A DNA stretch of 64,000 nt from positions 910,942 to 974,941 of the forward strand of contig CAJFCJ010000009.1 in assembly GCA_904063045.1 (NCBI GenBank). The letters run 5' to 3'. The notes under the pieces were generated by a model. It was not told the DNA's origin, ran no database searches, and was given only the letters and a program-made list of their open reading frames with translations. The DNA comes from Dimorphilus gyrociliatus. Taxonomy: Eukaryota; Animalia; Annelida. Positions 1-64,000 of this stretch are shown here, piece by piece; within the stretch, counting starts at the first letter, position 1; every line of letters begins with the position of its first letter. The position numbers and the translations under genes are program-made.

Positions 1-190
1 AATACCACATTGTTATATTTGTAAGAATGTCACAGAAATAATCATTATTTGTTCAAATTATAATTTGATAGTGTAGGTGATTGGGTTTTTTTTTAGCTTT
101 AATCAAATAAGAGAAAAAGAAAGAGAGAGAAAGAGGAAGAAAGAGAGATAAATTAATCAACTTTTTATAATTTAAAATACGTTCCAACAG

Positions 191-1957
191 GGTAACAGAT
201 CTGACAACGACCAAATTACTTTACCGATGTAGGCCTTATCTGGTTCATTTAAATCTCAGAGGGTGCGATCTAATAACAAATAAAACTTTTTGGAGTGTAA
301 GAGAATGCAGAAATTTACAAGACTTGAATTTATCCGATTGTTATGCAGTTAATGTGAGTATCATCCTTCTCTTGAATCTAATGCTTATAATCCTTAAATT
401 TTACTTCATTAAACAAACATAGGACGAATCTATGAGAGTCATTACGGAAGGTTGTAAAATATTGCTGTACCTAAATCTATCATTTACGGAAATTTCTGAC
501 GCTACTCTAAGATTATTGGGAAAGTTTGTTGATTTATTATTTTTTTAACAAACGCTATTGCAGTTTAATTCTTTTTTTCTCTTTAAAGGAACTCAATGAA
601 TCTTCAATTTTTAAGTTTGGCTTATTGCCATAATTATACGGATAAAGGTTTGTCAATGTTGTCAAAAAGTCCTGGTGCCTTAAAACTAGCTTATTTAGAT
701 ATTTCGGGTTGTATGCAAGTTTGTAATTTCTATTTTCTTTTAACCCGTTACAGTTTTACTGATAAATGTTATATTTATATATAGATAACACCCGACGGTT
801 TTCGTTATTTGGCAGATGGTTGCTCAAATCTGCAAAGTATTATCTTAAATGATATGCCTACTTTATCGGACGAATGCCTTAATTCAATTGCTTCAAAATG
901 TTCAAGAATAAGGAATTTTTCGGCATTGGGTGTTAATCAGCTAACTGACGAAGCATTTAAAGCTTTTTCACAAAAGAATAAAAGACTACAAAAGGTCAAA
1001 CTAAGCCAAAACCCAAAATTGACTGATGTAACTTTTAAACACTTGGCAAAGAACTGTACATTAGAAGTGAAATATTTATGCATAACTGATTGCTATACTT
1101 TAACGGATTCAGCTTTAAAATGGATTAGAGATTGTAAATATCTTACGGTACTAAATCTGGCAAACTGTGTTAGAATTTCCGATGCCGGTGTAAAAGCAAT
1201 AGTCGAATCTTCAGTTGGACCAAAATTAAAAGAACTAAATCTTACAAATTGCGTTAGAGTTGGAGACTTGGCTGTTATAGCTATTCATAAAAGGTGCCAA
1301 AGTTTGTCATATTTAAGTCTTTGTTACTGCGATCATATAGATCATGCTGGAATTGATTTGTTAGGCCTAATATACTCTCTAACTTCTCTTGATATTACTG
1401 GATGCCAGTGTACAGATCAGGAATTGTCAGCTTTGGGTCATAGTTCAAAGATAAGATATTTAACGTTATCTGAATGTGAACAAATAACTGATCTTGGTAT
1501 CCAAAAAGTTGCACAAATCTCAGCTTTAGAGTATTTGGACATTTCTCATTGCGATTTACTGACCGATTCGGGAATTAAGAATTTGGCCTTTTGCTGCAGA
1601 ATGCTAACAAACTTGAACATATCCGGCTGTAAAAAATTGACTGACCATTCTGTTCAGTATATATCTGGTGTATGTCATTATCTTCTGATACTAAGCTTGA
1701 ACGGACTATTGGGACTTTCGGATAAATCTCTAAAATTTATCAAAAGAGGGTGCAGGCGTTTACAAGTATTGAACATTTTCTATTGTTGTAATATGACAAA
1801 GTAAGTACAACTGTAAACTATTAAATTCATGAAGATATTCCTCGTCTCTTTACTATAATCTTTATTTATCAACAGACCAGCAGTTGCTAAAATGAAACGT
1901 TATGTGCCAACAGTTAACTTTAGCGATGAACTACCTCCTAGTACATTTTCGTATTAA
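191..1957 (+). CDS. FBXL13: F-box/LRR protein 13 (dynein regulatory complex subunit 6), 5'-partial, spliced
   Basis: Exons 191-353, 423-~521, ~589-718, 784-1800 and 1876-1957 join in frame (…LVHLNLRGCD…RNLQDLNLSDC|DESMRVITEGC…LTVLNLANCVRISDAG…PPSTFSY*). The AMN1-type LRRs match the FBXL13/DRC6 C-terminal half as recalled. The F-box exons lie upstream of the window. Confidence 0.88.
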
Positions 1958-2129
1958 AACAATCTTATTGGTTATCTAAATTCGATCTCTTTTTATCTTT
2001 TTTTTTTGTTTCTACTCATCATTTTATGCAAATTGGATGCAAAAATTTCTACAATTTTCTGTATATTTTATTAATAATATATTTGTTACTTAGTTGGTTA
2101 TTTAGTTTTTAAGTCAGAGATTATAATCC

Positions 2130-3167
2130 TTAAATAGAAGATTGTTCATTATCATCTGTGATTTCATAAGGTGGAGCATCGGGACTGCTGTAAGGAAATT
2201 TTCCAGAGAAGTAGTCCCATAGTTTCCAAACTAGTTCTGACACTATGAAATAGCCCGAATTTTCCGCGATGATCTTAAGGATAAATTCAGTATCCCTGTT
2301 TAAATAGAACATTTTAAATTGGGCTAAGTCTTCATCTTCTTTGTTGTACGAAGATAGATGCTCTCTTAAAAATTTATCGGGCCATCTACAATAATCAATT
2401 AACCATAAAATGGCATCAAATAGTAAAATAGGGATAAGAGCTACTAGCCAAATCACCAACAGGCAAGCCATGGCTCCATTCCAATGATTTGATTGAAGTA
2501 CGCAATCAGCCGAAACTTCATATTTCCCTATTTTATAGTGGCAAGAAACCAACAAAGATAAATAGGATTCTTTAGGTATTGGTAAGAAATGGGCAAATTT
2601 AAACAATAGTGTACCCCAATTCAATAAAAATGCTAAAAGGATCATTTGTCCCACAGCATTAATAAGATAAAGTAGTTTTATCAATCCATAAGTTATTGAT
2701 AAAAATCCAGAGCTGCGACCCAGGATTCTAGAACCTAAAATTTCTAACTTTCTCTGGCGAACATCCGAACTCTCTAAGGTGTTGCAGTAGTTTATTTCGT
2801 TTACAAATTGACTTAAATTTTTACCGCAAAGAGTATAAACAATTCTCCATAAAATACAAGGCAAGAAAAAGCTAATGGCCTGCAAAAGTAGTATACAAGG
2901 CAGCCATTTATGAATATTAAAGATTTTATCATGTTCATTTGAGAGTTTTCTGCTTGTTTGATAATTGTCTTTCCAAAAGCAAATGTCAGTACCAGCAGAA
3001 ATTTGAGAACTGGAAAATACGTCAGGAAATGAGCATACAATTGGATCTTGAAATCGCTGAATTAACAATACTAGAACCGAAGACAGGAGAAATAGGCAAG
3101 ACGTATATTTTCTTGACAGCTTCTCTACAATTCCATCATCCTGCTGATATAAAAAATATTCAAACAT
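2130..3167 (-). CDS. Innexin (divergent, intronless), innexin-1 of cluster
   Basis: 345-aa ORF with DDGIVEKLSRKYT (innexin DD..DRL...YT motif), four hydrophobic segments, two Cys in each extracellular loop, W-LP..LLLQA..F.LP TM2 motif and C-terminal D..FILKII.ENS motif. Confidence 0.9.
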   Translation of the reverse strand: MFEYFLYQQDDGIVEKLSRKYTSCLFLLSSVLVLLIQRFQDPIVCSFPDVFSSSQISAGTDICFWKDNYQTSRKLSNEHDKIFNIHKWLPCILLLQAISFFLPCILWRIVYTLCGKNLSQFVNEINYCNTLESSDVRQRKLEILGSRILGRSSGFLSITYGLIKLLYLINAVGQMILLAFLLNWGTLLFKFAHFLPIPKESYLSLLVSCHYKIGKYEVSADCVLQSNHWNGAMACLLVIWLVALIPILLFDAILWLIDYCRWPDKFLREHLSSYNKEDEDLAQFKMFYLNRDTEFILKIIAENSGYFIVSELVWKLWDYFSGKFPYSSPDAPPYEITDDNEQSSI

Positions 3168-3586
3168 CCTCTTTTGTGTTCTCGTCTCAGCGTTTGGTTG
3201 ACTTTTTTTTCAGAATAACAGTAAAGCAGGAAATTTAGGATTATTTTGAAATAATTTTTAAGTTTATAATTTGAATAATCAATTATATTATCTTTACACT
3301 AATAACAATAATTTTAACAATCTTCCTATATTTTACACTTTTTTCAATGATATATGCTATTTTTATATTTTTTCATTTAATTTCGTAAAAAGGATGAGTA
3401 GGTAATAAGTTGTCCTTGTTTTAAGTTGTTCTTAAATGGCGCGTTAAAATTACCGGTCCTTTATTCTTTAGAGATAACTATTATTATACAACATTATTAG
3501 TATTCTTGTTTTCTATTAATTTTTGCAAATTATTAATTTTTAGAGTCATAGATAAGTTGTAGAAACTAAATCTTTTTAATTATAGC

Positions 3587-3624
3587 AACCGGTAGAAGTT
3601 CGAAACCGATTAACTTCACCGGTT
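3587..3624. promoter_or_regulatory. Inverted repeat with two ACCGGT palindromes in the divergent innexin-1/RING-gene gap
   Basis: AACCGGTAGAAGTT-cgaaaccgatt-AACTTCACCGGTT (13-bp arms, one bulge); a third ACCGGT at 3452-3457. Confidence 0.4.
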
Positions 3625-3836
3625 AATTTTCTTGCCTAATCGCTCTCATTTAAAGTCTCATTTTTTATTTCCTCCTTAAAGGATTTACTTAGTCAAATAA
3701 TTAGTTTTCTCTTTTTGTAATAAGAGTTATAATAGTCTTTTGAGATAAAGTAACTTGTCTTAAGTATTGGCTAAGCCAGAAAAATAGATATATTTTTTGG
3801 AATACTACTCAACAAACTTTGAAATTAACCTTCAAA

Positions 3837-5336
3837 ATGGATAACTTGTCGCCAACTTCATCAGACTTTGAATTTGCTAAAAGGCTTCAAGTATAGCTTG
3901 CTTTTATTTTATCAAAATTTAATTTAAGCGCCTATTTTATGTAAAAAAAACATCAAAAAGCATGGAAAGTAGTTTCCGCCATTTTCTTTGTTGAATAAAA
4001 AAATGTATTTAATTTTTTTTAGCAAGAAGAGAACCGAATGATCTTAAATTTGGAAGAAGATTGTCACACAGATTCAACAAGCTCGGAGGAAGCAATTTAT
4101 GTTGTTGAAAATTCGGGAAAGAGTGAAGAAAAATATGGCTTAAATCTGCTAGAAAACCATATAACGGATGATGAAGATGATGTTTTGGAAGCCGCAAGAC
4201 CAAACACTTTAAACGACAGTCTGTTGGCTGAACAATTACAGGCTCATTTTAATACATCAGGGACTGGTGAATCTGACAGTTTGGAATCAGCTGTAAGATT
4301 GCAGGTAATGAATGAAAATTACTTATACTAGGGCTATGTAATGTTATTATAACATTAATTAGAATGAATTTGAGAGAGAATCAAGAACACTACGAGAAAA
4401 TGTTCAAACTGCGACGTCTGCTCCTTCAGTTGATAATGGACAATCGGCTTCAAGAGTAAGACAAAGATTCCGACAACTTTTAGTAAGTATCTTTTTAAAT
4501 ATAAAGAAATACATTAAAGAATGTTAATTCTTAGAATCCTGTTCGAAGGGGCTTTCCGATCAGAAGATCGAACGGTTTGTACAACAATGACATGTTTTCT
4601 TACTAATGTATTATCTTTTTATCAATAGCATCGTCACTAGCAAGACATAGAATACCAGAATCTTTAGATGGTCTGCTACATGGACTAAGTCGAGTTATAT
4701 CCATGCAACACTTTAATGATTTCAGCGTAAAAATAATTAAAAATCAACATTAATCAGTGAATAAAAGTTATTATTAAAGATTGTAAACTTTTCAGACAGA
4801 TCCTGTAGGTTATCTTGAAAGCAGTCAAATAGGTAGTATGTTTACTGGAAACAATTTCTCAGGCAATGATTACGAAGTAAGAAACGAAACGTACAATCGC
4901 TTATTTAAGTTTTAAAACATTTTTTCACTTATTAGTCTCTTTGGGAAATCGCCGAACAATTGGGAGAGGCAAAACACAGAGGTCTAAATAAGGAAACATT
5001 GAATACTTTGCCCACATCAACGTTCTCCAATGGTATGAATACAGACTTTTAATTTTTAAGTAAAATGTCATATGATAATTTATGCTTGTCATAGAAAAAG
5101 AAGAGACGAACACAATAAGAGGTTCATCATGTGTAGTTTGTTTGGAAACTTACGAAGCCGGAGACAAATTAAAAACCCTGCCCTGTCTTCACCAATATCA
5201 TCACGAATGTATAGACAAGTGGCTTGAAGTAATATAAACATAACAAAGCACTAGCAGTCTATTTATAAGATATATATACTTTTGACAGAGAGAACGGAAA
5301 TGTCCAGTTTGTCAACACGTTTTAGAAAATATCTAA
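3837..5336 (+). CDS. RING-H2 E3 ubiquitin ligase, RNF38/RNF44-like C-terminus, 9 exons
   Basis: Spliced frame gives NDYE|SLWEIAEQLGEAKHRGLNKETLNTLP and CVVCLETYEAGDKLKTLPCLHQYHHECIDKWLE|RERKCPVC (C3H2C3). All eight introns are GT-AG and in frame. Confidence 0.85.
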
Positions 5337-5933
5337 CATAGAGAGAACAAGGAATTAAACCTTCTGTCTTCAACATTTTCATGTTTTATTTCAAATTTTA
5401 TTTTCAATTCAGCGTTAACAAAACTTTTTAAAGCCATTTTTTTTTCATAATTTCTTAGCAACATGAAAAAAAATATACAGAAAAACTATAAAAAGTACTA
5501 AAATTAGCTAAAATTAATATTTAAATACTGGTATATTACTGTTATATGAGAAATATTGTAATATCAACAATTCTTCTAAAGATAACAGAAATTTATACGA
5601 AAGTAATCTACGATATTTTTGAGAGTGTCTCTAATTTTCTAGCTTAAGATTGCTTAGTAGACAAATTAATTTCACCACAATCTATAACAAATTGTTATTG
5701 ATGTAAATACAACTTTATATTATCGCGTTCAGCCTATTCTTGTTTAAATAACTGCAAAGTAGACGAAATAAACGAGGGTATGTTATTTTTTAACATAATA
5801 TATAATAATGAACCGTAAATTTTTAATGTACAAATTATTAAATAACATTTAAAGATAATTGATTGTCCTCTGAAAACTAAAGGAAATTTAATTTATTTTT
5901 AGGTTAAACTACACTACAATTGCGAAAATTCCG

Positions 5934-5940
5934 TATAAAA
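5934..5940 (+). promoter_or_regulatory. TATA-like box upstream of innexin A (same motif at 8338-8344 for innexin B)
   Basis: TATAAAA 40 nt before the ATG, conserved in both duplicates. An upstream ttttag acceptor is also conserved, so it could instead lie in a 5'UTR exon. Confidence 0.3.
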
Positions 5941-5979
5941 GCTCTATACATTTATAACACAACGTACTTTTTCTAAAAA

Positions 5980-7050
5980 ATGGTTGCGAGACGGTTCCAT
6001 TTCAGTGTTTTTAACTTTTCTAAAGACGATGGAATAGTTGATAAACTTTCGAGAAAATATACCGTTATTATCTTCATTTTAGCGTCTTTATTTGTTGTTT
6101 ATATTCAAGTTTCTGGAAAAGGAATTCAATGTCTTTTTCCCAGTCAATTTACGAATTCACACGAACAACATGGTCAAGCTGCATGTCTATATACAGATAG
6201 TTATTATTTCCGTTCAGACAGTGCTATACCAACAAAACATGGTAATAAAAAAACCATTAATAACTACTTTAAATGGTTTTCCCTGATACTTCTCTTACAA
6301 GCTTTCGTTTCCTACTCTCCTAGTATTGTTTGGAAATGTTTCTATAGAGTTTACGGTACAAATCTGGATCAAATTGTTAATTCTGCCGAAAATCTAGCTT
6401 ATACAGAAGAGAATGATACTCGAAAAAAGAAACTTCAAATTATATCTTCAAAAGTACTTCAAAAGAATTCTAGTCTTCTTCCAACAGTCTATGGATTTGT
6501 TAGAAAGATGTATCTTTTAAACGGGATTGGACAAATGGTACTATTTGGGATGATGTTTAATTGGGGTATCTTCAAACATAGATATCAAAAGATAGCTAAC
6601 GATTATAATCTAACGATGAATGAATATTTTCCAAGATCAATTATGTGCGATTATAGTGTAAGAACGTTGAATAGGATTCATAGCTATACATTGGAATGCA
6701 GATTAGCAATAAATGAATGGAATTTCATTATATTCCATATATTATGGGTTTGGCTTCTATTCGTATCTGTTATCACTTTTTTGGCATCTGTTCAACAGTT
6801 TTTCCGTTATATTACCAACAATGACAGATTTCTAAGGGAAAATCTCAAATCGAAACTAAGAGGAAGTTTAGATATTAGAGATTTCAAAAGATATTTATGC
6901 AGAGACGGAGAATTTATCTTGAAGATAATTTCTGAAAATTCGGAAGATGTTGTAACATCTGAGATAATATGTTACATTTGGGACAACTATACCTCTATTA
7001 TTCATGACGGTAAAGAAGGACGAAATATAGAGTTGTTACAAGGTCAATAA
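5980..7050 (+). CDS. Innexin A (intronless tandem copy 1)
   Basis: 356-aa ORF with DDGIVDKLSRKYT, EL1 C..C, YFKW..LILLLQA..SYSP, YFPRS.MC-x16-CRLAINEWN and RDGEFILKIISENS. Confidence 0.93.
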   Translation: MVARRFHFSVFNFSKDDGIVDKLSRKYTVIIFILASLFVVYIQVSGKGIQCLFPSQFTNSHEQHGQAACLYTDSYYFRSDSAIPTKHGNKKTINNYFKWFSLILLLQAFVSYSPSIVWKCFYRVYGTNLDQIVNSAENLAYTEENDTRKKKLQIISSKVLQKNSSLLPTVYGFVRKMYLLNGIGQMVLFGMMFNWGIFKHRYQKIANDYNLTMNEYFPRSIMCDYSVRTLNRIHSYTLECRLAINEWNFIIFHILWVWLLFVSVITFLASVQQFFRYITNNDRFLRENLKSKLRGSLDIRDFKRYLCRDGEFILKIISENSEDVVTSEIICYIWDNYTSIIHDGKEGRNIELLQGQ

Positions 7051-7219
7051 AGCTGACTACTGTTAAAATGTTTGACTAGTTAGTCAACAATATAGAATTT
7101 GAGTTTGTATTAATAAGAAAAGGTAATTAAATGATAGCGAAGCAAATCAATTTTTAGTATAATAATAAGAATTTCTTGCTTTTTATTGTTATTAATCTTT
7201 AATATAAACTCTTCTCTTC

Positions 7220-8200
7220 TCTTCTCAATACATAATCCCCATAATGCTCATCACCTAATTTCTTTTTGTCTACCTGAAAATTTTGAAACCACCATTTTCC
7301 ACTATAATGATATCATCTTTTTGAAATCGCCTAAACCATCTAAATACTTTTTAAGGGGCTCAAACAACTTTCAAAATGTTTGATTCCAAGTCATGACTAT
7401 CGATGAGATATACTACTATCTCATACCTTAAATCATCAGCTGGTATATATCTCTCCAATAACCCTTTGAAACATGTTCTTTATTTCAATATCATGTCAAA
7501 TGTTAAGGTCTAATTCATCCAAATTTGCCTAGATTTCTGCTTTAACTAAAAAAGTTTATCACAATGTTTTTTGATAAAATCGATGTCGATATCAAATATC
7601 TGACGAAGTTGCTCCAAACTAATTCTTCAATATTCTGCAATTCCCTCATATACTGTCTCGATCAAATCAGGGGTCACTATAAAGAGTACAGATCAAGGTC
7701 TCTTTTTTGTCATGGACTACTGCTTCTCCACCCATAAACAGTCTAATCCATTTTTTAAATTTAATAATGGAACTGTCTCGTTTTCATTTCATTGTCCTTT
7801 GCTATTTTGATCATTTAATGATTCGCTACCAATGACGCAAACAGTAGAATAGATTCCCCCATTAGACAAACAGTTAATGATTAACACAATTTACCTATCG
7901 AGAATAGTCTTCTTCAATTGTATATTTCTTATAGCATTTAGTGTGTACTTGTTAGTTTATCACTTGAATAAATACAATATACTGTCCTGTAGTCCCTTTA
8001 GATAATTTATACAAGGAAAAATAGAAGATTGACCAATAGGATATCTCCTTCCCATATATAGTAACCATAATAATTCATTACCCTTTTCTGATAAATATAC
8101 TGCCAAATACATAATGTTGGAAATTTACGTTCAAAAGACAGAAATAAACAAAACCAGACTCTCCATTTATTAGATCATTTTTCATTAAATTGGAACTTTG
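7220..8200 (-). pseudogene. Possible decayed coding/TE-derived insert between the innexin duplicates
   Basis: Not present in the duplicated unit. The minus strand gives protein-like stretches interrupted by stops (e.g. 7780-7667 RDSSIIKFKKWIRLFMGGEAVVHDKKETLICTLYSDP*). No family recognised. Confidence 0.2.
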
Positions 8201-8383
8201 TAACACCAATTTTAAGATAATGTTCGATAATATGCTATAATATTTTTAATGTTTAAAAAAACTGTTACAAATTATTAAATAACGTTTAAAGATAATCTAC
8301 TTTTAGGCTAAAGTGGACAACTATTGCGAAATTTCCGTATAAAAGCTCTATACATTTATAACACAACGTACTTTTTCTAAAAA

Positions 8384-9457
8384 ATGGTTGCGAGACGGTT
8401 CCATTTCAGTATTTTCAACTTTTCTAAAGACGATGGAATAGTTGATAAACTTTCGAGAAAATATACCGTTATTATCTTCATTTTAGCATCATTATTTGTT
8501 GTTTATATTCAAGTTTCTGGAAAAGGAATTCAATGTCGTTTTCCCAGTCAATTTACGAATTCACACGAACAACATGGTCAAGCTGCATGTCTATATACAG
8601 ATAGTTATTATTTCCGTTCAGACAGTGCTATACCAACAAAACATGGTAATAAAAAAACCATTAATAACTACTTTAAATGGTTTTCCCTGATACTTCTCTT
8701 ACAAGCTTTCGTTTCCTACTCTCCTAGTATTGTTTGGAAATGTTTCTATAGAGTTTACGGTACAAATCTAGATCAAATTGTTAATTCTGCCGAAAATCTA
8801 GCTTATACAGAAGAGAATGATACTCGAAAAAAGAAACTTCAAATTATATCTTCAAAAGTACTTCAAAAGAATTCTAGTCTTCTTCCAACAGTCTATGGAT
8901 TTGTTAGAAAGATGTATCTTTTAAACGGGATTGGACAAATGGTACTATTTGGGATGATGTTTAATTGGGGTATCTTCAAACATAGATATCAAAAGATAGC
9001 TAACGATTATAATCTAACGATGAATGAATATTTTCCAAGATCAATTACGTGCGAATACAATGTAAGAATGTTGAGTAGGATTCATAGGCATATATTGGAA
9101 TGCAGATTAGCAATAAATGAATGGAATTTCATTATATTCCATATATTATGGGTTTGGCTACTTTTTGTATCTGTTATCACTTTTTTGGCATCTGTTCAAC
9201 AATTTTTCCGTTATATTACCAACAATGACAGATTTCTAAGGGAAAATCTCAAATCGAAACTAAGAGGAAGTTTAGATATTAGAGATTTCAAAAGATATTT
9301 ATGCAGAGACGGAGAATTTATCTTGAAGATAATTTCTGAAAATTCGGAAGATGTTGTAACATCTGAGATAATATGTCAGATTTGGGACAACTACGCTTCT
9401 ATTAAAGAAGTTGAGAAAGATTTTAGTGCAGAGTTAATACAGGGACAATATGCTTGA
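8384..9457 (+). CDS. Innexin B (intronless tandem copy 2)
   Basis: 357-aa ORF at a fixed offset of 2404 nt from copy A. Near-identical to A except the EL2 hairpin and C-tail. Confidence 0.93.
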   Translation: MVARRFHFSIFNFSKDDGIVDKLSRKYTVIIFILASLFVVYIQVSGKGIQCRFPSQFTNSHEQHGQAACLYTDSYYFRSDSAIPTKHGNKKTINNYFKWFSLILLLQAFVSYSPSIVWKCFYRVYGTNLDQIVNSAENLAYTEENDTRKKKLQIISSKVLQKNSSLLPTVYGFVRKMYLLNGIGQMVLFGMMFNWGIFKHRYQKIANDYNLTMNEYFPRSITCEYNVRMLSRIHRHILECRLAINEWNFIIFHILWVWLLFVSVITFLASVQQFFRYITNNDRFLRENLKSKLRGSLDIRDFKRYLCRDGEFILKIISENSEDVVTSEIICQIWDNYASIKEVEKDFSAELIQGQYA

Positions 9458-9500
9458 TATGATAGATATCAGCAAATTAATGAATAACAGATATAAGATA

Positions 9501-9751
9501 TTAGGATCAATCTGAAAAGGCTATCCACTTTGTGTCTTACAGCTAAAAAAAGAAAAAAATTACATAATCTATTTATTCATATATATTTATTAATGTCTTA
9601 GGTATGTCTATATAGCTTCAAGTTGCCCATTATTGTCAATGCATGTTTGCAACCTGGCGGGAAGCATATCATTTCCTTTGGCGAAGTATAAGGGCGGTTT
9701 GGACCTGAAAAAAGCCTTTACTGCCTTTTTTAATTCATCATCATTCTCATA
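9501..9751 (-). mobile_element. Mariner (Tc1/mariner) transposon 3' end remnant
   Basis: Minus strand 9748-9608 reads ENDDELKKAVKAFFRSKPPLYFAKGNDMLPARLQTCIDNNGQLEAI*, matching the mariner transposase C-terminal pattern (DEVK.AV..FF.SK…FY..GI..LP.RW..C….G). About 110 nt further lies a TA dinucleotide (9499-9500) followed by TTAGG…, the typical start of a mariner TIR. Confidence 0.8.
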
Positions 9752-10089
9752 TTAACTCATAAACTCATATTCTCATCGTAACTTTTTTAGATTGATCATA
9801 ATACATATACCTATTTGTAGAGATATCTCAATATTTCATTGTCCATCAGTAGATTAGTTAGAATGAAATGAATTATATGTCTCTTTGTTTATAAATAATT
9901 AATGATTTATTGAAAAGTGAGTTAGTTTGAGATAAACGACAATTAACAAAGATCATTAGATCATTCGGTCTTAGTTGTATTATTTTATTGTCAAAGTCAT
10001 TTTTCATAAATGTACCGAACTTCATAGTACAATTTTACTGGCTCTACAATAGCATAAAGAACACTTGTTACAATTATGGAAATTAAGAG

Positions 10090-11043
10090 TTATATATTTT
10101 TGGCTAAAATTTTAGCTCCAGGAAACTTTTCTTTTTTAAGATTATTTTTTACAGGATTGAGGGCCTCTTTAACAAATTCCTTAATGTTGGCATCCTCTTG
10201 CTCTAACAATGCAAGCAAAACAAAACAACCTCTATTACAAAGACTCCATGATTGTAATTTCTTTTCTTTAGCCTCATCCACCAAAACTTTAGCAAAGCCC
10301 GGTTCTTTTAACACAAGTCGTTTTAAAGTCCAATGGCCAACAGGGTCCGAAATGACATGATTCTCTTCTAAACCAAACTTCTTGCAAGCAACACCTGCCA
10401 AAGCTTTGAATACGGCTTTTTTATCAAATTCACCATGGAAGAGTAGAGCTTGCAGTATTGTGTTTTCCAAGTTGTGTGTTATCACTTTTTCAGCATTTTC
10501 TTTAACGTATTCAATTAACTGTGGCTCTACTGCTGCCCGTAACTCGCTTCTTCTCTTATCCATATCTTTCTTACTAAAGGGATTGCCATCACCCTTTTCA
10601 AGAATTTTAGAGACTGCAGGATGAAAATATTTCTTGTCGCGAGCGGCCATCAAATACAATACGACTTGTTTGCCATGGGCATCCGAAACAATTTCGCTTA
10701 AACAACTGAACAATTCCGATAAGATAGCTTTTTCGATCATTTTTGTATCGTCAACCGCATCAAAGAGTGCGCATAGGACCAAATGTCCATGTTCTTCTAA
10801 ACATATCTTTTTAACGTACGTTTTAAAACTTTTAATGATAGCCTTTCTGTCTTTAGCCGAAGAATACCAGATAACATTCATTGCAACTCTGGAGCCATCT
10901 CTAGTATGTAGGATTCTAGCAATTTGCTCTCGTAGATTTTCACCCATTTCTGTCTTTTGCTGATCATCCGCAAATTCCATATATTCGGATAATAGACGAT
11001 GAACAATCGAATGCTCCAAAAGGGATCTATGAGTATTAAAGTA

Positions 11044-11084
<41 letters not shown>

Positions 11085-13049
11085 TTAATTAGACTATAAA
11101 TTAATATTAATTTTCTCACTTATCAATCACTGCTAAGAGGCATTCTCGTAAATTTTTCAATATCGACTCTTTTTTTTCTGGGTTTGCTTTTAGGATTTCT
11201 GTTAATGTTCTTGCTTCAGCTGTCTGAAAATGTTTTAAAGTAGAAAAATTTACCATCGCTTGTCAAAGGATTAAATATATATTACCTTGAATAAAGCAAA
11301 GGATGGACCATAAAATTCTTCCACTAAATTCGAACGTTGTAGGTTATTAGCATGTTCATTATATGCTACCTCAAGAATTTGAGAAGCTTGCTTATGTTTC
11401 ATTAATTTCTTAACATTTCCATACATAGAACGAATTACATATTCGCACTGAGTTTTTGACCTATTATAATTATATATATACTGAATTTATAAAGTTTCAA
11501 TGATAAAAGATTTAAAAATATCTTACCCGCATTTCAAAATTTGCCTCACAAAAAATCTCGCATATTTGGATCTTATCATTTCTAAGATGTCATCTAGTTT
11601 AAAATAGAACTTTTAAAATAAATTCAAAGCATAGAGATATATCAAATAAATGAGTACACTGCGTTTTACAAATATATAGAATATGCCATTTGTGGAAATA
11701 ATACAATAGAATTTACCTAAAACAATATCTGAATTATAAACATTCAAATATGATCGAAACTTGTGAATTTATCGAAAAAAAGATTGGAAAGAAAAAGCTG
11801 TAAGAAATCTTCTATTTTTACATAAAAAAAATAGAGAATTTAAAGAAAATTAGTACTGAATGTGTGACAGTAAAAAGGTTTGGAATGGATTTACTGCCCC
11901 CAAAATGGAAATGAAATTCATAATGAAACTTATGTAATGAAGAACTAATATTTCTATTATCAGAAGCTATCCTGAAATATATAATTAAAATGGCAAGGAA
12001 ATGACAGAATTCTTGAGAATTTCATGATTATAAAAGTATTTATCAATAAAAATAACCTCTATGAGATAATTTCTAAAAAACGCACTATACTATGTATACA
12101 ATAAATATTAGTTTATAAATGTTCAAACCTTTAAGCTCTTCAAAGAGTTCATCTCGTTGTTCAGTTGAACACGATTTAATCAAAGTTTGCATAACTCTAA
12201 CAGTATCGTGAGCAAATATAACCTTTGAAATTGAATAGAAATAGTTAATTCAACAAGTACACCAAACGAATTAGAGACACTACCTGTCTTGCTTTCCCCT
12301 TTACTAATTTAAACAAGGCATTAGACAATTCTTTCTTTTTGTTTTCTTCAATTGTTTTTCTACAATATGAATGAAAATTTAGAAAGTATAATTCTATATA
12401 TGATATGAACATACACTCTTAGTTCTTCCCAAATTTCTTTCATTTTGGTGCTCAATTCATAAGTATCCTTAACCATTTTTCTCTGCTTCTTCCTTTCTTT
12501 CTTTGATAATTCAACTTTCCCAACTTTAGTGGGTGTGGCATCGTCATCTTCTAGTTTCTTTCTTTTTAAGTTTTTCTTATTTTTCTTCTCTTCGCCATTT
12601 TTCTGAATTCCATTAGATGTAACTTCTTTCTCTTCATTATCAGATGTTTGAATTTCAGTCAAAGCTTTTTCGAAAGGAGAGATTTTAGCCTTCTTCTTTT
12701 TTAATTTTTCCACCGATTTTCCATCCGATGGCTTTCTTTTCTTTGCTATTTTATCCACAGATTTCTCTAAAATGGGTATTAAGTTAAATAATAGCTTTAT
12801 TTTCAATATATCACTGTACCATTTGGTGATTTTTTAGATTTATCCGGCAATTTCGGAGATTTTATTTTTGAAGCTGTTTTTCCTTCAACTTGCTTTTTCT
12901 TTATTATTTGTCCAGCAGTTTCTGCTAAAAAATTCTAAAATAATAATAGTTCTAGTTTTATGATTCGATATACCATCAGTTGGCTTTATAGCCTTCTTCA
13001 GCAATTTTGGAGATTTAGCAGAGCCTTTAGCTTTCTTTTTCTTATCCAT
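10090..13049 (-). CDS. PUM3: Pumilio homolog 3 (Puf-A/penguin/Puf6 family), multi-exon
   Basis: Lys-rich N-terminus from ATG 13049; exons give VIFAHDTVRVMQTLIK, SKYARFFVRQILKCG, ILHTRDGSRVAMNVIWYSSAKDRKAIIKSFK and a CPL-type region ILEKGDGNPFSKKD. Confidence 0.92.
11047..11081. repeat. (AT)17 microsatellite in a PUM3 intron
   Basis: Uninterrupted AT dinucleotide run. Confidence 0.95.
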
Positions 13050-13825
13050 AACTGATGCTAATACTGCAAAAGAATAAATTTTATTTTTAATCATCATAAA
13101 AAGCTATTCCTAAGAAAATTATTAAATAGATGCTAATCATAGTTGACAATATCAATTCCTTTATTCAGACAGAGTAAAATATCATTGGAAACCTCGGAGA
13201 TATGCTCAAATATCGAATAATTGTTTAGAATTACCTTTTACTCGACCAACGGCGTGGTTTGAAGAGCGATAAAGAAAGAGGCAAAAGTGTACATTGCCAG
13301 TTGATGTCTAATTTTACCGCCAATCCATTTTTCAAACTTTCTACTTAGAGGATACACTAGCCTATTACTATCGTTGCAATCAAACTTTATATTAATTTAA
13401 CAACGAACTATTCTGATCTTTAAATAGATTAATTTTTTAATCACAACTAACAAAATATAGCAAAAATATTAATCGAAACGCTTTCAGGTTGAATTTTATT
13501 AATATAAGACTGACTTTCTTTTCTACAAGATCTGCATTTGAACAACTTACACGAATTTTAACTATAATATACATTTTATTAGAACTTAGTCTGATGATTT
13601 TTAAGAAAAAATATTAAAAATTCATCATATTGGTGAAAACTTTAAATTTAAATCAAAATTTGTTAGATTAGATAAAGGTAATAACATCACCCATATTAGT
13701 ATATATACATATATATATAAGAATAATTTTGCATGAAAACATGTAAAATTTAGTACAATAGTACAAGTATGTCATATAATTCACTGCTCTATCGCGACTA
13801 GAACCCAACTACATAAACTGGTAAC

Positions 13826-15282
13826 ATGGCGCGCTGGGATTTTGAGAGATATATTGATGAAGTTTGTTTTTGTCTTACAATTGTGTAATTTGATATTATG
13901 AGGATTCTATGCCAACCGCTATAATCTTTCATATTTGATTTGTTTGAAAGACATTTTTTAAATAGTATTATTTTTGATGAAGTATCCTATTTTATGAGCG
14001 ATAATATATAAGTTTAATTAGAAACAGCGAAAGTAGCCATTTATTCATACTTAAGTAGAATCATAAAGTTAATTTGAAGATACGACTATCGATTAATTAA
14101 ATGGCGACCTATAATGTGCTTTAGTTTATTTTAATTTTTTTCTAGCTGTCTTCTTGTTTGGCATCATTCAATGGCGAAGGATGTTCTGAACTTCTCGGCT
14201 CTGTTCCAAAAGTCCCTTTTGTCCGAGATGTTTACGAAAGAACCTATCGAGAATGTTCAAATAGAGGAATACCCACACCTTTTGACGAGATTATTGCATT
14301 CCGTGTCGAAGCTGCTTGCTATGAAGATAAGAGCGAGAACGACAGAGCACTTGAATTCTATTGTAATTCATTAAATTGCTTAGTTAGTGCCTTCAGTGAG
14401 ATGCCTGATGAGAATTGGCCATTGCCAATTATGTATAAGTTATGTTTGGCAACCAGATTGGCTGCCAGACGGATAAATTCTTCAAAAGCGTTTGAGAGAG
14501 CGGCAGAGGCGATAATGGCATGCTTTAGAGTATGTACATCTGATACTAGGTCTTCACCAGCTACGAGTAAGAAATGGGGGATGTTATATTTAGTAAATCA
14601 GTTATTCAAAGTATATTTCGCTATTTCCGCTTTGCATCTGTGCAAACCACTAATTAGAGCTATAGAAAATTTAAGGGACGTTAAAGAAGAACAATTCCCT
14701 TTGGCTCAAAGAGTCACATACAGATATTTTGTTGGAAGAAAAGCCATGTTTGATTCCGAATTGAGAAATGCCGACTCAAATCTCTCTTTTGCTTTTGAGC
14801 GTTGCTTAAAGTCGTCCATAAAAAACAAAAGGAAGATACTTATTTATTTAGTTCCCGTAAGGATGCTGTTGGGTCGTTTGCCTCAACACAGGCTTTTAAA
14901 AAAGTACAACTTGGCCGAATTTGACGATGTTGCTAGGGCAGTTTCAGCTGGTAATTTACTTCAATTAGATAATGCTTTGTCAAAACACGAACATTTTTTT
15001 ATTCAATGTGGAGTTTATCTCCTGTTAGAGAAATTAAGACCAATGGTCTATAGAACTTTATTTAAAAGAGTCCAAAGGATTATGAATACTTATCAAATAC
15101 CAATAGGTGCACTGACTACTGCACTTATGGCGATGAACGTAGAAGATGTTGACGATGATGAAACGTCTTGCATTTTGGCAAATCTAATTCATGACGGTAA
15201 GGTCAAAGGTTATTTAAGCTATAGCCATCAGAAGCTAGTAATAAGTAAACAAAATGCCTTTCCACCTTTTGCCAGTTCTTAA
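13826..15282 (+). CDS. PCID2: PCI domain-containing protein 2 (TREX-2/CSN12-like), 2 exons
   Basis: Exon 13826-13861 (MARWDFERYIDE) spliced to 14146; SKKWGMLYLVNQLFKVYF, VTYRYFVGRKAMFDS, CILANLIHDGKVKGYLSYSHQKLVISKQNAFP. Confidence 0.93.
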
Positions 15283-15545
15283 GCTATTTTCAGGAGGACT
15301 TTATTTTACTAACAAATACTTGTATTCTGCATCATGTAAAGTTTGGAATAAACAAGTGATACTAATATATTGCTAAATGTACTTGTACACTTTTTTCCTA
15401 TTTGACTTAAGTAATCACGTAGAAATTTCTAACGTAATGAAACGTTTTTTCCGTTAACAACTCATCATCACACATTCTTTGAATTTCCCTATTATCGGAA
15501 AATTCTTGGAGATGATGATCAGATCTCGATTCAATTTAAATATTT

Positions 15546-17022
15546 TTATATATTAATTTTGCATAGTCTTTCTGCAACGTCCTGCCACCGACGACTAGGT
15601 TTCTGTCAAGAAATGCTCAAATAACTAATTTAAAAATTTAAGATGAGATTAATTTTTAATGAGTAAAATTGTAATTAACAATTACCTTCGGTATTCGAGA
15701 TGTCTTTTCTTGATCTGGATTCAAATGTTTATTTACATGCTTCCGTAATCCCATCTAAAATTTGATAATCAAGTTTATTCTATATATTTAATAGAAAATA
15801 ACAGAACTTACTGTTGACATAAATGATTGATCGCATCCTTCAATATGGCAAGCAAATCGTTCATTTTTATGTATGACGTTTATATGATGATTTAAGTTGC
15901 TTTTTTGTGTATAATGTTTTTCACATCCTTCATAAGGACAATTGAATACGAAACCAGTATGAACATGATTGAAATGATACACCATAAGACGACGATACTT
16001 GAACATCTTGCCACATTCTCTGCATTTAGATGCTATAATAAAACAAATATGAACTTATAGTGTGCTTTTTTTTCTAAATGTAAACATACGCTTTCGATGT
16101 ACTTGTGCAACGTGTTTTTGCATAAGATGAAATTTTTCAAATATCATATCACACTCCTCGTCAGTACATGGATATCCTAAATTCGTTAAAGTTATTTTAT
16201 TAGAATATTCAATTGTAAACAGAGAATAAAAATCTACCTTCGTGTTTTTTAAGATGCTTTTGAAAAGCTTTTTTTGTTGAAAATTTCTCTGTGCAGTCGT
16301 CATATGTACAACTGAAATGATAGATGGCTTAAAATGCTTTTAATTTAATATTTACAGTATTCAAACCTGTAGTGTTCGGGAAGATAATGTTTCGTTAAGC
16401 GATGCAGGCGAAGATGATGACGCTTTTTAAAAGTTTCTTCACACCCGTCGGTATCGCACTAGTGTTGTTCAAATTATTATTATTCGGACAATATAAAAAA
16501 CACAGATATCTTACTTTATATCTTGTATCTGAATGATTTCGCAAGATATGCTTATTTAACGACTGCTGTGATTTATACTCTTTATCGCAGTCTTCATATG
16601 TACAACTGAAAAATTTTTAATATACAGTTTAATATTTCATAATCTATATTGTACCATCAACAAACCTGAACGTTTTTACAGAGCCTTCTGGCACTAAAAA
16701 TTAAAAATATACTTTATTAATGGCTTATTACATTAAATCTTTAAATAAAGATAAATTGTAAAACAAATAAACCAATGTAAAAACGAAATTAAAATTGATT
16801 GACCTACAGGCATCTATACTTAGAGACGTATTTATCAATATATGTATAGATCACTGTATCTCGTCTTAATTATTGAGCCGAAAAATAGTCAAATGGTTGA
16901 AAAAATACAATCTTACAAGTTTCTGGATGTGCAGATTCGATATGTCTTTTTAAATGGCCTCTTCTAGTATAAGATTTATCGCAACCAAGGATTTGGCATT
17001 CGAAAGGTCGATTTGTTTCCAT
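15546..17022 (-). CDS. GTF3A: Transcription factor IIIA-like C2H2 zinc-finger protein (8 fingers found)
   Basis: Spliced fingers CQILGC…HLKRH, CTYEDC, CDTDGC…FKKRHHL, CTYDDC…HEGYPC, CTDEEC, CREC, CPYEGCEKHYTQKSNL, CHIEGC follow the order and spacing of TFIIIA fingers 2-9. Includes a 28-nt micro-exon (16693-16666). The last exon is uncertain. Confidence 0.7.
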
Positions 17023-17307
17023 ATCATATAAATTTGTAGTTTTTATTCTTCACAGTGCAGAAACACATGTGAGAAAGTGCGTATCTACTATAGTAGGGAA
17101 TATTTTGCCATACTATATCAGTTTTCAACCAACACCGTTCGAAAAAAAGGTCACGGTCAGAACGATAAACCGCGAACTGCTAATACAAAAAAACTTAAAA
17201 CCGTTATACTACTTACAAACGACAAACTTATTATTCTAGAATAAAACAATCTTTACAAAATCATATCTAAAGTACTTTAATGTTTTAACTTGTGCTAAAA
17301 AAAATAT

Positions 17308-18102
17308 CTAAGATTGTTGATTTCCCTTGTTGCCTGCAGTCAGGATAACATTTATCCAATCATTAACAAAAGTCATGGTCTTTCTGGCCTCTTCTCTTTC
17401 TCTTTCTTCCAATTCTTTCAAAGAGCACTGCAAGTTATCGATTTCAGTATCTCGCATTTTTAATATACAATCTTTCTTCGCTGCATGGTCCTCGTCGTCA
17501 ATAGGAATGTGTTTTCTTAAGCGATTTTCTTCCCGCTCTAAGTACTCCATTTGAGTTACTGTCCAATTTTCTATACTTGCCATAAATGTTCTTATTTCTT
17601 TTCTCCAATCGTGTATCAAGTTCATTTTATCATCGATCACTCTTTCTCCTAACAATTTAATAAAACGAGTCATCCGATTCATAACATTTGAGTTAGAAGT
17701 GCTGGAGTTCAAAATTCGCGCCATCTGAGGTTTGAAAAATTCCATTTCATCCTCAAGCAAAGACTCGCCGCCTATTCCAGCTAAACGGAATAAACTCTCC
17801 GGAAAGTCGTCAAAGTTACAGGCTGAAGCTCCCGTTGGAAAGAAAATTGTATTCGGCTTCCTCTCTCTCTGTTCTCTGGCAGCTTCTAAATCTTCACTCG
17901 GTGTACTTCTTGCCGAATCAATATTATCATCATCTGAATCTTCTGTTATATTATTTCCTTTTCTAACGTATTCGCAATTCATCAATTCCTCATCCGAAGC
18001 GGTCCTCTCATAATTCAAATCTGCTCTTCTATCATCTTCAGTCATCTTTTTATAACGCTTGGTGCTAGGTTCCATTGATGCTGAATCGTTATTGCTCATC
18101 AT
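17308..18102 (-). CDS. Uncharacterised 264-aa protein, acidic N-terminus and coiled-coil C-terminus
   Basis: Long ORF with an acceptor 3 nt before the ATG and upstream donors at about 18205 and 18273 (5'UTR introns). No family recognised. Confidence 0.65.
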   Translation of the reverse strand: MMSNNDSASMEPSTKRYKKMTEDDRRADLNYERTASDEELMNCEYVRKGNNITEDSDDDNIDSARSTPSEDLEAAREQRERKPNTIFFPTGASACNFDDFPESLFRLAGIGGESLLEDEMEFFKPQMARILNSSTSNSNVMNRMTRFIKLLGERVIDDKMNLIHDWRKEIRTFMASIENWTVTQMEYLEREENRLRKHIPIDDEDHAAKKDCILKMRDTEIDNLQCSLKELEEREREEARKTMTFVNDWINVILTAGNKGNQQS

Positions 18103-18728
18103 TTCCTAGAGAAAAATTAATAATATAACATTTTAACCAAGTTTCAAATGATGTATCATCAGAAGCCATTAGTTTTAGCTATACCATAAGTTCAAAAACT
18201 ACTTACCCTTGTATATTTGAATTTTACTGCAAAACAAGAATATAGAATGTAGAAACTTGTCAAACTTCTTTTACCCGTAATATTAATTTAAAGAAAATAG
18301 TAAATTTAAACAATTTAACGTCAACACCGCATAAGAGAGTCGCGAACTAATCCTCAATTGAATAAGCGGTTACAAATCAACGACAAACGACTAGAACGCC
18401 ATCTTTTGAGCTATTGGATCAAAATCTTTCCGGGTACCCTGTTTCCTTCACCCTCAATAAGTGCATACAAGTAGAAGAATTAAACTTTCCATTTGTTCAC
18501 AAGTTTAACAAATTACTTGGAAACGTCGTTTAATATACTTTTTACTACATTTTGTAGATTATACATGTACAGTATATTTTGCATTTATGATCTATAACTG
18601 TCAAGGTTATTAATTGAGATGACTTTTAGGAGGCCTTGAATATTGTTTGAGTTATATGTAAAAGTCTTAATTATACAATTTATTTTAATGACAACTTTTT
18701 TCAGAACAGAGTAGACGAAACAGAAGTA

Positions 18729-19708
18729 ATGAAACTTCCATTATCGCTCAATGTAATTCGCCGCTTGTCATATCATATTGTCTTTCCTTCAAAGCAATCA
18801 CCTATGAGATATGTACCAGATTTTATTGATAGGCCAGATTATACGAAAGAACATGAAAGACTTGTAATAAAATCCCCAAAGCAGCAAAATAAGATGAGAG
18901 ATTCATGCAAATTGGCTAAAGAGGCGCTTGATTTAGCAGCATCTTTAGTTAAAGCAGGCACTACAACGGATGAAATAGACGCAAACGTTCACGATTTTAT
19001 AATAAATCATAACGCTTACCCATCGCCTTTAGGCTATAAAAATTTTCCAAAGTCCATATGTACCTCAGTTAATAATATTGCTTGTCATGGAATACCGGAT
19101 GATCGTGAGCTAATGGAAGGAGATGTGATAAATGTAGATGTCACAGTATTTTTAAATGGTTTTCATGGAGATTGCTCAAAGACATTCAGTGTCGGCAATT
19201 GTGATAGCAAAGCAATAAAATTAATAAAAACAGCCGAAGAATGCAGAGATGAAGGGATTAAAGTGTGTGGACCAGGAGTTCCCTTAAATAGAGTAGGATC
19301 TAGAATACAGTAAGATTGTATGATCTTTTTAAACCGTTATAAAGCTCGCTTTTCAAATAGAGAATATGCTAAGAGACACAATTTTGCTGTATTGCCTCAA
19401 TTTTGTGGACATGGAATAGGAGAAGGCTTTCATGAACTACCAGGTGTTCTTCATACAAGAAACAATAATAAATTACTATTAGAGCCTGGCATGACTTTTA
19501 CAATTGGTAAGTTTCTTCATATCTTATGAAAATACTTATTTAAAGATCTTTTAATCTAATAGAGCCGGTTATAACTGAAGGTGAAGTGGGAATATCCATA
19601 GTAAAGGAGGACGGTTGGACAGCAGTTTCAGATGATGGTAGTAGATCAGCTCAATTTGAACATACCATTTTGATTACCGAATCAGGATATGAAATTCTAA
19701 CTGAATAA
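18729..19708 (+). CDS. METAP1D: Mitochondrial methionine aminopeptidase 1D, 3 exons
   Basis: [67 protein letters not shown] (type-I MetAP metal ligands); N-terminal transit-like peptide. Confidence 0.92.
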
Positions 19709-20163
19709 TAGAACTAAATAATTTTGAACTATAATTTTTGGAATCTTACAATAAAGCGGCAAGGAAATTTGACAGCGTAATAAATATAATATTTTAATAG
19801 ATAATAAATGCATAGATATTACTGATTCAAATGACATAAAGAGGAGTTATATTAGGATATTAATATTAAGATATGAACGTGTTGACATAATGCAATTGAC
19901 AGTACTTGTTCAATTATTCCAAAATCTTTTCCTGGTATTTATTGAATGAATTAGAGTTTTATTATTGAATATCTTTTTATAAAGTCATTACATATTGTCA
20001 GATGGTCTGTTTCCTGTAATCCTAGTTTTCATGGGAGGATACCTTAGCCTATTTTGCTTTTATAAACATTTTTTTTGTAACAACAAGCAAGAAAAAGCTA
20101 TGTCCATTGAGAGTAATATGCCAATCTATACAAAAAATATAACAAGGAATCTCTACAAACGGT

Positions 20164-21066
20164 TTAACGAAATCCTAATCTTTTCTTTTCTTTGTCCTTC
20201 TTCTTGACAACGTCTAATTGTCTGTCTTTCCAACTGCTTTTTCTTAATTTTATCGGGCGATTTCCAACATAACGTCCATTAACTTCTCTCATTGCTTTTG
20301 CAAAATCATTTGGATCCGAAAAGCTAGCAAATCCGAATCCTTTCGTTTTATTTGTTCTTTTATCTCTGACAACTCTGGCTTTTTTAAAGCTAGGGTAGGC
20401 TGAAAAAATTCTAGAAAGCGTCTCTTCCGTAACTTCGTTTCCTAAATCTCCACAGAACATCCTAAAATCATCAGGATCCCAGTCATTTAAAGAATGGTCC
20501 TCCCAGACTTGCCCTCCTGCTGATCTGACGTACTTTTTTACCGTTTTGATCTTTCCAGCCGAAGACGACTCTTGCTGCTTCTGAAGCATTTGATTCTGCC
20601 TAGCTCGAACTTGTTCCATGACAGCTTTAACCTCTAGTTCCATTTGTAGCGCTGATAAAGCAGGTTGACTTACGGGTTCCATATCAGGCTCCTTTGATAC
20701 TTGAGGAACATTAACTGAAGGTCCCGGAACAGACTTGTTTTCCTTTCTCTTCTCCTTTATATGTGTAGTAGGTCTGACAAGAGCGGCAGGATTTTTCACA
20801 GGAGGAGCAGATATTGTGGCTGGCTGTCCCTTGTTACGAAGTTGATGAGGTGTAAATGGAGAATAAGTATTGAATTGTGGTGTCTGGGACTCTGTAGCAG
20901 CTATCTCTTCTTCGAATCTGCGAAGAACAAGTTTTACCCCGTGTCCAATAATAAAGTTACATTATAAATGATAAATTACGTAGCTAAGATCTCTATAAGT
21001 TATATATCCGAAAAATTAGGTAACTTACCTCCTAAGTTCATCATCTATACTCGATCCTGATGCCAT
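20164..21066 (-). CDS. RBM42: RNA-binding protein 42, 2 exons
   Basis: MASGSSIDDELR|RFEEEI…; RSAGGQVWEDHSLNDWDPDDFRMFCGDLGNEV…YVGNRPIKLRKSSWKDR…KKRLGFR. Confidence 0.93.
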
Positions 21067-21987
21067 ATTCCTAGTTAAAATTTATTTTCTAATGATAAAA
21101 CGATTTTATTCGCAAGAAAAACGTTCCTCTGTACGTTTTGCTAACTACCAGTTTTCGTTAGCGGAAATGAGACCGTTGGCGAATCTACAGAGATTTTCAA
21201 TTTGTGAAGTTGTGGACATAAAACTTTTTCTAAATGGAAATAATTTATTTGCTTTAATAAGTTTAAAAATCCACGACAGGGATCAATCAATTTTATTGAT
21301 AATAGGGTATTATAAATGCATAGATAGTTTGAGAAGTTATTTGACAATTTTAAACAAGTGTCTATATTAATTAACAGGGTAAGTCGATTTCCCTAAACAA
21401 AACTTACTATTTAGCCGTCTTTCTAGAAACGAACATGATACGTCGTACATATTTTTGCTTTTAATTACAAGAATTGAAATTCACTTCAAGAAATAACAAA
21501 AAAGCAAATTGTAACAGCAAGATGAAAACTTAATTATCTTCTTAAGAAGACAATAAAATTAATCTCTCTTATTGAACTGAACAGAATAGTTCAAGCGAAA
21601 AACCAGCCTATTGTTACAACAATACTATTATTAACTTTTACACTTTGATGATTATTGAATTAATTGAGAATGTTATAAGTGATATATTTTAAGAAACAAA
21701 ATAAGCCTTTCTCATTAAAATATTTCGATGAGAAGATTAGAAATTAGTAATTAAACAAAAAACACTCCTTTTCAAGATTTTTAGACAGAATTATAAAATT
21801 ATTTTATTGGAAGAACGTAATTTAGAATTCATTGGTTTTTTATTCGAACAAAACAATAAATTGCTTATAAATAGAAGAGTTTTATTTTCTAAAAAGAAAA
21901 CAACACTCCTCTTTTTCCTAATTATTTTTTTTTCTAATTATAGAGTTCATAGATAATTTAGAAGGCTATTTACAATTGTATAATTTA

Positions 21988-21993
<6 letters not shown>

Positions 21994-22019
<26 letters not shown>
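21994..22019. repeat. (TC)13 microsatellite
   Basis: Uninterrupted TC run in the long intergenic region. Confidence 0.9.
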
Positions 22020-22026
<7 letters not shown>

Positions 22027-23910
22027 CTTTCTTTCACTATAAATAGTATTTAAGCTAAGAGATTAATTATATATTGTTAAAAAAATTGTAAAGAACATTT
22101 AAATAACATTTTTTATTATAATCTTTAAACTATTTAACATTGAATAATAAGAAGACTATCGGGAAAAAACTATATTTATATTTGATGAAAGGCTTTTTTA
22201 TGTATCAGTTTTAATTACTCATTCGATTACAACTCATTCTTAATTTCTTTTTAACTAATCTATAGGTAAACCATTAATATATTTAATAAAACAATAAAAG
22301 AGACGTTTTCTTACCTATTTATATTTTCCAGAGGAAATTGTCTCTAGAGATTAATTAGTCTATAAATATATACAATAAATACAAATACCTATTTATATAT
22401 ACAGTACAGTATATATATTTGTTAATTGATATTTATTTGTTATAGTTTTTAGCATTGAACATCAAAAAACTATCCTGCCACTCCTACGTAATAAAAATAA
22501 ATTACTATGATATTTATAATAATTTAATTTATAGATATAATTGTCAAATATTCCATTTCGAATACAAAAGCTCTATTCGAACGAAACGAAAAATTTCTAT
22601 GATTTATGAAAGGAATAAGAGCAATGTGATGACAATTTTCAAGTAAATAATTAATAAAATTGATAGGCTTATCCATAGGATAAACTTACAGCTATTAGAT
22701 CGTTTAATATTGAATTATCTGCAAACATGATCGATTAAAATATTCTATAGACGAATAAAAGCTTAGGTAATTGTGTCAAAAGCGTTTTATGTGCATTATT
22801 TTTCAGTTTTAGAAGATGTAATAAATTTATTAATATGTTATTTGGAAAAATTATTATTTTCAAAATCTATTAGAGGATATAGGAACTTGACAGTCTCTTA
22901 TTTTTCTTACTCAATTTATGTAAGGAAAAACTGGTAATCTTCTACGTTTTAAGTCTTCTTAAAATTGTTGTACAATATCAAAGGTGGGAAGGAAGAGAGG
23001 GACAGAGAAAGAGAGAGAGATAGAGAGATAGAAAGAAAAGTAGAAAATAAAGAAGGGGGGATTGGTAAAAATCAGGGATTAGTTCAAAAAAATAACACTA
23101 CTCTTCATGGTTAATAAGAGGATTAACGATGTTTTTTTACTGATTTATATATATAAATATATTTATTTACATATATAAATTTTATATAAATATATATACG
23201 ACCAATATTATTAAACAGTTAAATGCCTGTTTTAGGACATTAATATTGGTTAGAGACATTTTCGTCTGAGTTTAAAATCTATTATGATACAAATAAAATT
23301 AATGATAAATAAAACTGAAATTTGATCTATTTTTATCTAAAACTATTTTTAGACTTAATTATCAGATAATTTTTTAACTACAGTCAATAGAAATTAATGA
23401 AGTTAAGATTAATCTGTACTATCGTTACACGAAAACAAGTAATTAGAAGAGAATTTAGCTTATCTCCCCCTTACGGCCGCTGTAGAAACGCCAATTGCAT
23501 GAAAGACATAGTTCAATAACTATTCAATGCCGCTGCTTTGACTGAATCAAACGACTTTCATTCATTACTGCATTTCAGAGACGGTAACTCTCGTTTCCCA
23601 CCAACCAGTTGTACCTTTACGTTTGGTGAATAATTGTAAGATTTTCGATTTGTTTTTACTGGGAAAATATCACAGGATACCAGAAACACAAATTGGAACG
23701 TATTAAATATTTACGTATAATTGAGAATGGATGTATTAGACTTGCGTATCTTTTCTATATATGAAGAATAAAACACACAAAGTGTTTGATTTATAACCAA
23801 TGGCAACTCGACACATCTGGCTTACACAAACAAGATAAGGCAATAAAGTTGTGTGGTACGTTTGTCGAGTATATTGAGTCAAAAATAACCTAAGAGAAAA
23901 AAGGAAATGA

Positions 23911-23933
23911 CCAATAACGACCTATATATAAAG
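23911..23933 (+). promoter_or_regulatory. Adjacent CCAAT and TATA-like elements upstream of the coiled-coil gene
   Basis: CCAAT at 23911 and TATATATAAAG at 23923-23933, followed by a donor at 23958 that can splice to the acceptor at 24108. Confidence 0.3.
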
Positions 23934-24108
23934 GGCTTGGATAATATGAGGAGTCAGGTTTGTATAGTTACTCTTAACATTCTTTTTTGTTTTGTAATTA
24001 TTAAATGCAGTATATAAATGTATTAATTATTAGTAATACTGAACTTCGTAGCGGAACAATTACATAGTGTTGTTTGAATAGCAGTCTTTGTTCTCTTTTT
24101 CAAAACAG

Positions 24109-25437
24109 CTCTCCTCCATAGGGGCCGATCTGAGTGGTTTAAAAAAATCGTTTTATGAGTCTAAGGAGAATTCCGAAGCTAGTTTTGTCTCATATTTGAG
24201 AAATACTAACGCCCACTTGCTTAGGTGTATCAAAATATCTGGTCAAAAGAATAACGTTGTTATTGATTCTGAAATATCTCTAGTTACTCTCACTAACACT
24301 CTTAAGGAAAAGGGTAGTGATTACTCGGAAGATGGAAAATTCCTATCGGAATGGTGGCGTCATTTACAATCTTCATTAGTTCAAATAGACACTTTGAAAC
24401 GTCGATTCACTAACGTTCATGCGAGGTTAAAATCGAATTGTTTATGTAGCGCTGGCATAGACGCTCCTCCTGTGACAAAAAGCTATGCTATGGCTTCCGC
24501 TAAATACGCTAGAGAGATTGAGAATATCCTACGTAAAATGGACCGTTTAACTTCATCGTGGATGGGCACAGGCCTATCTTCCGTCCGAGCCGATACGTTC
24601 TCAACCTCTCACTTTTGTGATAGAGTAGTAAATTTTTGCTGTGACGCAAAAATATTACCAGTTTTACGGCTATTTCCAGATTTAACGGAAAAATTAGAAA
24701 AAGGATTAGAATGCGCAAAAGCATGGATAAATAAGGATGAAGACTATGTTAGAGAAATTAACTCACATTTACTTGACGCAAGGCGAAAAACAATTAAAAA
24801 ACAACGAGATTTAGCTATTCATAAAAACAAAAAGGAAGAATTAAAGAATTCTGTTGAAGGAGCTTATAATGTTTGTCAAACTCATAGAAAAGAAGTAGAA
24901 CGAATTCAAAAGGAATTAGTTGAAGTTGAACAAATGTTCAATTTTTGTAAAAGGACTTTACAATCTAAAGCCGCAGAAATTCGTCATAAACAGGGAATGC
25001 TTGACATTCTTCAACTTTCCCTTTCTCAGACTAGCCGCACTAGTACTTTCTCAATACAATCTAAACGGAATAGATTGAAACGTCAACTTAGAGGTTTAGG
25101 AGTTACCTTACAAAATCTTCACGAAGAATCCCAGGGAATGCAAAAAAGAATTGACAAAATATCTATAAAAGAACTTGAAATGACAACTGCAGCTAATGAT
25201 TACCATCAGACTTATCTCAGACTTAAGGAAAATTTAGATAAATTCGAAATGACTGTTTTAAGGTTAGTCACAGAAATTGAAGAATTGACAAGTGCTGTCA
25301 ACTCCTTACAAGACGTTCATACGATAAAAACAAACTCTGAAACTGTCGATGATTTTCTTGCCGAAAGACCTTTATCTATTAAACTTGCACCGAGTTTACA
25401 ACAAAAAATAGAACAAAGACGTTTATCTAAATATTAA
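24109..25437 (+). CDS. Uncharacterised long coiled-coil protein (main exon; first exon unresolved)
   Basis: 443-codon open exon after acceptor caaaacag (24108) with a heptad-rich K/E/L/Q C-terminal two-thirds. A possible 4-codon first exon ATGAGGAGTCAG lies at 23946-23957. Confidence 0.7.
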   Translation, partial: LSSIGADLSGLKKSFYESKENSEASFVSYLRNTNAHLLRCIKISGQKNNVVIDSEISLVTLTNTLKEKGSDYSEDGKFLSEWWRHLQSSLVQIDTLKRRFTNVHARLKSNCLCSAGIDAPPVTKSYAMASAKYAREIENILRKMDRLTSSWMGTGLSSVRADTFSTSHFCDRVVNFCCDAKILPVLRLFPDLTEKLEKGLECAKAWINKDEDYVREINSHLLDARRKTIKKQRDLAIHKNKKEELKNSVEGAYNVCQTHRKEVERIQKELVEVEQMFNFCKRTLQSKAAEIRHKQGMLDILQLSLSQTSRTSTFSIQSKRNRLKRQLRGLGVTLQNLHEESQGMQKRIDKISIKELEMTTAANDYHQTYLRLKENLDKFEMTVLRLVTEIEELTSAVNSLQDVHTIKTNSETVDDFLAERPLSIKLAPSLQQKIEQRRLSKY

Positions 25438-25492
25438 TTACATCGGAATAAAACTATTCAACACTTGGACTTCATTTCTTAATGTATGTCTG

Positions 25493-27447
25493 CTAAGGTC
25501 TCCTGGAAACATCCATACCAGCTGGTTTAATTGTCATATGACGTAGGCTTGGATGATCGCAAACATTCTTTCTTGCAGTACATAGGTCAGCAATACCTTT
25601 GATTTCTTCTGATAAGGTTTCTGATTCACTGATAGATTCTTCCGATTCTACTCCTTTATCATTTTGCTGGTTGCGATCAGGCATTATAAAGGCACTATTT
25701 ATTAATTTTTGAGGCCTAAGTGGAAATATTGATGAAAAATTTACATCTTTCATATTGATTTTAGCCGCTGAAAATGGTACTAAAGAACGGTCGTAATACG
25801 GTACTTGTAAATCGCTACTATCTTCTTCAGAAGAGATATCGCTCTCTTCGTTAAAAGTTTCATCTATGTCCTGATTCTTCTCTTTGTTGTGGTTATCTGA
25901 ACTTCTTTCGTCGTCCATTTTCAATTGTTTTTCAAACTCTGGAGTTGCTACTTTCTTCTCCTTTCTATATTTTTCGTTTAGCTGGTCGAGAGACACTTTC
26001 CCTGGACTCTCGTCAATTTCATGTGATGAGTTTCCTGACAAACAACTATCTGATTTATCTAGTTCATAATCCAATTCTGAGAGCGATTTTTTGCTGACCG
26101 CTACATCTTTTACATCTTCAGCTGATACGTCTCTAAGTCCGTAATCCTGTGTTTGTAAAAAAGCATTCAAAGACGGAGAACTTCTCGATATGTTGATATC
26201 TTTCAATTGATCAATTGAGGTTTCTTTTAAAAGTTCTTTCTCTTGAAAATCATCTATTGTCATCGTTTTGCGGTTTAGTGCTGAACAATCATTAAAATTT
26301 TCTCCTACATTCAACTCTTTTAATTTATCAGAATATTTTGACAATTTGGAATAAAATTTTTTCTCTCTTCCTTGTATAAAAGCTAAACTAGGCAAAGCTG
26401 AAGCTATGCTATATGCACGTTGAATTTTCATCATTGTTCCTGCAAATATGTCACTAATCATCTTAGAATGTAGAGTTAGAATACATCTTGTCCAAAATAT
26501 TAGTTCTTTGGAAAAATTTTTAATCAAAGGTCGCCTTTTTAATTCTTCCGGATTCATCTGTTAAAAAAGAGAAATATTTATAAAGTGTTTAGATAAGATC
26601 CATTCAAGATTTTTGTTGGAAAAACATACATAGTTTTCAAGTTGAAACATATCTGGAGTTTCTAACAATGAATCATTTATTATGTTAAAATGAAAACAAA
26701 ATTTAGAGAGAGACGGAGTTATCAGTTCCTCATTTTTACAGTTTGCTTCGAACCTTGGCATGAAGTTTAAGAATGTTACCTATAATATTAATTATTTATG
26801 AAAATTATTAAAAATCATAAATCATAAGATATTACGTAAAGGTCAAAGACATTTCTTGGCACAATTCCATAGTTGTATATTAACAAATCTGCCATATAGA
26901 GAGAGTGAAACATAATCTGAAAGGAAGAAATAGAAGATAGTTAGATTGGTAAGAAAACTTTGTTATATACCTTTAGTTTTGAGTCACTTTCAAAGAATTC
27001 TTTCAAAATCTTTATAGCCTTACTATTAATAGTGTCAAAATCAATAATGAAATTAAAAGTATTAGAGCAAAGCTGAATCGAAGTTAATTGAGACTCCCTC
27101 CCCGTTCCTAATGTAGTGAAAGATATAGCAACTTTTTCTGTTGTAAAATTAAAGAGCTTCTCTTCCTGCATATTATATAAGCATTGTTATTTAGAAGGTA
27201 GTCACTGATATAACTCAAAATCTTACCAAACCATCAAGGATATTATCATTTTGACAATTAATTATCTCAAAATTTTCCATTAAAGCTGGTGAATCATCAA
27301 AATATGCTTTAATTACAATAATAGCTATATCAGTATGAATTCAGAGATTCTAAGCGCGTTCTCTGGTAGAAATTACAGAAATTTTGTTAAAGTAAATTAC
27401 CAACCTTCTGGAGTCTTCTGTTTTGTTTTGTCATTGCGTAAATTCAT
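25493..27447 (-). CDS. EXD1: EXD1-like (piRNA-pathway) 3'-5' exonuclease-fold protein with long acidic tail
   Basis: Spliced frame: VAISFTTLGTGRESQLTSIQL…FIIDF…LKEFFESDSKLK|IMFHSLYMADLLIYNYGIVPRNVFDL…ELKRRPL, matching the EXD1/egalitarian nuclease fold. ExoI acidic residues are absent. Start codon is tentative. Confidence 0.62.
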
Positions 27448-28391
27448 ACTTCTTACGAAAGTATTCCAATTCGTTTGTGCCTTTTAAGATATATTGTCTA
27501 TCGTTTGATAAATAATAATAATAATTTACTATTTCTAGTTTATAATTATTATTCTAAAATTACCTCAATGAAAGTTTTAGACAAATATTTAAATAATTAC
27601 TAGATATACCGGAAGTAGTTAGTACACATGCATGCACATGGAATTACGCGTAAAACATTCTTTAGCAAATGTAAAAAGTTAATTTTACGAATGAAAAGAA
27701 CTGAAAAATAACACTTAAAATATTAATTAAAACAAGTAGTCACTTTTTTTTGTTTTTTAGCCTAAAAATGAATATAAATGACAAAAATTTGAGTATTCTT
27801 GAGGATTTTTTCATAATCAAAAAAATAAATATAGAGTATACATTCTTCTCATTTTCATTTTCTCTCTCTATCTACAATTCATTCGTTAATTGGTTTATAA
27901 TAATTCAATAAAGAATTTTAATGTGCTTGTAGTAGTTGATCGATCAGTCTAACTTTTATTACAACTCAAACACTTTCAGTAAATTCAAGTATTAAGAAAA
28001 CAAAACTTAAAAGTATTTTCATACCAGAAACTTTTCAATATCCTAGTTCAAGTTTTTTATTTAGAAAAATATTACTCTTATATTACCTGGAGTACAAACA
28101 AGTTAAATAGCGTGCTATTTCTCCTTTTCCAAGAATTAGCACTACTTGTTTTTGTTCCTTTTTTTAAAAACTCTAATTATTTTTTATCACTTTATCGATA
28201 TAAGTTCTTTTATAATATACAAAGTGTCATTTTGGTAATTATTTGACCATTTATTATTATAAGACTTATAGTTTCTATAGGATTAAGTAAATTTCATGCC
28301 GTATTACAATATATTTCGAGAGGATATTAAAAAATTAAGTGAAGCCAGTTATTTTAAGAAATAGGACATTTAAGATTACTTTTGAAGAGCT

Positions 28392-30736
<2,345 letters not shown>

Positions 30737-30917
30737 AACTAGAAAAACTTTAAAAGTTGTATTATTTATTATTGCTAGACCTTTTAAAATAAAATTTAAT
30801 ATCCTAAATTTTCAGTTTCGTTGAACGTTTTTCATTTAGAGTCAATTAAAGCAAGCGGAAGTTTGTAATAATCTTGCTATATGTGAAATTAACAAACAAA
30901 ACAAATAAAATTTTAAT

Positions 30918-31658
30918 TTAAATCGTCAAATATTTCTTTCCATATAATTTAACTTTGTTATCAAAAGCTTCGTTCCTTATTGCAGTTCCTATTTCATAGA
31001 ATGGGTTCATAACAAGCTGTAATAAGGAAAGTATCACGTAAAATTCCGAGTATTTTGCTTGGTATAATCCTTTATTTTTACCTTAACGTAATGCTCGTAA
31101 ACGTCTTGGAAGAAGTTTTTTATTCCATCCTCATTCTTTGCATCGTGTAACATAACAAATCGCATCTCTATTCAAAGCAGATTAAGGTATATTTACTTAA
31201 ATTTCATTGATATTTCTCCGATACTTACTACTTGCTGTTACAAAGGCTGATACACACCATTCATTAAATTTATCTACATTTTTTAGGTACATATTATTCG
31301 TGTGCCACATTTGTTCATCAATAATATCCAATGCAGAGTGAGCTATAAACTGATTTAAGTGTCGATGATCATCCCTCTAAGTAAAAAAGTAAAAACAAGA
31401 ACTTTTGAATAATTTTAAAATGATACGCAATCAGCCTCCTTACTCTATATTTGATTGAGCGTACTGAACGATAAAATACTTGTTTAAAGAATTAATGGTT
31501 TAAAATCATTTAATTAAATTTATTCTGATAGCAATGTAACTGTTCCCTTCAGAACAAACCTTAGGATCGTTTGATTTCGAATGCGGATAAAAATCAGCCT
31601 CAAATATTGGACAATCGTTTTGACTAACAATAACGAAATAATATGTTCCATTCGACAT
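30918..31658 (-). CDS. TRAPPC2: Trafficking protein particle complex subunit 2 (sedlin), multi-exon
   Basis: [20 protein letters not shown]…[14 protein letters not shown]…[13 protein letters not shown]…LVMNPFYE…[14 protein letters not shown]. Confidence 0.93.
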
Positions 31659-32005
31659 GATTTAAAACAATTCTCTTTATTTTTTATTTCTTAATACAGA
31701 AAGGTTTGAGGCTGTGTATAGCTAACCAATCACATACCTCGTTTCATTTGCAGATTATGTTTTTGACAACCAGATGTCACTAGCAATAGCCAAAGGAAGA
31801 TGTAGTGCTAAGCTTCTCATCTCAGAGTTCTTTGCTAGTTAACCTATTGATATTTTTAAATTATCTATAAGTCAAATTCTTTTAAAAAAGTTAAACAACT
31901 TAAATCAAATAATACAATTTTTCCAACATTTTATTATAATATTTAAATAACTACAATAATCTTCTTTGAAAAAAATATTTCTTCACAGGAGAAATAATTA
32001 TTTCT

Positions 32006-32967
32006 TTATTTGGTCAACTGAGGAGCAGTTCCAAATAATCCACCGCCTTGTTTACTAGCTGCTCTGGAAGGAGCAAATCCTAACATTTTTTGTATGTTCT
32101 ATTGGAAGAAAATACCTTTTGAAATTAGTTATAAACATTTAATATATATATATATGACAAACCTGGCGTATAGACATTGTACAAAGAATGTATAGAAAGA
32201 TAAAGGAACAATCGGTAAAGTCATCTCCTGAAAGATTTCTATGCGACAGCCCTTGAAGCCATGATATTGGTACAAAAGGTAATTTGGCAACAACTCTTCC
32301 CTCAAAGCTGTTTTAATTTTTCTAGTTAGTTTTTTAAAATCATTTAAAAACAGTGCGAACTTACATTGAATTAAACATGCTAAGTAAAGCAGTGAAGGCA
32401 AAGCCAATAGCAAACATTGATTTCATTTTGACCTGTAAAAAAGGAAATTATAATCCCTCACTGAATGTACTATCTGGATCTTACTAAAGACAAATCACGA
32501 TTTTGAGTTTTCAGTCGCTCCTCTTGACGCTCTATTGAAAAAACATATGATTTATTATGAAAGTTATGCTTTTTATATATATTATATTCAGACAAATACC
32601 CAGCTTTTTCTTGACGCTTCTTTCGGCAACTTCTCCTGTCATCTCTTTCTGCTTCTCCACTTTAAACAAAATCAAAGTAAATCGGAAGAAAATTTATTAA
32701 AGTAAATGGCAAAACTATACATCTCTTTGTTTGTTTTTCGACCTCTGCCTTCAGCTTTTGGTATTGTTCTGTTCTATATACTAAAAGCCACGTCAATCCT
32801 GTAATGAATATAAAGCACTCAACGAATAATTCCAAAAATAAACAAGCACATGTAAAACACCTAACAAATAATTCTTATTCATTTTTATTTCATAAAATAA
32901 ATTTACCTTCTCCTAACAATGCGGTGCATATTGAAATAAAAACAATTAATAATGTATCTGCCAACAT
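32006..32967 (-). CDS. TMCO1: Transmembrane and coiled-coil domain protein 1 (ER Ca2+ load channel / GEL insertase subunit), multi-exon
   Basis: Not in the ORF track as such. Exons read MLADTLLIVFISICTALLGE|GLTWLLVYRTEQYQKLKAEVEKQ…VKMKSMFAIG…QNIQKMLGFAPSRAASKQGGG. Confidence 0.93.
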
Positions 32968-33616
32968 ATCTCTAAGTGGGCTCCCTAAGCATTGGATGGA
33001 TGATGTTAGAAAAACGAAAATTATTCCAGAATATAAGCAATGTCCAGCTCTTTGTTTCGTCAATGGTCTTTTTTATGGTCTTTTTTAAAAACGAACATTA
33101 TTCCACAATAAATTAAATGTCCTATTTCATTTCTTGAAGATTTTTGTCCAATCAGCAAAAGGTATTACGAAACCACGGTAAATCCAGTTTCTCATAAGTG
33201 GGTTCCTTGTTCTGTATTCGTTGCGTAGATTATTTTATTTTCTCCTTGATAAATCAAGATTTTATAATAGCTGCGGCATTAATTTATTTCAGTATCAAGG
33301 TAATTATCAATATTCTCCATTTGGGAAAGTAAATTTTGAAAACAGCTGTTTATAAGAGAGTTCTACGAACAGTAAAGAGATTAAAATACAAGCCAAAGTT
33401 TCAACTTGAACACGGTACCGTTCAATCTGTACAGAATACCAGTCAATAGTGTTAGAGCCTAGCCTAACGACAGTCTAGTGAAGAGGAAGTAACCTAGACA
33501 ATACTTTTCTTTTGGAAAAATACTTTCTTCCGTGAATATTACAGAATTATTATTAATTAATTATTTATTAAACAGAGCTGGTTGTTTAATAATCCACTAC
33601 TGATTTTCTTCCTTAG

Positions 33617-34989
33617 ATGGACACACAACCAAGAAAAATGGAGGAATACCAACACGTGAAGAGTGTAACTGTCATTATATCGTATGTTGTATTTGAAACT
33701 TGTAATTTTTTCTTATTAACAGTTTAAAAATGAATCCTCAACTGTCGATAAGTGGGGAAATATAACAACTTTTGAGGGACGGATCGCTGAAGTAAAATAC
33801 CAACTGGCCGAAAGTGACAAGCGGACGAAATCAATGGACTTTTACAGAAGATGGGCACCCAGAATTTATAGTACTCTGTACGGACCAAAAACTAATATTA
33901 ATCCGAAAGGAAAAGTTGAGTGGATACGGCCATCCGATTGGCCGGATAATGTGCCATTCGGTGATCCGAATAATGGAAGTGAGGTGAAGGATAAGAAGGA
34001 GCCAAAGTCTAAGAAAGGACAGGTGGAGCCCATGTTCCAACGCAATAGACATTCCAAGAAGAAGAATGATGAGAAGGAAGAGAATGACCCAAAGGAAAAC
34101 AAGAAGGAAAAAAAGTTTATTAAAAAACAATTAGAGCCCATGTTTGAACATTTGGTTGAATTATTCGAAGTATTAATTTGAAAATTTCATGATAAATATT
34201 TCACTAATTATTTTTTTTAATACTTGTAGAAAAAATACGGAAAAAGAATCGTAACAAATGATCAAATATCGATGGCTTCAGTGATGGGTGGTGTTGCACT
34301 GCCTAATACAAACTTGCGAGCAGCTGATAATGAGCAGATGAACCAAGGAAATTTTCATAATGTGGCAAAACCTACTGAAGCTTGTCCTGTGAGTACTCAG
34401 GGAGATGACATTCTGTGGAACGTTGAATTACGATTGGATAAAAAGCTAGAATCGTTGAAACCACGCTTAAAGGCAGAGAATTGGAACGTTTTAAACAAGT
34501 ATCTCCGTAAGTTATTAATTTAGATACGAGATATATGAATTCTTTCATCTTATTGCTAAATTTTTAGAGTTCATCACTACAATTTGTGACTATGACAAAA
34601 TGGGTGCTAAGACGGCAGCCTTTGAAATGGAGACATCGATAGATAATTTCCATGCGAATATGTCTTCAGGCATAGCTGAAGAGATGTTGTTAAACATCGA
34701 TGAATGGAAGAGCAGACTATTTAATGTTTTCTGTGGCACAAATATGGCAAATACTGAGAAAACATCCATGAAAATTAAGGAAGAACCGGAAGATTTTGAC
34801 GATTCGGAAAATGGAAAATTATATCAGGATATAAGTATGTTTGCTGAACAAACTGATGAAGTAAACGTTGAGGTTCCAGAAACCGGTCAAGACTATGGTA
34901 TGGATATGGATGCCTTGCCTTCAGACCTTGTATATTCATATATAGACAATACAGGTGTGGAAAATACAGTGTATTTTCCGCTTCTGTAA
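33617..34989 (+). CDS. Uncharacterised protein, candidate divergent NRF1/Ewg-type DNA-binding domain plus acidic tail (copy 1), 4 exons
   Basis: Exons 33617-33664, 33723-34169, 34230-34507, 34569-34989 join in frame. Motif YRRWAPRIY…PKGKVEW.RPSDWPDNVPF resembles NRF1 LRAFIPEML…GRGKPGW…KPIWWPEDIPW (family call is inference). Confidence 0.65.
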
Positions 34990-35736
34990 TTTATCACTTG
35001 ATGAAAGTAGTAATATCACACGAATATGCTTTACCCCTATTATTGAATAGCACTGTCTCTTTAGCAGGCTTCTTCTGTTTTCTCAAACTTAAAAAAGAGA
35101 ACATAGTAAAACATATTTCAACATATATTTATCATTTATTTGAACTATATTGAAGTATTAAAATACTAAGACGACAATTATCGATGATCGATAGTGGGTA
35201 ACAATGATAAACAGCCAGAGGTACAGGAGACAAGGAAGTCAGTTAATTTCAAAATCTTCAAAACAAGTTCAACAAGAAATAGAGATAACTAAATACATTA
35301 TACTGTATGTTTGATATAGTTATGTTTTCTTTTATTCTTATGAGTAATACACTGTTCTAATATCTTGAATTTGTAATCGTGGTTTAAATACAGTAATACT
35401 ATTTTTATATATAGAGAAAAGTAAATAAATGTATCCGACAATCAGGGTTCCTCTATAAAACCATACTTTAACAATTTATGGTTTTTAAAAAATTATTAAT
35501 AATTTTATTTTTTGTAGAAAAATGGATTTGAAAACTAATTTTTGCTCTTTTAAAAACTTTCTAATTTATAAGCTTGAACAGTATTTTTCAAAGCTACGAA
35601 CATATCCTTACTTTATTCATTGAATACTATTTTTACTGCGCAGTAGCTAAATTGCATCGAAAGAGTCAACAATCCCGCGATATCTTATCACCAATTACTG
35701 ATTTTCTTCCTCAAAATTTATACACAACCAAGGGAA

Positions 35737-37127
35737 ATGGAGGAATACCAGCATGTCAAGAGAGTAACTGTCATTATACCGTATGTTGTATTTGAAACTT
35801 GTAATTTTTTCTTATAACCAGTTCAAAAATGAATCCTCCACTGTTGATAAGTGGGGAAATATAACAACTTTTGAGGGACGGATCGCTGAAGTAAATTACC
35901 AACTGGCCGAAAGTGACAAGCGGACGAAATCAATGGATTTTTACAGAAGATGGGCACCCAGAATTTATAGTACTCTGTACGGGCCAAAAACTAATATTAA
36001 TCCGAAGGGAAAAGTTGAGTGGATACGGCCATCCGATTGGCCGGATAATGTGCCATTCGGTGATCCGAATAATGGAAGTGAGGTGAAGGATAAGAAGGAG
36101 CCAAAGTCTAAGAAAGGACAGGTGGAGCCCATGTTCCAACGCAATAGACATTCCAAGAAGAAGAATGATGAGAAGGAAGAGAATGACCCAAAGGAAAACA
36201 AGAAGGAAAAAAAGTTTATTAAAAAACAATTAGAGCCCATGTTTGAACATTTGGTTGAATTATTCGAAGTATTAATTTGAAAATTTCATGATAAATATTT
36301 CACTAATTATTTTTTTTAATACTTGTAGAAAAAATACGGAAAAAGAATCGTAACAAATGATCAAATATCGATGGCTTCTGTGATGGATGGTGTTGCACTG
36401 CCTAATACAAACTTGCGAGCAGCTGATAATGAGCAGATGAACCAAGGAAATTTTCATAATGTGGCAAAACCTACTGAAGCTTGTCCTGTGAGTACTCAGG
36501 GAGATGACATTCTGTGGAACGTTGAATTACGATTGGATAAAAAGCTAGAATCGTTGAAACCACGCTTAAAGGCAGAGAATTGGAACGTTTTAAACAAGTA
36601 TCTCCGTAAGTTATTAATTTATATACGAGATATATGAATACTTTCATCTTATTGCTAAATTTTTAGAGTTCATCCATACAATTTGTGACTATGACAAAAT
36701 GGGTGCTAAGACGGCAGCCTTTGAAATGGAGACATCGATAGATAATTTCCATGCGAATATGTCTTCAGGCATAGCTGAAGAGATGTTGTTAAACATCGAT
36801 GAATGGAAGAGCAGACTATTTAATGTTTTCTGTGGCACAAATATGGCAAATACTGAGAAAACATCCATGAAAATTAAGGAAGAACTGGAAGATTTTGACG
36901 ACTCGGAAAATGGAAAATTATATCCTGATAAATGTATGATTACTGAACCTGGTATGAGGTTAGACAGTATGATTGCCGAAGTTCTTAGTAGGATGGAGGA
37001 TCAGGATATAGACCCTCGTTTTAAAGAAGCGGAGGATTTAAATGCCAGTGAAGACGTTTGTTTAGAAGAGTTTTTTCGCGACCTTGGCTTTCCGGAAACA
37101 AGTATGATGGATTATGATGATGATTGA
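35737..37127 (+). CDS. Paralog of the above (copy 2), 4 exons, diverged acidic C-tail
   Basis: Starts at the second Met (MEEYQHVKR|FKNESS…), same exon structure, intact frame to stop 37127. Confidence 0.65.
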
Positions 37128-37518
37128 TAAGAGAATGCGTGATTTCTAAATCTGTATCTTATCATTATTAATCGAGAGTTGTATTTTTCACCGGAAATTT
37201 GTTTTAGCACTTTAATGAAATTGCAAGTTTGTCTAGCACGTTTTTTCAATGAAAATCTAACAAAAAGAGCACTCACTATAAAACATATTTCAACATATTT
37301 GTCATTTATTTGAAATATATTGAAATACTAATATTCAAATATCTTTGGTTGACAGTGGCTCACAATGAAAAACAGCAAGAGGTCCAGATGACAAGGACAA
37401 TTTGCTTTAAACTGTGATTATTAAAAAATATAATTGATAATTCAATTTATCGTAGTAAAAACAATTTGAAAAGTAATATTTACTCTTTTAAAAACTTTCT
37501 AGTTTATAACTTGATTAG

Positions 37519-37800
37519 TATTAATCCAAAAGGAAAAGTTAAGTGTGAATAATGCACCAGAAGGAGTCAAAGCTCATGTTTGAATTGCATGTTAAATATT
37601 TCACTAAGTAGTTTCTTTTAATAATTATAGAAAGAATATGGCAGATGATATTTTCGGAATCTGTCATCGTCTATTGAAACTTGTGAAAACTACGACAGAA
37701 AGGAATCAAGAGGATGCAAGCTATTGACAGACTTTAATTCTCTGGAACACACATGTTGGATGCGGAAAAGATTGAATGTTTTCCGAATCTGTAACTTATA
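37519..37800 (+). pseudogene. Heavily deleted third copy of the 33.6-37.1 kb gene family
   Basis: NPKGKVKCE*, KEYGR* (vs KKYGKR), ADDIF (vs GDDIL) and RKRLNVF (vs KSRLFNVF) occur in the original order, with stops and large deletions. Confidence 0.6.
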
Positions 37801-38175
37801 ACAATACATGATGAAAGTTGTAGTATCATCGGAATTTGTTTTAGTACTCTAAATAATTATCTGAAAATTAATAACAGAAAGCGCCAACAACTGAATAGTT
37901 TGATATTATAATATTTTCTTTTATTAGTTTAAGCAATACAATTTACTGTACTAGTATATTTTTATGTTATAACCCTGGTTAAATGTTGAAAATTATGTAG
38001 TTTTTCTACAACCTACTATAATTACATTATCTATCTATAAAAAAATATTTTAATTAATTTTTCATAATTTATTTTTAATTGAATTAAAATAAATTTATTA
38101 CGAAAATATTTCTCTTTTTAAAACCACCTAAGGTTTCTTACGCAACAGCTTGAAAAGCCAGTCGAAAGACTGATA

Positions 38176-40789
38176 ATGTCGAAAAGTCAGAAAAACATAA
38201 CATCCTATCGTTGCAAGCGGAATGTAAGTAAAATTAAAACTTTTGAAGGAAGATCTCTAAACGAACTAGGTAAATATAGATATACTGTTCATGTAAACAT
38301 AAAATATATAAACGTTTTTCAACAATAGAAGATGGCGCAGAGCCATTTGTTAGACTTAACGAGGAAAAGCCGCATATAGCGACTCATCAGAACCGAACGG
38401 TAACAAAAGTGACATTTTTCATATAATTAAATTTCATAAATTTCCTCTTCTAGCAAAAAGCTTGTTCACAGAATAACCTACCTGAAGCTTCTTCACAGTA
38501 CAGGTCAACTGAAGCTCTTGATGATGCTTTAGGAAAAAGACCTGTAAACAACCAGCTCTCTGCTGAATGTAGCCAAACAGTAGGTTTCAAATGATTTTAA
38601 TATTATTAATTAATTTAAAATATTTTTTTCTTTGACAATGAAGTCACAATTTGGATTACATCCTGAAATAAATCATAAAATTCAAATAATTTCGAGATAT
38701 ATATCAGAATGTGAAGAAGCCGATTCAAAGAAGATTTTCGGTGATGCTCTCAGTAATTATAGTATTTAAATTTTAAAAACCATTAATTAAATATCATTTT
38801 CTTCTAGCAATTCTGCAAATGGATCCGTTTCCTAACAATCCCCAAACAAAAATCCACTTAGAAGAACTTCTAGAAGACGTAAAGCAGCCAAATTGCTCTA
38901 GGGAAAAATCGAACAAGTGGCAAACTTGGCTAAAAAACTTAATAAAAAAGAAGGGAATCAAATCTGTTGCATCTGGACAACTACAAGGTTTGATATCTTT
39001 TTGCTGATCCTAGTAAAAGTAAATAGCAAGTGATTTATGTGGGCTTTACTCCTTCAACAGAAGGTGCCATCTTTGGTAGAATCCAACAGATGGGAATCCC
39101 ATCTGCTGCCCCGGGACAACAACAAGGTTTGATGTCTTTTTGCTTTTGCTAGTAAAAGTAAATAGCAAGTTATTCATGTAAGCTTTACTCCTTCTTTAAC
39201 AGAAAATGACAGGTTGGGTGGAATCCAACAGATGGGATTCCCATCTGCTGCCCCGGGACAACAACAAGGTTTGATGTCTTTTTGCTTTTGCTAGTAAAAG
39301 TAAATAGCAAGTTATTCATGTAAGCTTTACTCCTTCTTTAACAGAAAATGTCAGCTTGGGTGGAATCCAACAGATGGGATTCCCATCTGCTGCCCCAGGA
39401 CAACAACAAGGTTTGATGTCTTTTTCCTTATGCTAGTAAAAGTAAATAGCAAGTTATTCATGTAAGCTTTACTCCTTCTTTAACAGAAAATGTCAGCTTG
39501 GGTGGAATCCAACAGATGGGATTCCCATCTGCTGCCCCGGGACAACAACAAGGTTTGATGTCTTTTTCCTTATGCTAGTAAAAGTAAATAGCAAGTTATT
39601 CATGTAAGCTTTACTCCTTCTTTAACAGAAGATGTCAGCTTGGCTGGAATCCAACAGATGGGATTCCCATCTGCTGCCCCGGGACAACAACAAGGTTTGA
39701 TGTCTTTTTGCTTTTGCTAGTAAAAGTAAATAGCAAGTTATTCATGTAAGCTTTACTCCTTCTTTAACAGAAGATGTCAGCTTGGGTGGAATCCAACAGA
39801 TGGGATTCCCATCTGCTGCCCCGGGACAACAACAAGGTTTGATGTCTTTTTGCTTATGCTAGTAAAAGCAAATAGCAAGTTATTCATGTAAGCTTTACTC
39901 ATTCTTTAACAGAAGATGTTAGCTTGGGTGGAATCCAACAGATGGGATTCCCATCTGCTGCCCCAGGACAACAACAAGGTTTGATGTCTTTTTCCTTATG
40001 CTAGTAAAAGTAAATAGCAAGTTATTCATGTAAGCTTTACTCCTTCTTTAACAGAAAATGTCAGCTTGGGTGGAATCCAACAGATGGGATTCCCATCTGC
40101 TGCCCCGGGACAACAACAAGGTTTGATGTCTTTTTCCTTATGCTAGTAAAAGTAAATAGCAAGTTATTCATGTAAGCTTTACTCCTTCTTTAACAGAAGA
40201 TGTCAGCTTGGGTGGAATCCAACAGATGGGATTCCCATCTGCTGCCCCGGGACAACAACAAGGTTTGATGTCTTTTTCCTTATGCTAGTAAAAGCAAATA
40301 GCAAGTTATTCATGTAAGCTTTACTCCTTCTTCAATAGAAAATGTCAGCTTGTGTCTAATCCTACGGATGGGAATCCCATCTGCTGCCCCGGGACAACAA
40401 CAAGGTTTGATGTCTTTTTGCTTATGCTAGTAAAAGCAAATAGCAAGTTATTCATGTAAGCTTTACTCCTTCTTTAACAGAAAATGTCAGCTTGGGTGGA
40501 ATCCAACAGATGGGATTCCCATCTGCTGCCCCAGGACAACAACAAGGTTTGATGTCTTTTTGCTTTTGCTAGTAAAAGTAAATAGCAAGTTATTCATGTA
40601 AGCTTTACTCCTTCTTTAACAGAAAATGTCAGCTTGGGTGGAATCCAACAGATGGGAATCCCATCTTGTGCACCCGGACAATATCCCAGTTTTGGGAATG
40701 AGCGACGGAATTCCGAACAAATGATGGCTAGAAGCAACGATATAATACCAACCACAGTCTTGGATATGGAGATGAATGAAACGAATTAG
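38176..40789 (+). CDS. Uncharacterised ~490-aa protein with 12 tandem 22-aa G/Q/P-rich repeats, each encoded by its own exon (17 exons)
   Basis: Exons 38176-38269, 38329-38399, 38454-38579, 38644-38752, 38808-38987, eleven 66-nt phase-1/1 exons (39061…40546) and terminal exon 40623-40789 sum to 1473 nt in one stop-free frame. An upstream exon is possible via the acceptor at 38148. Confidence 0.7.
38972..40681 (+). repeat. Minisatellite, 12 x 142-bp units (76-nt intron + 66-nt exon)
   Basis: Exon starts at 39061, 39203, 39345, 39487, 39629, 39771, 39913, 40055, 40197, 40339, 40481 and 40623 (exact 142-nt period). Units are highly similar. Confidence 0.97.
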
Positions 40790-41462
40790 TCTTAACTAAA
40801 GACATTTCTCTGAACACCTTCAAATTTTTAACTATTTAGTAAAACTTTAATTTGTGATTATATTGCTTTAACATTTGAAGGGTTTATCAGACTTTCATGA
40901 TAAGGCTAGCTTTATTAAAATCTAATTTGAATGTCCGCTTCTACTGTATACGTTATGGCTTTTATTTTGCACCAAAATTTATATAATTTGGTTTTGCACT
41001 GGAATACAAAATGGCTTTCATGAATTTAAAAAATATCTTTTATCATAGTTGCAAATTTCGTCAGCTTCCCCTTCCAGAAGACTACTACAGCTTCTCCAGA
41101 GAAGTAAAGTTATTAGGTAGCTAGAGTATGGAGAGGGAAAGGGGTCGGCAAACAGTCAATCGTGTGCTCAGTGTAGCCTATCGAACAACAGTAACAATCT
41201 TTTCGGGAAGATGAGTAAAAAGTCTTACAAAACTGGAAATCTTGTCCACTACTTGTCTAGATATGGAGATGAAAACAATGGCATTGGACAATAAACATTT
41301 GAGAATAATTAAGTTTTTGCATTAAACCTTTTATGTCAAATATAACACTAAACCCCTACAGCTCCTATAGTTTATCTAATTACTTGATAACAATTTTCAG
41401 TTGTATAGAATGTTTTATTGAGTAAACTTTTAAACTGATAAAGAATTGTAAATAGTTCATTT

Positions 41463-42855
41463 TTATGGATTTTCAGGCAAAGAACCTTTACACTTGCCAG
41501 AATTATCAGCGTAGGAATAAATACCATGTTTGCTTTTAACTATCCAAGTTTTATCAATTATTTCTCCTTTTTTATCATCAGAGACTTGCTCGAAATATGC
41601 GTGACTGCTGTTGAAAAATTGCATTCTTGTGTATCCATAGTCGTCTGACCTAAAGGCTGTCATGTAAGGTTGAATCGGTATGAATCCGTCATGTCTTTCT
41701 CTGCAGCCTGCTGATCCTGTAGATTATTAAGTATTATATATCAAATAACTAAATTATGTTTAATTTACCCGTTGTGATGTGAATTGGGGCTCCTGGTTCA
41801 ATATAGGGTTGAGCTAAACTCCCATTGCAAACTGTCCTATCGTAGATTGGCCACAGTCTCTCATACGAATGTTCATGAGCCCAAATCATAACATCTACAC
41901 CATATTGATAGAAGAGATCTTCTAATCCATACCCTAGATAAGGTAAACCTGTTCTTATTATACTTTCGTACTTTGAACAATCATCATTATCATTGTTCGA
42001 ACAGTACATAGGCCTGTGAGCCATGGTAACTATCCATGGTCTTTCTGCTCTGTTCTTGTTAGCTTTAATTAGGTCCTGTTCCAGCCAGGCAAATTGATTT
42101 CTAATTTGTTGTGTTCCATATTGAAGATAGAAATATACTTCGGTTGAAAAGCTTATAATATGAACTGGACCCACGTCATAGCTGTAATATATTGATTCGC
42201 CATCACCATTTCGAGGCATACCAAAACGAAATCTATAATTGCTAAAGTTATATGCTTGTTCATGATTACCAGGGCAGGTCATATATGGAACATAGGCGGC
42301 AATAGATTCGATTTGTCTCATGAATTGATCACCAACTCTTGCATTGTCCGAATCCATATCATAAGCAAAATCTCCAACATGTAGAATTGCGTCGTAAAAA
42401 TTTTTTCTTGTTTCTTGCTGAAGTCTAGCTAGAGATTGAGCATTTGAATTCCCCATATCACCGTAGATAGCAAATCTTGGACTCCAGTTAGGATCCGTTC
42501 GCCATGTTTTAAAAAAGAATATATCACTCCATCCAGAATTTGATCCTACATTATAAGTATAAACTGTATCTGCTTTTAAATTTGTTAATTTCACACGGTG
42601 TATAAACATTGTTCGTTTTTGAGAGCCTCCATCGACAAATTTAGAACTTGATCCTACCGCCTTCAGATTCAAGTCTCGGAGAGAATAAAGTCCGTATTGT
42701 ACAAATGAATTCTTAGTGTCATTCATTGTTACCCAACTTACGTACATTTCTGAAGCATTATTACCAATTGATATATGTACTTGTTCCGGCTGTTGATATA
42801 AAACTTGACATTCTATATAAATAAACAAGTTTATGGCCACTAGAAGAAACAACAT
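41463..42855 (-). CDS. ACP7: Purple acid phosphatase type 7, 2 exons
   Basis: Signal peptide, QPEQVH, metal motifs GDMG, GDFAY, GNHE, AHEHSYER, and HITT|GSAGC across the single intron. Confidence 0.92.
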
Positions 42856-42907
42856 CTTTAAGTAATAGTTTTAAATTGGGCTTTTAGTTTGTTTGAGATA
42901 ATATTTG

Positions 42908-42946
42908 GTCACGTGATGAGGTTTCTGCTATTTCTGGTCACATGAC
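42908..42946. promoter_or_regulatory. Two CLEAR/M-box-like E-boxes upstream of ACP7
   Basis: GTCACGTGAT (42908-42917) and GTCACATGAC (42937-42946), 53 and 82 nt from the ACP7 ATG. Confidence 0.45.
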
Positions 42947-43317
42947 CACCGAATTGAAACAATTAAGAGGCGTATATTCTCAAATCTATTTTAAAAAAAA
43001 TATCTGATAAATAAAAATTTTGTTTATTGCAATTGACCTAATTAGGAAAAATATTGAGCTCTTTTATGATATTTCAATAATATTCTATTTCATGAAGCAA
43101 ATGAGTCATGAAAACAATCTTTAAAAACATTTTCTTACATAAATAAATATTTCTCTCTTCTTCTGGAACATGTAAATAATTAAGAAAAAATGTACCAGGC
43201 AGTCATTTTAAAATGAAAATGAAAGAAAAACTACACTGTTTCTCCAAAATGAAAGTTTAACCATCAAAATATGCAGTATATATAACGACTCGCTAGTTCG
43301 CTAAATTGACGCACACA

Positions 43318-44691
43318 ATGGAGAATTTAAGCAGAAATTGTTCAATCTATACAAATACTTTTAATAGTAAAAATGTTAAAGAATCAAATTTAAAGATCTT
43401 TACGAAAAATTATATCTCTGATAAGGATAAAAGCGTATTTAAGTGTAACGATTCCGGAAGAGAAGACGCTAGCTTAAGTGATCGGAATTTATATTCGAAT
43501 AAAATTTACTTAAACACCTGTAAACTCTTACAAAGGAAATTCATAAAACAGTGTGATATTTCTTACATAATGGATTCTGGTAAAGACTGGAATGAAGATT
43601 TAGATATGAGCTATATTGAAAATAGGAAAAAGTCATTTCTAAAGTGGAAATACGATGATAGATTATCTGTAACATTATTAATAGATAGTTTCTTTTATTA
43701 CTTGGGTGAAATTGATGCTACAAAATGTTTCTCCTGTAATCTTGTTGTAAAAGATTGGAAGAAAAACTCAAAACCATTGACTATCCATACGCTTCTATCT
43801 CAGAATTGTCCTATGATAAAGGAATATTTTAACGAATATTTCATGAATAATAACAAAGAAGAATTGATTTTAGAATATGAGAATAAGCTTTTGGAGTGTC
43901 AACCATTATATCCTGATATGATGAGGTATAGTTGTCGTCTAGAGTCTCTCTCAGAATATGACATCAGTCTCCTTGAAAAGGAATTGTGCGCTACTACAGG
44001 ATTTATAATGAAAGAAAAACAAATTTTAACATGTTTTCATTGTGGATGTAGTTTGAGAGGAGAAAACATTGAAAATCCTTTTCAGGAACATGCAAAATTT
44101 CAACCGTATTGTTTATTTCTAATCAACAGGAAAGGTGCTGAATTTGTAGATGAACACAAGCTGAATTTTCCAGTCAAAGATGAAAATTGTAACACTGATG
44201 TTATTAGTTTAAAAAACACGTCTAAATTTAATATAGATCCTCGAGAAGTCAGAGCAGCAATAGATACAGACGTCGCTAAACTACTTTCAGAATTAAAAGA
44301 CTGGAATATTGTTCTTCGATCAATTGAATTTGGTAAAAGATATAATCTCCTTTATGAATTAAATATTGAAACACTTTGTAAAATATGTGAAAAATTCGAG
44401 AAAATGCTTTTAAATGAAAAAAAACCAATAACGAAATTGAATTATAAAGAAAAATATAAAGTGTTATTTAATAAACAACATTCACCCAAAAATAAATCAC
44501 AATTAATGAAATCCTTTTTTAATGATTTAACATCTTGTAAAAATCAAAAAATAGTTTGTAATGAAATGGCAAATGTTGTCACCCTTCCTTGCGGATGTTT
44601 GGCAGTTTGTTCTAAATGTGCTGATTCTGTTGTAAATTGTCAGAGATGTGGTACGTTTATTAGTGGAACAGTATTAATTTTTCAAGGGTAA
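43318..44691 (+). CDS. Inhibitor of apoptosis protein (2 BIR + atypical C-terminal RING), intronless
   Basis: BIR1 RKKSF..W…FYY…KCFSC…W…H…CP; BIR2 RLESL…GF…CFHC…EHAKFQPYC; RING …LPCGCLAVCSKC…CQRC. First ATG at 43318. Confidence 0.85.
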   Translation: MENLSRNCSIYTNTFNSKNVKESNLKIFTKNYISDKDKSVFKCNDSGREDASLSDRNLYSNKIYLNTCKLLQRKFIKQCDISYIMDSGKDWNEDLDMSYIENRKKSFLKWKYDDRLSVTLLIDSFFYYLGEIDATKCFSCNLVVKDWKKNSKPLTIHTLLSQNCPMIKEYFNEYFMNNNKEELILEYENKLLECQPLYPDMMRYSCRLESLSEYDISLLEKELCATTGFIMKEKQILTCFHCGCSLRGENIENPFQEHAKFQPYCLFLINRKGAEFVDEHKLNFPVKDENCNTDVISLKNTSKFNIDPREVRAAIDTDVAKLLSELKDWNIVLRSIEFGKRYNLLYELNIETLCKICEKFEKMLLNEKKPITKLNYKEKYKVLFNKQHSPKNKSQLMKSFFNDLTSCKNQKIVCNEMANVVTLPCGCLAVCSKCADSVVNCQRCGTFISGTVLIFQG

Positions 44692-44777
44692 TAGAATAAA
44701 AATTCTCTCATGTTGAAATATATTTTAAATTAAAAGAATTATGAGAGATATATAATTTTAAAAATAGACTGTTATAT

Positions 44778-46610
44778 ATGCCAAACTTTACATTTCTATC
44801 TCTATATTTTGGCGAACTTTGGGCATTTTTTGTTAATATTGCTCGTGTTGTCTCGGACATAACGTTTAATTCGTATTTATATTATAGGCCATGTACGAAT
44901 GATCGTGAATTAGATTTAATATCCTGTTTTAAAATTGACCGTCATATTATCAATGAGACTCTTGAACCGGAATCGAAGAGGCACGAACCAGTTATCAAGT
45001 ATCTGTATTATGGATGGGGTGTTCTATTAGGAGGTCTGTACGGATCTTGGTCGGATTCTATTGGTAGAGGATCGTCTATGATGGTTATATCTATTGGATT
45101 GATTATATTTAACTTTTTAAATATTTTCGATTACGATATCTTAGGAAATATGGAACCTATTCTACTATATATCTCTAGGATAATTGTTGCCTTGACTAGT
45201 CATTATGTGATCATATACACTTTGGCATTCTCATATTGTGCTGATAAATCTAAAACAAAGGAGCACTTATTTGTTCGATTCATCTTTATGGATGGTATAT
45301 TCAGAATTACGTCCATTCTGTCTGCTCTTTCAGCAGTCTTTATAAATTTTATTAATCTTTCTTCCATGCTTCTGCTATCTACAAATTTGAGTCTAATAGC
45401 GGCTATCATATCAGCTTATAAGATAAATGAAAAAACCGCAAAAATTTCTAACAATACGAAAGACACTTCTATAAAAACTAGGAAATTTTATGAAATAAAA
45501 TCTCATATTTCTTCTATAACTCATGCTTTTTGGAGAAACAGAAATTTTAATGGCCGTAGCTATTTAAGCCTATATGTTTTCATTTACGCTTTTAACGAAT
45601 TGATTTATATGTGTATTTTGGAAATAACCACAGTTTACACGACTTCAAACAAGGCCATGCAATGGGACTCTATAACTGTTGGAGGTTTTCGTTTAATAAA
45701 TGAAATATCTTTATTAATTGGCCTTTGTTGCGGGTGGAATGTTTTATCGTATTTTAGTCTTATAGAAGAACCAATAATTATTTTAATAGGGTTGGGAATT
45801 CGACCCTTCCAACTACTCCCTATACTTATATCTGAACCAAATCAGGAGCCCTACTTAATTATTAGTATTATGGGGGGATTAACGTCAATAACTGGTTCTG
45901 CTATTCTATCGCAGTTAATTCGATTAGTTGAACCTGATGAGTATGGAGTGGTGTTGGGAACAACTTTCGGATTAACTTGTTTATTACAAATTCTAGTTGA
46001 GTTCTTCGGTAAAAAAGTAGTATATACCTATATTTATAAACCTCTGAACGTTATATGGGGGCCAATACTTGTCATATCTTGTTTATTATTCCTTATAATG
46101 GGACTCAATATACGGGGTATTATGAATCACAATTTTGAGTCTTACTACAACCATTTGAATAAAGTAAACACTCAAAAGAAAGAAGGGTCTGAAATAACCA
46201 TGCAAACACCGCAAGACCGAAGATTATATAATAGAAAATTTCGTAATAATTATTATCCGAAAATAAGGTCAGCAGAACTAAATTCTGAAGACTCTGAGTT
46301 CAGATCTGAAGTTAAAGGTGATAATCAAATTAGAAATGATAATTTTCAAATTAATAACGGCAGTCTTAACAAACATCTTAATGATGATGATGATGATCCG
46401 CATAGTACAATTGTATTTCCAATTCAATATTATTCTCACTCCTCGGATAATTTATCGAATTCTTCATCAAGCAACGACGACGAAAGGGTTGATAGTATAT
46501 TTAGAAAGTCTATTTCTGAAAATTGCATTATACAAAGTACTCAAAAACTAAAATTGAAACATAGATTGCAAAATACTTCTACATTACCAAAATTGAATAT
46601 AAATAGATAG
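44778..46610 (+). CDS. MFS transporter, SLC46 (PCFT/HCP1)-like, with long S/N/D-rich C-terminal tail, intronless
   Basis: About 12 hydrophobic segments; motif A GSWSDSIGR; long Cys-containing TM1-TM2 loop; LSQLIRLVEPDEYG motif. Confidence 0.75.
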   Translation: MPNFTFLSLYFGELWAFFVNIARVVSDITFNSYLYYRPCTNDRELDLISCFKIDRHIINETLEPESKRHEPVIKYLYYGWGVLLGGLYGSWSDSIGRGSSMMVISIGLIIFNFLNIFDYDILGNMEPILLYISRIIVALTSHYVIIYTLAFSYCADKSKTKEHLFVRFIFMDGIFRITSILSALSAVFINFINLSSMLLLSTNLSLIAAIISAYKINEKTAKISNNTKDTSIKTRKFYEIKSHISSITHAFWRNRNFNGRSYLSLYVFIYAFNELIYMCILEITTVYTTSNKAMQWDSITVGGFRLINEISLLIGLCCGWNVLSYFSLIEEPIIILIGLGIRPFQLLPILISEPNQEPYLIISIMGGLTSITGSAILSQLIRLVEPDEYGVVLGTTFGLTCLLQILVEFFGKKVVYTYIYKPLNVIWGPILVISCLLFLIMGLNIRGIMNHNFESYYNHLNKVNTQKKEGSEITMQTPQDRRLYNRKFRNNYYPKIRSAELNSEDSEFRSEVKGDNQIRNDNFQINNGSLNKHLNDDDDDPHSTIVFPIQYYSHSSDNLSNSSSSNDDERVDSIFRKSISENCIIQSTQKLKLKHRLQNTSTLPKLNINR

Positions 46611-47281
46611 ATTTCTTAGAATTTACCCCATAAATCGTAAACAAAATTGGAAAAAACTGTTGAAGCGTTAATATTCCGTTTTAATAGCTGTAAATAAATT
46701 GCTTTTAGTTTGTTTATTTGTTTGTTTTAGATATTAGGCAGATTTTTCGTTCAAAATAGATATAAAATAAGTAGATAATAGTTTTGTTATTGACGAGTTT
46801 AGGTTACAACCCTCGGCACATACTGTGAGCAAAATGTTCTAAGGGGCATGAAACTCGTCTGTTATTGAGTTTATTATCTCGTTGATAATAAAAAAAACGA
46901 ATTCATGTGCTACAATAAATGTACTAATTATAGCTTAAAACTATTTCTTATCCAATTAGAATGACCGGTTCCAGTTTAATTGACACCGGTGAAATGTCCG
47001 GTCATTATTCACTTGCTCAGCTGCAGCTAAGATCAAGGTCAGTAGACAAACTGAGGTAGCATTTTTTGAATTAATATAATTTGGTGATTCTCAAAGGACT
47101 AATTTACTGGTAAATGGGTTGATTAACACAATTAATATAATAGATATTTGAAGAACAACTTTACAAAGGTTCTGGAATCTTTTGTAGAATACTTTCTCAA
47201 AAGTATCATTGCCGCCAAAAACTGGGCGTATATTAAATTCAATTGTTGATAATCAGTTTTTTATTCAATTTGAAACACCAA

Positions 47282-50200
47282 AATGTCTGGAAAATTAATG
47301 CAAAGCCTTACCGATCTTATTGTTCTTGTCGGAGCAGATTGTAATTCTGGCCTAAAACCAATCAAGGTGAGTTTTTGCATTGTTTTTCTTCAAAGGTAAT
47401 AGCTCTTATAAGAGCAATATTGGTATTAATAAGGTTAAGTATAGCTTTTGGGTAAAAAAAACAAGTTGATTTGCCCAAAATATAGTTGATAAAGTTTCTG
47501 CAACCTAAATTATTATGTTATTGATTAAGCAAAAACATCTGATTTTAACAGACAGCAAGCGATTACGACAAGGATAGAGAGATAGTGAAGACTGACTTTG
47601 ATCCTCAACTGCTTGCGGCTATAACTGCAAATACAGCTTACTTTCCTTTCGAAGATCCACCTGTTGATCCGAAATATCCCCAGGGAGTAGCTCAAGACTT
47701 AACTCTTGTCTTTCCTAGAGATACTTTGCCTCATTATGCTCAGTCTGTGTTTAAAATTGATTTAAGATATTTAATTCTGACTTTAAAATGGTTTTAGGAA
47801 ACAAGATACAATTGATTCAGCTCAATTTTCGGAATGGTTTCAACGCTCGTCCGATAGTTCCTCTTCCTCTTGTATATCCTCCGAAGGCTGCCCATCTCCA
47901 CATTTACCTCCTACTTGTGTTCGCGTTCAAAGAGCTGCCTCTGTTGATAGCAGTCTATCGTCAAATTCTGATGTTTTTCTTCCAAATGTTCCTGGTACGC
48001 AAAAGAATGGTGGAAAATCGTCAGGCAATAGCAGAGATAGTATTGGATCAATATCAAATGATAACTCTAAATCACCTTACGGTACAATGCATCGGCGAAA
48101 GATTAGTAGCGTACGTATGACTCCAGTTCGCCAAATTTCCCAGGCCAAGCGTTCACACAAATCAGAATCAGATTTAGAAACGAACGAATTAGAAAGTGAA
48201 GTCCTGGAAATGTTACGTTGTCTACCTCAATTTTGCTTTCCTGAAGGAATGCGCGTTTCAACCACTAAGAGACCCGATTCTATCCATCACTTAGTATTGA
48301 CAGGTGTATGCGGTGAAAGATTTTACGCAACCTGCTTACGGATTCATAAAGCTGCTAGAATACAATCGGTAAATATTCGTTCATAACATTTATACCAAAT
48401 CCTATTTAATTCAATATTTCTAACATAGGATGAAGATGGTACATTTAAAATAGTAAAATTAACTTTAAACAAAGATGATGCTGACGTATTTGTACCGTGT
48501 TGCTATGTTATGATATCTCAAATTCCTTATTTTTCTGTATTTAAGGAGTGTCTATCCAAGTAAGAATATTCTCTTTTTATTATTCAATATCAAATAATAA
48601 ATTACTTAGAATGAGAAGTCGCATGCGTTGTAATCATGATAAAGAAGATGAAGTTTTAAAGTTATACGCATTACAGCTGACAAGAACAATTACTCCACCA
48701 CCAGGTTCTATGCACTTGGTAACTATCTCTTCAACTTTTCCATTTGTAGGATTGATGCTAAAATTTTTTTATATTTTAGGCAATGCAATTGGAAGATGTT
48801 CGAATACTTTTACCGTCATCTTGTTTCGCTGATCATCCAATAATTGACTTTCCTTTATCAATTTTGTTCTTTTTACTACCTCTTGAGTATATTTTACAGG
48901 TTGATACTTTATTTTAGTTACCGTTTAATATATTCTCTTAAATTTTCCTTAATTTTATAGATAATATCTTGCATGCTAACTCAACACAGAATTGTTATAA
49001 TTAGCTCCAATTATTCAGTTTTGACTATCGCTGCTCAGGCGCTTATACATTTTATAGAACCATTCGCCTGGAATTTTCCTTTTGTACCGATCCTATCAAA
49101 GACAACATTGGAACTTTTAGACGCTCCTGGCTCTTTTTTATTCGGCTGTCATTCCCAGCATCGAAACGAAGTTCTGAAAGTAATTATATCAGTGGAAAAT
49201 AAGTATTTTTATTAGTTTATTTGATTATTTTTTTTTAATATAATAGATTTCGGAACTAATAGTCGTGGATATTGACGAAAGAGAATTAGGCACATGCGCA
49301 TCACTAAAATTACCGACCCTTCCTCAGGATTCAGCTTACACTTTCAAAAGATCATTCCGTAAAATCGGTTTACACTACGATGTTGCTAATCTGGATTCGG
49401 CAGCTCTTTTTAACATCAATCAAGTTAAAGAATCAGCTATAGAACATAGGAGAAAAGTTAATATGCAAATTTCAGCTATTTGCCTAGAACTAATGGTTAA
49501 TTTATTTCGGTAATATGAATAAAGTAATATTTAATGCATTTCTTTATAATAAAAAATATGTATATTTCAGAGATGTCTTACAATTCATAAAACCAAAAAC
49601 TAAATACTTTGATAAAACTGCATTCTTAAAAATTCAGAGGAGTGAAGATGTATTCTTTTTTGAACAAGTCATTCAAAGCGAATCGTTTAATGGATTCTTA
49701 AATGATAGATTTGAAGGTAAGAATGATCGTTGGACACAACTCGAAGAAGCTACTAGAAGAAAATCAAAAACTTCTAATAGAAGTTTTTCATCCTACGAAA
49801 AGTTAGTAAGAATTTAGTTATTTCTAATTGTTTAATAAAAGGAAATTATTTTCCTATTCTTAAGTTCTAACATAAGGAAGGGGAGATCTGAACCGACTTC
49901 TCTAGCTCTAAGATTAGCCTTTTTACCACCATACGAAATATGGAGATTACCAGAATTTCAAATGAAATACTACCAATCTTATTACGGAACTTGTATAAAA
50001 TCTATTACATCTAAACTTGAAGTAAAATAGTCGATATATCTGAATTTAATTTGCTTTATTGTCTTTTTAACATTTGCAGATTTGTACTTCACCAAATCAA
50101 AGAGCTTCATTTCTCTGTATGAGAGGAATTCTCAAGCTAGCCAATAATAAAGCTTTTTCAGCTTTTGAAGACTTTCACTCTCTCTTTTCGTTTAATGCTA

Positions 50201-52889
50201 AACTCTTTCCAGCCAAGTTAATATTCATGACATAAAACTTATGCAATTAATAAATGACATATATTATATTAAACATACTTTTATTTGTCTCTTTATTTTA
50301 GAATAGCTAAAGCGGCATATGATGAATTAAGTGAACAAGATGTTGATATTCTGAAAGACCAAAGAGCTTTTCATAAATCCGAATTATTTATGGTTTGTAG
50401 TAAATGAACAATAAAATCAATGTAAAAATTTTTACTATAGATAATGAATTGCAATAATGCACCACTGCCTTCGAGATATGAAGAAGCAGTTAAAATGAAA
50501 TGGGATCGTATTCCGACTTTACCAGTTTGTTAGTTTTAAATTACTGTTTAATGTTAATTTTATGTTCAGTTGAATACTAATAGCTTTAAGTCAATTCCGC
50601 GACGTCCTTGATGCTCTAGATATACATTTACGACCGATAACGAGTCAAACTCTTTTTGAAGTCTTATGTATGTGTGGAGATGATGAACCTGGCTGCCAAG
50701 GTTGGAAACTTATAAAGCTTTATAGAATATAAGTAATAAACATATATGTTTGTTTTTTATAGTGGTTTATCCAGAAGTATTTGAAGTATTTTATACAAGA
50801 TGGAAAGAACAGGAAGTGAAAAGAACTAACGTTTTAAAAACCGTAATAGGACTCTATTTTAATGATTTTATCATAAAAAACATTAACGCTCTTCTCTCCC
50901 CTAAAAAAATAGGTTAATTCTGAAACTATTGAAATTCATGAATATATTCTTAAATGTTCAGAATTGATTAAGACTGATTTTGGTAATGGTAGAATTATAC
51001 TAACTTCTAAAAGGTTCATATACTTGTTAAATATAATGAAATTTGATTAATTAGTTTATGTATTAAAATAGGATTCACTTTTTACAAGAAGGATCTAAAA
51101 AATGTTTGGAAGTTGGAAAATTATATGATATTATTAAAGTTGAAAAAATTATGCAAAAATCATTTGTGACAAATGTACCTGCACTAAAATTACATCTAAG
51201 AAGTAAGAGAATTATGAAAAAAGATACATTAATTATGTTATTATAATATTTGATAGATAAATCTACCTTTTCCGCCTGCTTTAAAGAAGATCGCGACGAA
51301 TGGTATTGGATTATTGTAGAAATGCATCATGGAAAGTTAGCTGCCGAAGAAGTTCGAAATTTATCTATTGTTTCACAAGCGTCCTCTAATGTTCAACTTA
51401 TAATAAGTCTGTTTCAAAGTAAAGATGAGATTCCCATGTCTCCAAACACTTTAAATAATTTTGCCCAACACCTGGCCCATTTTTTCACTGAGAGACAATA
51501 CGGCAATTACACTCTTACAGAAATTACTAAACAGAACCTCTTACAAGTATTTTAATATTTAATAGATGTTCTTCTCTTTAAAACACAATATTTCTCATAG
51601 GTTATTGATCCAAATGATGATGAAGAAGAAAGAAAATCTGTTGAAAGCTTGTTATATTTGACAGGAGGTTCCTTTTCAATATTAAATATTTTATTTCAGA
51701 ATTAATTCGTTTATGTTTTCAGCATGGGACTCTGGTGACATGACGGAACCCAAGCTATGGGTTGGAATGGGAAGCGGTAAAGTTTATATTTACGATGCAT
51801 CAACGTGGATTGTTACCAAAGTTATTGAATTATCCGGAAATAGAATTGTTAAGAACTTTAAACGTTCCTGATTAAATAATTTATTAATAGAATTTTTTTT
51901 CTTTAAAGGTTTTTCTTTTGGGACTTGGAGATCAAGTGTGGGCTGCATCGTTAGACTCAACAATATACGTTGTCAACAAACGTACATTACAAAGTAACTA
52001 TCGTCTAGTAGGACATAGCGACGCGGTTACTTGCCTTTGCTTCCACAAACCAACAGGGTATTAATTATCTCATGCATCTAATTATTTATTTAAAATAAGG
52101 ATATCCTTTTATTGCAGAATTGTTTATAGTTCGTGTATCAATGGGGAAATAGTCTGTTGGGAACAATCGAGCCTACAGCAGAAAAAAAAGTTTACTGTCG
52201 AAAAATTAAATTGTCTACGAAGCATTCAAATTCATGACAATCACCTATGGTGTTGTAAGTAACGAGGCATATATTTAACAAAAAGTAATTGATTAACTAT
52301 CATCAAATAATGCCATACTTTTTTTATATTTAGGTAGCAAAAATTTCTTAATGAAGTTGTCACTAGGAGGCGAAAAAATTGTAACTGTTGAAGGAGGAAG
52401 TTCCAATCTATATCAATTCGCTATAACAAACGATATTGTAAAAAAAACTATTTGATATATTAGAAACTCGATTAATTATTGACTTTATACTTCAGATATT
52501 TATTGGATGTGAACATAAGAATGAAGTTCGATTCTATAACACCTCTAATGGTAAACAGCTTAAGAAGGTAACGATCGATTCTTGCAAAGGTATAAGATCA
52601 ATGATTCTCTTTAAGGATCACGTAAGTTCAATTAATTTTTGTCATACTAAAAACAATAATATATATTTTTTACTTTTCTTATATCATTTATAATCAGTTA
52701 TGGTTTGGAACTCATGAAGGAAGAGTTATCATAATGGAAATTAAGAATCCTAAAAAATACCATGCATTGGAATTTCATAAAGATTCTGTTAGGTGTATGA
52801 CGAATATAGGCGATAGATATATAGCAACAGGATCAGCCGATGGTAGATACGCTGTTTGGAGATCTGACCTTTCTGATCCAAGAAATTAA
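47282..52889 (+). CDS. DENND3: DENN domain-containing protein 3 (uDENN-DENN-dDENN … WD40), roughly 20+ exons
   Basis: LPQFCFPEG…HHLVLTGVCGERFYATCL; LTQHRIVIISSNYSVLT…FIEPFAWNFPFVPILS…LLDAPGSFLFGCH; C-terminal WD40 exons (LWVGMGSGK, VGHSDAVTCL, ATGSADGRYAVW*). Confidence 0.85.
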
Positions 52890-53428
52890 GTATAAGAATT
52901 TCTCTTGTTCCCCTCATCCACTTCTACTTTACTATACGACTTTCTCTTCTACTAGTATTAAAAATAGTGTATCTGATGTAAAGTTCCCTTTATATGATAT
53001 TTTTAAATTTTTTCCAGGATCTGATATATTTATATAGTATGAAGTAATTTAAATGTGTATCGTTCAATCCATTTCTTGTCGCCGCCATGTCTCTGAAATA
53101 TTTATTTGTAATACAAACTTTAAGAACGTTGTTCTTCATCTAAACGTCTAATCTTTCATCTGTAATCTCCTTTCAAAGAAATTCTATTCGTCCTTTTTCG
53201 ACATAGATAATTAATTTTGTTAATAAATTTCAACGGCTCTTTCCTTTCAATTATTTAGAAATTTTCAAATTAATAAATAAATACAAAAGAATAATTAATC
53301 GGACACAATCTTAAGACATTCGTTCAATAGATGTCGCTACTTACGTAGGCCTCTGCTACTAAATGGGACAGTTTGCGAAAAAACGTCGACAAAGTATCTA
53401 TTTGCTTTAGAAGATATTTATTAAGAAG

Positions 53429-54898
<1,470 letters not shown>

Positions 54899-55222
54899 AT
54901 AATTAGGATCTTTTTCATTCTGCTTTGATTTATCTAAAATTTAATAATAATTTCACTCTAATGAATTATTTTTCTATTTATTCTTTATTTATAACGCGAT
55001 TGTAGTGTCTTTTTCTCATAAAAAATTTATTACGAAATATTATCTACGCCATCTGTCGGTGTAGCGAGTCAGAGTAAAACGCTAGTAACGCCGTATATAA
55101 ACGTCATTAGACGCCATCGATTGGTACAGACGCCATTACCAGCCTCTAAAACGGTCAATCGAGGGCGCTTCTCTCCAAATATGGACGCACTAGCGTAAAA
55201 AAAAGGAAACGAATTGTTCGAT

Positions 55223-58200
55223 ATGGATTCGGACGAAATACCCATGGTAGAAGATGATGATGTTGTCGAAGCATCAGGGGAGAATATACCGGAAATACGT
55301 GTTCGGAAGGGCTCCGAAAATCGAAGTTTAGCCGAATTACAAGACACGTCTCTGGCACCTTTGGCTAGTTTTGAAACGTTGACCGATGTAGAGAGTGAAA
55401 TCGATCCAAGATCTCCAGATAGAGAGAGCCTGGAGGAAAATGGAACAAGTACTCCTACAGCAAACTCTACACCCGACACTCCGACTCCTCATGAAGATGA
55501 GCCGGTTGTTAATTACGAACAATTCGAACAAGAAGATGCAGAGGATAAGGAAGGTGAATCTTTTCCTCCACCTCCCCCTCCAGAAATGATACTTACCTCA
55601 CCTGATGGCACTTCAACCCCTGCTGAACCTGAGCAGGCTGGTGAAGAAGAAAGAGAATACGAGGACATACCAGAACTACCCGAAGAAGAGTATGCGCAGG
55701 AAATAGCTGCAGATAATGAGGCAGATTACGCAAATGGTGCTCAGTCCGATAGCGTAGCAGACAACATCGACTATTCGCAAGAAAATTATGTTGAGGAGAC
55801 AGAAGAATTCCGTTTGCCTGAGAATTTCGTTCCCTCTGACCCATTAGCTGCGTGGGAAGAAGCCGAACAAGTTGCTAAAGGCACATATTACCAGCCTTCA
55901 GCTCCTGCTCCAGTAACAGCCACAGTAGCTGCTCCAGTACCTGATCCAGCACCCGCTCCAGGACCTGAGACTTCAATTGTTCAAGAAGCTGAATATAAAC
56001 CCGAACGGCCAGAGAAGCCTCCAAAACCTCAACCTCCAACAAAACCACCAGCAAGGCCTGCCGCTCCACCTTCAAGACCAGCAGCACCGCCAGCTAAACC
56101 TCCACCTCCAAGCGTTTCAGCTCCTAAGAAACCAGAAATTCCTCCACATAGTACGTCGATTCATTTTCAAATGTTCTTTATTTAATTAATTTGAAATCTA
56201 ATAGGACCCAGTCAACCTCCTGTCGAAAAGAAAAAACGGGGAATATCTCCCAAGAGATTTGTCAGGAGCCTTGTTGAGACTCCTGAAAAACGGGAAAAAC
56301 GAGAGAAAAAGAAGTTGGAAAAGAAAGAAAAAAAAGAAAAAGCTAAAGAAGCATTATCAAAATTTTTAGGTTTGAATAAAGGTGCACAACCTCTACGAAG
56401 TGAAGAAGTAACAGAAAGTCTGGAACAATCTAATGAATCGTGGAAGCAATTTGATGAAATGCAAGAACGAATTTCGGCAGTTGTTGATAAAGCAAAGTTG
56501 TCTCAACCAAGTGTTGATGAAGAAGAAGAAAGTTTAGAAAGAGAACCTGAAGAAGAATTCGAGCAAAAAGCTGCACCGCCTCCGCCTAGACCGGCTCCTC
56601 CTCGTCCGCCATTCAATTCTCCACAAACTCAACATATTACTCCTGCTGCCTCAGCTGAAAATCAAACATGCGACGTTGATGATTCACTTGTCAATCCAGT
56701 AAAACCTGTTCTGCCAGATGAGCCAGTTTTAGATCTGGATCTCAAAGTTTGCGATAGCAGCCCAGAAGACTCTGAGGACTTTAAGGCTATGGAGCCAGTC
56801 GCCGATAAAGAGGAAGATGATGACTTTGACATTAGGGATGAAAGCGCTGTTGTAGAAGATGTAAAGCCAGCTGACGATAAGGGCTTTGACGCCTTCGGTA
56901 GTGAGGAAAGTCCTCAAAATTCAGAATTTGTAGCCCAGTTTGATGATTTCAATCAGGAATCAACTCAAAAAGCTAATCCCACTGGACTACCTATCGAACC
57001 ACAGTTCAATTTAAGCATGCAAGTTGCTGCACCTGTAGGGTCAACGCAGCAAACCTTTAGTCCTACAAATTCAACACCAAATGAAGGTGGAACTACTAAA
57101 CCTGAAGAGTATTCAAGTCCTAAAGACGAAAGAGCAAAGGAAATAGTATCACCCACAATATCTACACCGAAGGATTTTACGTCAAAAGAGTGTTCATCAG
57201 TAGCATCCACGCCTAAAGAACCTATGGCAGCGGATATTTCTCCCAAAAAACCAGAAGCACCGTCTGTTCTCTTTGATTTATCTCTACAGCCTCTCGAGCC
57301 AACATTGGCTACATTTGAACCTTTAGAACAGGTTGCGGATGCTATAGATAAATTATCTAAAAAAGTGGTTGAAAATCAAAAAGATCCATATCTGGCTGAC
57401 TTTGATCCAACTTTTAGTGGCAATACCAATATGCAACAAGTGTCAAGTAAACCAGATGACATCTTCGAAAAAATCAATAAAATTGCTCAGAGACGCCGAT
57501 CGGAAAGTACCGAATCAATAGACTCTGCAGTATTACCCGTTCGAACAGGTTCAACAAAACGGGATCCATTCAGTACCATTGACGTATTTAGTAAAGAAAA
57601 ACGAAAAAAATCTCTTTCAGAAATGCAATTTGAAAAACGTCAGTCACTTAGTGAATGTTCATCACCGATTTCATGGGAAAAGCCTGTTGTACCAATACCT
57701 GCTTATGTCGATCCAAAACTTCAAGATCCTTTCGAATTCGCTCCAGAAGTAGAGTCGAAGCCGGAATTAGATCAAGAAGTTAGAGCGGAAGTAACTCCCA
57801 AAACAAAACATCCAGAAACTGTTGAAAAAGCCAAAAGTGAAGAACCACAGCCTCAAATTAAAGAAATCAAAGAACGAAAAACCGATTTTGATTTTCAAAG
57901 TGCCAAACTGGACTTCGATGATGATGTATTCAAAGACGCAGCTGTGCCTGTTGAAGATGCGGGAGATCCTTGGGGAGATGCAGATGAAGTTGCTGAGGGA
58001 GAAGGGGCCTTTGAGGACGAAGCCTTTGAATGCTTTACAGAGGAAGCTAAACCTAGTAAAGCCCAATCGAAAGTTCCATTTGATCCATTCCGCACTATAA
58101 GTGAGGACGGAGATGATCCAGTATCTTTTAGCTCAGTTGCAATCAAAGCTACCTACGAAACAAAGAAAAAAGAGGAACGTGAGATTGAAGCTGAAGATGA

Positions 58201-60202
58201 TGGGGAAGATGAAGAGAAAAATTTAAAAGTCAATATTTCGGCGAAAATTGAAGTTAAAGAAGATAAGGGTGCGAAAGTTGTCCCTCTGCTGCCCCCTCCA
58301 CCAAAAGTTGTCAAGGAGCCGACACCACCTACTTCCTCTGATGAAGAAGAGCCGGAAGAAGACTATCAAACCGAAACAAACTTGTCCATGGCAGCTCCCG
58401 TTATTGCAGTATCATCACCTGATGGGACAACGGCTGAGAATAACTTAGTTGAGCTACAAAAAGTATTCGAACCGGAAGTTCTTGAACCTCTTCCACCTTT
58501 TTACGAGCCTTTTAAAGGTACAGGCTGGAAGATGATGATTCGTATGCCCTTAAAGAAGAAATTGACAGGAAATAGATATTGGAAAAATTGCTTTGTTCGA
58601 CTGCAGCGCGTCAAAGACGTGCCGACGATCTGCATTTATGATAACGAAACCGCATCTAAACCTTTTCACGAACTTGGCCTGCAACCTAGTTATCAATTAT
58701 GCAATTTAGGCCTTCAAGCGTTCGACGAATTTGGAAAATGTCACACTATAAAGATTCAGTACATTTTTTATAGAGAAAGAGTAGGAATGCATGCTGATAG
58801 AATTGCTCCCACCATAGGAGATATCGTTCGAGTAAAAGATTTAAAAGGATTAAAAGATATTGTACATAGACCCAAGAAGACAATGCTACTCGACCATCAT
58901 CCTCAAAGTTCGGAGTTGGTTAAATTAGGCTCATTAGATTACGAAGGGATGAAAACTTTTATTAGAGAAGTTGAAGATACCATGATGAGTCTGAAACCTG
59001 TTAAACCCTCTGCTCAGGCACAACCATATACAAAGGATGAAATTACAATAGATGTAGTAGATGAATATTATTGCGAATTGGATCAAGAACATAGAATCTT
59101 ATATCATAAAGCTAGAATTCGAGTATTTTGTTTGGCTTTTCTTTCGGGAAATCCATCCTGTGAATTGGGTATGAATGATATAACCAGGCAGGGAAAAGAA
59201 GTTGTTGGTCGTCACGATATCATTCCAATAAAAACCGAAGAATGGATAACTATCGAACAGACAGAGTTGCATCAACTCATTGATGCTGAGGGCTATAAAA
59301 GAGATACCGTTTTCCGATTCAAACCTATGGATGCCATTCGCTTTGAATTATTCAGATTTAGGACTAGACCTAGAGTTAATAAAGAGCTACCACTACAAAT
59401 AAGAATGTTTGTAGATATTAAAGAAAAATGCGTGGAATGGAGATGCGAAATAATGGTCTCTCAATTTTGGACAATGTCGAGGAAGGCATCGCAGACACCT
59501 TGTAAAGATATTTGCATAAGAATCCCTATACCAGAATCCTGGGTTTACATTTTCCGTGTGGAGAAACGAAAGTGGAACTTACATCAGTCAATGGGATCAG
59601 TGCATTCCACGAAGCGTCGGGCGGGAAAGATTAAGGGTCTAGAACGTCTAACGCAACTAGCTAACAGTGTTTTACCGCCTTCCTTAATTGAGGTAACATG
59701 TGGTCAAGCGAAGTATGAAAATCTTTTCAAGGCCCTTGTTTGGAGGGTTGATCAACTTCCTAGGTTCAACGAAGGTGCCTATAAGCAGCATGAGCTGCGA
59801 TGCAGAATCGATTTGCAATCTCATGACGTTATACCTGAGTCTTACGACGAATACTGTTGGGTAGAATATAACCAACCAAAATCTTGTGTTTCCAGAGCCC
59901 AAGTTAGATCAATTAGCGTAGAAAATCCAGATAATACGGATAGATGGGTACATCACACAGCAAACTATGAATATAAAGTACAGATGTGTATGACAAAATC
60001 TGCTAATGCTACCGGGATGGTGCAAAAGTTAGGTTTAATTGACCAGCAGTTAGCTACTGGTACTGGTACTGATGATGACACACAAGATGAAGATGATAAG
60101 GAAAGTGAAAAAGATAGCGAGGTAGTAGAAGAAGAGAGCAAAGAATCAAAAGAGATCGAAGAACAACAGGGAGGGCAAGTGGCAAACTTGCTAGACATTT
60201 AG
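55223..60202 (+). CDS. Stonin (stoned-B-type SHD + mu-homology domain) with ~1070-aa acidic/Pro-rich N-terminus, 2 exons, 1641 aa
   Basis: The ORFs at 55214 and 56315 join through intron 56151-56204. C-terminal GWKMMIRMPLKKKLTGNRYWK, YTKDEITIDVVDEY, RVFCLAFLSGNP, GQAKYENLFKALVWR. WxxF and DPF motifs in the N-terminus. Confidence 0.9.
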
Positions 60203-60600
60203 TCCTTAGGATTCTTTATATATACATATAGACGGCAATAACGAATTAATTTGATAGTTTTAGTATAAGACAATGCGCAGATTTAAAGCACAATAGACCA
60301 TTTGTAAATGTATACTTGTATAGATGCAATTATAGTTATAGAGAGCAATAATGCTTTATGCCTTATTTTGTCATTTGTCTGCATGTTTAGAGCTTAAAAA
60401 TAATTAATACACAGAGATCACAACGCTGACAGTAGGTTCAAGTTTCTAAATTAAATTATTTTTGAATATTACTTCTTTGAATACTTCACGTTTCTCTCTA
60501 AGCAATCAGTAAGTAATTGTAGGCCTACATTTTTATTAAACTTTGAAAGGTCAAGGTCAAAAGTGGCGCCGCCATACTTCAAAAAAAAATTCTGGTTCCG

Positions 60601-60611
60601 CTTCCTTTTTG
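60601..60611 (+). promoter_or_regulatory. TCT core promoter / 5'TOP tract of RPL6
   Basis: CTTCCTTTTTG fits YYC+1TTTYY, followed by a short non-coding exon (donor 60642) that splices to 1 nt before the RPL6 ATG; typical of ribosomal-protein genes. Confidence 0.7.
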
Positions 60612-60797
60612 TGCGATCCACGTGAAGAAAGACGTGCTGAAGGTAATTTTTGCCGAAATTCATCGACTAATTGTTCATTTTTGATAATTAATTTTTGTTA
60701 AGCTTTTTCATAAATTATTCATTTACCGATCGAATTCGAAAAAGCAGCAAACTTTACGTTGTTTTAGTGAAATTTTTATATTTTTAATTATGACAGT

Positions 60798-61658
60798 ATG
60801 GGCATAACACGGCCTCGCAACTATGAACTTGGAAACTCGGGAGTTATGCGTTTCTCCGCAACCCGAATGTACCGAAAGCGTGCAGTATACCGCTTGAAGA
60901 AGAAGGGAGGAGATAAAAAGCAACCCGAAAAGAAAAGCGCCGAAGTTAAAAAGAAGCAAATTGGAGGTGACAAAAACGGTGGAACTAGACTCGTTCGCGT
61001 TAACAGACCAGTAAGTAAAAAATAATTTGTTATAATTCATAATTGACTTAATTTTTTTTACAGCCAAAATCTTACCAAACCGCAGAAGTTTCCCGCAAAC
61101 TGAAAAACAAGAAAGGATGTTTCAGTAAACACAAGAGAAACTTGAGAACCACGATCACTCCTGGAACAGTACTGATCCTCCTCGCAGGACGCCATAAGGG
61201 AAAGAGAGTAGTTTTCCTTAAACAACTGAACTCTGGACTCTTGTTGGTTACCGGACCCTTCCGTTTGAACGGCTGTCCTTTACGTAGAGTTAACCAAATT
61301 TACGTAATCGCTACTAAAACTAAAGTCGACATCTCTAAGATAAGCGTAAGTCTCACATGCATGAAACAGAATTATTGTAAATTAAAATGCTGTATTTTGG
61401 TAGATCCCGGATCGCGTAAATGATGCCTACTTCCGCCGCAAGGTTCTTAAGAAACCTAAACATGCCGAAGGTGAAATTTTCGAACAGAAAAAAGAAGTCT
61501 ATAGTGTATCCGATGAACGTAAAGAAGATCAACTAACAGTCGACAAGAGCGTTCTTGAAGCGATCCGAGCTCATCCGGAAAAGAAGTTGTTATTCGGATA
61601 CTTGGGGGCTATGTTCTCATTGAACAACCGCCAATACCCGCATAAAATGATCTTTTAA
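60798..61658 (+). CDS. RPL6: 60S ribosomal protein L6 (eL6), 3 coding exons
   Basis: [15 protein letters not shown]; [48 protein letters not shown]; ends PHKMIF*. Confidence 0.96.
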
Positions 61659-61824
61659 AAGAGTTTCGATTTTTGAAGAATAAAAAGTGTTTATGACTGA
61701 AAGTTACACGAGTTTCTTTTTGTTAATTTCAAATCAGAATTCTTTTATCTCTTCCGATAAGACACTAATATTTATTAGTGGATATCGTTCTAATATACAA
61801 ATATATTGCCCTATTCGACAAAAG

Positions 61825-62998
61825 TTAAGCTTCGTCATCGTGGTCATTTGTGTCATCGGGTTCATCTTCTTCTGAGTCTTCATCGCCGCTTATTTCCTTA
61901 TTAGCACTTTCTAACCTTTCTAAATGTTTAGCAAGTTCTGCTTCATCAGTTTCGGTTACAGCTCGAGAGGCGTGTTTTACACTAAATTCTCCTCCAGGAT
62001 ACTTTTTTATCGCCTCTTCTATCAAGTTCATGGCTTCGTCCAACTTTTTTGATCCTTCCTTGGCTTCCATTGTTTGAACTGCCATAACATATAACGGTGG
62101 AGCAATAAGATTAATCTGAAATAAGTGCTGTTTAAGCTAGTGTTCTAAATTCAAGCCTTCTTTCTCACCTTCAAAGGAAAGTCATCTGTACACATGTTTA
62201 AACCCTCTTTTAATGCGGCTTTCACAGCGTCGATACCCTCATATCCGTAGCAGGCAACCTCTATATCGGCTCTTAGTTTAGTAGCTTGAGGCGTTAGACG
62301 TCTTTGGATAATAGTCAGTAGTTCAGATTTCGTTTTTTCATCAACTTCACATTCATCTAAAATAGAAGGACTTGATACCGCTAATTTGAAAGCTTCATAT
62401 GCAGCTCCAGGCTTTCCATATTTTTTGTCGAACATCCAGGCAGTTTTAGTATAAAGTTCTTCTAATTGACTATTAGAAGAATATTGTAAGTGTTCTGCAA
62501 CCTGACGTAATATTCTGCAATTCAAAATTTTATTGAGTATTATTTATTAAAGACAATGTCTCACTTACCCATTGACACATTTAGCTTTAGCAAACTTATC
62601 TTCACAGCTTTGTATGTCTTCCGGTGAAACTCTCCTTTTTGATAAATCAATATAACCCTTATCTTTATCTACTCTGAGGACAATGACACATTCCGATCGG
62701 CCGATTCTGATCAATTTATTAATAGATCGAATTCTTCTTCTTGACAATTCACTCAACAATATCATACCTATTATAAGTTAGCTCTTTAGAAAATGATAGA
62801 AACTAACAAACTTGTACCTTCAATATTATTGTACTCCAAGAGATTTACATAGGCCCCCATCTCTGCCACTTGTCGAACATTAACCATAATAACATCGTCG
62901 ACCTAAGAAATAAATTCAATCAAAGACTGCAACGAAAAATAATACCTGGTACTTACTTCAGGAAATCTTTGTTCGTAAAATCTACACGCAAACGGCAT
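61825..62998 (-). CDS. EIF2S1: Eukaryotic translation initiation factor 2 subunit alpha, multi-exon
   Basis: [10 protein letters not shown]|VDDVIMVNV…[24 protein letters not shown] (Ser51-equivalent intact), [19 protein letters not shown], acidic tail. Confidence 0.97.
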
Positions 62999-63405
62999 CT
63001 TTGATATAACTGTATTGAGAAAAATGAGACAATTTTAGTATCTAAATAACAATTATACCATATGCAACATCATGCAATTTCAAATAAAAAGAACTCAATT
63101 AAAATAGATGATATATAGCAATATTTGTTTAACTACAGCAAGTTGCTAGAATTCATCAAATGATAATCATTAAGCTCATATGTTGAATACGGTTGTGTAT
63201 GATATTTCACAAGCATATCATGAAAAAAACATGTGAAAACCTTTTTCAGTCGGTTCACGAGGAAATCAACGGAAACGGAATAGTATCAATGCAAGAATGG
63301 TTGGACGGGAACCATACCTCTAAAAAATCGAATACTTCTCTTTCCGGAAGCAGTATATTATAAACAAGTTGAACGATCTCCCAACGTTCACTTGATTTGA
63401 TAAAT

Positions 63406-64000
63406 ATGAGTTTTACTCCTAATTTGCCACCAACTATTTTGGCCCAAATGGCCAAAAAAGAGGAGGATGAGGATGGTGAGGCTGAACAAGGTAAAAAGAA
63501 GAGTAGAGAGGAATACAAAAAACTAAAAGAGTTAGAAGAAGCAAGAAAAGCTGGAACTGCACCGGCTATGAAAGATGAAGAAGGAAAGTAAGTTATAGTA
63601 CTATATAATCGAGATTTACTTTATTCATAGTATATACGATCATTTTCTTTTAGGGATATCAATCCTCATATTCCTCAATATATTATGCAAGCACCTTGGT
63701 ATTTTGGCTCAACAACACCAACTCTTAAACATCAACGTGGAAAGGAAGAATCTGAATCAAGATATAGTGCAATTAGTGAGTGGTACAAAAAAGGTGTAAG
63801 AAAGGTAAGTTGAAACAATAATTTTGAAAATATTTAGAGTATAGACGTTAATAATTCTTTAGGGTGCTGTGGCAACAAAATATAGAAAGGGAGCTTGTGC
63901 AAATTGTGGTGCCATGTCTCACAAAAAAAAGGATTGCTTAGAAAGACCGCGTAAAATTGGTGCAAAATTTACATCTGATGATATTGCTCCTGACGAATTT
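63406..64000 (+). CDS. SLU7: Pre-mRNA splicing factor SLU7, 3'-truncated by window end
   Basis: [20 protein letters not shown]|[51 protein letters not shown]. Confidence 0.95.

Follow-up and report, generated by a model that had tools for sequence, protein, structure and literature searches.

A 142-bp tandem array in the genome of the annelid Dimorphilus gyrociliatus, each unit of which comprises one whole exon and one whole intron, probably forms part of a lineage-specific protein-coding gene on the plus strand, with the array spliced and with 17 exons and 486 codons in total. The model spans positions 38176–40789 of the window, that is, of the whole 64,000-nucleotide stretch of DNA analyzed here, and its joined exons contain a single stop codon, at the end. 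As it stands, the locus is a well-formed gene prediction. The predicted features are the following:

38176–38269, plus strand: exon 1, beginning at the first ATG of the open reading frame (38176) and ending in phase 1
38329–38399, plus strand: exon 2, assigned by frame continuity, with a GC content of 0.48
38454–38579, plus strand: exon 3, with an alternative donor 4 nt downstream at 38583
38644–38740, plus strand: exon 4, with a weak acceptor (3.5 bits, 10th percentile)
38808–38987, plus strand: exon 5, running up to the first array donor and closing in phase 1
38975–40681, plus strand: tandem array, 12.0 copies of 142 bp, from Tandem Repeats Finder, a repeat search and unit dissection
38988–39060 (73 nt) and 39127+142i to 39202+142i (76 nt, i = 0 to 10), plus strand: array introns
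39061–39126, plus strand: array exon 1, EGAIFGRIQQMGIPSAAPGQQQ, a diverged edge copy
39203–39268, plus strand: array exon 2, beginning ENDRLGG
39345–39410, plus strand: array exon 3, in which the model frame scores best of all six
39487–39552, plus strand: array exon 4, from unit dissection and the frame of the joined model
39629–39694, plus strand: array exon 5, beginning EDVSLAG
39771–39836, plus strand: array exon 6, from unit dissection and the frame of the joined model
39913–39978, plus strand: array exon 7, preceded by an intron with a C-to-A change that is a stop in the antisense reading
40055–40120, plus strand: array exon 8, from unit dissection and the frame of the joined model
40197–40262, plus strand: array exon 9, from unit dissection and the frame of the joined model
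40339–40404, plus strand: array exon 10, diverged, beginning ENVSLCLILRMGIP, with acceptor AATAG
40481–40546, plus strand: array exon 11, from unit dissection and the frame of the joined model
40623–40789, plus strand: terminal exon, made of the 12th copy and a unique 33-codon tail, with TAG at 40787–40789

Tandem Repeats Finder delimited the array with 95% matches and 0% indels, which in period, copy number and identity makes it a minisatellite, and a separate repeat search and a unit-by-unit dissection recovered it as well. Twelve donors reading AAG/GTTTGAT lie at 38988 and at 39127+142i, the first two separated by 139 bp and the other ten intervals being of 142 bp. Each donor opens an intron of 76 nt (73 nt in the first unit) that closes on AACAG in 11 of the 12 units and on AATAG in unit 10. 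Eleven internal exons of 66 nt follow, all of them in phase 1/1 and in frame with the unique exons on either side. The units, arranged head to tail, each contain one entire intron, with GT donor and AG acceptor, and one entire exon. The core of the repeat peptide is E[ND]VSL[GA]GIQQMGFPSAAPGQQQ; units 1 and 10 encode EGAIFGRIQQMGIPSAAPGQQQ and ENVSLCLILRMGIPSAAPGQQQ, respectively. The array introns carry a branch-point-like TTTAC at about −16 and a pyrimidine tract, and each contains two poly(A)-like AGTAAA hexamers. These data bear out the layout proposed in the first-pass annotation, namely twelve units of 142 bp, introns of 76 nt and phase-1/1 exons of 66 nt; dissection also confirmed that splice sites and frame are intact in every copy, including the diverged unit 10, and that unit 12 runs on into a unique terminal exon, and the recomputed translations match the peptides given there. 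Because 142 is not divisible by 3, the frame is kept along the array only if the 76-nt part is removed. It follows directly from the sequence, as had been suggested, that skipping any subset of array exons would preserve the frame, and that retention of an intron would bring an early stop: reading past the donor gives GLMSFCFC and then a stop codon. Such transcripts might be held in check by NMD, as the first-pass annotation put forward.

An open GT-AG partition of this kind is not by itself beyond chance, since it is permitted by 86% of random genomic 142-mers treated as tandem units. Donor, acceptor and coding scores as high as those of the array unit, on the other hand, were reached together by only 0.17% of such 142-mers. 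Scoring relied on two models for which 264 kb of this contig served as training sequence: a codon-usage log-odds model based on 50 long open reading frames, and a splice-site model based on 63 inferred introns, which had been selected with a coding-score filter. Long open reading frames average 0.20 per codon and short stop-free ones −0.02; the array exon scores 0.30 (99th percentile of short open reading frames) and the unique tail 0.20 (97th percentile). Array acceptors, at 7.6 bits, stand at the 67th percentile of inferred real acceptors. Array donors, at 5.8 bits, rank at the 33rd percentile among donors inferred to be real; their GTTTGA has T at +3 and is weaker than the median, and GTT donors occur in 8 of the 63 inferred introns. 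The latter have a median length of 65 nt and a minimum of 48 nt, so that an array intron of 76 nt is ordinary. GC content alternates along the whole gene, with 0.28–0.53 in exons and 0.16–0.32 in introns (0.50–0.53 versus 0.30 within the array), and drops from 0.41 before the stop to 0.26 immediately past it.

Upstream of the array, the first-pass annotation took the gene to be shorter than modelled here: four further exons precede the one at 38808 and carry the model back to 38176, most likely the true start. Exon 1 has a GC content of 0.33, versus 0.21 upstream and 0.20 in the following intron, a donor (TAG/GTAAAT) of 7.3 bits and a weak coding score of 0.035 per codon. Exons 2 and 3 score 0.23 and 0.35 per codon (98th and 100th percentile of short open reading frames), the latter with a donor, ACA/GTAGGT, of 6.6 bits. 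Exon 4 scores 0.155 per codon and may be optional; its omission preserves the frame when the 38583 donor is used. Exon 5 has an acceptor of 9.1 bits and a coding score of 0.20 per codon, and it closes with ca. 47 nt of degenerate, incomplete repeat (‘unit 0’), which align with the 3′ part of the unit exon. The opening of the terminal exon is likewise a diverged partial unit.

Relatives of the gene were sought at several levels. None of the exon pieces matched a Pfam family, and phmmer, run with the terminal exon, retrieved nothing from 1.84 billion protein representatives. Two annotated innexins of the window are present in that collection, from NCBI/UniRef, and hence the deposited annotation contains no protein of this C-terminus, a gap that repeat masking ahead of gene prediction could explain. 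With exon 5, a word search covering only proteins of 33–103 residues, and therefore nearly blind to full-length kin, gave no match, and the best score in the ESM Atlas was 0.77, under the level of 0.9 taken as a lead. A metagenome scan for the core of the array exon found nothing. When two units were searched against the whole 77.9-Mb genome, matches were confined to the array, a single locus, and neither array DNA nor its peptides had similar sequence at other loci of the genome or a paralogue. The orphan status attributed to the gene fits these blank searches. Paralogy with the neighboring NRF1-like tandem genes was considered, and the likeness was not counted as family membership: tblastn of the joined model against the neighboring 4 kb returned only a 7-residue match, I[KT]TFEGR (E = 1.6), and the only DNA likeness near the locus is that of upstream positions 37890–38131 to 35302–35564 (62%).

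The most serious alternative, unlikely in our judgment yet deserving real weight, is that the array represents a minisatellite that is non-coding or without function. The gene could end just after exon 5, at a stop in the first unit (39005–39007), in which case the array would belong to the 3′ UTR or to DNA beyond the gene; alternatively, the whole locus could be a proto-gene or relic that is not expressed, its gene-like features stemming from one ancestral unit copied twelve times. In line with this, the collections searched hold no protein with the array C-terminus although the annotation of this genome is included in them, and each array intron carries the two poly(A)-like hexamers. The units, moreover, evolve as if neutral. 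Exons show a pairwise diversity of 0.045 and introns one of 0.027, variable exon sites comprise 10 non-synonymous and 2 synonymous ones, and this comparison of exon and intron divergence among the units, uninformative or neutral-looking, did not point to purifying selection. Introns are homogenized about as strongly as exons, which amounts to concerted evolution of the whole unit. Nor do the twelve copies constitute independent evidence for constraint; by our own estimate from variant counts, intact frames and splice sites in all of them are roughly what 95% identity alone would produce. Against this reading stands the unique tail, which stays open for 33 more codons in the required frame, with coding-like codon usage at the 97th percentile and a drop in GC exactly at its stop. 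Read in the frame of the tail, the exon part of the unit reaches the 99th percentile, and its splice signals lie within the normal range at a level that, as noted, few random 142-mers equal.

Under the spliced-gene reading, the array would have originated by unequal exchange that amplified, head to tail, a 142-bp segment that began within one exon, spanned an ordinary short intron and ended within the following exon. With breakpoints within exons, each copy would inherit the donor, the branch-point-like TTTAC, the pyrimidine tract and the acceptor, and each duplication junction would create a new 66-nt phase-1/1 exon. Diverged partial units at the end of exon 5 and at the start of the terminal exon are expected from duplication breakpoints of this kind. 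If the gene is transcribed, removal of the 76-nt introns would yield a protein in three parts: ca. 190 N-terminal residues of unique, hydrophilic sequence, twelve repeats of 22 residues each in which Q, G, P, S, A and M abound, and a 33-residue tail. As to function, the repeats would most likely provide a disordered domain for multivalent interactions, the longer the more exons there are. The predicted N-terminus (MSKSQKNITSYRCKRN) is basic and non-hydrophobic, without a signal peptide.

We consider it very unlikely that the array works mainly as DNA or RNA, be it a cluster of transcription-factor sites, a structured RNA or a source of small RNAs. This reading rests on twelve copies of the palindrome CAGATGGGATTCCCATCTG, whose paired E-box-like halves are candidate sites, and on the folding of the exon part, which forms an 8-bp hairpin (−22.4 kcal/mol, z = −2.7). 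However, no Rfam family matched at E ≤ 0.1, the intron folds in an ordinary way (z = −1.4), the palindrome sits where codon usage is best, and such a role would leave frame and splice logic unexplained. An intron-hosted array of snoRNAs or miRNAs was rejected likewise, as the sole Rfam match was at chance level (E = 0.21) and lay outside the introns, and these have the ordinary fold just mentioned.

A minus-strand reading, with 102-nt phase-0 exons (QKQKDIKPCCCPGAADGNPICWIPPKLTFSVKEG) and 40-nt introns bounded by GTAAAG and TACTAG, can scarcely be upheld. Ten of 11 units are free of stops in its frame, its acceptor scores 7.6 bits and its exon 0.19 per codon, but unit 7 contains an in-frame TGA, the donor reaches only 2.5 bits (6th percentile), and the intron would be shorter than all 63 inferred ones. 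The flanking antisense open reading frames, moreover, score about 0 per codon, as non-coding DNA does, and the first of them has no ATG; on these grounds it was rejected. Codon usage, the alternation in GC content, the splice models and the logic of the phases, together with this rejection of the minus strand, support the division of the plus strand into exons and introns.

Repeats are classic trouble spots for assemblers, and a falsely expanded or collapsed array would be an artefact. This is extremely improbable here, with nothing direct in its favor: the array, at 1.7 kb, is well below long-read length, variants common to several units form a non-periodic mosaic across it that would not arise by copying one read, and the published assembly is PacBio-based (PMC7854359). 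Dispersed repeats or introner-like mobile introns were discarded because unit matches occur only inside the array in the 77.9-Mb genome. Micro-exon genes of schistosomes reportedly (DeMarco and co-workers, 2010) code mostly through symmetric exons of about 6–36 bp and are secreted, with a signal peptide; the 66-nt exons and the N-terminus described above set this locus apart from that class.

The first-pass annotation had implied novelty, and this was overstated, since tandem exon+intron arrays are documented for variable repeat proteins (PMC2576457, PMC9779670, PMC11462820). In the polymorphic mucin (SmPoMuc) genes of Schistosoma mansoni, a small symmetric exon forms, together with the intron that flanks it, a unit repeated head to tail, intronic parts are homogenized like exons (over 94% identical), and the number of repeat domains differs between genes and transcripts (PMC2576457). 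The present locus resembles them in having a repeated exon+intron unit, with introns homogenized as exons are, within a lineage-specific gene. The SmPoMuc unit, however, is of about 1 kb, with a 27-bp exon and microsatellite-separated, compared with 142 bp and a 66-bp exon here (PMC2576457), and the SmPoMuc genes form a multigene family, supported by transcripts, whose products are secreted and glycosylated, whereas the annelid gene is single-copy, known from sequence, and in its predicted form lacks a signal peptide. Among spider silk genes, MaSp2 of Argiope consists of repeated exon-intron pairs whose small introns have a mean similarity of 97.6%, and unequal crossing-over has been proposed as the homogenizing force in MaSp2 and flagelliform spidroin arrays (PMC9779670). 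Iterated exon/intron pairs, near-identical small introns and G/P/Q/A-rich repeat exons are shared with the locus described here. Spidroins, though, are secreted structural proteins of very large size, strongly expressed in glands and conserved in their terminal domains (PMC9779670), unlike a predicted product of about 486 residues without a recognizable domain. In the human LPA gene, the kringle IV-2 VNTR has a 5.6-kb unit with two exons that encodes a folded kringle domain, and both its polymorphism (1–40 units) and its phenotypic effect are proven (PMC11462820). As at the annelid locus, the coding unit is made of whole exons and introns, and copy number would alter protein length in frame; LPA is polymorphic, whereas the annelid array is known from one assembled copy. 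The array layout is thus real and gene-like and of an architecture already documented, and the locus is an unusually small case of this class.

A logical extension, predicted from the sequence and advanced only tentatively since we think it rather doubtful, is that the locus behaves as an exon-number VNTR: in a genome whose introns measure about 66 nt, whole 142-bp cassettes would be gained or lost, and the length of the glutamine-rich tail would differ between alleles and isoforms, the latter arising by in-frame skipping among twelve identical competing pairs of splice sites. If so, the length of the disordered tail of a young orphan protein would vary by ordinary unequal exchange, and the locus would offer a natural test of how intron definition pairs neighboring sites when all are identical.

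To our knowledge, few if any repeat units that combine exon and intron are smaller than this one of 142 bp, if it is spliced as modelled. In that event, minisatellite-type instability would act on whole exons in compact genomes with short introns, providing young genes with a simple route to grow modular low-complexity domains, and the twelve identical donor/acceptor pairs, 142 nt apart, would be a clean natural substrate for the study of splice-site pairing.

A single strong tandem array occupies positions 38975–40681 of the window, with a period of 142 bp, 12.0 copies, 95% matches and no indels according to Tandem Repeats Finder, and a second repeat search of the window returned the same 142-bp register. 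The array was cut into units at the recurring motif AAG|GTTTGAT. This gave twelve donors, the first at 38988 and the others at 39127 + 142i, and twelve GT..AG segments, the first of 73 nt and the remaining eleven of 76 nt. Between these segments lie eleven stretches of 66 nt, and a twelfth copy runs on into unique sequence that reaches a TAG at 40787–40789. Read from a phase-1 start, unit 1 encodes EGAIFGRIQQMGIPSAAPGQQQ, the core units encode E[ND]VSL[GA]GIQQMGFPSAAPGQQQ, and unit 10 encodes ENVSLCLILRMGIPSAAPGQQQ; reading through the donor yields GLMSFCFC and then a stop. Since 142 is no multiple of 3, the repeat can be coding only when the 76-nt part is taken out. Repeat finding, unit dissection and translation confirmed every factual statement on the array made in the first-pass annotation.

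Working upstream from the array and requiring in-frame joins, a 17-exon gene model (hereafter the array gene, 38176–40789) was built, with the following parts.

Exons of the array gene, with mean coding scores
38176–38269, + strand: exon 1, in-frame join, 0.035 bits/codon (weaker)
38329–38399, + strand: exon 2, in-frame join, 0.23 bits/codon
38454–38579, + strand: exon 3, in-frame join, 0.35 bits/codon
38644–38740, + strand: exon 4, in-frame join, 0.155 bits/codon (weaker), weak acceptor
38808–38987, + strand: exon 5, in-frame join, 0.20 bits/codon
within 38975–40681, + strand: eleven array exons of 66 nt, 0.30 bits/codon
40623–40789, + strand: terminal exon, twelfth copy and unique tail (tail 0.20 bits/codon), TAG at 40787–40789

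The joined model measures 1461 nt, or 486 codons, and its only stop is at the end. Its unique introns span 54–67 nt, and base composition alternates along the gene, with a GC content of 0.28–0.48 in exons (0.50–0.53 in the array) versus 0.16–0.22 in introns (0.30 in the array); directly past the stop codon, GC falls from 0.41 to 0.26. Exon 5 closes with ~47 nt that align to the 3' portion of the unit exon ("unit 0"), and the terminal exon opens with the twelfth repeat copy (~57 nt), so that both edges of the repeat lie inside exons. Exon 3 has two candidate donors 4 nt apart, 38579|GTAGGT (6.6 bits) and 38583|GTTTCA (2.3 bits). The frame of exon 5 is kept by short exon 3 with exon 4 and also by long exon 3 without exon 4, and donor choice and exon 4 inclusion may possibly form a coupled alternative-splicing pair (38579–38807).

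Coding and splicing were scored with models derived from 264 kb of the same contig (the window and a further 200 kb). The training set for codon-usage log-odds was 50 ORFs with a minimum of 250 codons; the mean was 0.20 bits/codon for long ORFs and −0.02 for all 3451 stop-free ORFs of 30–60 codons. In the model frame, exons 2, 3 and 5, the array exon and the unique tail fell in the 96th–100th percentile of short ORFs. For the array exon this frame scored highest among the six, and the 76-nt part of the unit was strongly negative. Expectation-maximisation on candidate introns between coding-like ORFs yielded 63 confident introns with the donor consensus GTAAG[AT] and lengths of 48 to ~125 nt (median 65), in a genome whose published assembly (~78 Mb, ~350 scaffolds) shows a median intron length of 66 bp (PMC7854359). 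T at +3 occurred in 8 of the 63 donors, GTTTGT and GTTTGC among them. Among inferred real sites, the array donor (5.8 bits) stands at the 33rd percentile and the acceptor (7.6 bits) at the 67th; against random sites, the donor reaches the 93rd percentile (of GT sites) and the acceptor the 98th. As a control, 20,000 random genomic 142-mers were handled as tandem units. An open GT-AG partition was possible in 86% of them, and intact frame and splice dinucleotides alone therefore prove little; the donor, acceptor and coding scores of the array were jointly reached by only 0.17%, and the partition first proposed was clearly the best among the unit's own alternatives. On balance, a real orphan gene carrying an exon-plus-intron tandem array is the most likely reading.

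Relatives were sought with exons taken one at a time. The terminal exon (54 residues, comprising the twelfth repeat and the unique tail) had no phmmer match among 1.84 billion protein representatives. As a positive control, the same collection (NCBI/UniRef) did contain two innexins of the window, encoded by intron-less genes at 5980–7050 and 8384–9457 (356 and 357 residues, one 90% cluster), indicating that the deposited annotation holds no protein with the array gene's C-terminus. Its absence could plausibly stem from repeat masking ahead of gene prediction, or from low or absent expression. None of the exon pieces had a Pfam match, and exon 5 drew no lead from the ESM Atlas and no match in a word search covering proteins of 33–103 residues. 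Searches of the genome (77,897,245 bases, 349 contigs) with exon 3, exon 5, the tail and the unit turned up no paralogue, and a metagenome scan for the array exon core found nothing. Within the limits of these exon-by-exon searches, the designation as an orphan gene was upheld.

The window is AT-rich (~31% GC) and carries other animal genes beside the innexins. Upstream of the array gene (33617–38131) lie two tandem copies of a three-exon gene, which are spaced 2099 bp apart and share 95% identity over 300 nt, and a decayed, heavily deleted third copy at ~37150–37850. The stretch just upstream of the array gene (37890–38131) is 62% alike to that upstream of copy 2 (35302–35564), and the array gene's exon 1 matches these genes only in an I[KT]TFEGR motif.

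The main rival, which we consider less likely, is that the array is a non-coding or unexpressed minisatellite whose gene-like features were inherited from one ancestral unit. The missing annotation speaks for it, as does variation among the units, where no purifying selection was seen: diversity was 0.045 in exons versus 0.027 in introns, and 10 of the 12 variable exon sites were non-synonymous and 2 synonymous. Eight of the 12 lie in the opening 19 of the exon's 66 nt, where E[ND]VSLGG is encoded (39203–40404); in the other 47 nt and the intron, ~8% of sites vary. Also in its favour, intact frames and intact splice sites in all copies are close to chance expectation at 95% identity, each having by our estimate about an even chance, so that the twelve copies count as roughly one observation rather than twelve. 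Unit 10 carries five clustered changes that look like a single complex event. A palindrome of 19 nt, CAGATGGGATTCCCATCTG, recurs in each array exon (~39370–39388 in unit 3); its arms are 8 bp long, its two halves are E-box-like, and its central base is where units with F differ from those with I. Folded by itself, the exon reaches −22.4 kcal/mol (z = −2.7; 39345–39410). The palindrome could have a role in slippage, factor binding or splicing.

A minus-strand reading, with 40-nt GTAAAG..TACTAG introns and 102-nt phase-0 exons that encode a Cys-rich 34-residue repeat and stay open in 10 of the 11 units, was rejected on five counts: unit 7 has a TGA in frame, the donor falls at the 6th percentile, the intron is below every inferred length, the flanking ORFs score ~0 bits/codon, and there is no ATG. 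The change breaking its frame sits in a + strand intron, as the + strand model predicts, and we judge this open frame a by-product of the sense-strand repeat.

Given that both borders of the repeat fall within exons, the array would most simply have arisen from a tandem duplication of one segment running from the 3' portion of exon 5 through the intron to the 5' portion of the last exon. Expansion of this segment by unequal exchange would have followed, passing a complete intron to each copy and making each unit junction a new symmetric 66-nt exon. Unit 1 differs at ~11% of positions, in exon and intron alike, and shared variants form a mosaic across units (units 4/5, for example, match units 8/9); these diverged edge copies (units 0, 1 and 12) and the mosaic fit an interior that may be under concerted evolution.

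Arrays of whole exon-plus-intron units with homogenised introns are documented. In SmPoMuc, a 27-bp exon and its introns are repeated as ~1-kb units up to ~20 times, with intronic parts >94% identical and transcripts varying in repeat number (PMC2576457); in Argiope MaSp2 and flagelliform spidroins, exon/intron pairs are iterated and the introns are ~97.6% identical (PMC9779670); and in human LPA KIV-2, a coding VNTR, the unit measures 5.6 kb (PMC11462820). Compared with SmPoMuc and LPA KIV-2, the present 142-bp unit is unusually small, which is possible because the genome has ~66-nt introns.

The interpretation given in the first-pass annotation was borne out in part, with the exon-plus-intron reading favoured by frame and splice logic and coding scores. 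That units could be gained, lost or skipped in frame, and that intron retention would bring an early stop, follows directly from the sequence. Neither a signal peptide nor a recognisable domain is present in the predicted protein; the repeat, in which Q, G, P, S, A and M are abundant, makes up ~55% of it, and we infer this part to be a disordered, multivalent interaction domain.
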